A stretch of 63,909 nucleotides of DNA, counting the filler, from Lenisia limosa (lineage: Eukaryota > Protista > Breviatea): assembly GCA_001655205.1 (NCBI GenBank). It is 14 parts of 14 records of this genome, joined end to end, with 100 filler letters (N's around TTAATTAATTAA, not from the genome) between each part and the next. Parts side by side here need not be neighbours in the genome. Positions count along the whole stretch, not along the records: positions 37,286 to 46,216 come from LPNZ01010917.1; 13 more parts are not named here. One strand, given 5' to 3'. The position numbers and the translations under genes were made by a program. Of the stretch, positions 1 through 63,909 are shown in pieces (position 1 is the stretch's first letter; each line of letters starts with the position of its first letter). The notes under the pieces are model-generated. The model saw nothing but the letters and a program-made list of their open reading frames with translations, was not told where the DNA came from and did no database searches.

Positions 1-59
1 AACTCAAATCTTGCCTCTGAAAGTAATTCCCCCAAGACACTCCACAAAACACCACCAAC

Positions 60-604
60 CGAGGGCAGTTTAGTGTCAACAACATCCTTGGTAAGGGACT
101 GTGTGGCCATGAAAACGTCCTGAGCAAATGGCGCAAGTTCAGACAGACCAAGGTAAATGGCTCGTCGGAGCTTCCTCTGCTTCGTGAGGCCAAATGGGGG
201 TAGAGACTCAAAGGACGCGGGGGATATCAAACTCAACAGTTATGTGTTATGATGTTCACACCACACCCATCTCACGTCTTTTGTTCCAATGTATTTTGTC
301 AATGAGAAGAACACATCTGTTGCTTCTTGTTGGGTGAACTCCTCACCCTAAAGATTGATGACTTCATGCTGGGATCAGGACTCTTGAAAAAGGAAATACT
401 CCTTACCCTGTTGATGACAATGAATAGCTTGTTTATTTCAGAAAGAAGGCGAGTGGTGCTGATATTGGGGGAATTGAAGATTCTGCAGTCCTGGAGGACG
501 GAAGCTTTGGTGAGCCTCAACAGAGGGTTTGGGACGTCACCTAATAGTGAATAAAAACGGCATAGGGGCTTCTTACCTCCCTTTTCCTTCTTTTTAGAGG
601 ACAT
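60..604 (-). CDS. COPG1: Coatomer subunit gamma, N-terminal part (gene continues beyond window start)
   Basis: Exons 604-577, 540-407, 347-276 and 176-60 with GT-AG introns splice in frame to MSSKKKEKGGDVPNPLLRLTKASVLQDCRIFNSPNISTTRLLSEINKLFIVINR-GEEFTQQEATDVFFSLTKYIGTKD-RKLRRAIYLGLSELAPFAQDVFMATQSLTKD. This matches the gamma-COP N-terminus as recalled (KSAVLQEARVFN...GE.....EAT..FF..TK...LRR..YL...SLTKD). Confidence 0.92.
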
Positions 605-879
605 GGTGTAACTACGGAAAGTTTGTACTCTCAATAAACTGTTCTTCTCTTATAAATATGCTCAAAAAACTAAGATTGTCTAATTGTGTGAGTTGTCATC
701 GTAAAAAAAAAACCCAAAAAACAACAAAGTAGTAAATTTTACGAGAAATTAACAAATATATATTAGGGTCAATTCCAACATTTTTTGCATTTGTTTTGTG
801 CTTAAGCCAAAGCTTTTGGAATGTATTGATGTGAAGCAAACAAATAACGTGAAAAAATCCCAGTCCACAAGTTCTAAGA

Positions 880-3800
880 ATGACACCTAATGATGACAAC
901 GTCAGTGTTGATGATGAGGACGAGTTTTGCTGCGCTATGTGTCAATGGTGGGATGGCGGGGGGTACTGCTAATGTGGGGAGAGGGAGGTGGGGGTGCAAT
1001 TCTTAATAGACTGGGTCTAAATGATTTTTGTTGGGTGCTACAGAGTGAGTAAGAAGGGGGAGGCAGCCTCTAGTTATATAATTGAAAAGGTGGTTTTTTT
1101 TATGAACAAAAATTTAAAAAATAGAAGGTTAATTTTTACAACTACGGACGTTTTTTTTTTAAGAACACCCCATTTAGGCAAACCCCAATATGTGGATAAT
1201 ACTATAGCACTATTGATAATAGATGGCGTAGTTTTACTCCGGCATTTTAATTTCTTACTCTGTTTAGTGGTGCAATGGAAGACGAGCCCCTCATAGTTGC
1301 ATGCAAATGCACAGGGTCCAGTGGGCTGTACCATGCCGAATGTCTTGCATCATGGCTTCAGTCATCAAAGCGACAGGTTACTTGTTTGACTAACACTGAA
1401 ATGCGATTTGTGTGGTTCGCTTTATGAATACGAATTTGCTTTAGACCCTCAAGATGAGCAGGTTCTCAAGAAAGCTCAGGAAAAGACATCATGGATTGAA
1501 TCTTCCCTTTCCTTCTTGTTTGATTGTAACATCTTACCAGGCTATCTGCTCTCTCAATTCCTACCACTTCAATTTCATACCTCCTGTTTTCAAGCTCATC
1601 TCCATTCATCTTCCACAGCCCTGTATTTGACAAGGTATTTTGTTTATTGTGACTTGACGGAAACGCCATTTCTGGAGCCCCCAGTCACATTTTCGGCAGA
1701 AAAGGCCCAGCATCTCCTCAAGGTTTTCTTTTTGTCTGTAACCAGCTTGCCAAACATCCTGAAACATACCATCTCATGCAGCAATCAGGATTCACTAAAA
1801 TATCAATCAATGCTGCTTCTCCAGTATGGGGGATTTCTACGACTCTGTGCAATTAAAGATTTGAAGAAATTAATCGACAAGATTTGAAATTAAAGTTTCT
1901 GAAATGGAATTCCCATGACAATATGTCCTCACTTCAAATTTTGCAATTAATTTTTCTACTAATTGCACGGAGCCCTATGGATTTGTCATTTGTTTATTGT
2001 GTTAAAATTACAGAGCAAATGATATGGGGNNNNNNNNNNNNNNNNNNNNNNNNNNNNNNNNNNNNNNNNNNNNNNNNNNNNNNNNNNNCAGATATCATCT
2101 TCTCTCTTTAATATAGTACTATAATAGGAATATCGTATCAGTATTCTGTTTATATATTTTTGAAATGCCCACTTGGTAATTCTTCAGAGCTCAGAAGATG
2201 CGTTACGGAGCTTGCTCTTTTTGAGGAAGTATTCTGATATCCACTTTGAGTTTTGCTTCACAACCCCCCTTGGCCTATCCGCAGACTCCCCTATTCTCCG
2301 CCTATCTTACCATGTTTGATTGGGAGGTTTCAGATGTTGTCTTACACGGATTACCCTTTTATTTTTCCATTTCTACACTTCCAAAATGCTCGTCTTGATT
2401 TGGCTGTAACGGCAACCTCATCAGGAAGCCAGTTTCTGCCCCACTTTAAGTTCCCTGTTACCTGGAGACCCCTTTGAACTATATTTCTTCACAAAAGTAG
2501 GAAATCAGTTGGTTATTGTAGCATTATTTTGAGTTGTTGCGATTGTTTCTGGACTTTAACTGCCCAGGTCCACGAGGAGCTAATGTATGCAATCCAAAAA
2601 GGGAAGTGTCTCCTGACAAAAGTCGTAGCATCGCCTCATCCGGACCTTGTTCTTGGGACTGACCTTGAGGGGCTTGAGCTGGTGCTTTCATCAAAGGCAC
2701 ATGGGGAGGCCGTGTCACTTTACAAAGGTGCAGGCGTCAATGTTGACTCAAAGGTGTGGATTACATTGTTTTGTAGTAAAGTCTCTATTGAAACTAGGAT
2801 CATATAAATCTGGTAGTTGAACTGTGCATTTCAAATCGAATAGTACTGTTTCTCTGAAGTCTTCTATTTTTTTATCAACCTTAGTTCTGTTGCTCTTTGC
2901 TCATATCGTAGGTGTTTACCTCTTACGCTGGGCCTCTTGTCATCCAAAGGCACTTTATTCACCTTTACCTCGATCTCAAGGACGGTAGGGATTCTTCCGT
3001 ATCATTAGGATTACAAGACTTATTATTATTACTTTATTTGCTTTATCTAATCCAATCATCACCCCTTTCTAATCCTATCCCTTAAGCGCATTTCTCCAAC
3101 ATCCCCTCAAGAACCATTCCTCCCACTGTGCCACAAACGTCAAATGGTATGGAATAAAATGACTGCAAAAACTAAGGTTCTCAAATATTGCTATTAAGCC
3201 TCCTAAAGATACGGCAGATCAATCACCAGTATTATTTTCTTTCCAATCCTTAGTTCTGTTGATCCTTGGCCCTCTCTACCTCCCATCACTACATTCAGCC
3301 CCTCCCAAGTGGACGGCAATCATGCGCGAGGTTGAACAGAGCTATTCAGTGGAGAATGCCCTCTTGTTGAACAAGGTTAATAATATTAAGGTAGGGGGGG
3401 GGGGCAACTTCTTGAAGTTTTAAGAGTTTTATATTGCTCTGCGATTAACATTATTTTCTTTCCAATAACTTTCATTCACCATCAAGGTTTCACGAACAAC
3501 AATTGGACTCGATCGCCTCCAAAAGCTCCTATGTGGGTCGTCTTTAATTGAGACTCCCCTGCGGTTCATAATAAAGGGGAAATGTCAGCATGTGTCAGCT
3601 CAAAATTTTCTTGCGATATGATTATTGTGGGAAAGTCAAACATTTATGGTGTAACGTCAGATATGTATGTGATATGATATCTATGCGATATTTGGTGGTA
3701 TTTAGTTCATTCTGTTTTCTATTAACCTCTCTGATTACATTTCAGGTAGCATGTATCCTCCACGTTCTCTGCTCTCATGGGACGTTCTTCTTTCTCCAAT

Positions 3801-5854
3801 TCTTTTCTTTGTCAATCCTGCCTTCTCAATCTCAGCGTTTGCAGGGGTGCTTTTTGAATATCTTGCTTTACAAGCTTCCATATAATAATATTGCTAGTAC
3901 AGAAGTCGTCTCCAAAGCATTCTTTCACCTCTCAGACTCTCAACCATTTCTATTCTGAAGTGCCAAACCGGCGCAAGTTCTCTTTTATCTTTTGGTATGA
4001 AACGAATGCACTATTTCTGAACCATTTTTCTCTTGTCACATGGTGAAAGAGTTTAACTGTTCAGGTTTACCACGAGAGGTGACTAATGTTTCGGTTTGTT
4101 GATTATTACTAACAAAGAATCTTCTTTATCGGATCTTCTTCGCTTCATATGGCTACTATGCGGGAGTCCAAGCATTGGCATCTTTCCAATTGGCTTCTGA
4201 ACTAACATCTTCTCTCTTCAGGTCTGGCGTACAAAGAGAAAATGTGATGTGTTTTTGTTGAAAACAGAATAATACCTCATTACGAACCACATGATAGCTA
4301 GCACCCTTACCATTGACTCATCTTGTCAGATTGTGCATTCGCAACTCTACCATTAACAGCCTAATTATGTCAGCTGGGGTTATAGCTGTTCACAATCACA
4401 ACGGTGAACTGTTTACTCACCATTCAGGTACAAGGAGGAGGAAGCCTTCGCGAGCTCTGCCCAGCATCTCATTCGTATGTTTTAAAACACAATAAATGAA
4501 AATCTTGGAACAGCATCCTTAATTATTTCTCAAATTTTCACTTTCAAGGGTCTGACAATGCTTTTGTCACCACTGATTACCCCCGTGACCTGTCGTCATT
4601 GAATAACCAGCTTGTTGTTGAAGGGAGTCCCAAAACCAATGGTTCGTGGCAACAATGTTTGGGCTTAGTCCTTTTGTTTGTGAACATTCTTATCAATACC
4701 CCCTCAGGCAATTCGCATCCATTAAAATGCTCAGTCAGCACTCTCAAGACCGTTGCACTCAAATTCGGTCTTATTGCCTTTGTCACCGCCCTTCAATTTG
4801 CACTCTCTTATACAGTTTTTTTCTCATTTTAACCCGCCCTACTCCTTCCAGTTGTCTCTTAGTCTTATGTTGCCATTCCAAGTCTATTCAAACACGGCGG
4901 CCCTAGCTGTTTCCCTGTCACCGGTCGTGTTAGTGTCGTCCCTGCTTTACAGTATTGGAAGCCCTTCTTCTGCAGTTCTAATGGCCACCATTGGTATTTG
5001 TTTCCACTCACCTAGGATCCAATCTGGTACTCCAAGTCACAGAGACAATCCAACGGGACAGTCGCCTGTTGAGTGAGGGTGTCGAGTTCCAGGGATACAG
5101 AGACAGGGTCAAGGCGGCATTGGAACCGGTTCAGGTAGGGCAAGCCTTTTAATTCTCAATTTGCTTTCACAGTAAAAATCTGTTCTTTTTTCGCTTTGGT
5201 CCAAACCCATTGTTGTCTGTGCTGATATGGCAGAATTCCATCCCGATATCCCTCAGATTGGCTCTCAGCGTATCTTGCCTCACATTGCCACTTGCCACCA
5301 TTTTAATGACATCTGAGTCTTCTGTCTGGCTTCTGGGTAGGACGGGTGGAGATTTAGTCGCTCTTTTTTTTTTTTAGTTTCTGATACCTTGGAATAACGA
5401 CTGCTATTCCTTCCGTTTTTAACCTTGCAGGTGCGACAGTTCTCTCTTCACTGATCTCCTTTGGAACCTGTTTCTATGTAAGTGGCGTGGCCTGCTGTTT
5501 GCGCTTGTGTGTATATTTGTTTTGTTTGGAGTTCCAGATTACTCGGTTAGTACCTTTATGTCAATATTCTCTAACCCCCCCTCCACCCCCTCTCTCTAAC
5601 CGATTTAGGGTATTAGGCACCTTCGTGACTACTTCTTTGTTGAGCGGGCGAAGGTCCAATATGGTAAACCTACTCTTGTGCATCGCCTGTTTGAGGATGA
5701 AAGTTGAAATATGGTCTATTTCCCCATTTTATTGATTTCTTTCCCCATAAGCTTGTTCCTATAATCATAGGAAACATGGAAACAAATACATTATAAAATC
5801 AGCACAAGAAAGCAGGAGAAAGAAGGAAGGGTCACCTTCTCTTCTTCTTTTTAG
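880..5854 (+). CDS. MARCHF6: MARCH6/Doa10-like RING-CH multi-pass E3 ubiquitin ligase
   Basis: Exon 880-947 plus the exon from ~1269 give MTPNDDNVSVDDEDEFCCAMCQCGAMEDEPLIVACKCTGSSGLYHAECLASWLQSSKRQ-KCDLCGSLYEYEF, a complete C4HC3 RING-CH at the N-terminus. About 4.5 kb of hydrophobic exons follow, including a TD-domain-like YYAGVQALASFQLASELTSSLFRSGV (~4150-4230) and a C-terminal WKQIHYKISTRKQEKEGRV. Internal exon structure and stop position are approximate. Confidence 0.8.
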
Positions 5855-5945
5855 GAGTCATGTTGGTGTTCTGTACCTTAGAGCTGTTCAAACTCTACAA
5901 CGTTGGACTACCAATAAAACATCATTTTTACTCAAAGCTTACAAC

Positions 5946-8900
5946 TTACTGCGTTTCCGATGGCGATATTGAAAAGAGCAGCAAATTCCCCCGCTCTCCC
6001 CCACCTGTTTCCCCCACCTGTTTATTTTTGAGGCACAGTTTCAAATATCGTGGCACAGCGGTCCACTCAGAGAAGCTTTTGGGTATGGACGGGAAGTGCT
6101 TTCTAGGGAGTGAATGGTGCGAACAAGACATAAGCGTCTTATCTCCCCCACTTGAAGGCAGGACTGGTGTGGAGGACGGGATGGCTCATAGCAAAACGGT
6201 AGGAGTGGACGAAGAGAAGGGGGAAGCGCGACGAGAAGTAGTTGAAGTAGCCGTGGGGGAGAGGGCCCATTTGGTCCTGTGGGGTGACTGTAAACTGGGC
6301 ACATGTATAGAAAAGCAGACAGCATTGTAACTAATCAAACAAAATGTCAGAGCAGCGTCTAAAAGATCTAGCACAGTCTTTAATGCCCATGTCGACATCT
6401 TCAAAGAACACAAACTAATACCTGTAAGTTTGGCTCAAGATCTCGGAAGTGGTTTCGTTTATTTCGAACAACTCTCAGGAGGTCCCTTGTAGATCCTGAA
6501 TCATATTTTCGGTACCTGTAGGAGTGAGTAAAACCAGTTTTATTATTCTTGATAATATTTCAATTTTAAAGGATGCATTATATGTCAATCAAGTATTACA
6601 ACGATCCTCAAGGAAATCAGCCCAACCCTCACCTGCCTAAGTTGGCGATCAGCTCACTGCTGAGCAGTGTATCCCATCCGTCTAAGAGGTAATGGATGAT
6701 CATCAATGGAAAAAAGGGCGATGAAGTGTGTTCATAATAATAAAGCATCAAGGGGTCAAGAAAGGTCAAAAATAGTATTCACATTTTGCTCGCATTTTGA
6801 TTTGATTATTGTGCGATGTATGTCATAATGTGTTTCTTTCTCGAAGTTGTGTTGTGGTTGACCCTGTTTGTGGATTCTGGTTTATTTGCCTTTTGTTTAC
6901 TTCCAATTTGATCCCCTTATGTATGTCTGATTCATCGCAAGGAGACATTTTCACTCCTATGTGCCATTATTGCCCACATCTCCGCAAAAAACCACAGCCT
7001 TCCCGTGCCTGACCGCAACGTCCCAACAGGCTGTGATCAAGCGTAAATTCTTGTCTTCGCGGCTGTCTGAAGAAGCTCACCAAGGCGCGTGGTGTCGGTT
7101 AAGTGAGCTCCCCCCCCCCACTCCCTTTGGTATGACAGTTTCGATTCAAAATTGAACCACAACTCATCTTATGCAAACATTTAATAGGGATCTGATTTAC
7201 GCATTTGACTGTGTTGTTTTCCAAACGTGGAATATTGTTTTGTGTCAATAAAAAGTTGTTTCCTTTCATAGTACGCCTAATTGTCCTCTTGATAACATCT
7301 TCGAAATCGATGAACGGGTATCATGGACCAACCTCTTGGTAACAAAAAAAATGTGTGGGGAAATAAGTGGAATGGAAAACACGACCATAAATGTGGTTTG
7401 TTTTGAGCAGTTGATGAACTGGTTTTTGTGCAAGCCGTCTTGTCTGCCCCCCCCCCACCGGTCTCAGAAATGCCNNNNNNNNNNNNNNNNNNNNNNNNNN
7501 NNNNNNNNNNNNNNNNNNNNNNNNNNNNNNNNNNNNNNNNNNNNNNNNNNNNNNNNNNNNNNNNNNNNNNNNNNNNNNNNNNNNNNNNNNNNNNNNNNNN
7601 NNNNNNNNNNNNNNNNNNNNNAGGGGCTTACCGGAAGAACTTCAAGCTCGTCTGAGAGATCCAGCAAGAACGAGAGTTTCTGTTCAATGTCCCAAAATGC
7701 AGGGTGGTCGAGAACTTGTTGAATAGACGGCCTAAAAGAGATAAAATGGAGGCTATCTAAATGGCACCTTCTTCCTAGAATATTATCCTGAATATGGACT
7801 ATTCTGGACCACACCATCAATTGCCTCTTGAGCTATGGAGGCACAGTGTGCGAACAACATTTCCTTTTACACCCCCTGTCACCTATACGACGGCGAATGT
7901 GCAACCATGGCGTGAATGAGGTCCGAAAAGTCGGGAGCATCAGCAAGCACTTTGGATCCCACGATCTTGGCTGCCGAAATATGGGCTTCCCTCTGTACAC
8001 TATCGCCAAATGGGTGGCCACCTCCGGAGATGACGTAATAGAATAGTAAACCTGGAGGTAGGTGAGACAATTGGTTCTTTTCTTCTATCGTACTTTCAAT
8101 TGACATAATTAACAAATTCTTCTCAGTTTGTATTACTCAATAGCTCAACCCGGCCTACCTAGAGAGAAGATATCAACCGACTTCGTGAACCTTCGTGATT
8201 CTGTTGAAGCTGATCTGAGGAGTCAGTTTAGACAAGTGGAACAAATAAGCAAATGGACATACACTACCTCAAAATACTACCGGAACCTGATGGTCAGAAG
8301 AGTAGTACCTCGTCGTCCAACATTATTTTAATAAAGTATCCATCAGTGTGATCAATGCAATGCCCCCCACTCTTCAATTGGAGAGTTCTGCAGGACGGGT
8401 GAGGAGTCCCAAGATGACGATTCAACCCCCAGGAGTTCAGGTGCCCTCCACCTACAAAGTCAGCTACCAACTCATCAATGTCCTTCAGCATGGGTACATA
8501 ATTTATTAACCTTTCAAAAAAGTGGCACAAATTTCCATTTGGATAAAATAGCAAAACTGCTCCGAGTTTGTTGCGTATACATTGAAAGAGAAGCCTGAAG
8601 CAAAACGAAAAATCATATCACTTTTGAATCATTTTCACACGTGTCAACTATCATTTCCACGCAGTGAATGCTACTTTATCCACTCGTATGAAATCGACAA
8701 AAAAGTCGGTCATATGATCATGTTTAAAATATTAAAGTGCACAGTTATATTGATGGTGTGCAACAGCATACATATCATATGTAATACACGATATGTTTGT
8801 ACTATACTATGTTACAAATAACCCCCAATACCCCAGGGTTCCCCCAGGTCTATTAGTTACGAACGATGAGCGCAGTGTATCAATCTTCCGTCCAATAGAC

Positions 8901-11900
8901 ATGTCACTGACACGAATGCTGCAATGGTCATAAAACGGGGTAAAGAATATATGGGAGTTGTTTGGAACGACATACGACAGACATAATGAACCAGGCAAAA
9001 GGAAGAAAACAAAAACAAAGTACATCGTAATTGCAGTAATTTAAACACCGCAAAAAAAAGAGAATGAAAACGAACACAATTTTCGAGATGAGACAAGAAT
9101 AAACAATAGCTGTGCATCCCCAAGTACCTAGAATCGGGTGCAATGAGAATGTTGGCGGGCTTCAAGTCACGATGGACAATTGAGTTTGAATGTAGATGTT
9201 GTAAGCCTGGGGTTGAGGTCATATACATGTAGTAATATAGCAGTGAGAAATAAAAAACAAGGTTGTATCTGGCTGAAGGCGTCCACACAACCACGCTTAG
9301 AAGAGATTTTGAATTATACCAAGGGAAATACAAAAGGACTTTTAGTCACGCAAATTTCACATATGAAGACGCACCTCGTGATATTTGCAGACAAACTTCG
9401 ATAATTCGAGGTGAAGGGTAGGCAGCAACCCCAGTATAGTCAAAGGTTGTGGTACAGAGCTGTTCCCAGGAGTCAGACTCGGAAGACACACATCTGTTGA
9501 AATGAACTGGAGATTTCGTGGTGTTACTTCTCTTAGGAACTTGCTGCCACCTCTTTAGACTTAATAGGAACATAGCAAGTAATCCCAATAAAAAAGCCCA
9601 AATTCTTGTATTAAATGGGATATGATATGATATACAATGTAGAATTACTTTTCCCTCGCATACCATACTACTGTTGCCCCCCCCCCCACTCTTTTCCAGA
9701 GTCGTCAACACCCTCAATCTCCTTGACCAGAGTGTGCGAGCACCTCTCTAGCGCAAGGTAAAGGAAACACTCGTCATGTGCCTCACTAAAGTACCTGGAG
9801 TGTCACCGTCATTTTACTTGTATGAGCAACAAACAAAATTGATATCCATAATCAGAAGCCCTACAACGTAGAGGTGAAATAGTGAAGCCCTACAACGTAG
9901 AGGTGAAATAGTGAAGCCCTGCATGAAACATGGCATGTGAAAAAATGATTGAAAGAGCAGTATGAACATCACGTCCTATGTTACAGTGTATATTGCAATG
10001 AATATAGACTTTGAAAGTCTTGCGAAAACCGTTCTATTATCCAGAGCTTTCATCCACACACCTGACCACATTTGGATGCGTGTCGGACTGGAGCAAAAGG
10101 TCTACTTCCCTCCTTGCAAACTCGTGGAAGGGCGCCAACATTCCTTCGGGGGGGGGGGNNNNNNNNNNNNNNNNNNNNNNNNNNNNNNNNNNNNNNNNNN
10201 NNNNNNNNNNNNNNNNNNNNNNNNNNNNNNNNNNNNNNNGAAAAGCGGGGTTAGAAGGAAGGTAGAAAATTGTTGGCTCAATCACAAAACACAGTTCGAC
10301 CAGGACCTCAACCCACATTCATCACAATGTCCAAACCTGGAGACTGTTTCCCTTAGCAAACAACCCACTTTTGACTGCGACGTCCCGTGACTGCAATTTG
10401 CCTGAAAACACCATGGTACCATGAGAACCGTATCCAATGACTTCGGAACTCATTACAATGTCCCCCTGAATACATAATTCGACTCCAAAAACAAATATAC
10501 TAATATCGATATTTCCGGGGATTTATCAAGAATAGAGTCCTTTAGGAACATAGTTCAGCCCAAGTATTAGGCAGTAATTGATAACCACTTACAATAATAG
10601 TGTTGCCGTCAACATCGGTGCTGGACTGAATGCTTTGCTGGAATATCAGAAGATAACAGCACGTTATCCAAGATGAAACCACATTATGAAGAATAAACAT
10701 GTGAAGCCAGTAGTATCAGCCCCACCTTTTCCTGAAGTTCTATTCTGAGCTCATCCCTCAGCTCGTCCTTGAGTCCCTGGGTAATCTCCGTTCGGAGGGC
10801 CATTTCAATTTCACGAATAGACTGTGGGGGGGGGGGGTCAAATGGAAGNNNNNNNNNNNNNNNNNNNNNNNNNNNNNNNNNNNNNNNNNNNNNNNNNNNN
10901 NNNNNNNNNNNCGGTATTATGAAAAACAGAAAGAGGAGGATCTGTATCCCACCCTACGGGCTTTTTCTCGTCCTTTTCAATTTCAGGGGGAGGAGGCAGC
11001 GGTTTTGACTCGAACTGTGGGTGCGAAAGGTGAAGCGAGAGGGTAGGGTTTGACGAGGCCCATATCTTGCGGGTATACGTATCATATTCTCATTGCTATA
11101 TACTGTGACCTGGATAAGTCTTGATCGATCTGCTCTGTGATTTCCCAGGAAAATCATGTTGTCACTACTGGAAAAGAAAAGCTTAAATGAAGGATATAGC
11201 TATCTGATATACAGTCTTCCGATTGTTTATTCCATGAACATCACAGTGAATTGAACTAAAAAAAGTACAATCCTTTTTGTCTCCTCCCCCACTCTTTTTC
11301 TCAGGAACAACGCGGTTGTTGCAATGGTACTAATCAGCGTGACAACAACTAGCCATATCTAAAGAAGTCAAAAGTGGGTGGGATCGAGTAGTTCCATCTG
11401 AGTGTGATAATGTCGGTGTAAAGCCTCCCACATTGACATCGATTGTCTTTGGGGGGTTGACTATGAGATGAGGAGGGTCAACCTCCTTCGTAATACAGGA
11501 CCTGCTGAATTAGTTGCATGAATACAAAAGAAAGGTGATATGACGTCAGCTGTACGTTAACCTCTGCTATTGACAAACTCTGTCTTTTTCGTGACCAAAG
11601 TGAAGCCCAAGATTGCTCCCACTCACCCATCGGGGCAGGACTCGGCAACGTCAACACTGGCAGTCATCCACGTGACTCCCTCAAATTCGAACAACTCATT
11701 ATCGGCAAAGGCGAAAGGCGTATTAGTGTCATTGGAGCCTCGAGGGGAGCATACTGTCTCCGCATCGGGGGTGCACTCATCTTCTGCAGAATATCGGTTA
11801 GCGGGGTAATTTTGTACAATTATAAGCCGATTCACATCAGTTGGTAGCTTCGGAAAAAGTTATTTCAACTTGTTGCGATATTAGACCGAGCCCCCTGAAC

Positions 11901-14525
11901 CTTCGCTTTCGACCAAAGAGGCATGGCTCCGGACTTGAGGCAAAATAAAAAGAGACGTCCCAATAGCGCCAACTGCGATCTGCGGTATTAATAAGCCGAA
12001 GACTGGGGTATTAAAAAGCCTAAGTTTGGTTTGCTGCGGTAAAACCTTGTGTTTAAGAAAATTAAAATGAAACTTGTTGCTTCACATACTCCGCACCCCC
12101 CCAACTTCGACATTATCAGCCTCTTCCTTCCAGGGTACCCGGTGGAGCACCCCGTCAGCTCCAGACATGAAAATACCATTCTGGGGGGGGGGGATGAATT
12201 GTTCCTGGGATAACGATGAGGAATTGATATGTAAAACTGTACATGATATTATGTATTGCATGCATTGTGACGAGTAGATGGGATAATTGGCCAAGGTCGT
12301 GCAACGTAATTATATGAAGCTAGTATTTGTTACTTAACGTTTTCAACTTTCCTTGAGCCCCCAATAACATCACCCCCCCCCCCCAGNNNNNNNNNNNNNN
12401 NNNNNNNNNNNNNNNNNNNNNNNNNNNNNNNNNNNNNNNNNNNNNNNNNNNNNNNNNNNNNNNNNNNNNNNNNNNNNNNNNNNNNNNNNNNNNNNNNNNN
12501 NNNNNNNNNNNNNNNNNNNNNNNNNNNNNNNNNNNNNNNNNNNNNNNNNNNNNNNNNNNNNNNNNNNNNNNNNNNNNNNNNNNNNNNNNNNNNNNNNNNN
12601 NNNNNNNNNNNNNNNNNNNNNNNNNNNNNNNNNNNNNNNNNNTTCAAAGTTCATGTTTTCGTCTTGGGGGTGAAAATCAAACAAAGACAGGTCATAGAAA
12701 CCACGTTCTACGAGTATGATAGTTAATATGTAATATGATATTGTATTTCTTCCACCTGCCAACATTTGTCGCTCCAAGAAGCCGATATATCCACAACAGT
12801 CACATTAAACCTAGTCAAGTAAGAACAGCCCTTATTTCTCTCTGATCAAAAATTATCTCTCTGATCAGACATCTTTGTTTATAACAACAACAGTAGTGAA
12901 CAAGGCTCATAGGTGGTTATAAAGACTCCTTGAAATCCCCCCCCCCACATTTCCACCCCCGAGNNNNNNNNNNNNNNNNNNNNNNNNNNNNNNNNNNNNN
13001 NNNNNNNNNNNNNNNNNNNNNNNNNNNNNNNNNNNNNNNNNNNNNNNCGAATGAGAAGGGTGCAGTCAGGGATAGTTTCGGGGCAAAGAGGACAGACGCT
13101 TCCCTGGCTGAATATCGTCCGGGGGTCATCAGCTGTGGGGGTCAAGGAAAAAAGGGGCAAAAAACAAAACAAAACAAAACAAAACAAAGTACATCACCTT
13201 TTGGTTAAACATCAAATACCCCAAGCCCGAGCAAGCCAGCAATAATACCCGGTCTTAAACAAGACTGTAATAAGTCGATTCCACAGTACCATCCATATAT
13301 CTTCCCCTCAGTTAACCCATTCCGCACCTCCTCCGGGGTTAACAACATTGACGAATCCAGTATCCATGTCAAGCCCAAAGATCTAAGGGGTCAACTATTT
13401 CACAAAAAATACTGATGAAGGCATTCATCCTATCTCAAACGAGTGAAAATAAACTACATGACCATCCGTTCTTGATACACAATCCTCTTTTAACTTTTGG
13501 TCACATCCCACCTCCGAAGTAGTGGTGGCGATGTACAGAGAGTCATCATGAGAACTAACGAAGGGGCTGGAAGCAACTAGTTTCGACATTGTCATCCATG
13601 TCGGCTGTTGAGGGGTAAATACAATAAAGAAAACAAAACTGGTCAAAAAGCAAAAAAGATGAGCATGAAAGAAAACCTGAAGACATTGCATGGGTTATTA
13701 GGCTGTATTATCTAATGCTATTTGCTGCCATTCAACAGTATTTCATTGCAGATACGAGCTTCCCACCTGTATTCCGATTTCTGCCGTCCATTTGAACAGC
13801 TTGCCATCAGGCTGGGCAAGGAGCACTGGCTGCGAACTGTCTGTCAGCTGGATGGTGAGTGGTGTGCCGTTAGATACTGAATATGTGGAAACGAACAATA
13901 AAAAAGCAGCTTCTGGTCGAAGCCATCCACAACAGTTGATAAGACGCTTCACTATGAGTGACAAGTTTTTAACGAGTCAATAGAGGTATGCGAAAACAAC
14001 GTCAAAATGATAAAATTTTATTCGCTTTACCCCCCCCNNNNNNNNNNNNNNNNNNNNNNNNNNNNNNNNNNNNNNNNNNNNNNNNNNNNNNNNNNNNNNN
14101 NNNNNNNNNNNNNNNNNNNNNNNNNNNNNNNNNNNNNNNNNNNNAAATGATTTCCCTGTCCTCCACTCCATGGAGAGTTCCGTCAACTGTGCTGACCAGG
14201 AAGGGACTGTGGAATTAGTTCAGGTCTTCAAATATAAACAAAAAACTAGGAAACTCTGTTATGTTTGTTTTTCTGGGCTAGAAAAAAGCAAAACATTAAA
14301 AATCCAGACCAGTCAACTCAAAGACCTCACAATAACTACGAAACAATGATACTTTTACTTCATTTTTGGGAACCTTGGCTTTACTTCTGATTTCAAGAAC
14401 ACTCCTTACGTTTGTTGAGGGAGAAAAACACCTTCCCAAATAAGAGATGTTGAAGGTGATGGTGTAAAGACTGCCCAAGCGACTTGCAGGAGAAAAAGGC
14501 CCAGCACCCAGCTGAACTGTCGCAT
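5946..14525 (-). CDS. IRE1: IRE1 ER-stress sensor kinase/endoribonuclease
   Basis: Signal peptide MRQFSWVLGLFLLQVAWA (ATG 14525). Luminal motifs PFLVSTVDGTLHG and SKLVASSPFVSSHDDSLY. TM helix IWLVVVTLISTIATTALFLRKR (~11360-11295). Kinase motifs IGYGSHGTMV, DVAVKR, FARREVDLLLQSDTHPNVVRY, VHRDLKPANIL, GTLGWRAPE, VDIFSLGLLFYYVISGGGHPFGD, RPSIQQVLDHPAFW. KEN/RNase YRKYDSGSTRDLLRVVRNKRNHFRDL and YFSSRFPLLF. Confidence 0.97.
11103..11167. mobile_element. MITE family B copy, diverged (IRE1 intron)
   Basis: TA|CTGTGACCTGGATAAGTCTTGA...TGTCACT. Confidence 0.65.
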
Positions 14526-15859
14526 TTTTTAAAACTACCCTATTATATAAGATAGCTGCAATATGAGGTAATACACTCAAGACAATATTACGTACTTTTC
14601 TACAGGAGAGTAAGCAGCAAACTGAAAAGGCGCGCTCAGCAGCCGTCTTTCACATCTGACCGTGTGAGAATAGAAAAGAGCCAGTATAAAGTTCTGAAGC
14701 CCATCATGTGATTCCTTTGTATGGCAGACAAACAAGATAAGAAAATAAGGAGAGGGTTGCTTCAAGAGCAGAAATCCTATTATTCATTTATCTCCAATTA
14801 AATCAGAAAAGTAAAAAGCAAAAAAAAAAGAGAGAAAGAGAGCGAGTGGGGGGGGGGGNNNNNNNNNNNNNNNNNNNNNNNNNNNNNNNNNNNNNNNNNN
14901 NNNNNNNNNNNNNNNNNNNNNNNNNNNNNNNNNNNNNNNNNNNNNNNNNNNNNNNNNNNNNNNNNNNNNNNNNNNNNNNNNNNNNNNNNNNNNNNNNAGG
15001 CTAAAGAGCTAAGGATTAAGGAGGGAATACAGCAAAATATGACAGTTACTGGGAGCTCGACAAGAGCAGTCACTCTCTTTTAATATAGTAGTATATAAAA
15101 ACAATCGCATCCACAATCCACTAAACTTGAAATACTCCACCCCCCCCCCCGCAACCAAACCATTTGAAATCGAAGGGTGAAGGGCTGTCACTGTTCTTGA
15201 AGGCACTCTCCTCCTTAGTTCTCAAGGGAGGTGGATGGCGATGATGGGTGTTCCACCCCAACTTATTTGCTATGAGCAATGGGATGGGGGGGGGNNNNNN
15301 NNNNNNNNNNNNNNNNNNNNNNNNNNNNNNNNNNNNNNNNNNNNNNNNNNNNCGTGTGGTTTGTTTGGGAGCAAGTGGAGAGTTTGTCCAGTCTTTTTTT
15401 GGTTTCAGTTGGAGGGGAGTTGTGCGGCGCGGGGTCTGTGCATCCTCTACTCATTGTATATTCGTATGGTACGTTCACTTTGGCTTTACTTGAAGGACCT
15501 CTTTTTGNNNNNNNNNNNNNNNNNNNNNNNNNNNNNNNNNNNNNNNNNNNNNNNNNNNNNNNNNNNNNNNNNNNNNNNNNNNNNNNNNNNNNNNNNNNNN
15601 NNNNNNNNNNNNNNNTCCCTGACCAACGTGGTCACAAAAGATCCCCCCCCTTTTAAATATGCTCTTTTACTTTGAATATCTGTTATTTAAAGATGACCTC
15701 ATATATGCATATCCCCAATAAGTTAGAGCCTGGGGCTTCTCTCATCGATATTGTTATTATTTCCCTCTATGACTCTATGATGCGACTATGCGATGACCCA
15801 ACAAAGGAACTTAAAAACTAATATACATACAACATTCTCTGATAGAAAAAGTTAAACCC

Positions 15860-18213
15860 GGGGCAATGTTCTACCGTGCAAAGCGTTCAGGCAAGCCTGC
15901 TCTTCTTTTGCCTCTTCCCAGAGCCTCATCCGACATCACCCTGGGGGTGAGAAATTGGTCAAAAAAAATTCCAAATATCCAGCAAATTTATCATGGTATG
16001 GGGAGTGTTTGAACTGCCATTTATTTGGACCACAGGTTATGATATGGCTCATCCCCATGAAAAACCACCCGGCCAACAGCGTTGATTTTGGCTTTTTTTT
16101 TTTTTCATAAAATTGTACAATTTGACCCCCCCCCCCCCNNNNNNNNNNNNNNNNNNNNNNNNNNNNNNNNNNNNNNNNNNNNNNNNNNNNNNNNNNNNNN
16201 NNNNNNNNNNNNNNNNNNNNNNNNNNNNNNNNNNNNNNNNNNNNNNNNGGAGTAGGTGCGGACGGCTCGTCAGGACAGGTGAAAATCGGGCTGACCAAGG
16301 GCGGGAATTGCATATCCTCTTCGAAGGGCTGCAGGGGCTGGGGAACTTGGAGGGGAAGCGAATGGTGGAGTACAGGGTCGGAATGGAAGTCTTCCATGGG
16401 CTGGGGCTGGCTTGGGGATGGGACTTGGATGGTTAATGGCAATGCCGTCAGACATGTCGATTTTAGAAATAGAACACATGATGGGGGGTGTGTCAGAACA
16501 CAATTACCAACCATAGGTTGATCTTGTAAGACACAATAGTAAAACAACGCCTGCATGAATCTTGTCCATGAAGACAAAACACAATGAGGTCAAAATCAGA
16601 GCATCACAACGAATCAAAAACGAGAAGAGATTGATTACAAACAATCGGTACTTGTCTGAGGTGCAAACATCACCCCTCACTGGCATTATTATACTGCTGG
16701 CCAAGAGACATTTCCTCGGGGTTTTCAGTGATAAAAAAGACGTCGATGGGCTCGGTTTCGGACTTGAGATGGATCTCATAGCGACACTGGCCGTCAGGTT
16801 GCTGGGTGTTATATAGGGGGAATTTGGGGATATTCATCACCAAGTTTCTATTTTGAAAAAAACACAAACTTGTAACTACGAAGTGTTTGGCAATTTATGA
16901 ATGCAAAAACACCCCGTATCCAGCCAACAATCTGGGGGTCTGGTACCTGCAGAACTGTACCAGGTCTTGCCTGGATTCCGAGAAGCGTTTTGTCTGAGGG
17001 GAGGGATGAAACAAAAGGTAAACTGGGTTATCTGTGAGCTGAAAACAAAACTGAAAGGTTTTGAGGACAATAATATAAACACCTGCAGTACTCCTTGGCA
17101 GAAAGAAATCAAGGAATCCTAGTTTGTGTAAAGCGACAGCTTATAATAACATGTTCACCTTTGAAAATTGGGATCTTGAGGATATCTTCAAAGGCAACCC
17201 TCATTGGACGGGGGGGTTGGCTCTTTGCCATAGGGGGGACTGTGATAGTTAAAACGGTCTTACATCTAGAGCTTAAAACGAGGCAATATATGAATAAATG
17301 AGTGCCAAATCGAAAAAGAAGGTAATGTTTAAGTTTAGGCCTCAGTTGACATTTCAATTACCACACCACAAACCATCCAAGTCATCAACTCTGCTTAGAT
17401 CGTCCAGATCCGTCGTGTCGGCAGGAATCTCCCCATCTCCAGGGTCACTAAAGAGTTGTAAGAATAGCAAATGACAATGTATTTGCGTAAGCTAAGAGTT
17501 ACATAACATCAAAGTAATCACTACACAGTATCATATGATTATTTTCCCTAATTGTGCCTTTGGCAAACTACATCTAACTTTGACATAAATTGTTCATGGT
17601 TTGTAAGTTAAAAGAGTATTCAATATGTGTCTAGTTAAACCCTCTGACATTTGCTTAACAACGTTTTTTGAGATCTTTTTCAAGGCACCAACGCCCTCAA
17701 GAACGTTAGTAATATCGTAAAGTCTTCGTTTTTTGACTCCAATCTGCTCGGCTGCCTTGTTGAGGTCAACACCTTCCGGACTCGATCGCAAGATCTCCAT
17801 AAAATGCTCCGAAATGGTGCTTAGGTTCCTGGAGAGGTAAAATTGTGTTCGGAGGGAAACACTGATAAGGAAACTTAGGTATACAATGTGAGATCTGGTA
17901 TATATTCTCTTTTAAAACATTCGGCTTTCTCCAGTCAAGGGCCAAATTCGAAGACTTCCACTTACAGAGTATCTGGCCCTAAAAAATAAGGGTAGAGATA
18001 AAGACCAAATAGAAAATGACTAATTAGCCCACACGCCATTATGTAACCCCAATACACCTATCGCCTAAACATTAACTCAATATTCAGAAAAGACTATCTC
18101 TCAATTGTCACAATAATTGATACGGGCGTTATTTTAGGCCCACCTTTTGTCGCTCTCCGAATTGGAACCTCCTCAACAAATGAGTCGTCCGAGGACAAGT
18201 CATCCGCGGCCAT
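15860..18213 (-). CDS. E2F: E2F-family transcription factor (3' end uncertain, may extend toward ~15000)
   Basis: DNA-binding domain [55 protein letters not shown] (17830-17660). Marked-box region [18 protein letters not shown] / [16 protein letters not shown] / [19 protein letters not shown]. Acidic Pro-rich tail (16430-16250). Start ATG at 18213 is inferred. Confidence 0.93.
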
Positions 18214-19045
18214 TGTCACCTCTTTTCAATCCTGGGGTGGGGGGGGGGATCTATCAATAGGGAAACGTGAATATCTACAAAGGCTGGGTTGTTGACGGAT
18301 ATAAATGGAATTCAACTCTATCCATGAGGTTTTAACTAAAATTAGAGGGAATTCCCCGGATTTCTTAATTTCATACAACTTGAAGAACCTGCCTGTTTCT
18401 GTTACAAATAACGAGAAAAACGGTCCCAAAACGGGAAAGTCAACTCTACAGACATCACCAACGTTCGGCAAAAAAAAATACCATTTGTAAACTTTCAAAA
18501 ATAAAAAGTCATTTTAAATTCAACTTAATATGCTTGTATTCCCGGCAAACACCAGTTATAGTCTCTATCCTTAACCTGGAAAAGCCCTCCAAACCGTTGT
18601 GACAAAGATCAGTGGAACATGGCCGAGAAAGAAACCAGCAAACAAAAAAAAAGGATATTCTTTCTAATAATTCTTTGTTTGTTTTTTTACCTGATCAGCT
18701 CTGGCTGGGTGTCTCTGAAGCAGCGTCAATGAGACTATGGCAGTTACAGAACAGTTGTGGATAAAGGAGGGAAAGTGTAAAATACAACTAAGTGCAACTT
18801 TTTGTGTAGCTAGAACTAATTTACAAACATAAATCGTAAAGGAACGAAAAGAACTTCTTTAAATTGTGAGAAAAAGCAGGAAAACCAACTTCCCGACTAA
18901 AAAATGCACGTGAACGCAAACGCCATAACAAAAGCCGTTATTTCTGAAAAATGGCCCTCTTTAAACCTCTTTAAGCTGTACAGTTTTATTTCCACCTCAA
19001 ACGGTTCAGACAATACAGGTTTAACGGATTAACCAACTACCTTTT

Positions 19046-19055
19046 TTTCGCGCGC
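19046..19055 (+). promoter_or_regulatory. Candidate E2F binding site (TTTCGCGCGC) in the divergent promoter between E2F and the At4g15545-like gene
   Basis: Matches the TTTSSCGC consensus, about 10 nt upstream of ATG 19066. CGCG is uncommon in this window. Confidence 0.35.
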
Positions 19056-19065
19056 TAACTTGATC

Positions 19066-20935
19066 ATGATGATGGACGACTTTGCAGTTGGAGGGCAGCC
19101 TCCCGAAGATGCCGACAGCCAAATCGAGTTCGCTATCTCGCAAATCAGAAACGCTTACAGGCAGAAGGTTGGGATTGATCTTTTCATCAACAAAAACTGT
19201 GAAGGGGCGTCTGCGAGTGATTGCTTTGCTTTCTTGACACAGCTAGGGACAGCAGTATGAAGGGGAACTCGCACAGCTTCGACTCACTATCCAAGACCGT
19301 GGGTGGTGGTTGCGATTTCGGATACTATTTAGAAATATCCTTAATAGCAAGGCGGGAATCTGGGTCTCTATAATATCATAGACAAACTTAAAACAGATCC
19401 GAAATATGGCGAGAAACTGGGATCTTGACCCTTATCGTGGTGTCAACTAGTTTTATATCATCCCTTCACCCACTTTCCCGCTTCATCTACCTCTCCCTGA
19501 CATGTACGTTAAAATTACCGCAGTTTTCATCACTATTATACTTTACCTCTTTTAGGCGACAGAAAAGCTGCAGAGTATGAGCGCACAATTTCGCGCCAAG
19601 AGGCTGAGCTCCACGCGCACCAGCAACGCGTTCACCAGTTGAAGGAGGAGAAGGCTAAACGTGGGGGAATTTGTGTGGCATTTAGCAAAAAAAAAAAAAA
19701 TTATGGTGATTTTTTTTTTTTTGTTGTTGTTGTTATTGTTTTGATACATTTCCCCCCATTTCCCATTCCTCATATTGTAGTTGTGGAGGAGAACCTGAAG
19801 ATGTCTCAACAAACCAATGCAGTTAAGGTATGGGAGTCAGAGGCGTTTTGATGGGCATTCCTGTGGGAGAGGGCTTTTAAGTAGTTTTGGAGAGGCTTTT
19901 TGAAAAGGCATACTGTCGATAATAAGAGAACACTAATATACACTGGTGAAGCAGCTAAAAATCCTTGACAAAACCTGTTTGTAATAGTAATTGTTTAGAG
20001 GGACCTGGCAAAGCTTCAATCTTTCCGCAAGGCAGTCATGGCGTCCTTCTCTGAGGGCAATGTTCAGCTTGAGTCTGAGGAAGCTGGGTTGGCCCCTTCA
20101 ATGACCAGCCAGGTGAGGGGGGTGAATAGAATTAAAGTCCAATTTGTGATGTTTTTTTCTAAAGTTTCTCAGGGGAAAAGACAATGTAGGATGACATATA
20201 AGCATCAAAGTTCACCACCTTACAGATGTTTGCGAAGTCAACGTACAGCGCCCCCATTACCCAGATGTCACCGCAACCTGCTGCTCCAACAACCTCGGAA
20301 AACGGTATGCACTGCTGAGGTTTTCTTTTTTTTAATATGGTTCGTCAGAAAGAAATCAGTTATCAGACATCCAGTTTTAGTTGCTTCGATTCTTCAAACA
20401 AGTGCTATTTGTGTTTTTTTTTTTTATCTTGCTGACCGTTCTGAAAGTGTACATTCAGAGTAGACTGTATACATTGCCATCTAACTCTTCAGAAAGTGAC
20501 CATTTGCTTGCTGCTATTGACCGCTCACTGAACAGAGTTAATATGTGGGAAATGCTCAAAATCTTTCCATGATGTTATCGACATTTGACCTTGGATATAT
20601 ATCATATATCGATATAGACTAATAATAATAAGATGTATTATCGAGTATATTATTCAAGACTTGTTCTTAGTATTCCTCTTTTTTTACCTGCTTAGTGCAT
20701 CACCCGCGAAACCTGCACCCACGCAGCCTGAAACTGGTATGGTGGATGTTTCCATCCAGCTCAAGATATAGGTCCACCAAAAAACATAAACAAATAAACA
20801 ATATTTAAATCTATTGCCCGGTTTTACTTTTAACTATGATTATTTTCCTTGTCAAAATTTTATGAAAGCAACACCTCACCTCCCAGCCCCCACAGCTGAG
20901 GCAGGAACCTTCCAGACCACTGAATTCTTCAAAGT
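19066..20935 (+). CDS. At4g15545/NAIP-like coiled-coil protein (partial, cut by contig end)
   Basis: Spliced product MMMDDFAVGGQPPEDADSQIEFAISQIRNAYRQK..YEGELAQLRLTIQDRDRKAAEYERTISRQEAELHAHQQRVHQLKEEKAKLVEENLKMSQQTNAVKRDLAKLQSFRKAVMASFSEG...TEFFK. This follows the plant family pattern as recalled (LPEDPFEQLD...ENASLSNTVKRLQRDVSKLEGFRKTLMMSL...GKEFFR). Confidence 0.65.
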
Positions 20936-21030
20936 GAGGAGGCGGATTATTGGGATGGCGCTTGGGTCACTCGTTGGTGCCTTATTTGATTGGCTAATAG
21001 AGTTGATATCTTCGGTGTTTCTGTTCCTGG

Positions 21031-21130
21031 NNNNNNNNNNNNNNNNNNNNNNNNNNNNNNNNNNNNNNNNNNNNTTAATTAATTAANNNNNNNNNNNNNN
21101 NNNNNNNNNNNNNNNNNNNNNNNNNNNNNN
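21031..21130. other. Artificial contig linker N44-TTAATTAATTAA-N44 (first of 13)
   Basis: Identical 100-nt spacer with stops in all six frames. The 12-mer starts at 21075, 22644, 24882, 27899, 31978, 33172, 37230, 46261, 49680, 54286, 57490, 61484 and 62765. Confidence 0.97.
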
Positions 21131-21389
21131 AAAAAAAAAAAAAAGAAAGAGAAGCTCAAAATCAGAGGCCACCTCTTTGCATTATACAAAACTCTGACCA
21201 TACCATATGATATGAATAAAATATGATAAGATAATCTATAGTATAATTATAGTATATTATACCTATTATAGTATATTATATTATATCATATATTATAAAT
21301 CACATGATATGATATGTCATATAATCTACGTAGAGAATAAAAATAAAACAATGTATCGGCCGAAGCCGTTCACACCTTGGTAACCCGAC

Positions 21390-22599
21390 CACACCCACCT
21401 GATGGGCACATACGGTTGGCGGAAGGTTCTCCATTGTGGTGGCTGTTTGGTTAAAGAGAAGAGAAAAAGTGTGGGTTTGTATTGAAGTTAAAATGGGTGT
21501 GTATTCATAAGGGACACAAGTAGGACTTTGCCTCGGTTCAAAAAAACTTGGGAAAAGTAGATAGTTTTCGAAGCCCTAGGCAGGCACAAGGGAGATTGGG
21601 ATCTAATCCAGTGATATTAGGATTCGTGTATTTCGGCTAATGAACACCCGACCCTCCATCAATACGTTCTTCACCCCCCTCCCCTTACGAGCAGTGAACG
21701 TGAGGCCTGTTTTCCTGGCGATTTCCGGCACGGACTTGAGACACTCCACATCGGACTTGGACGGGGTGCCGCAGAGNNNNNNNNNNATAATCAACTCTAT
21801 GACGGTTACTTATTAGTCTGTGACTGGAGGGGAGTAAGAAAGAGGTGGGAGAGAGAGAGAGAGAGAGAGGGTTAATGGGAAAAAAAAGAAAAAAAAAAGA
21901 GCAACTCTTCCATTGACCCCCCCCCCCCCNNNNNNNNNNNNNNNNNNNNNNNNNNNNNNNNNNNNNNNNNNNNNNNNNNNNNNNNNNNNNNATGAAGATC
22001 GGGTTTTCTACAAGGGTGAAAACGGGAGGAGTGCATGAGAAAATGAGCAATAAAACAAGGTTGTATCTGGCCGAAGCCGTCCACAATATCACGCTTATAA
22101 ATATAATTAATAATACCATAATTCACTCAATCATTTGTCTGACACCACAACAGATGATTAACATAATATTAATCATTGCCCAAATAACAAATTACTAATC
22201 CACAAGATGAACATAGTTTCAGTAGACAGTTGACTGCAAAATACCCAGCACCCTCAATTATCAACACAAACATCAAGGCTTTCTTTCATTTTCCGTGATT
22301 GATTGATTGGCTTTCCTGAAAACACCCAAAACACGCACCATTCGATGCGGCCACGAGAGCAAGATGGAGAAGGGCTACAGAAGACGGGTCGAAGGTATCG
22401 TCAGTTTCCGCCTTGTCAAGCTGGTAAAGTAGCGAGCCGACTGAGAAGTGTGTTGTACGACCTGGGGGGATTATAATACTGGATATAATAATAGTACCAA
22501 CACTTGACATCTGAAAATCAATTCAAAACATGGCCCCCACGATCCCCCACCCTTGGCAGCCCCGAGGATACTGTCCTTCAGTACAAGCAGTTCACTCGC
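21390..22599 (-). CDS. Hypothetical protein, partial
   Basis: Exons with plausible splice sites give ASELLVLKDSILGAAKG-RTTHFSVGSLLYQLDKAETDDTFDPSSVALLHLALVAASN and LCGTPSKSDVECLKSVPEIARKTGLTFTA. Family not recognised. Confidence 0.4.
21523..21576. mobile_element. MITE family A, internally deleted copy
   Basis: TA|GGACTTTGCCTCGG...GAAGCCC|TA. Confidence 0.6.
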
Positions 22600-22895
22600 N
22601 NNNNNNNNNNNNNNNNNNNNNNNNNNNNNNNNNNNNNNNNNNNTTAATTAATTAANNNNNNNNNNNNNNNNNNNNNNNNNNNNNNNNNNNNNNNNNNNNG
22701 GGGGGTATCTCTGAATTACACATGTGCGAAAGTGACACTAATGTTGAGCCTTACCTTAATGAATTAAGTTCCAATTTCTTATACTACCTCTTGATTTAAA
22801 GTTCCAATTTCTACACTCAGCTCTGTTCAAATAATTTCACGTATGTCTCATCTGGACATAATTGATTACATCCATTTAAAATTACGCGATTTCAG

Positions 22896-24593
22896 ACGCT
22901 TTGGGACGACATCAACCCCGAGTACATGGAAGATGGAACGAAAAAGATTGCCAAGGAGGTGGGGGAGGGGGGTGCGTTGAAGATTTCTCAGAAGTTGGGA
23001 TAAAACTAAAAAAAAAAATCCTATTCATAATCCTGCCAGTATTCTTCATCGAAATTTCTNNNNNNNNNNNNNNNNNNNNNNNNNNNNNNNNNNNNNNNNN
23101 NNNNNNNNNNNNNNNNNNNNNNNNNNNNNNNNNNNNNNNNNNNNNNNNNNNNNNNNNNNNNNNNNNNNNNNNNNNNNNNNNNNNNNNNNNNNNNNNNNNN
23201 NNNNNNNNTGCATTTGTCGGGCTAGAGGGCTCTGTCAAGAACATGCTCACTTCCCTGGCGTCCGTTGTCGATCTCAGGTGAACTGAGCTGAACTGAATGA
23301 ACTGAACTGAATTAAATGCAATATTTATTTAAACTAAGTTATGTTTAGGGAAGGTTGTCCTGTGTCATCATTTCCATTTTCACCCCCCCCCCCAGACACC
23401 NNNNNNNNNNNNNNNNNNNNNNNNNNNNNNNNNNNNNNNNNNNNNNNNNNNNNNNNNNNNNNNNNNNNNNNNNNNNNNNNNNNNNNNNNNNNNNNNNNNN
23501 NNNNNTGGCGTTGAGTTCAATATCGAGGCTGACTTCAGGTATGTGGCAATAGGAAAACCGCATGACGGTAGGTTCACCCTACACCCAAGATAAGAATCAT
23601 ATGCAGCTACATACGATATATGATATCACTATGGTTTCCCAACGGTCCCAAAAAAGACTGTATTTCTCGATAAATCTTCGATAAATATCGATATTTTACC
23701 GATCTCTTCCGGACCGTAGTGAAACCCTGTATATCACACACACGTCTGAACATTATTTGATATTCCAACATTATTCTTTTNNNNNNNNNNNNNNNNNNNN
23801 NNNNNNNNNNNNNNNNNNNNNNNNNNNNNNNNNNNNNNNNNNNNNNNNNNNNNNNNNNNNNNNNNNNNNGTGTCACTTAACTTGCAACTGGTGAGGGGCG
23901 TGGCAGTTTATTATTTTTTAGGGTTAAAAAAAATAAACGAGTAAAATATTCATGAAAATGTAGAGAATTTCGATCTTTTTCCTGAATAATCGGAAGCTTT
24001 ATGGTTGCTGTTGTTGGTATTAAACCTCCTCCTGAGCATGCTTTAATATTACTGAAGCCAATTTTCCATGTTGCTATATTTCCACCCATACTTTCAATGC
24101 ATTGCACCCCCCCTCAACCGCACCAGAAACATCACAAACACAGAGGATTGCAGGGGCCGCGATAAGTCCTGACACAAACCTTGAGCTTTATCTTTAGTCA
24201 ATCGTGTCAGGACTAACCCTTCACACAAACATTGACTCGTGTAGTTTGAAGACGACGTGAAGTCTATCGTAGACAGGGCAATTAAGGAACACCAAATGGA
24301 GAGACAGCTGACTGACATCGAAAATACCTGGGTGGCCCAGGCCTTCTGCTACGTCGAATCTCCAGTGGGGGGTTAATTCATGGATCAATTTTTACCCCCT
24401 TCCATTTCTGTGTGTTGTCAGCTCACAGTGTTGATTTGGCCTTTTTTTCTTTTTCATAAATTTTCTTTGTTTCACACTTTGCGCCAATATTCTTCATCGA
24501 AATTTCCATCTCATCCCCACCCCCCAGGACCACGAGGCTATGATGCTGTTGGGACCAGTGGACGATATCATTGAAACACTCGAAGATAACCAG
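22896..24593 (+). CDS. Axonemal dynein heavy chain (outer-arm beta/DNAH9-11-17 type), DHC_N2 region fragment
   Basis: Exons: TLWDDINPEYMEDGTKKIAKE (22896-22958), AFVGLEGSVKNMLTSLASVVDLR, GVEFNIEADF, FEDDVKSIVDRAIKEHQMERQLTDIENTW, DHEAMMLLGPVDDIIETLEDNQ (24528-24593). They are colinear with the recalled motifs KNMLTSLRAV..LQNP, FEDEVRGIVDKAVKE..ME and LIE.LEDNQ. Confidence 0.9.
23632..23727. mobile_element. MITE family A copy (dynein intron)
   Basis: 96 bp; GGTTTCCCAACGGTCC...GGACCGTAGTGAAACCC terminal inverted repeats. Confidence 0.8.
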
Positions 24594-24628
24594 GTCATTT
24601 TACAGGTGCGGGGGGGGGGGGGTAAAAA

Positions 24629-24704
24629 ATCTGACCGAGATAAGTCTGAATAAATTTCCTTGGGAAATCACATAGCAAATCGGTCAGAACTTTCCCTGTC
24701 ACTG
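24629..24704. mobile_element. MITE family B copy (dynein intron)
   Basis: TGACCGAGATAAGTC...GGGAAATCACATAGCAAATCGGTCAG...TGTCACTG. Confidence 0.75.
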
Positions 24705-24937
24705 TTCATTAGTTCAATGGTGCCCCAATTTTCTAGTTACATACATAAATTTTCCAATTTCACCCTTTTTGTTTGTTTAAAGTCCTATTCGGTTCGTGAT
24801 TAGTACCATTACGCCAATATTCTTCATCGAAATTTCCNNNNNNNNNNNNNNNNNNNNNNNNNNNNNNNNNNNNNNNNNNNNTTAATTAATTAANNNNNNN
24901 NNNNNNNNNNNNNNNNNNNNNNNNNNNNNNNNNNNNN

Positions 24938-27817
24938 CCCCTCCTGACGCCGGTAGTGGACGTTAACCTTCCGCAATACGACCTAGTAATGAGGCAAAGG
25001 GTAGGCGGAGAGAATCATCTGACGATATCGGAACTTCTCCCTCGGTTCCAAAACTATACATCTGGGACCTAAATGGAAGCTGTAATATACCACATGAGTT
25101 AAAGCACATTAAGATCATAATCCATCTCTTCTCTTGTATATGAACTATTTGATATGTATGTAATATGTATATACTATATGATATATCGTATGATGATATC
25201 ATGTGATATAGTATCAATTCGGTTGAAGGGGAAGTATTATTCGGTTCGTTGAATTATCCAATTTCAAACCAGTGGAGTTGATTGCCAGGGGGGGGGGGGA
25301 CTTTTCACCAAAATTCTTCCTTGAATCACCTTTGTTTCACCCCCCCCCTCCCTCAGGTCAACGAAGTGTTTATGTATATTCGTGTTGTACCTGCTAGCAT
25401 GACCCCAGCTCATAACAGGTGAGGAAGGGTTGGGGATGGGAGCAGCTCATAACAGGTGAGGAAGGGTTGGGGATGGGAGAAGATAAGATATAAATATGAT
25501 ATCACGATTAAACTCCATAACTCTAAAATGGGTTAATAAAAGAGTTGAACCAATACCCAACTTATCGTGTCTTTTTAGTGTGATGGTGGACCCCGTAAAC
25601 GGAAGGTCCCGATATGCTGTACACCCCATGTTCGCCAACCACACCGTGAGAGGGGGGTACACTTGAAAAAACCCAATGGTGTCAGATTGGATCCCGATAA
25701 TCTGATAATCTTCAACTTTACATATCCATTTTCGAAGCTGCTCACATCCAAGGTTAACATGCAAGAGGATGATGACCATGCAATTACAAGCTTCGGTGGG
25801 GGGATAAACTTGACTTCAGTTCTCAAAAGTGTGGGGTTTTGATTAATTTACAAGTCACAAATACGATATCATATGTGTGTGTACATATATTCGTGATAAT
25901 GATGACCTAAAGGTGACGTAATACTATTTTGCTTACCATCTCTACATTGCCAGTATACTGACCGCTCAGCCGGGGGTATGACAGCCTCCCAGCCGCAGCC
26001 ACAGCAGCAAATGGGTTACGGCTCTCCAGTGCAACAGCATCACTTCCAACAACAGCAACAGCAGGTGGGTGGTATTTATGTGGAAAAAATAGACGAGAAG
26101 TGTCTGACCAGAGCTGTCGAATGCATGTATGGTACAGTTTTATGTGCAGCTCGTATCACTGTTCTGCTCGTTACCCCCCACTCGCCTTACACCACAGGCC
26201 CAGTACTCTGCAATGGCCCAACAACAGCAGCAAGTGTCCGCTTCCCAGAGCCCTGTGGTGGGATACGATGGAAATTTCGTTGTTGTTTTGTTCTTTTGTA
26301 CAATATTAAGTTAAATTATATGAGTCATAAACGGAAAGAAACCGTGACCCCGCCAATACTCTTCCAAATTGAGGTTGCTGAATCACCCCCCACCTAGCCT
26401 TTGTTCTGCTGGTTCTAAATCCTGGGCAGTCGTAATCGATGTCGTCTTCAAAATAGACATGAATTAATGTAACAATATGAAGAGTTTTGAAATGTCTTAC
26501 CCAGCAGCAGCCTATGGTGGCCAACAACGCGACCGCAGCAGCGAGTGCAACGGCAGCGGCCGTGGCTTCCGCCCAGCAGGCTGCCTCTGTTAACCAGTTC
26601 CAAGTGGGGGGGTGGGTCTCCGATGCATGGGATAAACAATAGGATTCCCTGCTCAATTCATCACTATTTTCCCAAATAACACGGAGTCCTAATCAGTAAA
26701 ACAGTGGTGGAAACAGTGAATATTGATGAAGGAGTGTAGCATTTAAGATGGAAAACCAGGCAAGTTTCGATATTCATACGTGCTTGGGTCTTTTGGGGAT
26801 GGCAAGGAATCAAGCCTCAAAGACCTCATGAAACTGCTGTTTTTATCCCCCCCCACCCCAGGCGGCAGTGCGAAGAGCCTCAATGGCGTCGGCAGGCGGA
26901 CAGAATATGTACTCCACAGTCCAGGCGGCAACGTGGGGTGTTTATGAGGGGTAGTTAGGGCTTCACTTCGGTTCGAAAAAAGACTGGATATCTCGATAAA
27001 TCGTCGAAAACTATCTATATTTTACCGATCTTTTTCGAACCAAAGTGAAGGGCCAGGGGTAGTCAATACAAGTTCAGATTTTTTTTTGTCTTAGCTAACA
27101 TGTTTAGAAGTCGGATGAGCAACAATCGAGCACATGCGGGCAGCCCTGACATGAGGCAACTCAGGAAACACAAATCAGGCATCGTAGATATCAGAGAGTG
27201 GGATTGTGGTTCATTTTGGGGAAAAGCATTGATTGGAATTATCGCTTGAGTTCTTCTAAGGATTGTAATGAGAGCAATGAAATTTCAGAGGGTTTTTTTT
27301 GTTCCTTTTGAAACATGTGGTCTCAAATGTATGTTTCAATACAAATCTCATACCCTTTTTTTGAGATTCATTTTTGGATAAAAATATAAACTACATCATA
27401 TCGATAAAATATATATTTATATGATATGCATTGTAGTATTTTGTTTTGCTGTTTTCACAAATGCGTAGCCAACAGGGCTAATTGTTTCATTTCATAAATT
27501 GTCTAATTTACCCCCCCCCCCCATCCAAAACTTATCCACCAGTGCCTCGGCGGTTGGCGGTCTCAACGCATACAACAGTGACTTAGGTCTCTGCGTCTCA
27601 ATAGACAACCTTGAACTCCCAACTCTCAACTTTGGAATCATTAAATGCGTCATTATTCTTCAAATTGGTGAGTACATTGAAGGTTGCTTCCTCCCCTTTT
27701 TCACATTCTGAAATGTACTTCTTTCCTCACCCCTTAACTTCGGATTCATCTTGGCTCTGTTGTCTAGATCAATGTACTAATGTCAGGGCCTCTGTCATAA
27801 ATATTGCTGGGTTGTGA
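24938..27817 (+). CDS. Hypothetical protein with Gln/Ala-rich low-complexity middle (partial)
   Basis: A series of + strand exons with GTGGG donors and poly-C acceptors: VMVDPVNGRSRYAVHPMFANHT; MTASQPQPQQQMGYGSPVQQHHFQQQQQQ; AQYSAMAQQQQQ; QQPMVANNATAAASATAAA; NSDLGLCVSIDNLELPTLNFGIIKCVIILQI-DQCTNVRASVINIAGL*. Whether all belong to one gene is inferred. Confidence 0.5.
26958..27053. mobile_element. MITE family A copy
   Basis: TA|GGGCTTCACTTCGGTTCGAAAAAAGAC...GATCTTTTTCGAACCAAAGTGAAG. Confidence 0.85.
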
Positions 27818-27954
27818 TTGAGTGCGCGTGTTCCTCTAAAAAACAGTCCCCCCANNNNNNNNNNNNNNNNNNNNNNNNNNNNNNNNNNNNNNNNNNNNTT
27901 AATTAATTAANNNNNNNNNNNNNNNNNNNNNNNNNNNNNNNNNNNNNNNNNNNN

Positions 27955-30900
27955 TGAAGCATTTGAATTATGGTATCAGCAGAGGTGCGATTGGCCCAAG
28001 GAAGCAAATTCACGCATTTCTTCAGGGCGTCTACTCGAGCAGCCCCGGTATATTGTCCTGGAATAATGTTATTTAACTTAACGGGCAACTAGCAAGGAAA
28101 AGATGTTTCATCTCCTTTCTGACCTTTTAAATATATTTATCTTGTGCTGTCAAAAAAAAAAAATATCAACGCTTCCTTTTATGGCATGTCTTACCCACCA
28201 TGAACTAAAAAGNNNNNNNNNNNNNNNNNNNNNNNNNNNNNNNNNNNNNNNNNNNNNNNNNNNNNNNNNNNNNNNNNNNNNNNNNNNNNNNNNNNNNNNN
28301 NNNNNNNNNNNNNNNNNNNNNNNNNNNNNNNNNNNNNNNNNNNNNNNNNCCATCACGCTTATAAGATATATTGGATTATACTAGTATAATATCCTTGCAA
28401 CTCTGTGTACACAGCTTTCTGCGTGCCTCCCCAGATACCCCACCCGCGTCAGCCCAGTGTGATGTTAGACCCTGGCATAATAGGGGGTCCGGGAGGGCTG
28501 CCAGCCACTTCTTGATAACCTGGGGGAGTAAAACGAAGGAAACTTCTAAAACAAATTTCCGTAGCCTGGGGGGTTACACACTCACTCTCTCTCTCTCTGT
28601 ACCCACCTCTGCCGCGGCATGTGGACTGCTGCAAAGATCAACCTTCGGCATTATGCCGGCATTGGCCTCCGAAATTAGTCGTGACACCTCGTTGGCGGTT
28701 CCAGGCAAGATGAAGAGCCATTGCGTGGATAGGGCTGGGTGAGGAGTAAAATTGGAAAATTTTGCACAAAATAAACAGCCCAAAATCAACGCTGTTGGCT
28801 ACGAGTGTTGAGAACACCAACACAAAAACTAAGGGAGTGTTATAACGAGAATGAAAGAGGGAGGTATGATATTGTATACTTGAGATTAAAAATAAAAAAC
28901 AAATTGTTTTCTGGCCGAGAATTATACTATATAAAAGGCAAAATGAAGGATGGGGGGGGGGGGNNNNNNNNNNNNNNNNNNNNNNNNNNNNNNNNNNNNN
29001 NNNNNNNNNNNNNNNNNNNNNNNNNNNNNGAAATCAAACAAGGTTGTACCAAAGCAAAATAGAATTCACCCAATCCTAATTCCCGTCCAACAACATGATA
29101 CTTCCACCTCTAATGGGTGGTCTAAATTCGAGATACCCCCCCCCCACCATTTGTGCAAATATAGGAAATAAGAGATGCGATTTGTGGAGGCAACCCCCCG
29201 TCAACTGACACTATCTAAAATCGTAAATAGTTGTGTGAAGGTCGGCTCAGATCATAAAAATATTGTAATACAATAAAACCGACAAACCACTGCCTTTCTT
29301 TTTGGCCATACCCAACTGGGTGCGATTGATTTTTATTTTTTTTTAGTTAAAATAAGTAAAAAGTGTATTATTTTTTTTAAAAAAAAAATTATTAGATAAA
29401 AAAAGCTAAAAATAGTTAAAATTATATTTTATCAATCGCTCATTAAAATTTTTACTTATTTTATTAAAAAAAAATCAATCGCACCCTTTGATAGGAATTT
29501 TAGGGGAGGGAGGAGGGGGAGATGCATATAGTGGTATATATACAGATGTAGCAACAGACCTACTCACCGTTATAACACAAAACCCAATAAATCTCTAGCA
29601 TAGCCCTTACTAACATAAGAACACCATCATAACACAACAATGGGGGGGGGGAGTAAAATTGGATATTTTATGAAACAAAATAAAAGGCCCAAATCAACTC
29701 TTGTTGGCTGACAACACGAACAACAAAACAAACAAAGCCCANNNNNNNNNNNNNNNNNNNNNNNNNNNNNNNNNNNNNNNNNNNNNNNNNNNNNNNNNNN
29801 NNNNNNNNNNNNNNNNNNNNNNNGTCAAGTGGCCGGCCAAACAGGGGTGACGGGATTGAGGGATCTAACGAACCCATCGCTGCAGATCAACCACCACAAA
29901 AAGGGAGAACACAGCGATGTGCGGTTCTATTCCCCAGTAACCCGGTTTTACTTCATTATCTTGCAGTTGTGACAGAAGATAAAGAGGTCGGACTACGATT
30001 CTCTCTGTAGAACAGTAAAACGATTTCTGAAAAGAGATCTTTGAGAGACCTGAGGTTTATACCTTTACACCACCACAAGCAAAATTGACTAAACTCAAAT
30101 ATGTTCAGAAAGAGTGAGAAATATCATAACGAAAATATTAAAAGGAAAATCCTGGTACATTGTTTTGAAAGTGTAGATGGATCATGCCATTTGCCATTGT
30201 CCATTGCCATGCCATATTGCCATATGTTATAAAGTATTGAAGAATAAAATTATTTGTTGATTCTATTTCATATTTATATATTAGATATATCGTATCTATT
30301 AATATATATATATGATATATATATCATGTATATATTGATATATGGCATATAATGTTTGTATGTGCTTCAGACTCAGTGAATTGTCAGAGACAGGTCAGAG
30401 CAAAGCTGTCAGAGAAGGTTTGGTGAAGGTTCTAAAGGATGCTAATTGAGACTCATTTGAAGCCAAGCAGCTTGCCCCCACCCTGACAACGAGCAATAAA
30501 CAACACTGACAACATCCCCGCCTCCTTTGAAACAGGACTAGAAATACATGACAAGAAAGAAGGGACCTAATAGTAATACGGCTGCTGGTAGTTGTTGTAC
30601 TGGTCGTAGCCTCCGGGTTGTTGCGGCGGCATACCACGTGAACCGCCTTGGTATGGCCCGCGATTCCGCTCGTGACCTGGGGGCGGCCTGGGGGGGGGGT
30701 AAAATTGGNNNNNNNNNNNNNNNNNNNNNNNNNNNNNNNNNNNNNNNNNNNNNNNNNNNNNNNNNNTGGTATTATTTCTTTCATAAAAAAAGTGGATAGA
30801 TAAAGAAAACTAGGGTGACCCCCGCTTACATTTGTTGCATGCTGTTGTATTGATTTGGGTTTGGAGGGGGAGGACCATGGCGGTAGCCGCCGGGAGGCTG

Positions 30901-31933
30901 GAGGAAAATAAGAATTAGGGAAGTTAAATATCCGAAACAAAAGATAACCATCATATTTCATAATCATACGTCAGTTAGCATTCATCCCAAAAAGTTACAA
31001 TTATGTAAGTTGACAATCATAAGAAAGTTAGCAATCATCCTAAACAATAAACTAGTTAAAAAAAAGTTCCCCAAGGATTTCGTGGATTTCAATCATTTCT
31101 ATCAAACTTGGAACATACCAAAAGGGGTAATTGCCAAAAGAGGAAGGTAAACACATCCCCTAACCTGGTTCATTGGAGGGGGCATGCTTTGCATGTTTGG
31201 ATGATTACCCTACAGTGTGTGAGAAATGGAATTGATTTCAATGAAGATCATGTAAAGGGGAGTAAACTGACGAAAATTTCGATGAAAATATTGGCGTAAA
31301 GGTACTAATCACGAACCGAATAATCTGAAACTCCAAAAAATGGACGCGGTGAAAGTGTAATTATAGTAATGATATGTGATAGTAGTATATGTTATAGCAA
31401 TGAGAAATAAAAAAAAAACAAGGCTTGTATCTGGCTGAAGCCGTCCATACCACAAATATTGAATTATAGTATAATTTTTAATTCAGCCGATCATTACTCA
31501 TATAATACATTATACGTATTCCTTAAAAAACCCCGCAAATACCATTGACGGGGGCCCTCCCGGTTGCTGTGGGAACCTGAATTGAGGCATGGCCATTGGA
31601 GGGGCGAGCATTGGGGGTGGCTGAAGTGTTAATTTGCTTTGATGATTGTTATTTCAACTGATGATGAACTATTACAGATGATATATGATAACTATTGTTT
31701 TGGTTTATTATTAACTTCCATATATGAGGAATATGATATGATGGTTAACTATTGTTCAGGATGATTGATAATTTTCATATGATTGTTAATTTTCACCATA
31801 AAGTAACTCACCACCACCTCCAGACCCTACCCTCCAGACCCTACCTGGTTGAAGTTGAAGTTGGATCTGTTCTGGGGCATGGAAGGTGGAGGCTTGTTGA
31901 GGGGCTTTTGCTGAGGCTGACGTTGCTCGGGTT
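27955..31933 (-). CDS. RhoGAP-domain protein with Pro/Gln-rich N-terminus; arginine finger replaced (partial)
   Basis: Pro/Gln-rich exons (31930-30590), then SPLFGRPLD, GLPPQIASLISYICTN-ALSTQWLFILPGTANEVSRLISEANAGIMPKVDLCSSPHAAAE (28734-28607), VIKKWLAALPDPLL and ALKKCVNLLPWANR. These RhoGAP motifs appear in the correct order. Confidence 0.82.
29318..29486. mobile_element. Single-copy MITE-like element with AT-rich core (RhoGAP intron)
   Basis: 17-bp perfect inverted repeat GGGTGCGATTGATTTTT...AAAAATCAATCGCACCC; no TSD recognised. Confidence 0.55.
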
Positions 31934-32084
31934 NNNNNNNNNNNNNNNNNNNNNNNNNNNNNNNNNNNNNNNNNNNNTTAATTAATTAANNNNNNNNNNN
32001 NNNNNNNNNNNNNNNNNNNNNNNNNNNNNNNNNGACGATGGGTTGAGGAAGAAGGTTTTTTTTTTTTTACCTTGAGCTGTGTTG

Positions 32085-32210
32085 ATTGTTTTAAAGGTCA
32101 TGGGACTGAGTATTTGTTTTCGAGGTCATGTTATGGAGTGAGTATTTGTTTTAAAGGTCATGTTATGGAGTGAGTATTTGTTTTCGAGGTCATGTTATGG
32201 AGTGACTATG
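32085..32210. repeat. Tandem repeat, ~4 x 33 bp
   Basis: Unit approximately TTTT(AA/CG)AGGTCATGTTATGGAGTGAGTATTTG. Confidence 0.8.
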
Positions 32211-32396
32211 GTATCCGTGTGCACAGAGTTGTAAGGCAAATGATTAGGTGGATTCATGCAATACTCCAATATCTCTTATAAGCGTGATAGTGAGGATGGC
32301 TTCGGCCAGAGACAACCTTATTTTTTATTTCTCATTGCTATATAATTTATATGATATCATATAATATATATATATATATATGGTTCATGCGACTAG

Positions 32397-33127
32397 GGTG
32401 CCGACGAGATGGACTACTTTGAAGGATTGCTGGTTCTGCACAAAATATGCCACTTCTACCACAAATTCTCCCCAGATGACTTGGTGCGGTGGGGAAAAGG
32501 TTGTCAATAAAAAATATATCTTTTTGTTCTATATAAGATAATTTTATTTTATTTCGGGGGGGGGTTGTCTCATAAATTTCCCATCCTCACCTCCCCACTC
32601 AGACTGGCCAAAAGCTGCTTGACCGCCCGGTATTCGACCCTGGTGCCACTGTGTTTCCTGAGGTTGGATTCTTGCTATTCAATTCAATAGGTGGAATTAG
32701 GCACATTGCAGAAGCAAATTTGATAATGAGAGCCTAGGGTATATCATATGTAGAAATTAGGAAAATACAGTGACCTTGATAAGGCTTGACCTATTTTCCT
32801 TGGGAAATCACATAGCAAATCGGTCAAGAACTTATCCCTGTCACTGTAGACGCTACCAAGCTGAAGTCGTCCACACCATTACGCTGATAAGAGATCACCT
32901 TTCAATCACTGTTTTGTTTGTTTTGTTGTTTTAAACACATGTGTGTTTCGAATATGGTAACCCGACAGAGATTATTCACACTGTATTATATGCATATGAA
33001 TATTTATTTCATACAAATTTCCATTTTTACTCTGCCCTCTCTCCCCAGGACTATCTTTCAATGTCTCTTTCGGACTTCTTCATTGCCTCGTCGCATAACA
33101 CGTATCTGATGGGTGACCAGCTGACGT
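32397..33127 (+). CDS. Phosphoinositide-specific phospholipase C, fragment (start of X domain)
   Basis: Last exon DYLSMSLSDFFIASSHNTYLMGDQLT matches the PI-PLC X-box start (SSHNTYL.GDQL). Two upstream exons with canonical splice sites. Confidence 0.88.
32768..32846. mobile_element. MITE family B copy (PLC intron)
   Basis: 79 bp; TA|CAGTGACCTTGATAAGGCTTGACC...GGTCAAGAACTTATCCCTGTCACTG|TA; Tc1-like CAGT ends. Confidence 0.88.
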
Positions 33128-33229
33128 NNNNNNNNNNNNNNNNNNNNNNNNNNNNNNNNNNNNNNNNNNNNTTAATTAATTAANNNNNNNNNNNNNNNNN
33201 NNNNNNNNNNNNNNNNNNNNNNNNNNNAC

Positions 33230-35013
33230 CTAGACAATTCACAAATCCGGCGGTGACGTCATCAGTAGTCACTGTCAGGTTCTGCCAGGTACCGGATAGA
33301 CCACGATACTATATTATTACATCATGAAACTAATGTAAAAAAAGTGCCAATATCATACTATCTATCAATGTAAAATAAAAAACAAGGTTGTATCTGGCCG
33401 ATCACGCTTATAAGAGATATTGGATGAGAGTATAATATCAATTCACCTTTTCATATTATTGCATTGGTCACCAATGTGAAAACGGCGGCTATACACTATG
33501 ATATCTCTATATTACTACATTATGCAAATAATGTAATACTGACGAGACTATACATAGTACATACTAAATATTACATTATGCAAATAATGTGAAAATGAGA
33601 CTTCTGTGAAAAGATAAAATATAGGAATGTTTTATTATCAGAATTTTCAACATATCATAATATGACATATAATATTATATTCTACCCTACGTTCCCAAAA
33701 AAGACTGAATTTCTCGATAAATCCTCGATAAATATCGATATTTTCACGGTCTTTTTCGGACCGTAGGGAAGCCCTATTGGTAGGATACGCATATTGTGCA
33801 CTGACCGCAATATGTCCTGGCAGCTCTAATCTACCCCCCCCTCCCCCGAACTCCAACTAACCTCTATCCAAAACTCATCAAGACTTGCCGAAATTGAGGA
33901 AAGGTCTAAAACCCCGTCTCCTTTATACTCGGCCTTTTCTGTCACTAAAAGGGTAACTTCCTTATTTGGATACTCTTTATTTGGATTCTCTCACAAAAAA
34001 ATAAAAAATTAGAGATTCATCAATAAAAATGAAATAACTACATGAAATGAAACACCCTTCCCCTCATTACATTTTCACCTCACCCAACATACACAATCTG
34101 AGATACACCTCAAGTGTGTTTAAACCTGAGGAGGCGGTGAAAAAAGGAAATGAAGAAAAAAAACGAATAAAACAAAACCCGGGGGGGGGGGGGNNNNNNN
34201 NNNNNNNNNNNNNNNNNNNNNNNNNNNNNNNNNNNNNNNNNNNNNNNNNNNNNNNNNNNNNNNNNNNNNNNNNNNNNNNNNNNNNNNNNNNNNCCCCAAC
34301 CCTCAATATAACCATATAAACCCACCCTCAATATAACCATATAAACCCACCCTCAATAGAGGTGGTGCCGTCCGATTTGAGGGAAACTGGCGCGGCCGTA
34401 ACTGCCACACTAAATCGTCACAAAAACAATAATGGTAATATGATCAGTCGTTACTAATATCGGTAAAATGAGAAACACTTGCAGTCGTTGCTACTCCTGA
34501 AAACTGACTGAATATGTTGACTTGATAAAAGGACTAATCGATGGTTTTTTTGGACCTAAATTATTTGGTCCGCTCTAATGAGAGTATACTGTTAATCACC
34601 CAATCATTAGCCAAACACAAACAATTATTGCGAGTAAGTACCTTGATGTTCAAAAGTACCAACTTCCATCTTCAAACATTGATGTAAATATCCCCCAAAC
34701 ATTAAAGTGATTGCACACAGCCATGACCATGTCGCAACCAGATTCATCTTTTGAACTTCAAACCAAGGGGTTCGTCTGTTGGACAACTGCTTTGCAAATC
34801 TATAAATTCTTCTAATATCTTCTTCCCAACTTCTTCCTGTCTTCTTCCTCCTACTCTCGCTTCTTCTTCAAACAACAACCCAAAAAGCTGCCAAAAAGCC
34901 AAAAACATGCCAAAAAGAGCAGAAGCGCGGGATGTCGGATGTCAGGTACCGATCAAGATCAAAATGAGGCTCGGAGCATTCCCCAAAAGACCAACAATGT
35001 TCAAACGCGCCAT
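33230..35013 (-). CDS. Hypothetical membrane protein (partial)
   Basis: ATG 35013 gives MARLNIVGLLGNAPSLILILIG, then IYRFAKQLSNRRTPWFEVQKMNLVATWSWLCAITLMFGGYLHQCL and several small exons. Hydrophobic segments; family not recognised. Confidence 0.45.
33679..33774. mobile_element. MITE family A copy
   Basis: CCCTACGTTCCCAAAAAAGAC...GTCTTTTTCGGACCGTAGGGAAGCCC|TA. Confidence 0.8.
34295..34358. repeat. Tandem repeat, ~2.5 x 25 bp
   Basis: CCCACCCTCAATATAACCATATAAA. Confidence 0.8.
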
Positions 35014-35167
35014 TTTTTGCCCGTTGGTTGGTTTATTGCTTATTAGTTGTAAAAACTTTTGATAGACACAAGGTTGTGGTCGAAGTTAAGAATGAGCCTT
35101 AGGTAAATGTTCAAAGATGTTGATTGCGCGTTGAATCGAATGAGCTAGGGCTGTTCTAGCAGTTACC

Positions 35168-37169
35168 ATGGCTTTTGAAGGCAATGATAATGTGATACTA
35201 GATGGGATTTTCTTGAGAGGTTCACAGAAGGTCAAACTTACTCTGTATTCCACTCATCTTCGCGTTTGCCCCGTTGGGAAGAGTAAAAAAGGTATGTTTT
35301 TCATTTGACCTGGCTGTAACCCTCTTAGCAACTCTCTACAATTGGGATACTCACCTCATTGGTGCACTATGTGGCTCTCAGACCGCCAGAATGGGTTCTA
35401 TGCTCGAGGTTGCGGTCCTTAAGGGGTCGTTCAAGCTTGAGAAAAGGTATGCCTTGGCAACTGGTCTTTAATAACTTCTTAAGACACAAGGTGAAAAGGA
35501 CTCGATTGCTCTTTGAGGTGCCTGGAGATCAGGATGGCCCGGAATGGGTCACCAAGATAAGGCACGTAGCTGCTGGAACCCCTGATGGTATGTTCTGGCC
35601 GTGGCTATGATGTTGGTGTGTTGGTGGCTTCTCATTAATCACACTACCGCCAATATCCTTATTTATGTGATGTTGTGTACGGGTTCGGCTTGATATTAGT
35701 ATTCATTTATCGTGCATTCGGGATGGTACTTTAATAGTGATAACAGAGTAGTAAGGCAAATGATTGGGTGAATTAATATACTTAATCCAATATCTCGTAT
35801 AAGGGTGATGGGTTTCTCTTATAATCGTGATGATACTTTCATTGATTTCTCTGTCTCTTAATCATGATGGAGTGGCGGTTGCCAACCATAATCAATATAT
35901 CTCTTCTTAGCGTGATGGTGTGGACAGTTTCGGCCAGATACTATAATCAAATCCCTGATAGCGTCATTTCGGCCTGATACTGATAGATAAGTTTGTACAC
36001 TATTGAGCATGTTAATGGGATTCAAAAGATTCAGAATTTTATTCTGAACCTGTTTTTCACTTCGGCTCAAATTGTGAGGATTGTACTAATATAGGCCCTA
36101 CTTATAATGTACCCCCCAGGTCCCCAAACACGCCCGCCGCACCTCCTGTGTATAGTCAGCCCGGCTAGTGGACAGGGTGCCGGAAGCAGTATTTGGGAGA
36201 ACTCCGTGATGCCAGTTCTGCGCGCGGCCGGAATGACCTATGATATGATCTGTTGGGGGGGAGGGGTAGTCAGTTAATATTTGATTTTGTTCATATAATC
36301 AGTTAGTACATGTTTCCAACACAAGTCAGCCAGTTGAACTATAGTGTTTCACATCGGTTCCAAAGAAAACAGTTAAATATCGATAGTCTTCGAAGATTAA
36401 TCGAAATTCAGTCTTTTTTTGAACTGAAGTGAAGCCCCATGTTCCATTNNNNNNNNNNNNNNNNNNNNNNNNNNNNNNNNNNNNNNNNNNNNNNNNNNNN
36501 NNNNNNNNNNNNNNNNNNNNNNNNNNNNNNNNNNNNNNNNNNNNNNNNNNNNNNNNNNNNNNNNNNNNNNNNNNNNNNNNNNNNNNNNNNNGGCCATGCA
36601 ATTGACACAGTGAAGAGAATCGAGCTCAGTGCCCATCAAGGCATTGTGGGTGGTGGTGAAGGCGTTGTTCACTTTATCAAATTGCTAGGGCTCCTTGCGG
36701 TTCGGGAAAGACCGTAAAGTATCGATATTTATCGAAGATTTATTGAGAAATTTAGTCTTTTATTGGGACCGTAGGGAAACCCAACAAACTACCGAGCGAA
36801 CTTATTAAAACAAATTTGATAAATAATAAACCTAGGTGGTCGTTGGGGGAGACGGTCTTCTCTCCGAAGTCCTGCAGGGCTTGGACCACCATTATATCAA
36901 CCCGGGCCAGGCCGTGAAAACCCCGTTCTCCATCATTCCTGCTGGTTTGCTACTTTGGATTGTAATTTCGTAAATATATCAGTCATGTCTCCCCGTATTG
37001 CAATTTTACAGTTCTATGATTCTGTGTTCCTTTTTTGAAGCACCTTATGACTTTCTATTTCGAGCGTCTCGCTATATTCCTCTTAAAACTCCAATAGGTT
37101 CTGCGAATGGAGTGGCCTACTCCCTTGGCCTTACGTCACCTCTCATAGCAGCAGTAGCGGCAGCGAAGG
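35168..37169 (+). CDS. Sphingosine kinase / ceramide kinase family (DAGKc domain) with N-terminal PH-like region, partial
   Basis: RPPHLLCIVSPASGQG, VMPVLRAAGMTYDMI, GHAIDTVKRIELSAHQGI, VVVGGDGLLSEVLQG, FSIIPAGSANGVAYSL. These are the conserved C1-C3 motifs of the SphK/CERK family. Confidence 0.9.
36344..36437. mobile_element. MITE family A copy (sphingosine kinase intron)
   Basis: TA|GTGTTTCACATCGG...CTGAAGTGAAGCCC. Confidence 0.75.
36688..36782. mobile_element. MITE family A copy (sphingosine kinase intron)
   Basis: TA|GGGCTCCTTGCGG...GGACCGTAGGGAAACCC. Confidence 0.75.
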
Positions 37170-37353
37170 GTAGGAGAGAGGGGGANNNNNNNNNNNNNNN
37201 NNNNNNNNNNNNNNNNNNNNNNNNNNNNNTTAATTAATTAANNNNNNNNNNNNNNNNNNNNNNNNNNNNNNNNNNNNNNNNNNNNGATACAACCTTATTT
37301 TTTACTATATATATATCTACACTGATACGAGATAATCACGTAACGCATTACAG

Positions 37354-38999
37354 TAATGTCGCTGGAAGGTGCCACATCATACACCTGGCATCTGGCGGAC
37401 CATGAGGGCGGAACCGGCACGTTTTTGGAGTCCAACGCCGCTGGAGAGCCTGTTGGCCAATGTGGGGACTAATTGGGAAGGGTGTGTGTTAATGTGTGGT
37501 GTGGGAGGCTAATTGGGGAGGATGTTTGTTTGTGTGTGTGTGTGGGGGTGGGTGTTAAGCAGCGAGAGGTTGATTTTATTGGTGTTTGGTCTTATCCCTA
37601 TGCAGTGAGAGGTTGATTTTATTGGTGTTTGGTCTTATCCCTATGCAGTGAGAGGTTGATTTTATTGGTGTTTTGGTCTTATCCCTATGCAGTGAGAGGT
37701 TGATTTTATTGGTGTTTGGTCTTATCCCTATGCAGTGAGAGGGTGATTTTATTGGTGTTTTGGTCTTATCCCTATGCAGTGAGAGGTTGATTTTATTAGT
37801 GTTTGGTCTTATCCCTTTGCAGTGAGAGGTTGATTTTATTGGTGTTTGGTCATGGGATTTATTTTGTGATTATTTTAGACGTTTCTGGGAAGACGGAGGG
37901 TTTCAATGGAGAGCTCTTGATTGAAATTAAAAATGGCCTTTTTAAGGTGAAACTCTCTCCGACGTTTGTGGGTTAATTTCGAATTGGAAACAATACCCCC
38001 TCTCCTAACAACCATTTCTTTACCCCTCCTCCTCCTCACATACTGACAAACCCAGAGCTGACCTCTATCGGGCTATTCGGGATTTGGTATACGCCAATAC
38101 CATGTTAGAGTCAATTGAGTACACCGACTTGTCAATGAAAAACGTGGGAGGAGGGGTATTTAATATAATTGCCAGGTTTACTCTCCCAGGGAGCCTTATT
38201 ATTGCTGTTTTTTTTGTATTTTGTTAGTTTGGAGTTTCGATTATTCGTTTCGAAATGAAAACCAATACGCCAGTATTTTTCATCGAAAATTCCCAAATTT
38301 TCTTCATTTTACTCTCCCAGGTCATCCAACAGAGTTGATTTGGACATTTTTCCAATTTTTTTTACTCCCCCAGGTAGCCTCTATATCGTGGACAACCTTT
38401 AGCGGGGCCTTCTACACCGCGGCGTCCGTGCCGCACTACATCCCGTACTGCTCTCTTTTTGGGACCTACTCCTATTCGCATCGTGAGAATGCCACTCCGG
38501 CGGCAGGCGGAAGTGGGGAGTGGGGGTAAAACGAAGGAAATTTCGATGAAGACTATTGGCGTAAAGGGGGGGGAGTTGTTAAACAATAAAAAGGGATAAA
38601 AGTGTTATTTTTATGGCGTGCGTGGGGATAAGGAATATCAAAGAATGGATGGAGATAANNNNNNNNNNNNNNNNNNNNNNNNNNNNNNNNNNNNNNNNNN
38701 NNNNNNNNNNNNNNNNNNNNNNNNNNNNNNNNNNNNNNNNNNNNNNNNNNNNNNNNNNNNNNNNNNNNNNNNNNATGCGTTTCAGCTTCCACAACAAACC
38801 ACTTCTCCAGGATTTGGGTCAGATAAGCTGCCTTTTTTTGATGTTGTAATATATGTAATGTAATGTGTTTCACAAAGAATCATTTGGTCAGATAAGCTGC
38901 CTTGTTTTGATGTACATGTATGTACAACACCTTATCACCCCATTCCATGAATCACCAAGCACCAGCATCTCCGCTCCCCCTTTGCCGATGGACCACCAG
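37354..38999 (+). CDS. Hypothetical protein, partial
   Basis: Exons bounded by canonical sites: MSLEGATSYTWHLADHEGGTGTFLESNAAGEPVGQ; ADLYRAIRDLVYANTML; VASISWTTFSGAFYTAASVPHYIPYCSLFGTYSY. No family recognised. Confidence 0.35.
37559..37851. repeat. Intronic minisatellite, ~7 x 43-44 bp
   Basis: Unit GCAGTGAGAGGTTGATTTTATTGGTGTTTGGTCTTATCCCTAT repeated head-to-tail with few substitutions and no spacers. Confidence 0.95.
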
Positions 39000-40159
39000 G
39001 TACCGACTATCCCCAGTTTTGCAATTTTTTTTTGTCTGACAATCACCACTACCACCACCAATGCAATGTGATCGAAAAGTGGAAGTAACCAAGTAACCAA
39101 ATTGAAAGAAAATCTAAATAGTCACTTTTGAAAATAGGAAATAATCGCTAGAAACACAAGGAGACCAGCAACTATTACATTTATTGCATTTATTACAGTT
39201 TTCTTGACACCCCAGCAAGTAGAGTTGAGTTTTTTTTTTTAGATAGATTTTGAGTTTAGTTTAGGCACCTCTCACACATCTCTCTCTCTTCTCTCTTTCA
39301 ACTCTTTCACTCTCGTTCACCTCGTTTGCATTGTCCACTGTTTTTCTGTTTCTTGCGTGTTTTTTCCCTGTTTCTCTGGTCTCTCCCCTCAGGAGGCCCA
39401 CGCGGCTGCTATCAATCACAATCACTACCGCCCCTTATCCGTTATCAGTCAGTCACAGACAAGTTTTGTTATTATAAAAAAGAAGAGGTAAAGGGGAGGT
39501 GGGTCTTTAATTCAGTTTCATTTTTGCCATCTTTTCTCTCTCACCTCCACTGTATCTATTGTTGTGATGGTTGACGATCCCCACCCCACTGTTAAAGAAA
39601 TATGATATAGAGATGAGAAATTGTATCTGGCCATCCATACCATCACGCTGATAAGAGATATTGGATATAGTATCATATTTATTCATCCAATCATTTAATC
39701 ATTTGTCTACAAATCTTTGCTTATTCTTGTAACATTTATTTGTGTTGGCAATACTGAATGAATAATCCCCTTGAAAAAATGCATATTTAAAAGATCACAG
39801 AGAGAGAATTGGAATATATATATATATATACTATATATATATAGCGTTCACAGCTACATATGAGATTTCCGAAAGTGTTAAGCTCTAAATCGTCACACAT
39901 CTTGTCTGGTCCTAATAATACTAACATTGAGGAGAGAACGTAGCTATTAGTATCATATGATATACTATATATATATATATATATATACATATATATTATA
40001 TCATTGCAGATATACTATATCAATATTATATTTTATAACTATTAATAGCTATATCATATTTTATAACTATTAATATATCATATTTTATAACTATTAATAT
40101 ATCATATACTACTTTATCTGTGATATATATAGTATGAAACCAAACCACCGCCTTCTGAG

Positions 40160-42877
40160 ATGAGCATTTTTAAGGCTTGTGAAAATGGGAGTCTACAGGA
40201 AGTACAGCGGCTCGTGGAAGCAGATGACAGTCTTATTAATTCTGAAATCCCTGTAAGTAGAATGGAAGAGAGAGGAACTAGCAAGATTCTTTTGTCTTCT
40301 TTTTACTGTGTCACCTATTAAACAATGGCTGACAAAATAATCACTTGGACACTACAGAAAAGCTGTTTTGATGAACATGGGTGAAAGAAAAGCTGTTTGA
40401 TGAGCATGGGTGAAAGAAAAGCTGTTTGATGAACATGGGTACTCTTACCTTTGTGCTTTGGTGATATTCGATGTGAACTTTCTTATTTTGGTTGCTTATA
40501 ACATATATATCTATATATTATATGATATATATATGAGATACAATATGTAATATTTTGTATTTTGTTCTCGTATTTATAGCGCATTCAATGACCTTCATTG
40601 AACAGGGAGAAACACCCCTCAGATATGCCGCTAAATCTGGTCACTTGGATATCGTGAAGTACCTCATTGAAAAGGGTGCCAATCTTGATAAAGCTGATGC
40701 ATATGTGGGTGATCAAGATTGTTAATTGAAGAGATTAACATGTGTTACTTACCTTTGTTCTTTGTTGACATTCTACGTTACTTTCCTTATTTGGTTTGCC
40801 AATATCTTTGGATGACCTTTTTAAACAGGGAAGAACACCCGTCAGCCATGCCGTTGAATTTGGCCACTTGGATATTGTGAAGTACCTCATTGAGAAGGGT
40901 GCTGATATTGATAAATCTAATATAATTGTGGGTGGTGATGTTGTTTAATTGAAGAGATTAACAACTTCTACTCTTACCTGTGTGCTTTGGTGGTATTTGA
41001 TGTTAACTTTCTTATTTTGGTCATATATATCATATGATAATATGATATACTACAAATAGTGCATATCATACATATATTGCATTTTGTTCTCGTACTGAAA
41101 GCGTATTCGATGACCTTCATTGAACAGCCCCTCAACTATGACTCTAAATCTGGCCACTGGTATATCGTGAAGGACCTCATTGAGAAGGGTGCCGATATTG
41201 ATGTCGCTCATGTATTTGTGGGTGGTCAAGATTGTTAATTGGAGAGATTAACATGTGTTACTTGCCTTTGTTCTTTTTTGACATTCTACGTTATTTTCCT
41301 TATTTGGTTTACCAATATCTTTGTATGACCTTTTTAAACAGGGAAGAACACTCCTCAGCCATGCCGTTGAATCTGGCCACTTGGATATCGTGAAGTACCT
41401 CATTGATAAGGGTGCCGATATTCATAAAGCTGGTGGTGCATGTGTGGGTGGTCAGGATGGTTAAAGTCGGAGTCCACTTAAATTGGGGAAAACAATGTTT
41501 TTTTTTGGAATTTCGCCTGCTTTTCCATGTCACATTGCAAGAAATATGTACTTTTCTGAGTCAACTCCAAGAGAATTGGAAAGCATTAATATTTTGTCGT
41601 TTTCTAGTTATTAGCTTTTCCTAGAAGATATGATATGATATATTTTGCATTATGTTTTCGTATTTATAGCACATTTGATGACCTTCATTGAATAGGGAGA
41701 AATACCCCTCAGCCATGCCGCTGAATCTGGCCACTTGGATATCGTGAAGTACCTCATTGACAAGGGAGCCGATATTGATCAAGCAGATATTGAGGTGGGT
41801 GGTCAAGATTGTTAATTGAAGAGATTAACATGTGTTACTTCTTACGTTGCTTTCTTTATTTGGTTTGCCATTATCTTTGGATGATCTTTTTAGCAGGGAA
41901 GAACACCCCTCATATATGCCGTTGAATCTGTCCACTTGGATATCGTGAAGTACCTCATTGACAAGGGTGCCATAATTGATCAAGCGGATATTGAGGTGGG
42001 TGGTCAAGATTTTTAATTGAAGATTTTGTTGATATTCTACGTTACTTTCCTTATTTGGTTTGCCAGTATCTTTGGATGACCTTTTTAAACAGGGAAGAAC
42101 ACCCCTCAGCCATGCCGTTGAATTTGGCCACTTGGATATCGTGAAGTATCTCATTGACAAAGGAGCCAAAATTGATATAGCTAATGGATATGTGTGTGGT
42201 CAAGATGGTTGATGAAATTTGGTAATTGTATTTATGGCATATTCGATGACCTTTTTGAACAGGGATCGCCCCTCAGCTATGCCGTTGAATCTGGCGCCTT
42301 GGATATCGTGAAGTACCTCATTGAGAATGGTGCCGATTTTGATAACGCTAATGGATATGTGGGTGGTCAGGATGGTTGATGAATTTTTTTGACGTAATTC
42401 TACTTACTTTTGTGATTTGGTGATATTCCTTGTTATCTTTCTTATTTGAGTTGCCAATATCAATTTGACATTTGGTACTGGTTTTTTTGGCATATTCGAT
42501 GACCTTTTTGAACAGGGATCGCCCCTCAGCTATGCCGTTGAATCTGGCCACTTGGATATCGTGAAGTACCTCATTGAGAATGGTGCCGATATTGATAAAA
42601 CTGATAATGATGTGGGTGATCAGGCTGATGAATTAGATATATTTTCATGTGTAAACTTTTATTTGCCTTGTATTTTAATGATACTCAATTTGAAATGGGG
42701 CGACATTCAGTTTTTGGGTAGTAAACTTCTGTCTAAGAATATAATTCTCTCAAAGTGATTACTCTATTGGCGATCTTCATTAAACAGGGAAGAACACCTC
42801 TAAGTTACTCCGTGAGTTTGGCAGTCATCGTTCTCCTTATTGATAATTATGCTAATCTCACACTTTCCGATGTTGAA
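40160..42877 (+). CDS. Ankyrin-repeat protein: N-cap exon plus 10 single-repeat phase-0 exons (C-terminus unresolved)
   Basis: Exon 1 40160-40252 (MSIFKACENGSLQEVQRLVEADDSLINSEIP). Repeat exons: 40606-40704, 40829-40927, 41128-41217, 41342-41443, 41696-41794, 41897-41995, 42093-42191, 42263-42358, 42516-42611, 42788-42877. Each is flanked by (C/T)AG and GTG(G/T)GT; consensus GRTPLSHAVESGHLDIVKYLIEKGADIDKADxx; no stop codons. Confidence 0.93.
40355..40440. repeat. Tandem repeat, 3 x 29 bp, in ankyrin gene intron 1
   Basis: GAAAGAAAAGCTGTTTGATGAACATGGGT. Confidence 0.85.
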
Positions 42878-43878
42878 GTGGGTAAAGACATGGTATTTTT
42901 GATATGAGTGGGATTTTCCTACTTTCCTAAAGACCGAATTTCCTGATAAACCCTCGATAAGGATTTTTTGTCTTTGCGTGAGTCCTGTCCAAGACATACA
43001 TGTATTTCTTCTTCTACCTTTCTCGATTCGTGTAATATACAATTTTCTTTGTTTTCTTTTAAAGACACATTTTTGTTGGAATAGTTATTTGCCAACTTAT
43101 TTCCATTCGAACTTGAACCCACCTATAGGACGTGGATAATAACCGCCATTGAAGAGAATAGTTTATGGGAAATGAGCATCATCAATAGTCGACTGTTTTG
43201 ATAAAGTGTGTGATGGTTTTGTTACGTTTTTGCTTGGATCCTTATGGTTGTAAGATCTTGCGAATGTGCTCTGATGGTTTAAGTTTGTCAAAAACGACGG
43301 ACTTGTCAAAATGAATCAGTCTTTGTTGATAAATCTGATCACTGGAAAATAGTTTTCTAATTTCAGTTTTCAAAATATTTCGTAATTGTTTTGAAAAGTG
43401 AAATCAAGATTTCAGATTTCAGCGGAGTATTGAAGAAAAAATGTGAAAATTTCAGGAAATTTCAAAATTCTTATTTCAAATTTGAAAACCCAGTGTGCAA
43501 ACTGTCTAATGAAATGTATTATAGAGTCTGTCCACTGTTATTACACGTGCGTGAATGTAACTATAAAATAGAGGCCCTTGAATTCAATTTCAGTTGAAAG
43601 TCAATTAAACTGGACTGTCATCCTATTTGTCTCTTTAGCAGCTGTATAATATGGACCAGTATTCTACCATTTCGATGCAATAAAGGCCATTTACTTCCCG
43701 TTCTGGGATACTTTGAAGCCTAAATTCTACATTTTTTTGGAGGGAAAATTGTCCTATTTATTCGGATTTTTTTTTGGAAAATGCCTCAAAAAACTGGAAT
43801 ATTCATAATATTTAAAAATGGGGGAATATCGAGAAATGAATACTTTCCAAAAAAATACCAGGACACGGTGTACCCGCA

Positions 43879-43973
43879 GGGTTTCACTTTTGTCCCAAAA
43901 AGACCGGTAAAATTGATATTTATTGAAGGTATTTTGAAAATTCAGTCTTTTTATAAAAACCGAAGTGAAACAG
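43879..43973. mobile_element. MITE family A copy, diverged
   Basis: GGGTTTCACTTTTGTCCCAAAAAGAC...CCGAAGTGAAAC. Confidence 0.65.
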
Positions 43974-44833
43974 TGGGTATCTGTTGTGGAAGTCAGGACC
44001 AAAATTCTACCTGTTTTGGCATCTACTCTGTCTGTTCCTAAATCTGGGTAATATTTTGCAGCCTTGAATATGTGTTATATTCATCCCAAAAGTTCCAGGA
44101 AGTTTCATACTAATTACTTATTTGGGAAAATAGATTTTGGAAAGTCAAAAAAGCCTTCTCATCGTATTACTCTTTGTAACACTGGAGCAGACATAACAAC
44201 GAAAGCTAGGCTCTCTAAACTTGGGAATAAGGTTTTATCATGACTTAATGACTCAAAAGTGTCACTCATTTTTAACACAGTTATCAATTTCGGACGTTTC
44301 GGGAACATATATTATATCTTAGACATGCACTTTCTATCTCAAGCCTTTCCATTTAGGCAAGGCATGTGACACTCTAGATGTTCATAATACTTCAGCCTCT
44401 TTTTTATTTTTCGATTAGAAAAATTGTAAACACTCCTTTCATTGTATTATTTTTTGCAAAATTTGGGAACTCCTTACCCCCAGCAACCCAATGATGAATA
44501 GATCACCCTTACTTATTTAGAACCATTCTCGAAAACCGCAAATTACAGCCATTTTGCAGGACTATGTTTAAATAGTGACTCCGTCTTTGGATCCTTAATA
44601 ATGTGTTACTCTCTTTTTATGAGATTGTCGAGTAGAGTTTTTGCTTTTTGTATTGTAAATTAATGATTTTGCAGCAAAACGATTGGAATCCCGTCACAAT
44701 ATGATATGATATATCATATGATGTCATAAAAAAAAGTAGAATATATGCTACTATGTGATATAATATGTATATTATATCATATAGTATATGATATGATGTA
44801 TTACTATATCTACTCTGGTATATGTATGTAATA

Positions 44834-44860
44834 TAGTGACCTGGATAAGTCTTGACCAAA
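44834..44860. mobile_element. Solo family-B TIR, ~200 bp beyond the 3' end of the Tc1 remnant
   Basis: TA|TAGTGACCTGGATAAGTCTTGACC. Confidence 0.65.
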
Positions 44861-45039
44861 ATGTCAGTGCTGTGTTTACAGCACTATTTTATTTGCAAAA
44901 AAAAAACAGCACCAGTTGGTAGCTAAGGTACCCAGATTTTTGTTTCAAAACTTCTTTCTTAATACGGATTATTTTGTGAATGTGTAACCAAATTTATCAG
45001 AATTGACGTATTTTGGTGAATTTCTGGAATTATGACCAA

Positions 45040-45260
45040 AATGCAAATTTTATAAACTCCCAGCCTGTTCCTGGAGACGCCTCTTGAGTAGACACCAGAT
45101 GTGTTCGATGGGGCTGAAGTTAGGCGATTGAGCGGCCAATCCATGTTCTCGAAGGCTTGAATAGTCAGGTTTATGAATAGTCAGGTTAATCTAAAAATAG
45201 TGGATGCTTGCAATAGCGGTGTACTTAGGGTCATTGTCGCTGGAAAATGGCCTTCGTCAG
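45040..45260 (-). pseudogene. Decayed Tc1-type (DD34E) transposase remnant
   Basis: With two frameshifts and one stop the minus strand reads IFQ-DNDPKYTA...MDWP-AQSPNFSPIEHIWCLLKRRLQE. These are the second-D and E catalytic motifs of Tc1 transposases (FQQDNDPKHT; WPSQSPDLNPIENLW). Confidence 0.8.
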
Positions 45261-46500
45261 GTCGTTGCATTTCACAAACAATAGTGCAAAGCAAAGTTCC
45301 ACTCACCATTTCAAATATGTCATGAATTGTAGGAGGGTCACCAATGAAAATGTTTGACACAATTTTTTGAACAAGCAGCATTTCCTTCTTTTAACAAAAC
45401 TGGAAATTATGAAGAGGGATTACTGGACAATGAAAAGATCTGGTCTGTGATTGTGCTCATCTTATCTCATTTGGCTACTTGGGTCATCCTCTTATCATTT
45501 CCACCAGTTTCTCTCATACTGCTAGAGTGGTGATCTAGCACATCTAGGTTATAATTGACAAGATCTTCTCATTTCAGTCTCATTTTGCAACTTGTGCTTT
45601 ATCCAAGGGTATCTTGATGGTATTTATTTGGAGTTAATAACAATAATAAAGAATACTATGTTATATAATATTATAATATAATCCAATATCTCTATCAGCA
45701 TGTGTGAACAAACGGTTCGGTCGGATATTTGGACTCTGCGAATAAAGTTAATACGAAATAAATTGGTAAAGTGATGGCTAACAAAGTCAAAATGCCTCCA
45801 TAGAATATGCTTGACAAATAAGATAAAAAGGAACATGGGGGCTACAGGACAACTTTCAGTGCAGATGCGATACTTTTGGCTGACACCTGGGGGGGGGGGG
45901 GNNNNNNNNNNNNNNNNNNNNNNNNNNNNNNNNNNNNNNNNNNNNNNNNNNNNNNNNNNNNNNNNNNNNNNNNNNNNNNNNNNNNNNNNNNNNNNNNNNN
46001 NNNNNNNNNNNNNNNNNNNNNNNNNNNAAAAAAATAACAAAAATAATAAAAATATTAATAAAAATCCGATCACTCCGGGACAGAAAGAAAATCCCTGGAA
46101 TGTTATTTAAAGCGAGATGTGTAGCCTTAGATTGGTATTTAATAGCAACCATTCTTCCTCCCTTTAAGTGGCTGACCTGGTTGAGGGTGGGAAGTCGGCT
46201 TTTGAATACGTCTACTNNNNNNNNNNNNNNNNNNNNNNNNNNNNNNNNNNNNNNNNNNNNTTAATTAATTAANNNNNNNNNNNNNNNNNNNNNNNNNNNN
46301 NNNNNNNNNNNNNNNNTTTTTTTTTTATTATTATTGGGGGCTTATTGGAGTGGAAGGTATTTTGAGGGGGTTGTTATGGTTGTATGAAGAAGAAGGGCAT
46401 TATGGAAGTAGACGAAGCCGCCTGTTCATCATTTATTTTGCAACGTCCTAACAAAGTCCCTATTGTAGAATCCAGTAGACATTGGAGAGACAACGATCAG

Positions 46501-47514
46501 CCTTGCGCATTGCACCATTCCCCTTGCCATGTGTGACAAGTACGTTCTCAGAACACACTTCGAAAGCTCCTCCAGTGTCGCTATCCAGGTTGGTTTATTA
46601 TAAGTGTATAAGAGCTATTGTCTACAGTTACAAAAATGATTGAATTTCTAGATATCATATATTCTCCTCTCAGCATAACAATACCTTCTCCACATGGACC
46701 GGACCAGATGCCAATCCCGGAATTTGGGCCCATAACTGAGAATTCTGGGAGTTATTTTCTTTAGAATTCGCATTTTCTTTCGACTCCATTTTCTGAAGAT
46801 TCTTCAAAAATAACCTTCACCACCCTTCACAGGGCCATTTACGCGAGCTGGAAAATGCCACCCTCTTCCGTGTTGATGCTACATCAGGTGAGAAACACTT
46901 CGGAAATTAGTTTGCTTTGATTACACGCTAGTAGTTTGTTATCCCCTTTCTATAGACCGCATCTACTGTGCCTCTGGTGATGTGAAGAATTGTGACGTTT
47001 CTGAGCAACGTTGCCGCACTCAGGTGGGCCTTTGTTGATAAAATCTTCAGTGAACGTGATAAGTCTTGACCTGTTTTCCCTGGGAAATCACATAGGAAAT
47101 CGGTCAAGATTGATCCCGGTCACGTCACTGTATCTCAGGTGTGTTCATACAGACGCTATTTAGTATTTGGAGGGTTGATTTGTTAGGATTAAAAGGTAGA
47201 CATAAATATCTTGAGTCAGAATACATAGAGTATAGAGCATACTACTGTGGAGGCTGGATCTTTTCGTTAAATGACTCGAATATTAGATGACTCGAATATT
47301 AGTACCCCAACACTATGGGTCCTAGTCCCACCTAGTACCTGTTACCCTTTTTCCATTTGAGGTTGAATTTCCACTGATCCAAAAGGCGACATTCCACACT
47401 ACCAAGGAATCGGTCTCTCAGCTTCTGGCCCATCCCATTGGCAACCACCTTATCCTGTCCCCCATCGCTCTCTCCGGTCTTCTTGAGGCCTACCTCAGCC
47501 TTTTCGCTGTTTAA
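46501..47514 (+). CDS. Hypothetical protein, C-terminal part
   Basis: Small exons GHLRELENATLFRVDATS-DRIYCASGDVKNCDVSEQRCRTQ and terminal ESVSQLLAHPIGNHLILSPIALSGLLEAYLSLFAV*. Family not recognised. Confidence 0.35.
47048..47130. mobile_element. MITE family B copy
   Basis: CAGTGAACGTGATAAGTCTTGACC...GGTCAAGATTGATCCCGGTCACGTCACTG|TA. Confidence 0.8.
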
Positions 47515-48324
47515 CTACTTTATTTTTACTGTTCCTCTCGTAGCAGACATATTAGATACATATATCTTTATTTTCTAGATTGTCGGGATGAAGATGAGGG
47601 GATGTTGCTTAAGGGGGGAGAAAAGGTGTTATCTAGAGAGTGGTTTGCATTATGAGACACTATATCGCTATAGGGATGAGAAATACAACAAGGTTGTATC
47701 TGGCCGAAGCCGTNNNNNNNNNNNNNNNNNNNNNNNNNNNNNNNNNTTCGCTGCAGATGTAACACATGAAGATACATATACCGGGTGATCATCACAAATG
47801 ATTCAAATAAATAGGTAGCTTTACAAAAATACCACGGAACATATTCAGGGTAGGGCCTACGCTGCCGTTTCTAAACAGTAAGAACAAAACTTGGGTCCTT
47901 GAACACAACGGCACATCGACTTGGAATTCTTGTGAAAACGTTATGGGAATCCCATGAAATTCTATGGAGATTTGAGGAATTTATGGGATTCCCAAATAGT
48001 ATAAGGTAATCCCAAGTCGATGCGTAGTGTTGTGGACGAAATGTTGCAATTCTGTAATCGCTAAGAGCTTACCTGTAATAGGCTATTTCCATGAACAAAT
48101 GGAACAAAAGGCAAACAGGGTCCGGGTCAAGACCTTCTGCTAGCGCCTTGAACGTTGAATTTGGCAGAGAGATCGCCTTTTCGGGGGATGTTATCGAAAC
48201 ACCTGAGGCGTGATAAAGAGTATTTAACACAGATAAAAATTCCGACTCCATTTGAAACAAATTTCAATTTGAACAGATAAATGAAAAGTGCTCTATTTGA
48301 ACAAGAAATAATAGCATATTGTAA

Positions 48325-48420
48325 GGGCTTCACTTCGGTTCAAAAAAGACCGAAAATATATTGATAATTTTCGAGGATTTATTGATAAATTCAGTCCTTT
48401 TTCAAACCGAAGTGAAGCCC
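48325..48420. mobile_element. MITE family A copy (cleanest)
   Basis: 96 bp; GGGCTTCACTTCGGTT...AACCGAAGTGAAGCCC|TA, perfect 16-bp TIR. Confidence 0.9.
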
Positions 48421-49104
48421 TATAATATACAATATATGTGTGGTGTTTATGGGACAAGATCGTGTATGTTAGGCGTTTTATCCCTTTAAATAATGCATTA
48501 CTTGTATATTCAATTTAAACAGATATGTTGATTTCCTCAACAAAAGGCAGAAACTCTTTTTCGTTTTACAAAAGGAAGAAAACAGGCCTCCCTCCAACCT
48601 ATATGAAACTGTTCCCGAAAACGTGACTTCAACAACCGGGCTAAATATGACACTAAAGGAATCAGAACCGGAAGAAATAAGATAAGGAATATGACTAGGG
48701 AATATGACCATATATCAAGAAGTATTATGGGGGACAATGCAACAAGATGATCACTCTATCCTACATCAAGAGAGTTATTATGGTTAAAAAAGGCATCAAG
48801 GGAAGGATGAATAAGATAAGAAGAAAACCTATTAATCCAAATTATCTATTCCCCCAAAACTAACTTTGAAAAGAGTATTCAACCTCCAAAACATATAATT
48901 GAAAAGAGTAAGATTGTCCCCCCCCCCCCANNNNNNNNNNNNNNNNNNNNNNNNNNNNNNNNNNNNNNNNNNNNNNNNNNNNNNNNNNNNNNNNNNNNNN
49001 NNNNNNNNNCAAAACATACAACTGAAAAGACGTGGAGAAGTCCTCGAAGAAAAACGCCTTGTTCAGTACGATGATTTCTGCAGATGAAGCCAGGACCGTT
49101 CGAG

Positions 49105-49320
49105 TGCCATTAGACTGGATGTGGTGAAGATGAGAATATGAGGTAGACTGGAAGATGAGAATGGAGTAAACTGGAAGATGTGAAGATGTGAAGATGAGAA
49201 AATGGAGTTGAATGGAAAATGAAAATGGAGTAGACTGGAAGTGGTGAAGATGAGAAAATGGAGTTGACAGGAAGAAAGATGAGAAGATGTGAAAATGGAG
49301 TAGACTGGAAGATGTCAGGG
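49105..49320. repeat. Degenerate purine-rich tandem repeat
   Basis: Recurrent GAGTAGACTGGAAGATGTGAAGATGAGAAAATG-like units. Confidence 0.7.
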
Positions 49321-49523
49321 AAATGAAATTGCTGGAATATAAATTTGTATAATATATGAAGAGAGGATGGTTCGGTTAACATCAGGCGAGGCATAAAATC
49401 TTGTGGGGAATTAGAGAATTGGACACGCTATCTTTTGAAAAATTTCGCATCACACCATAACCATCCTTTCTTCATCCATCCCAGAAATAGCGTTTCCCCA
49501 TTAATTTTAGAGACTTCAAATTA

Positions 49524-49580
49524 GGGCTTCACTTCGGCCCGAAAAAGGCCGGTAAAATTTCGATAGTTTTTCGAGGATTG
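49524..49580. mobile_element. MITE family A, left half
   Basis: TA|GGGCTTCACTTCGGCCCGAAAAAGGCCGG...; right end missing. Confidence 0.7.
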
Positions 49581-49735
49581 CTGGAGTTAATTCAAACTTT
49601 CAATAATCTTTGACAGTTGGCAATATACATACGCCNNNNNNNNNNNNNNNNNNNNNNNNNNNNNNNNNNNNNNNNNNNNTTAATTAATTAANNNNNNNNN
49701 NNNNNNNNNNNNNNNNNNNNNNNNNNNNNNNNNNN

Positions 49736-52700
49736 CCGCCACTCCACAGCCCATGAGAATCACCCAGCGCGTCGTCTCAACATCTCCCCAAATCTTCCGG
49801 GTGGCGTCTGAGTGGTCAATTATTTTACAATAGGCTTCACTTCGGTCCCTGAAAATTTCGATAGTTTTCGAGGATTAATCGAGAAATCCAGTCTTTTCTT
49901 TCGAACCAAAGTGAAGCCCTAGTCTCAATATAGAAATCTGGATCGTAAAGATCCGACAGTTAACTCTACAAAAAAAAACAGGGGTCAAAAATGGGAACAA
50001 AAGCCAAGAAAAAAGGAAAGCCACAAAGAAACCTTCTGTACCCCCCCCCNNNNNNNNNNNNNNNNNNNNNNNNNNNNNNNNNNNNNNNNNNNNNNNNNNN
50101 NNNNNNNNNNNNNNNNNNNNNNNNNNNNNNNNNNNNNNNNNNNNNNNNNNNNNNNNNNNNNNNNNNNNNNNNNNNNNNNNNNNNNNNNNNNNNNNNNNNN
50201 NNNNNNNNNNNNNNNNNNNNNNNNNNNNNNNNNNNNNNNNNNNNNNNNNNNNNNNNNNNNNNNNNNNNNNNCAAAAAAGGCTGAAAAGAATGGCTCATCC
50301 CGACAAAAATACGACATTTTCGGCATTTTCGGCGAGAAACACTGCGATTACTCTTTGTTCACGATAGCCAATGAATCTGAGACAACAGTTTTTGTCTTTC
50401 CGATANNNNNNNNNNATTCGCATCGGCTCCAACCAAATCGGGTACACAACGATTGAAGAGGGAAGTACTACATTGGTCAAAGTAGTCTCTATTGAAACTA
50501 GGATCATAGAGATCCGGCGGTTGACTACACAAAGAAACATCCACAGAAACAGGAGGACTTCATGAAAACACTGGTCGAAGTTGGGGAAAAAAAAAAAAAA
50601 AAAANNNNNNNNNNNNNNNNNNNNNNNNNNNNNNNNNNNNNNNNNNNNNNNNNNNNNNNNNNNNNNNNNNNNNNNNNNNNNNNNNNNNNNNNNNNNNNNN
50701 NNNNNNNNNNNNNNNNNNNNNNNNNNNNNNNNNNNNNNNNNNNNNNNNNNNNNNNNNNNNNNNNNNNNNNNNNNNNNNNNNNNNNNNNNNNNNNNNNNNN
50801 NNNNNNNNNNNNNNNNNNNNNNNNNNNCCCCACCATATTATCCTTATTTTTTTAAACAAAATTGCTTCCAGTTTAATTATGTAATTATGTGAAAAACGGT
50901 CATTTGTGCGTACCTGTCATATTTCTTGAAACACTCGTTGTTGTTGTACTGGGCCAAAATGCCGACAGCGTTGTCAGCAGCTGTTACGTTGTAGAGACAG
51001 ACAACCTGCAGGAGATCAAAAGTAAATCCTCTGTTGTTCTGACACGAACAATATATGGATCTGCGTTGCTTATGATAAGAACGCAATATTGAGAGGTGTT
51101 GGCTTTCAGCTGACAATGCAAAAGAAAGAAATAAGTAATAGCTTATAGATATTCATTCACCCATCATTTGCTTTACAACTCGATTTACAAATCTGTGTCT
51201 ACAGCTTGCTGCGTGGCTTATCAGCATATTATTACAAGATTGTATTCATGAATAAGGACAAAATCCCCTGCAAAAAACCCAGATAATTCCTCCTAAACCC
51301 GTCTTGCCACACATTCACACTAATAACGAACATTATTCACATAATATGTAATCAATATCATTGTAGTACCTAGGAGTTCCACTACGATCCCAAAAAAGAC
51401 TGACTTACTCGATAAATCCGCGGTAAATATCGACATTTTAACGGTCTTTTCGGACCAGAGGGAAGCCCTAGTATAATACCCCACTGCCTACCTCACTCGC
51501 CTTAGTCGGGATTATCACAGTTTCCTTTGGACATTCGGACACACAAATCTGAATATCGGAGTCGGTGGGGCTAGCGTACAGGAGTTTTGTGCGGTCACTG
51601 CAAGGTCATCATTATGCGCAATGAACAAAGTTCTCACTGGGGCTTCCCTACGGTCCAAAAAAGACCAGCAAAATATAGACAATTTTCAAGGATTTATCGA
51701 GAAATTCGGTCATTTTTTGAGACCGTAGAAGCACTACTTGTTTGGGCCAACATCGTCAAATAGCAAAAATGCCTGGTGAGGCTTCCATTAGAAAAAGCAA
51801 TGAGAAATAAAAAAGTTGTATCTGGCCAANNNNNNNNNNNNNNNNNNNNNNNNNNNNNNNNNNNNNNNNNNNNNNNNNNNNNNNNNNNNNNNNNNNNNNN
51901 CTCTGTTCACACAGCTTTCTGCGTGCCTCCCCAGCATACCATATAGATTATGTATATATTATCTTAGTGGTCAAAATTTCGAATAAAAACTAGTTTTTTC
52001 TTTTAATATCCTACTAATTGGTGGCTTCCTCATGTGAATGAACAAGAAGACGGATAGTACCCCCTCCCCCACGATAAATCGCGGCCATTCTTGAGAAGGC
52101 TTGCTGCAGCCGAGTTGTCAACACCGCAGATATTGCCCTCCATATCGTATCCGTAGATGAGTCTGGGAGGTTAGCAATTATGTCAATATACATTGGGAAG
52201 AAAAAAGCACTTCCGGGAACTGTAAAGACCTCAAGCCCCCGAAATACACCAAATGTACAGAAGGAAGACACCAATTTGCCTTATTCAATTAAATACTCCG
52301 AATGGGTAAACAAAGGCNNNNNNNNNNNNNNNNNNNNNNNNNNNNNNNNNNNNNNNNNNNNNNNNNNNNNNNNNNNNNNNNNNNNNNNNNNNNNNNNNNN
52401 NNNNNNNNNNNGAGAATACGTCCAAATAAGGTACTAATATTAAAAAAGTTATAAATAGTGGACTCAGAGAAAATAGTCTGACTGAAGCCTTCATCGCTAT
52501 ACTCAGAAAGCAATCACGCTTTGAAAGAGTAGAAAAAACAAGACTTGGTATGGAGCAAGACCGAACTAGGCAGTTCGCCGTAACATGAATCGGACAACAC
52601 CACCCATGCCAATTTATATTGTCAATTTACAGGTATAAAGAAAGCACTTTGCGGGAGTATGAGGGAAAATGGAAACCCAAGATCCAAGAGAATGACTTCA

Positions 52701-52953
52701 AAAGCCCTACCTGTCTGGGTTACCCTTGTCCAGCGCTTGGTAAGCCACATAAAGCATTCCTCCCCAGAAAATAAGATAGAGGAGAAGGAAGGCGATATCG
52801 GTGCAACTTCTATTGTCAAAGTTCACTCCTACAGATCGGTGAATTTCCAAGGGTTCTCGGGATCAGCTAACCATGGTCTGGGGTCCATTCCATAGGTTCA
52901 CCAGCTTTTTTCAAGTTCTGGGACTTGTGGACGTTCTTATCTTCTGAGCCCAT
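49736..52953 (-). CDS. SLC44: Choline transporter-like protein (CTL/SLC44), N-terminal half
   Basis: MGSEDKN...NRSCTDIAFLLLYLIFWGGMLYVAYQALDKGNPDR-LIYGYDMEGNICGVDN...LLYASPTDSDIQICVSECP...SLFNRCVPD...KIWGDVETTRWVILMGCGVA. RSCTD, RLxYGYDxxGNxCG, CVxxCP and NRCxP are CTL hallmarks. Confidence 0.92.
49833..49919. mobile_element. MITE family A copy (CTL intron)
   Basis: TA|GGCTTCACTTCGG...CCAAAGTGAAGCCC|TA. Confidence 0.8.
51373..51468. mobile_element. MITE family A copy (CTL intron)
   Basis: 96 bp; TA|GGAGTTCCACTACG...GAGGGAAGCCC|TA. Confidence 0.8.
51640..51734. mobile_element. MITE family A copy (CTL intron)
   Basis: GGGCTTCCCTACGGTCC...GACCGTAGAAGCAC|TA. Confidence 0.75.
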
Positions 52954-53183
52954 GATGAATGTCTCAAAAGTAGAAGTCTTCCTGGTTCTTTTCTTGCTTA
53001 ATTAAAAAATAAAACTCGCTCCTTTTCTAGTTATTGCTTTTTCAGGGATTTTTTCAAAAGAATTTTTATTTAAACTTACAGTTTAAATAATGTAACATTT
53101 AAATCGCGCGGACAATGCAGTGCAACTTCTTTACCACAGTTGTTGTTGCCTGTTGAGACTTGCGCAGACTTGCAGTTAAGATA

Positions 53184-54090
53184 ATGACGGAAGAAGCCAG
53201 TCGAACTGGAACCTATGTTCCTCAATCAGACGATGACTGGCCGGCAACTCACCCACTTCTTGCCGAGTACAAGGCCCCTCCGCATGTTGAAGAGGCGTGG
53301 AAGTATTGGGAGTCCATTGGCAAGCCGAAGTATCTTCTTGCACCAAGTTGGCTGGGACCCTCTGATATCTCTTTGCTTCAGGGTTGATTCAATCTCTTTC
53401 ACAATATTGAAAATTTGACGAAATCGCCTCTAAAGACAAAAATATTTATACAACTGTGATAACAACACCATGTGACTTGAATATTACAGATGTTTTTGAG
53501 AGAGTGGGAACGATGGTCTGTCTTTGACGGATTCTAGATTATTCGGGCGGAGCATTTGCAGCTTTGTTTAATACTTCTGATAACCAGGATATATATTCAT
53601 AAAAACATATGGAAGAATATCATATTAATATAATATCTCATTATTGTGAGGTTCAAGAGATTGTTGCTAGTGTAAGAGATTGTTGGTAGTGTAGTGGGGT
53701 AACTGATAAAGCCATAAATAAACTGTCGCCTTATACTCTTATTTTCTTGAAACATATTGTTGTTTTTATGACCAGTAATAGACTATTCTTCACTATTTAT
53801 GGTTTTCTATTTCAATTGCAATATCTTTAGTATCGCATGTTCAAAATATAAATTGACTTGTTTCAGGCAAAGCAATCCGTATTATCATAATATTTGTCGT
53901 TTTTTTTTTTTTCTATATGCATAGTTGTNNNNNNNNNNNNNNNNNNNNNNNNNNNNNNNNNNNNNNNNNNNNNNNNNNNNNNNNNNNNNNNNNNNNNNNN
54001 NNNNNNNNNNNNNNNNNNNNNNNNNNNNNNNNNNNTCCCTTCCGCATGTTAGTTCGTCAGCATGGTGTCACAGGGTGCTACACTCCGATG
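53184..54090 (+). CDS. DUS1: tRNA-dihydrouridine synthase 1-like, N-terminal fragment
   Basis: AWKYWESIGKPKYLLAP (exon 1) and PFRMLVRQHGVTGCYTPM (54036-54090) match the DUS1 N-terminal APMV...FR.L.R..G...CYTPM motif. Confidence 0.88.
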
Positions 54091-54341
54091 GTGGGCATGA
54101 GGGGTGGGTATAGGTTCTAGCTTTTTATCCCGATGTTTTGTATTTTGTCCAGGGTTTCATTTCTGTCTCATGAATGAATTCCTTGAGGATCTGGGTCTCT
54201 AATATATCGATATATATAGTATGTACTATATGATATATGCTNNNNNNNNNNNNNNNNNNNNNNNNNNNNNNNNNNNNNNNNNNNNTTAATTAATTAANNN
54301 NNNNNNNNNNNNNNNNNNNNNNNNNNNNNNNNNNNNNNNNN

Positions 54342-56678
54342 GGGACTTAGAACGTAGAGCGAAGGTCATTGCCTCTCACCAGCATAAAGTAACTCCCCCC
54401 CACGCGGGTTGCCTCGGTCGTCTTCAAAGAAATCTCCTCTGTGACTAAGGCAAGTTTTTGGCTCAGTTCAACGATGCCAATAACCTGTAGGGGAGGAGGG
54501 AGTAAAACGAAGGAAATTTCGATGAAGAATAATGGCGTAAAGGTGCTAATCATGAAACCAATAATCTGAAACTCCAAACAAGGTATATTTGGAAAAAATA
54601 CAAAAAAAAACTCAGATTCCAATCCACTTCCCCTCAAACCTCCGAATATCGGTCACCTGGCTGAAGTTCGAGGGCTTTTTGGAAGGCATCCGGAAACTGA
54701 AATGGTGAGCAAAAATTTCTAGAACCAGAAATGTTGCAAGAAAAAAAAAAAACAGATTGTTTTTGTATTGCTAGTAAATACCTGAAATGAAAAGTCAAAT
54801 TGCTTGTAAAAACAAGAAAGTTGTCAAATAGCAAGTAACAACCAGAAATTATGAGCCAAAATTGCTGAATAACTGGCTCTATAAGAGGGAGGGAGGGAAA
54901 TTGAAATGATGAGACAGCATCTCAAATATTCTCATCATAAACCCTGAAAAAGACCGGTAAAATATCGATAGTTTTCAAAGAACTATGGTGAAATTCACTC
55001 TTTCGGATTGAAGTGAAGCCCCCCGTACCACAAACTCCTCTCCCTCCTCCACGGGCGCGGTGAAGGCCGCTACGTACTCCAGCAGCTCAATTCCCGTCTG
55101 GGCCCTTCGACTCTGAAGAACCACGGCTTCCAGNNNNNNNNNNNNNNNNNNNNNNNNNNNNNNNNNNNNNNNNNNNNNNNNNNNNNNNNNNNNNNNNNNN
55201 NNNNNNNNNNNNNNNNNNNNNNNNNNNNNNNNNNNNNNNNNNNNNNNNNNNNNNNNNNNNNNNNNNNNNNNNNNNNNNNNNNNNNNNNNNNNNNNNNNNN
55301 NNNNNNNNNNNNNNNNNNNNNNNNNNNNNNNNNNNNNNNCACCTCCATAGTAAAATGTACATATCGATATGTAATATATAATATGTACATATTATATCCA
55401 TAATTACTGCTTCACTTCGGCTCGAAAAAAACGGTAAAAGATCGATAGTTTTCGAGGATTTATCGAGAATTTCAGTCCTTTATCGACCCAGAATAATAAA
55501 GCCCACACCTCCATATCGCCTATAGCCTCGACCAGCCCGGAGGAAAAGTCCATGCTCTGTGAAGCGGCGTCATTTTCTGTACTCCTAATTTCTTCGTCAA
55601 TCTGTTGAGTTAATTGGGGTGGGGGGTAAGATGAGATAATTTATGAAACAAAAAAGAGCCCAAAATCAACTTTGTTGCTGACAACACACGAAGGTTGAAA
55701 ATAACAAAAACAAAACAAAGCCCAGCCAGTCGCAGCACTGCATCCCACCATTGTCAAACAACATAGTGGATTATGGGCTTTTTGTTTAATAAATTGTCCA
55801 CTTTACTCCTCTCTCTCACAAACACACTCCAATTCACTCTTCCCAACCTCATCAGCAAGATCGAAGCACCTCTCCAGGCCAAGTTGGAGGGCAAGAAGGC
55901 AGACCTCCGGCTCGAACGGCTCTGCTTCGTGTTAGGAGGGGGGGGGGTAAAACGAAAGAAATTTCGATGAAGAATATTGGCATGGGAGGGGAGTCGGGGA
56001 GCGTGGGTGTGGAAGTATGGTAATGTATATATTTGTGTCCCTAGATTTCTAATGTATATATTATTTCTCTTGTTCAAAAAAGGGTAAACTCGAAAACTTA
56101 TGAAACAAAAAAGAAGCCCATAATCAGCAATGGTCTGACGGCTCCGGACAGACTCATCCTTGTTTTATTTCTCATCTCCAAATATGACACTTAACCCATT
56201 GTGAATAAGAAGATTAAATAACAAGCACCCTGTGTTGTGACACTTATTTTGAACACAAATTGATAAACTGACAAATAATAAAAGTTAAAAACTGACAAAT
56301 AACAAAAGTTAAAAACCGACAAATATTAAAAGTTCAAAACAACATGAAATTATATGGAAGAGAAGTTTAATTCTGCAAAAAAAGAAAAAAAAATGAACAA
56401 GAAGAAAAAGGAGAAGGAGAAGGAGAAGAAGAAGAAGAACAGATGAACAAGCAAGGAGAAGAAGAATAAGAAGAGATCTCTTCAATGCAAAACCAACCGT
56501 CCTTTTTGGGGATTGTCGTGGCTGTGAGCTTGTCAATGAACGCTTTGATGTCGAAACCTTCCTATAAAGATCATAATACACATTATGCAACGTAAGAAGG
56601 ACGAGAAGCACCCACATCAAAGTAGGACTGGTCAAACTCCTGCTTTCTTGGTCGTCGGCCGACTCCAAGCCCGCTCAT
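54342..56678 (-). CDS. EXOC5: Exocyst complex component Sec10, N-terminal part
   Basis: EGFDIKAFIDKLT; EPFEPEVCLLALQLGLERCFDLADEIDEEIRSTENDA; LEAVVLQSRRAQTGIELLEYVAAF; VELSQKLALVTEEI. These are colinear with the Sec10 N-terminus as recalled (F..DEYIERL; AFDPK; LEGVNTPRQRAVEAQKLMKYFNEF; IQKLHLIAQEL). Confidence 0.72.
54490..54580 (-). repeat. Dispersed repeat family D abutting a splice acceptor
   Basis: Sense consensus TTGGAGTTTCAGATTATTCGGTTCGTGATTAGTACCTTTACGCCAATATTCTTCATCGAAATTTCCTTCGTTTTACTCCC. Copies or fragments at ~23030, 24480, 24785, 28525, 31258, 38225, 38522, 54490, 55945, 57402 and 61400. Confidence 0.8.
54942..55021. mobile_element. MITE family A copy, left end truncated (Sec10 intron)
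   Basis: AAAAAGACCGG...GAAGTGAAGCCC. Confidence 0.65.
55409..55490. mobile_element. MITE family A copy, right end truncated (Sec10 intron)
   Basis: GCTTCACTTCGGCTCG...TTTCAGTCC. Confidence 0.65.
55620..55740 (-). repeat. Dispersed repeat family E abutting a splice acceptor
   Basis: Sense consensus GCGACTGGCTGGGCTTTGTTTTG...GTCAGCCAACARAGTTGATTTTGGGCT...TTTCATAAAATWTCCAATTTTAC(T)CCCC. Copies or fragments at ~16070, 24430, 27485, 28742, 29650, 30700, 55620, 56090 and 61345. Confidence 0.75.
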
Positions 56679-57065
56679 TGCTTGCTTTCCTTAAATATAA
56701 TACGTATTTTATTTTTCTGCCATTGTGTGTCCTTGTTTTTGAGTTTTTCAGTCCTTCTTAATTTGATCACCGATCACGTATTTCATGTGAATTCATCTAG
56801 TTTGCTAATGAAAAAAGGCCCCCGATTGCAGCCCGATTGGTTCGTACGGTTTGTTGTTTATCAATTAATCTATATTCGTATCAGGACATCTGCGATGAAA
56901 AAATTAACAAAAGTGGTAAGAAAATCTGGGTTCAGGGTTACAAAGTTACAAACAAATCGTCATTTATTTCTGAAAAAGCCCAAAACTGGAAGAAATGGAA
57001 GAGGGTAAGCCTGGAGTGGTACACCTTCGAAAAGAAATTCATATAATACAAAACACACACTGCCC

Positions 57066-57158
57066 CTAGCGCCTTCGGCTCTTCATTTCCAGATTCTGAA
57101 TTTTGGAGTCCTTGAGTCGGACCAACTGCTCCAATGTACGCACCTTCTCTTCAAGCAT
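57066..57158 (-). CDS. Terminal coding exon of an unidentified coiled-coil protein
   Basis: Acceptor CCCCATAG, then MLEEKVRTLEQLVRLKDSKIQNLEMKSRRR*, with heptad periodicity. Confidence 0.5.
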   Translation of the reverse strand: MLEEKVRTLEQLVRLKDSKIQNLEMKSRRR

Positions 57159-57948
57159 CTATGGGGAGATAAATGGGTGAAATGAGGGAATATGTGTGTT
57201 TATCCCTATTATTCATTTGTTTCCCTAGATTTCTAATGGATATTATTTCTCTTGTTTAAACATACACACACACACACACACCACAAAATATGATAGAAAT
57301 GAGAAGAAAAAAAAAATACACGCTTGAGATTAGTATAAAATTAATACAACCAATCATTTACCATACAACTCTGGGCACACAAAATACATATCCATACCCC
57401 ACCCTATTCTTCATCAAAATTTCATTTGTTTCATACTACCCTTGTNNNNNNNNNNNNNNNNNNNNNNNNNNNNNNNNNNNNNNNNNNNNTTAATTAATTA
57501 ANNNNNNNNNNNNNNNNNNNNNNNNNNNNNNNNNNNNNNNNNNNNATTATTGTTCAAAGAAATAAACATAAAAATTGAGAAGGGGATAAAAATTTTCCAC
57601 AAATCACCGCGGTCCTTGAAATCTTTCACCCAAAAATCTACAATAAAGAAAAAAGGTGATGTTTTAGTTGCTTTATTCAAAGAAGAAGGGAGTTTCGGGA
57701 GTTTCATAGCAGATTTTGGTTAAACTATGGGATAATCAAGGAACACAGCGGCCCTTTTCGGACCAAAATGAAGAACATTTTCTCAAAAGATCATGTGGCA
57801 AATAGGGTTCATTGAAATAATGCAGGACCAAACAAAAGCAGCTGATCTNNNNNNNNNNNNNNNNNNNNNNNNNNNNNNNNNNNNNNNNNNNNNNNNNNNN
57901 NNNNNNNNNNNNNNNNNNNNNNNNNNNNNNNNNNNNNNNNNNNNNNCG

Positions 57949-58314
57949 TTGCTCCTCATCGATGGGGGTGGCAGCTGAAGTTGAGGTCACAGACTCATTG
58001 TCAGCCTGCAGGGACTTGAGCTTCTCTGCCTCGGCTTCCATTTCAGCTACTCTCTTACGCATCGCCTCAAGATCCTACAATGATGTCAAAAGAAGAAGTT
58101 CTGGAAGGGACAAACCTCTGTGGTGGCAGTTTCTTCAACCATTTCGGCTTCTATGAAGTAAGACTAATATAACGACACCATACAACCGGTAGATCCCAGA
58201 TTATCAGCAACAAAGACAATCAGAAGTTCAGAAAAAAAATGAAACCACGTCAATACGTCTCATTTCAAGTGGCTTACCAGGAATATCAACAGCTGGCACG
58301 GTTTCTTCAGACAT
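57949..58314 (-). CDS. PABPN1: Nuclear poly(A)-binding protein, N-terminal part (RRM not visible)
   Basis: MSEETVPAVDIP-AEMVEETATTE-DLEAMRKRVAEMEAEAEKLKSLQ matches the PABPN1 coiled coil [23 protein letters not shown]. Confidence 0.85.
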
Positions 58315-58549
58315 CTTGGCTTCTACACAATAAAAAAATCATCAGAAATCATTAATCACATTCCTGGTCATTAGCCTTATTATTTTACCTCTATTAACAA
58401 CCACTGCATACTTTGGAAGTGTCTATAGCTCTAAAAAGACCAATTAAAAAAAAACAAATTGTATTTATACTACATGTAACTAATGTAAAGTAATAATTAA
58501 AAAAATCATTGAGGAAGTTTGCTTGCTTTGGGTCTTATTTAGGTCCAAT

Positions 58550-60878
58550 ATGTTGCTCTGTTGCTTTATTGTTTGTGGGTTTGCAGGCAAGTATGGTGTC
58601 ACAGTTCCTTCAACACTGACCAAACAGGTAGCCGTTCTATTTGGCTTCAGCCAACCCTTGACAATTAACACAAGTGGTGAACTGAATGGGTGGGTTTTTG
58701 TGATGTTTGTCGAATTTCTTTATTTATTTATAGAGTTATTCCTGAATACGAGAACCGTATTTCATTCCTGGAGTCTCAGGTCGCTGCCCTTCAGTCCAAT
58801 GTAGAGCTTGTTCTTGAAGAATTGCAGGCGCTTCAACCAACTCGTAAGATGGGAGGGCAAAAGTTTGGCTTGTCTAAAAATGTGGTGTCTCTTAAAAAAA
58901 ACGTCTGTAGAATTAACCTTTTATATTTTAATTATGTTCATAAAAATACCACTTTTATCACTTTTTATTTCACTACAGACACAACAACGACCTTTTTAGA
59001 TGAGCCATAATTTTGGGGTTTGATAATTTAATGGATTATATAATTTTTATTATACTAATTGTTCAGCATGTTCCATTAAACAGAGTAACCTGCCCTATGT
59101 TTCACAGTATGATGGGGCACGCAGAAAGCTGTCTGCACAGAATTGTCAGGCAAATGATTGGGTGAATTAATATTATACCATAATCCAATATTTCTTATGA
59201 GCGTGATGGCGTGGACGGCTTCGGCCAGATACAACCTTGTTTTTTATTTCTCAGCAATAATATATGTTTCAAAGTAACCGGGACAGTTTTTGATTGGTTT
59301 AATGTTTTTTGTTGTTTTTTTCCAACCACTTTAGATTCCAAGGAAGTGAGTATCTTTGTGCTCCCAACCTTGATGGTGGCCAATGGACATTAGGTTTGTC
59401 TGAGTCGAAGCATTAAAAGTTCTCATCCCTCAGCATTTGCCTTTGGTAAAGATGTGCCGAACACAGTGTAGGTTGACTTTTATTACGTTGTTGGTGGATG
59501 AATTTATTAGCATTCTTCTTCAGTTCTTCTTATTGTCATACCAATGTTGCCACCTTTCAAACTTGCAACGTGGAATATTCAAAAAGGATGATTTTATTTT
59601 ATAGGCAAATGAGTTCAGCGACAGCTGCGTTGAATGCTGCTGCGATGACTAACTACACTGACTTTGTTGTTGATGATAACACTGCCAGTTTGTTCATTTT
59701 TTTATTTTTTCGTTATGGCATAGGTTTTTTGAGCCCTGAAGAAATGACACAGTTTGCTCCAACTGAATTTTTGGTCCTCATTGGAAAGGGAGCTTTCTTA
59801 ATGAAGACTACAGGGTGGGGACACTGGGTATGTTTAAGGGTTCCCTACGGTCCCGATACCTTTTATTGGACCGTAGGGAAGCCCTAGTTAATATATGTCT
59901 TTGAGAAATTGTGTAGTAATGATCCGGTGGTTGAACTGTCAACAATAACACCCAAATTATGTTTACTGTTTCAGCCCACCAGATCCTTTCAAGTTCATTC
60001 ATACGACAACGTATGCGAAGACCTATGTGACTGCAGTATATTACTCAAGCAATGATATCACGGTGAGATGGATTCACTGCTTGAACTCCTATTTGGATAA
60101 ATGTACAGCTTTTTTGCTGAAGTTATTTTAAGTGATACTCTTTACCAACACTGATTTTTTTCTGAAAATCATGAAACGAAAAGGCTAATAATCAATAATA
60201 GATTCACATTTGAATTGATGATGATGCCAAATTCAGTCTATCTAATTAAACAGAAAGAGGTGCCCGTATGGGAACTTCAAAGCGGAACAATGGGCGGACG
60301 AGGCGATCCCTGTACTGGAGGTTGCCATTATATCCCAGGTAGGCGCTCCGTCGATTATTGTTATTAGGGCTTCCCTACAGTCCGAAAAAGACCGTTTAAA
60401 TATCGATATTTATCAAGGATTTATCGAGATATTCGGTCTTTTTTGGGACCGTAGGGAACCCCTAATTGTTATGCCTCTCACATTCCAGATGATATCAATG
60501 CTGGCTACAATTGGGTACACAGAGAGAATTCTGCTCCAGCTGCTGGAGGTTTGGGGGCTCTGCTATCACCCATAGAGCTTCACTTCGGTTCGAAAAGACC
60601 AGTAAAATATCGATATTTATCGAGAATTTATCGGGAACTGCAGTATATTTTGGGACCGAAGGGAAGCCCTAGCTTTCTCCAATGATATGATATACAGTGA
60701 CCAGAATAGGTCTTGACCATTGGGATAATCAAAGAATAAATCGTTAAAGACTTATCCTGGTCACTGTATATCATAGAGTAAATCGGAAGACTTATCCCGG
60801 TCACTGTATTTTGATATTTTTACCCATCAAGCGATTTCGAGCACCGAACCGCATCAGTCAATGGTGTTCATTCGCTGA
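58550..60878 (+). CDS. Secreted protein: signal peptide, coiled coil and fibrinogen-C/intelectin-like domain (tentative)
   Basis: MLLCCFIVCGFAG; YENRISFLESQVAALQSNVELVLEEL; (S/A)CSIKQSNLP; YLCAPNLDGGQWTLAFAFG; ends HQSMVFIR*. This resembles the SC..IK / C....DGGGWTL / terminal xxFxR pattern of FReD/intelectin domains. Middle exons are uncertain. Confidence 0.45.
59107..59257 (-). repeat. Dispersed repeat family C, near-complete copy (~150 bp, unclassified)
   Basis: Core CAATGAGAAATAAAAAACAAGGTTGTATCTGGCCGAAGCCGTCCACACCATCACGCTTATAAGAGATATTGGATTAT, then AATTCACCCAATCATTTGCCTTACAACTCTGTGCACAGCTTTCTGCGTGCC. Other copies or fragments in both orientations at ~9241, 21335, 22035, 28350, 31398, 32210-32340, 32865, 33370, 35750, 35885, 37286, 39612, 47675, 51150, 51798, 51901, 57335, 60970 and 61050. 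Confidence 0.85.
59838..59884. mobile_element. MITE family A, 47-bp minimal copy (both TIRs, centre deleted)
   Basis: GGGTTCCCTACGGTCC-15 nt-GGACCGTAGGGAAGCCC|TA. Confidence 0.8.
60367..60462. mobile_element. MITE family A copy
   Basis: 96 bp; TA|GGGCTTCCCTACAGTCC...GGACCGTAGGGAACCCC|TA. Confidence 0.88.
60575..60669. mobile_element. MITE family A copy with mixed TIR variants
   Basis: TA|GAGCTTCACTTCGG...CCGAAGGGAAGCCC|TA. Confidence 0.85.
60695..60806. mobile_element. MITE family B copy (60695-60766) plus an adjacent extra right TIR (60782-60806)
   Basis: TA|CAGTGACCAGAATAGGTCTTGACC...GACTTATCCTGGTCACTG|TA, then GACTTATCCCGGTCACTG|TA. Confidence 0.82.
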
Positions 60879-61226
60879 TCTCTTTTCGTCCTCTGGAGCT
60901 CTCTTTATCAATGTACTCAATGTAGAAATAATCATTCAATAAGGATACGATATTACTTGGCACTGGGAGGTCCACACCATCACGCTTATCAGAGATATTG
61001 GATTATTTTATGTCTTATATTATACTATCGTGATGGTGGAGCTTCACCACACAACAACCTTATTTCTCATTGCTATTTACTATTACTGTATTATATATGA
61101 TATATTCCTTCGAGAAAAGTTACGATTTTGCAAAACCAACACTAACAGGATCGCAAAACCAAGCATCAATAATTATATTACATTCGAAATCAGCACCATA
61201 TTAGAGACCTCAGGATGATCCAAGAT

Positions 61227-61295
61227 CTACTTTCTCCTTCCTTGTCTTTTGGCATTGGGGTTACGGCGACCGTGACCAATGGTCCGTCCTTCCAG
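61227..61295 (-). CDS. Terminal exon, possibly of NOB1
   Basis: TTTTCAG acceptor, then LEGRTIGHGRRNPNAKRQGRRK*, resembling the NOB1 C-terminal G.GR(R/K)NPN motif. Only 22 aa are visible. Confidence 0.35.
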   Translation of the reverse strand: MEGRTIGHGRRNPNAKRQGRRK

Positions 61296-61539
61296 CTGAA
61301 AATGTGAGGAGAGGTTTTGGGAATATAATCGGGAAAGGAGAACAACAATACAAATAAAGCCCAGGCCAGTCGCTTCACATCCCAGCGTGTACAGGACATT
61401 TTAATGAAGAATATTGGTGTGAAGGTACAGGTGTATAGCNNNNNNNNNNNNNNNNNNNNNNNNNNNNNNNNNNNNNNNNNNNNTTAATTAATTAANNNNN
61501 NNNNNNNNNNNNNNNNNNNNNNNNNNNNNNNNNNNNNNN

Positions 61540-62720
61540 TCCCGTCACCCTCCGTCGTCGCCGGCTTTCTTTAGCCGAAATAGCGCAGGCCGTTCAATTG
61601 GCCTGGCTCAAGCGGTCATGGACCAAGGCCACCGATGCCAACCTACCGGCCACGGTTGATCTTGGCATCCAAGCGGGATCGGAGAGTATGGGTCACGGCC
61701 CGGGGTCGATTACCGAGGCTGTGTGCACTCGTCATGGGCTCAACCTCGCCAAGGCTCTGCAGAAGGCGCCAATCCGATCTGGGCTGGTGGGTGGGGGCAT
61801 GCCTTGTTTGCAGACAGTCACTGTTATTTCACCCTTGTTTACAGATAATCCATGTTATATGTCGGTTAACTCGGTTTTAGTCAGGGCGTAGTATCCTGTC
61901 TTCAGCCATCGACATTGTACTGGACGCACCTCTCACAAACACGGTGCACACAGACTGGAAGCGTGGGGGGGAGGGTTCATTATCCTTGCTTCATATTGAA
62001 CCGCCCCTGACTTTTCCTGCAGTAATCACCCTGAATCTGGTGTCACTTGTTGCGTCAATCAAGGACGGATTTCTTGGCCCAGACCCGAGTGAAGACGCTG
62101 AAGCCGGTGGGGGGTCTGATAATTCCCATGAAAAGTGTCATTGTTTCGAGTGCTTTCTTGAACACCCGGAGATATACCCAAATACAACTCTCTTTTCAGT
62201 ATGCTAACCTTTCCAGCTTTTGAGGAGCTGACAAGCCTGGTCTCTTCCCTCAACAAATGGAGTCACACTGGTGAAGGTATGATGGGAGATGAGGGTTTTG
62301 CCATTGCAGCAATCCACGGCCACAACACAATCCTCTCATATCTCAAGGGGCGATTTCCTTTGCCCGTGTCGGACTCAAATGACACTCCTCACCTCCCAGC
62401 ACCCCCCATGTCCGATGTTGACGATGCACTGGAAGAAAGCCATGACCAGACAATTACCTCGGCCTCTGTGGACGTCTCGCAATGCCTTAAACTGGGCCTC
62501 CAAACCGCTCAAAATGACCTTTCGGGTGGGACTTTCAAGGGCTGTTCTCACTTTTAATTCGTGTCATTTAGCTGTCACTAATACCCTCCTGACTGTGTAG
62601 TTGGCGAGGCAAAGGCCGTTCTGGGTAACGCATGGGTTCACTTGTCACTTGCGCGTCTTTCGCTCCTGTGGCCAGCCTCGGCTATCGACCCCGCTGAAAG
62701 GGCCCGATACAAGCTTGGTA
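61540..62720 (+). CDS. Probable midasin (MDN1/Rea1) linker-region fragment
   Basis: Final exon GEAKAVLGNAWVHLSLARLSLLWPASAIDPAERARYKL resembles the recalled midasin motif G.(A/L)WV..GL..L....P....DPA.K. Upstream exons are open but unassigned. Confidence 0.5.
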
Positions 62721-62833
62721 NNNNNNNNNNNNNNNNNNNNNNNNNNNNNNNNNNNNNNNNNNNNTTAATTAATTAANNNNNNNNNNNNNNNNNNNNNNNN
62801 NNNNNNNNNNNNNNNNNNNNGGTAGCAGCCTAC

Positions 62834-63909
62834 CCGTGGAAGACGATGATGCGGCCGAGCAGGTAGTGTCGTGTGTAGCCCCAGATAATGGTGAAAATTG
62901 AGAATCTAAATTGTGAGATAATAGAGAACTAAATTGTAAACATTGAGAAGTAAAATAAGTATCTGTAAAGAGATACTGAAGTATTGTATTTCATACCAGC
63001 GATAATAATAATAATAGTGAATAAACTAGATAGTGGAGTATCGTATTATATTAACAATAAATATTGAAGATCCAGAAATGGGTTGAAATAGTTCACACAT
63101 AACAGAAAATAATATGGACCAATTAAAATATTTGTGATGGTAAACCCCGGCCGAAAAAGACCAGTAATATCGATAGTTTTCGGATATAGCATCGAGAAAT
63201 TCAGCCATTTTTTTGACCCGAAGTGAAGCCCTATTGCCAATCCTACATAAAGGTGCCAAACGTCTCATATCCGCACATATGGACTGCCTGAGTGGTGAAA
63301 TGATGATGAAATGTAATGTTTGGTTTTGAATTTGTTCCTTTCGATTCGAAAGTCGGCCAAATGTGAAATATCTTGTTTTACAGAGTCAGAAAACAAGGCA
63401 AGAACAATAAAAGTAAGCAATATTTTTTAAGACGAACACTAGCAATTCTTTAAGGAAAACATTCTTGACAAAAAGTACAGGCAAGCAATTCTTTCAGGAA
63501 TAGGAAGCAAATCTATCAAAAAAAAAAACACAAAAGCAAGCAATTCTAATTCTTTCAGTAATAGAAAACAAACCTTTGAGAAATGCAGCAGAATATCGGA
63601 TGCGTCGTGAATCGCACTAATTTGTACGCCATTTGAGGTGTGGCTGTAAGGTCAACAGCTGATAAAGCAGAGAAATGTCAATAAAGCAGAGAATAAAGCA
63701 GAGAAATGTCAGCAAAGCAGAGAAATTTCAATAAAACAGAGGAATGTCAATAAAACAGAGAATAAAGCAGAGGAATGTAACATAGCGCATCAAATATGTA
63801 TCATAATGTCCTACTCCCCGTCGCGTACTTTAAGCCGTATGAGACCACAAGGAGAACGATTGTCACAATATGGTGCGACAACATCACCACTCCATTGTCA
63901 CCGGCTAAA
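62834..63909 (-). CDS. LAG1: LAG1/TLC-family ceramide synthase, internal fragment
   Basis: DNGVVMLSHHIVTIVLLVVSYGL, GVQISAIHDASDILLHFSK, AVHMCGYETFGTF, FSIFTIIWGYTRHYLLGRII. Lag1 motif with both HH and HDxSD intact. Confidence 0.93.
63143..63231. mobile_element. MITE family A copy (ceramide synthase intron)
   Basis: CCGAAAAAGACC...CCGAAGTGAAGCCC|TA. Confidence 0.75.
63660..63780. repeat. Degenerate tandem repeat (~19-bp unit) in ceramide synthase intron
   Basis: AATAAAGCAGAGAAATGTC-like units. Confidence 0.75.

Follow-up and report, generated by a model that had tools for sequence, protein, structure and literature searches.

Tandem exons that each encode a single ankyrin repeat, and that would remain in frame in any combination, raise the question of whether such a locus generates a repertoire of binders by recombining its cassettes or encodes one long protein whose surface has changed over evolutionary time. 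An array of this kind lies at positions 40160–42877 of the window (the whole stretch of Lenisia limosa DNA analysed, 63,909 nt long including filler). The preliminary description had it composed of ten one-repeat exons, all in phase 0, free of stops and differing by indels that were always multiples of 3. The recomputed map of the locus contains the following features.

40160–40252, + strand: exon 0, 93 nt, with an ATG start; N-terminal capping half-repeat (31 aa), donor GTAAGT
40253–40605, + strand: intron 1, 353 nt; 3′ part of the beta class; holds a 29-nt tandem repeat at 40356–40440
40606–40704, + strand: cassette E1, 99 nt, A-type; Pfam Ank E = 3e-10
40705–40828, + strand: intron 2, 124 nt, alpha class; 5.6% divergence from intron 4
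40829–40927, + strand: cassette E2, 99 nt, B-type
40928–41127, + strand: intron 3, 200 nt, beta class
41128–41217, + strand: cassette E3, 90 nt, A-type; 9-nt in-frame deletion at the 5′ end and several framework substitutions
41218–41341, + strand: intron 4, 124 nt, alpha class
41342–41443, + strand: cassette E4, 102 nt, B-type, with one additional codon
41444–41695, + strand: intron 5, 252 nt; 3′ part of the beta class
41696–41794, + strand: cassette E5, 99 nt, A-type; acceptor TAG
41795–41896, + strand: intron 6, 102 nt, alpha class with deletions
41897–41995, + strand: cassette E6, 99 nt, chimera of two cassette types
41996–42092, + strand: intron 7, 97 nt, alpha class with one deletion
42093–42191, + strand: cassette E7, 99 nt, B-type; donor GTGTGT
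42192–42262, + strand: intron 8, 71 nt, gamma class; equals intron 9 minus an internal stretch, with 6 of 71 aligned bases differing
42263–42358, + strand: cassette E8, 96 nt
42359–42515, + strand: intron 9, 157 nt, gamma class
42516–42611, + strand: cassette E9, 96 nt
42612–42787, + strand: intron 10, 176 nt
42788–42877, + strand: cassette E10, 90 nt, degenerate C-cap-like repeat
42878–42907, + strand: tail, a donor-like GTGGGT followed by nine in-frame codons and a stop

The ten ankyrin exons were re-derived with the lengths first reported (99, 99, 90, 102, 99, 99, 99, 96, 96 and 90 nt). For exon 0 and the ten cassettes alike, all lengths are multiples of 3 and all introns are in phase 0; every acceptor is AG and every donor GT (20 of 20 splice dinucleotides intact), the cassette donors reading GTGGGT in nine cases and GTGTGT in the tenth. 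The joined frame of exon 0 plus E1–E10 runs for 1062 nt with no stop and encodes at least 354 amino acids. Since the cassettes are spread over the three genomic frames and stops occur in the introns, splicing is required. All four exon indel events keep the frame, also as first described; the most degenerate of the internal cassettes is E3. A scan of both strands of the locus with a cassette profile returned exactly ten cassettes, all on the + strand, and revealed no hidden, relic, silent or antisense cassettes in the introns, the flanks or the opposite strand of the array. The tail at 42878–42907 is possibly the unspliced terminal end of the gene.

Two of the exons, taken singly, matched Pfam Ank (PF00023) over model positions 2–32 of 33 (E = 3e-10 and 2.5e-9), with scores of 40.2 and 37.3 bits against a curated cut-off of 21.1. 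The cassette profile recovered all ten cassettes; E10 matched Pfam Ank weakly (14.1 bits, E = 0.061) and scored 26.8 bits with the DNA profile, while exon 0 alone gave no Pfam match. In the splice model a half-repeat at the N-terminus precedes ten consecutive repeats, and the locus is a real protein-coding ankyrin-repeat gene in which each repeat is its own in-frame exon. Judged by eye, the N-terminal exon showed no apparent signal peptide. The predicted product would be an intracellular, ankyrin-only protein made of an N-cap, nine internal repeats and the degenerate C-cap-like repeat. An effector domain had been envisaged past 42877. None was found there: no ORF with a match to a signalling or effector domain was detected in the 3 kb downstream or the 1.4 kb upstream, a search that split exons of an unfamiliar domain could escape. 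Comparison with paralog loci by tblastn revealed no conserved coding sequence on either side. An Rfam scan of the locus returned no match, nor did a Pfam scan of a suspected Tc1/mariner relic.

An array of similar repeats may be misassembled, its copy number or order reflecting reads from dispersed paralogs. The scaffold is a gapped one built from short reads, in which runs of N occur and a contig ends in poly-G, and the family has many similar cassettes elsewhere. However, contig NODE_2085 of a second assembly (ENA ERZ3820729), possibly built from the same reads, contains the same array at 99.99% identity, with one mismatch over 7126 nt, and closes both N gaps of the scaffold. Coverage at the array was even, at about 28x (26–35x for other contigs). 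Adjacent cassettes and introns differ by 5–20%, enough for unique read placement, and cassettes from other loci are at most 89% identical and have unrelated introns, so that chimeric joins would show. An assembly artefact is therefore very improbable. As for expression, 6–7% of the sampled words of the locus were present in a polyA RNA run from the same study, a weak hint that the gene is transcribed.

The history of the array can be read from its introns, which fall into three homology classes, alpha, beta and gamma, with a within-class divergence of 5–23% (p = 0.05–0.115 for alpha, 0.11–0.23 for beta and 0.085 for gamma). Two-exon units of an A-type and a B-type cassette (E1-E2, E3-E4 and E5-E6) align as blocks, and E8 and E9 form a further copied pair, their units showing 90% ungapped identity over 162 nt. 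One ungapped copy pair of 300 nt, also 90% identical, runs across an intron. Cassette E6 is a chimera: its upstream intron and the first ~20 nt of the exon are B-type, whereas E5-type sequence makes up its final ~40 nt and continues ~28 nt into the downstream intron; exon positions 61–99 differ from E5 at 5 sites, as against 12–13 differences from E7 and E2. The array grew recently through tandem duplication of exon-plus-intron blocks. Homologous introns between cassettes, recurring two-exon units and a chimeric exon bear out the earlier proposal of unequal recombination or tandem duplication. With one repeat per phase-0 exon, the frame survives any unequal crossover between cassettes, be the breakpoint intronic or within conserved framework sequence of an exon.

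The near-identical splice contexts of the cassettes had been taken as a possible sign of a shuffling system. In the acceptor context, TGAC or CTGAC stands some 12–15 nt upstream and is followed by a brief run rich in pyrimidines and by AG; this reads as a branch point (TGAC) with a short pyrimidine tract and AG, that is, ordinary splicing signals; the donor context is GTGGGT followed by a G-rich stretch. The similarity is explained by the shared descent of whole exon-plus-intron units, together with these ordinary branch-point and donor signals, and thus provides no evidence for a dedicated cassette mechanism.

Searching the same assembly with a profile of stop-to-stop cassette ORFs recovered at least five further loci of the same design, with 3, 13, 6, 8 and 5 cassettes, as the preliminary description had anticipated; with the window array, the six loci hold 10, 13, 8, 6, 5 and 3 cassettes. 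In-frame AG..GT borders were present in 34 of the 35 further cassettes, and all 34 were open and a multiple of 3 nt long (99 nt in 24 cases, 102 in five, 96 in four and 111 in one). Homologues of exon 0 were located at L003:9000-9077 (79.5% nucleotide identity) and L006:3175-3221. The exons of the window array were 80–89% identical to those of L003, but the intervening introns could not be aligned except for some 20–25 nt at the donor; the exons have therefore been conserved long-term. Among the loci sampled, homologous introns were kept only by the window array and one intron pair of L003, and because they survive essentially there only, the window array is the youngest sampled member of the family. 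The one-repeat, phase-0 exon design predates the window locus. Two loci also hold remnants: three L003 cassettes recur as a dispersed copy in the L002 block, where one of them carries stop codons, and a partial reverse-strand cassette lies upstream of the L003 array. Precomputed Pfam annotation of the paralog contigs listed Ank only, apart from an unrelated eRF1. Wider searches with the cassette profile, run against 1.84 billion representatives, retrieved generic giant ankyrin proteins only, ranked by repeat number; a homologue search with a 45-aa single-cassette ORF found the self-match only, and an exact 26-nt cassette core had no matches in JGI metagenome contigs.

How the cassettes diverged after duplication was assessed in four independent nearest-cassette pairs, chosen by the analyst. 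Non-synonymous differences amounted to 46/300 (0.154), synonymous ones to 7.8/84 (0.093) and intron differences to 24/291 (0.082). At the six positions that are randomised in designed ankyrin binders, 15 of 51 had changed (0.287) against 25 of 306 for the neutral proxy (Fisher p = 8e-5), a 3.6-fold excess over the intron and synonymous yardstick, while a codon model against omega = 1 gave only p = 0.07. In that model omega was 1.7; values of omega ≤0.5 were rejected (p ≤3e-5) and omega = 1 was not, partitioned tests being underpowered. These modest numbers show non-synonymous change to have apparently outrun that of introns and synonymous sites after duplication, most of all at the ankyrin binding surface, a reading of positive selection that depends on treating introns as neutral, draws on few sites and concerns an array of mosaic history whose segments may differ in age; the beta introns diverged as much as the exons. 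The earlier idea that the locus yields diverse binders is supported to the extent that surface positions apparently changed faster than neutral proxies.

The same figures bear on the possibility that the array is a young duplicate drifting neutrally or dying, either as a functionless expansion or as a truncated copy that lacks a proper 3′ end. An omega of about 1.7 that does not differ significantly from 1 would be in line with this, as would the 9-nt deletion and framework substitutions of E3, the degenerate E10, the failure to find a terminal exon, stop or conserved downstream coding sequence, and RNA support of at best 6–7% of the sampled words. The family does yield dead copies, the L002 cassette with stop codons being an example. 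On the other hand, the array has stayed stop-free over 1062 nt, whereas all nine internal cassettes were still open in only 6.7% of neutral simulations. Exon indels were multiples of 3 in all four cases and intron indels were not, none of the 20 splice dinucleotides has been lost, and framework residues, I-V-K, L-I and G-A among them, are shared without change by all nine internal cassettes. Further, surface change lies above the neutral proxies rather than being equal to them. Neutral decay is accordingly unlikely, if less so than the other alternatives considered. An open frame maintained despite fast protein change fits binder diversification over evolutionary time. Simple tandem expansion, which the preliminary description had set as its null, is indeed the main process, but functional diversification appears to accompany it.

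It might also be that the locus is a programmed generator that combines its cassettes variably for non-self recognition, whether through somatic recombination or through splicing of an alternative or mutually exclusive kind. Any subset of cassettes would keep the frame, the binding-surface positions are hypervariable, and the family is a multi-locus one with one decaying dispersed block and one partial opposite-strand cassette in L003. Mutually exclusive splicing is best known from the Dscam clusters, which contain alternative versions of one domain half, exactly one exon being chosen through docking/selector RNA pairing. The likeness to the present array is superficial, and is limited to exons that are tandem, similar and frame-compatible. 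Here each exon contributes a single unit to a solenoid, which takes several stacked units to form; a lone included ankyrin repeat would not fold, which makes a one-of-N choice structurally implausible. No docking/selector intron complementarity was found at 40160–43000, where the only inverted repeats that a scan detected were low-complexity pairs rich in A and T, along with the acceptor motif, which is itself palindromic. Nor does the locus hold the relic, silent or antisense cassettes that could act as donors. The five sampled paralog loci share no loop sequences with the array: searching them for donors of its hypervariable exon ends returned none within 3 mismatches, bar one weak match, and gave no sign of templated conversion. 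The older paralog arrays keep their exons open and their splice sites intact, as constitutive exons would, and no signalling or effector domain was found near the array. A programmed generator is quite improbable on these grounds.

Part of the appeal of that proposal lies in its resemblance to the ROCO-LRR and NB-ARC-TPR genes of Ectocarpus, in which one repeat per exon is accompanied by dynamic exon shuffling (Zambounis et al. 2012, PMC3341825). Both the Ectocarpus genes and the window family have fixed-length single-exon repeats in a frame-preserving phase, a repeat number that varies among paralogs, and loci that arise and are lost, leaving decayed copies. Positive selection has left signs at ligand-facing positions of the Ectocarpus genes, and the window array shows an excess of change at binding-surface positions over introns and synonymous sites. 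The folds differ, however, the Ectocarpus proteins being LRR or TPR proteins with a GTPase or NB-ARC signalling domain, whereas the window array encodes ankyrin repeats and no such domain was found; the window locus also differs in having no intronic or antisense relic cassettes. Somatic shuffling has been demonstrated in neither system. By analogy, frequent germline unequal exchange that reassorts the phase-0 cassettes, possibly joined by regulated exon skipping or somatic exchange, could diversify the intracellular recognition of symbionts, parasites or viruses, making the family a counterpart of the brown-alga LRR/TPR receptors; to this version, too, we assign little probability.

The LRR genes of the ciliate Tetrahymena, built from 90-bp exons, are interpreted, like the window array, as being of clonal origin and as having expanded successively by unequal crossing-over (Xiong et al. 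2019, PMC6564038). They share with the window family tandem exons of one exact length, a single intron phase and young, species-specific members, but comprise thousands of genes with 90-bp LRR exons and phase-2 introns, as opposed to 99-nt ankyrin exons in phase 0 at the six loci sampled here. Marine-invertebrate ankyrin arrays likewise show recent super-repeat duplications (Galpern et al. 2020, PMC7314423; Bjorklund et al. 2006, PMC1553488), with multi-repeat blocks copied in register and a similarity period greater than one, the corresponding block in the window array being the two-cassette A-B unit. Those studies dealt with protein sequences, from which the mechanism could not be named, whereas the DNA of the window shows the copied unit and its breakpoints, which also fall within exons.

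The same exon design occurs in the vertebrate ankyrin genes ANK1, ANK2 and ANK3: one repeat of 33 aa (99 nt) per exon, with the same intron position and the frame kept. There the exons are constitutive and form one long solenoid. The membrane-binding domain of these proteins is reportedly encoded largely by exons of 99 and 198 nt. Unlike the window array, the vertebrate genes are ancient, have unrelated introns and keep their repeats conserved throughout the vertebrates under purifying selection, and their repeats are fused to spectrin-binding and death domains, while the window array is ankyrin-only as far as visible. By comparison, the window array is young (introns 77–95% identical within a class), encodes a fast-evolving protein and belongs to a lineage-specific multi-locus family.

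Taken together, the locus is probably best explained as a gene for one long, constitutively spliced solenoid that belongs to a lineage-specific ankyrin family and has had its surface remodelled through germline birth-and-death and diversifying selection. Splicing would be constitutive and would join the cassettes into a single long solenoid, the concave surface of which may have been remodelled by selection over evolutionary time toward a partner that is novel or changes fast. Diversifying selection acting alongside germline birth-and-death would be the route, with frame, splice sites and framework residues retained as surface positions diverged. Of the preliminary description, tandem or unequal growth and paralogous arrays stand, as apparently does protein diversification of the cassettes; a repertoire made by alternative splicing or somatic shuffling gained no support, and descent explains the splice contexts.

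The window array clearly exemplifies an evolutionary process that is already known, not a new mechanism. It captures the growth of a repeat protein in progress: the copied unit, its intronic and within-exon breakpoints and the later divergence of the surface are all readable from the DNA, something that surveys of ankyrin arrays at the protein level could not offer. If it turns out to be large and polymorphic, the family would count as a candidate recognition family and would parallel, in nature, the libraries of designed ankyrin binders, whose framework is fixed while surface positions vary.

The ankyrin array (positions 40160-42877, + strand) was re-derived from the sequence. It begins at an ATG at 40160 with a 93 nt exon encoding an N-cap half-repeat (exon 0), which ends at a GTAAGT donor and is followed by ten cassette exons, each an ankyrin repeat.

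Cassette exons of the ankyrin array (+ strand)
40606-40704, E1, 99 nt
40829-40927, E2, 99 nt
41128-41217, E3, 90 nt
41342-41443, E4, 102 nt
41696-41794, E5, 99 nt
41897-41995, E6, 99 nt
42093-42191, E7, 99 nt
42263-42358, E8, 96 nt
42516-42611, E9, 96 nt
42788-42877, E10, 90 nt

These ten lengths are identical to those of the preliminary description, and its claim of phase-0 introns and a stop-free frame was confirmed: AG and GT were found at all borders, all introns were in phase 0 and the spliced 1062 nt were open. The cassettes occupy each of the three genomic frames, and reading through in frame meets stops within a few codons, so the frame is open only after splicing. Single exons matched the Pfam Ank profile (E = 3e-10 and 2.5e-9) at positions 2-32 of 33, each exon thus being one repeat in the Pfam register. 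Searches of both strands of an 8.9-kb piece with cassette profiles, one for DNA and one for protein, found exactly these ten copies and no other. The last repeat, E10, is degenerate and C-cap-like, and GTGGGT comes directly after it; if this donor-like site is left unspliced, the protein ends nine codons further on, at 42907. Intron 1 contains a 29-nt tandem repeat (40356-40440; 2.9 copies, 94% identity). Of the words sampled from the locus, 6-7% also occur in a polyA RNA run belonging to the same study, the one hint, a weak one, of its expression.

Cassettes share an acceptor motif, TGACCTT..AACAG, in which TGAC/CTGAC, some 12-15 nt away from the AG, resembles a branch point, and a GTGGGT donor followed by G-rich sequence. 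The branch-point consensus is yUnAy, and G-runs act as intronic enhancers of short introns; the motifs of the array are standard splicing signals. The near-identity of splice contexts noted earlier held in a whole-unit alignment, and its origin lies in descent: the contexts are alike because they were inherited with each duplicated exon-plus-intron unit. In one of the two cassette types (A-type), the acceptor context (TTCAATGACCTTCATTGAA; 40584-40602, 41106-41124 and 41678-41693) forms an almost perfect palindrome about the putative branch point and could fold into a small hairpin.

The same alignment showed the introns between cassettes to be homologous and to fall into three classes. The alpha class comprises introns 2, 4, 6 and 7, between A-type and B-type exons (divergence 5-11.5%); the beta class, the 3′ part of intron 1 and introns 3 and 5 (11-23%); and the gamma class, introns 8 and 9 (8.5%), intron 8 being intron 9 minus a deleted stretch. 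A two-exon unit was copied (E1-alpha-E2-beta, E3-alpha-E4-beta, E5-alpha-E6), a repeat search found a 300-nt ungapped pair of 90% identity crossing an intron, and E8 and E9 form a further recent pair. E6 is chimeric: B-type sequence spans the intron before it and reaches ~20 nt into the exon, whereas from ~40 nt before the exon's end to ~28 nt into the next intron the sequence is E5-type (in this segment, 5 differences from E5, 12-13 from E7 or E2). Such a mosaic is what unequal crossover or conversion leaves when its breakpoint lies within an exon. Homologous introns, copied two-exon units and the chimeric E6 together show that the array grew by ordinary unequal exchange of exon-plus-intron units, bearing out the unequal recombination proposed in the preliminary description.

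An exact look-up of the ATG-started ORF found the locus in a second assembly, ENA ERZ3820729 (NODE_2085, here L001), with 99.99% identity over 7126 nt; this contig covers both N gaps, may share reads with the window assembly and serves solely as a check for scaffolding errors. The gap at 38659-38774 corresponds to 81 nt of real sequence (L001:1015-1095), and that at 45901-46027, which follows a poly-G run such as read-end artefacts typically produce, to 66 nt (L001:8222-8287). Public gene calls on the ERZ3820729 contigs treat TGA as sense (the product at L001:4693-5124 contains an in-frame TGA), which probably arose as an artefact when AT-rich eukaryotic DNA was given to a prokaryote-type gene caller; the precomputed ORFs, and the absence of Pfam matches to them, therefore call for caution. 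Around the array lie a minisatellite (37559-37851; 43-nt unit, 6.8 copies, 96% identity), preceded by a TG-rich 40-nt repeat (37461-37547), and broken ORF pieces, interrupted by stops and a shift of frame, on the - strand (45050-45260; 'DNDPKY..' and '..QSPNFSPIEHIW..'). By eye, they look like the C-terminal region of a Tc1/mariner-type transposase; neither short piece matched a family when scanned against Pfam.

A profile (A2) of the ORFs that run from stop to stop across each cassette matched short single-cassette ORFs with shared flanks ('..KQ', 33 residues, 'VG..'), all from ERZ3820729 and alike in coverage (26-35x). The search for paralogous arrays suggested earlier thus yielded five more loci in the matched contigs.

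Paralog loci in ERZ3820729
L003, 13 cassettes and a homolog of the N-cap exon
L005, 8 cassettes
L004, 6 cassettes
L006, 5 cassettes
L002, 3 cassettes (L002:9642-10189), a dispersed copy of three cassettes that are consecutive in L003 (L003:11358-11919)

Across these loci, 34 of the 35 plus-strand cassettes were open with in-frame AG..GT borders, measuring 99 nt (24), 102 nt (5), 96 nt (4) or 111 nt (1), most commonly with GTGGGT or GTTGGT donors. Window and L003 exons were 80-89% identical, while their introns could be aligned only next to the splice sites, over ~20-25 nt on the donor side and ~37 nt on the acceptor side. Homologous introns sought within L004 and L006 gave no alignable pair, and within L003 one pair. 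Taken together, these borders and comparisons show that one repeat per exon with phase-0 introns was the family's ancestral design, that its exons have been kept over the long term, and that of the six loci the window array expanded most recently. In the L002 block, the middle cassette carries stop codons and no longer has an in-frame donor, showing that cassette blocks disperse and die within the family. Immediately upstream of the L003 array, a partial cassette on the opposite strand (L003:8290-8352, -) could either be a relic left in inverted orientation or mark a separate diverging gene.

The L002 block adjoins an eRF1 gene (L002:10723-11997, +; NODE_164) whose N-terminal domain is ~85% identical to human eRF1. 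Its scores with mammalian chains were clearly above those with the remaining listed eRF1 chains, which we take to be plant and yeast proteins; the genome is thus probably an animal's, sampled in a study of a metagenome or holobiont. Its stop-codon-recognition motif reads HIKN in place of NIKS, and its frame is broken three times, once by a canonical 27-nt GT..AG intron and twice by ~23-nt insertions lacking GT..AG ends. Possible readings are a pseudogene, a paralog that has diverged, or an organism with unusual, very small introns or with altered termination.

Plain decay of the window array, as of a dying duplicate, is argued against by its lack of stops (in a neutral simulation on the inferred tree, all nine cassettes stayed open in 6.7% of runs), by four of four exon indel events being multiples of three, as the preliminary description had claimed, by splice dinucleotides that are all intact and by invariant framework residues. 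Selection was gauged in four phylogenetically independent nearest-cassette contrasts of our choosing (E8/E9, E2/E4, E5/E6 and E1/E3). The synonymous difference (7.8/84 = 0.093) and the intron difference (24/291 = 0.082) gave two neutral proxies that agree. The non-synonymous difference was 46/300 = 0.154, 1.8-fold the neutral proxy (Fisher p = 0.0075; small counts). Positions 2, 3, 5, 13, 14 and 33 were reportedly randomised in the designed ankyrin binders of Binz et al. At these six positions, chosen ahead of counting, the difference was 15/51 = 0.287, 3.6-fold the proxy (p = 8e-5; small counts), compared with 0.127 at the remaining positions (p = 0.08). Compared by eye, E1, E3 and E5 disagree at about half of the bases of their five 3′-terminal codons, while the next 45 nt of intron are 96-98% identical. 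A codon model of the nine internal cassettes gave omega = 1.7, with omega <=0.5 rejected (p = 3e-5 or smaller) and omega = 1 unrejected (p = 0.07). All these selection values are to be read against a recombination-mosaic history and beta introns as diverged as the exons. Donors for templated conversion, sought at the five paralog loci of a partly sampled family, were not found. The open frame, in-frame indels, intact splice sites, conserved framework and surface excess fit purifying selection on the fold combined with putative diversifying selection on the binding surface.

The membrane-binding domains of vertebrate ANK1-3 have one ankyrin repeat per 99-nt exon, a layout that the window array resembles, with one repeat per ~99-nt exon. 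In Ectocarpus ROCO-LRR and NB-ARC-TPR genes (PMC3341825) and, as 90-bp exons, in Tetrahymena LRR genes (PMC6564038), unequal exchange is described as multiplying repeat exons of fixed length and single phase; protein-level surveys of invertebrate ankyrin arrays report in-register multi-repeat duplications, leaving the mechanism unnamed (PMC7314423; PMC1553488). The window locus shares the defining features of exon-per-repeat arrays that grow by tandem duplication. A programmed mechanism drawing a repertoire from the cassettes is very improbable here. Unlike immune-type shuffling receptors, the locus showed neither donor relics (no silent or antisense cassettes with the profiles on both strands of the 8.9-kb piece) nor an effector domain. 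The domain looked for past 42877 was not recognisable in 3 kb downstream, and no known domain or conserved coding sequence was found within those 3 kb or 1.4 kb upstream. Unlike a Dscam-type cluster, it showed no docking or selector sequences: no such complementarity of intron 1 to later introns was found. An Rfam scan of the ankyrin piece gave no match. The locus is a genuine young ankyrin exon array of a lineage-specific family, and we think it fairly likely that its predicted product is a constitutively spliced intracellular binder whose surface diversifies over evolutionary time.
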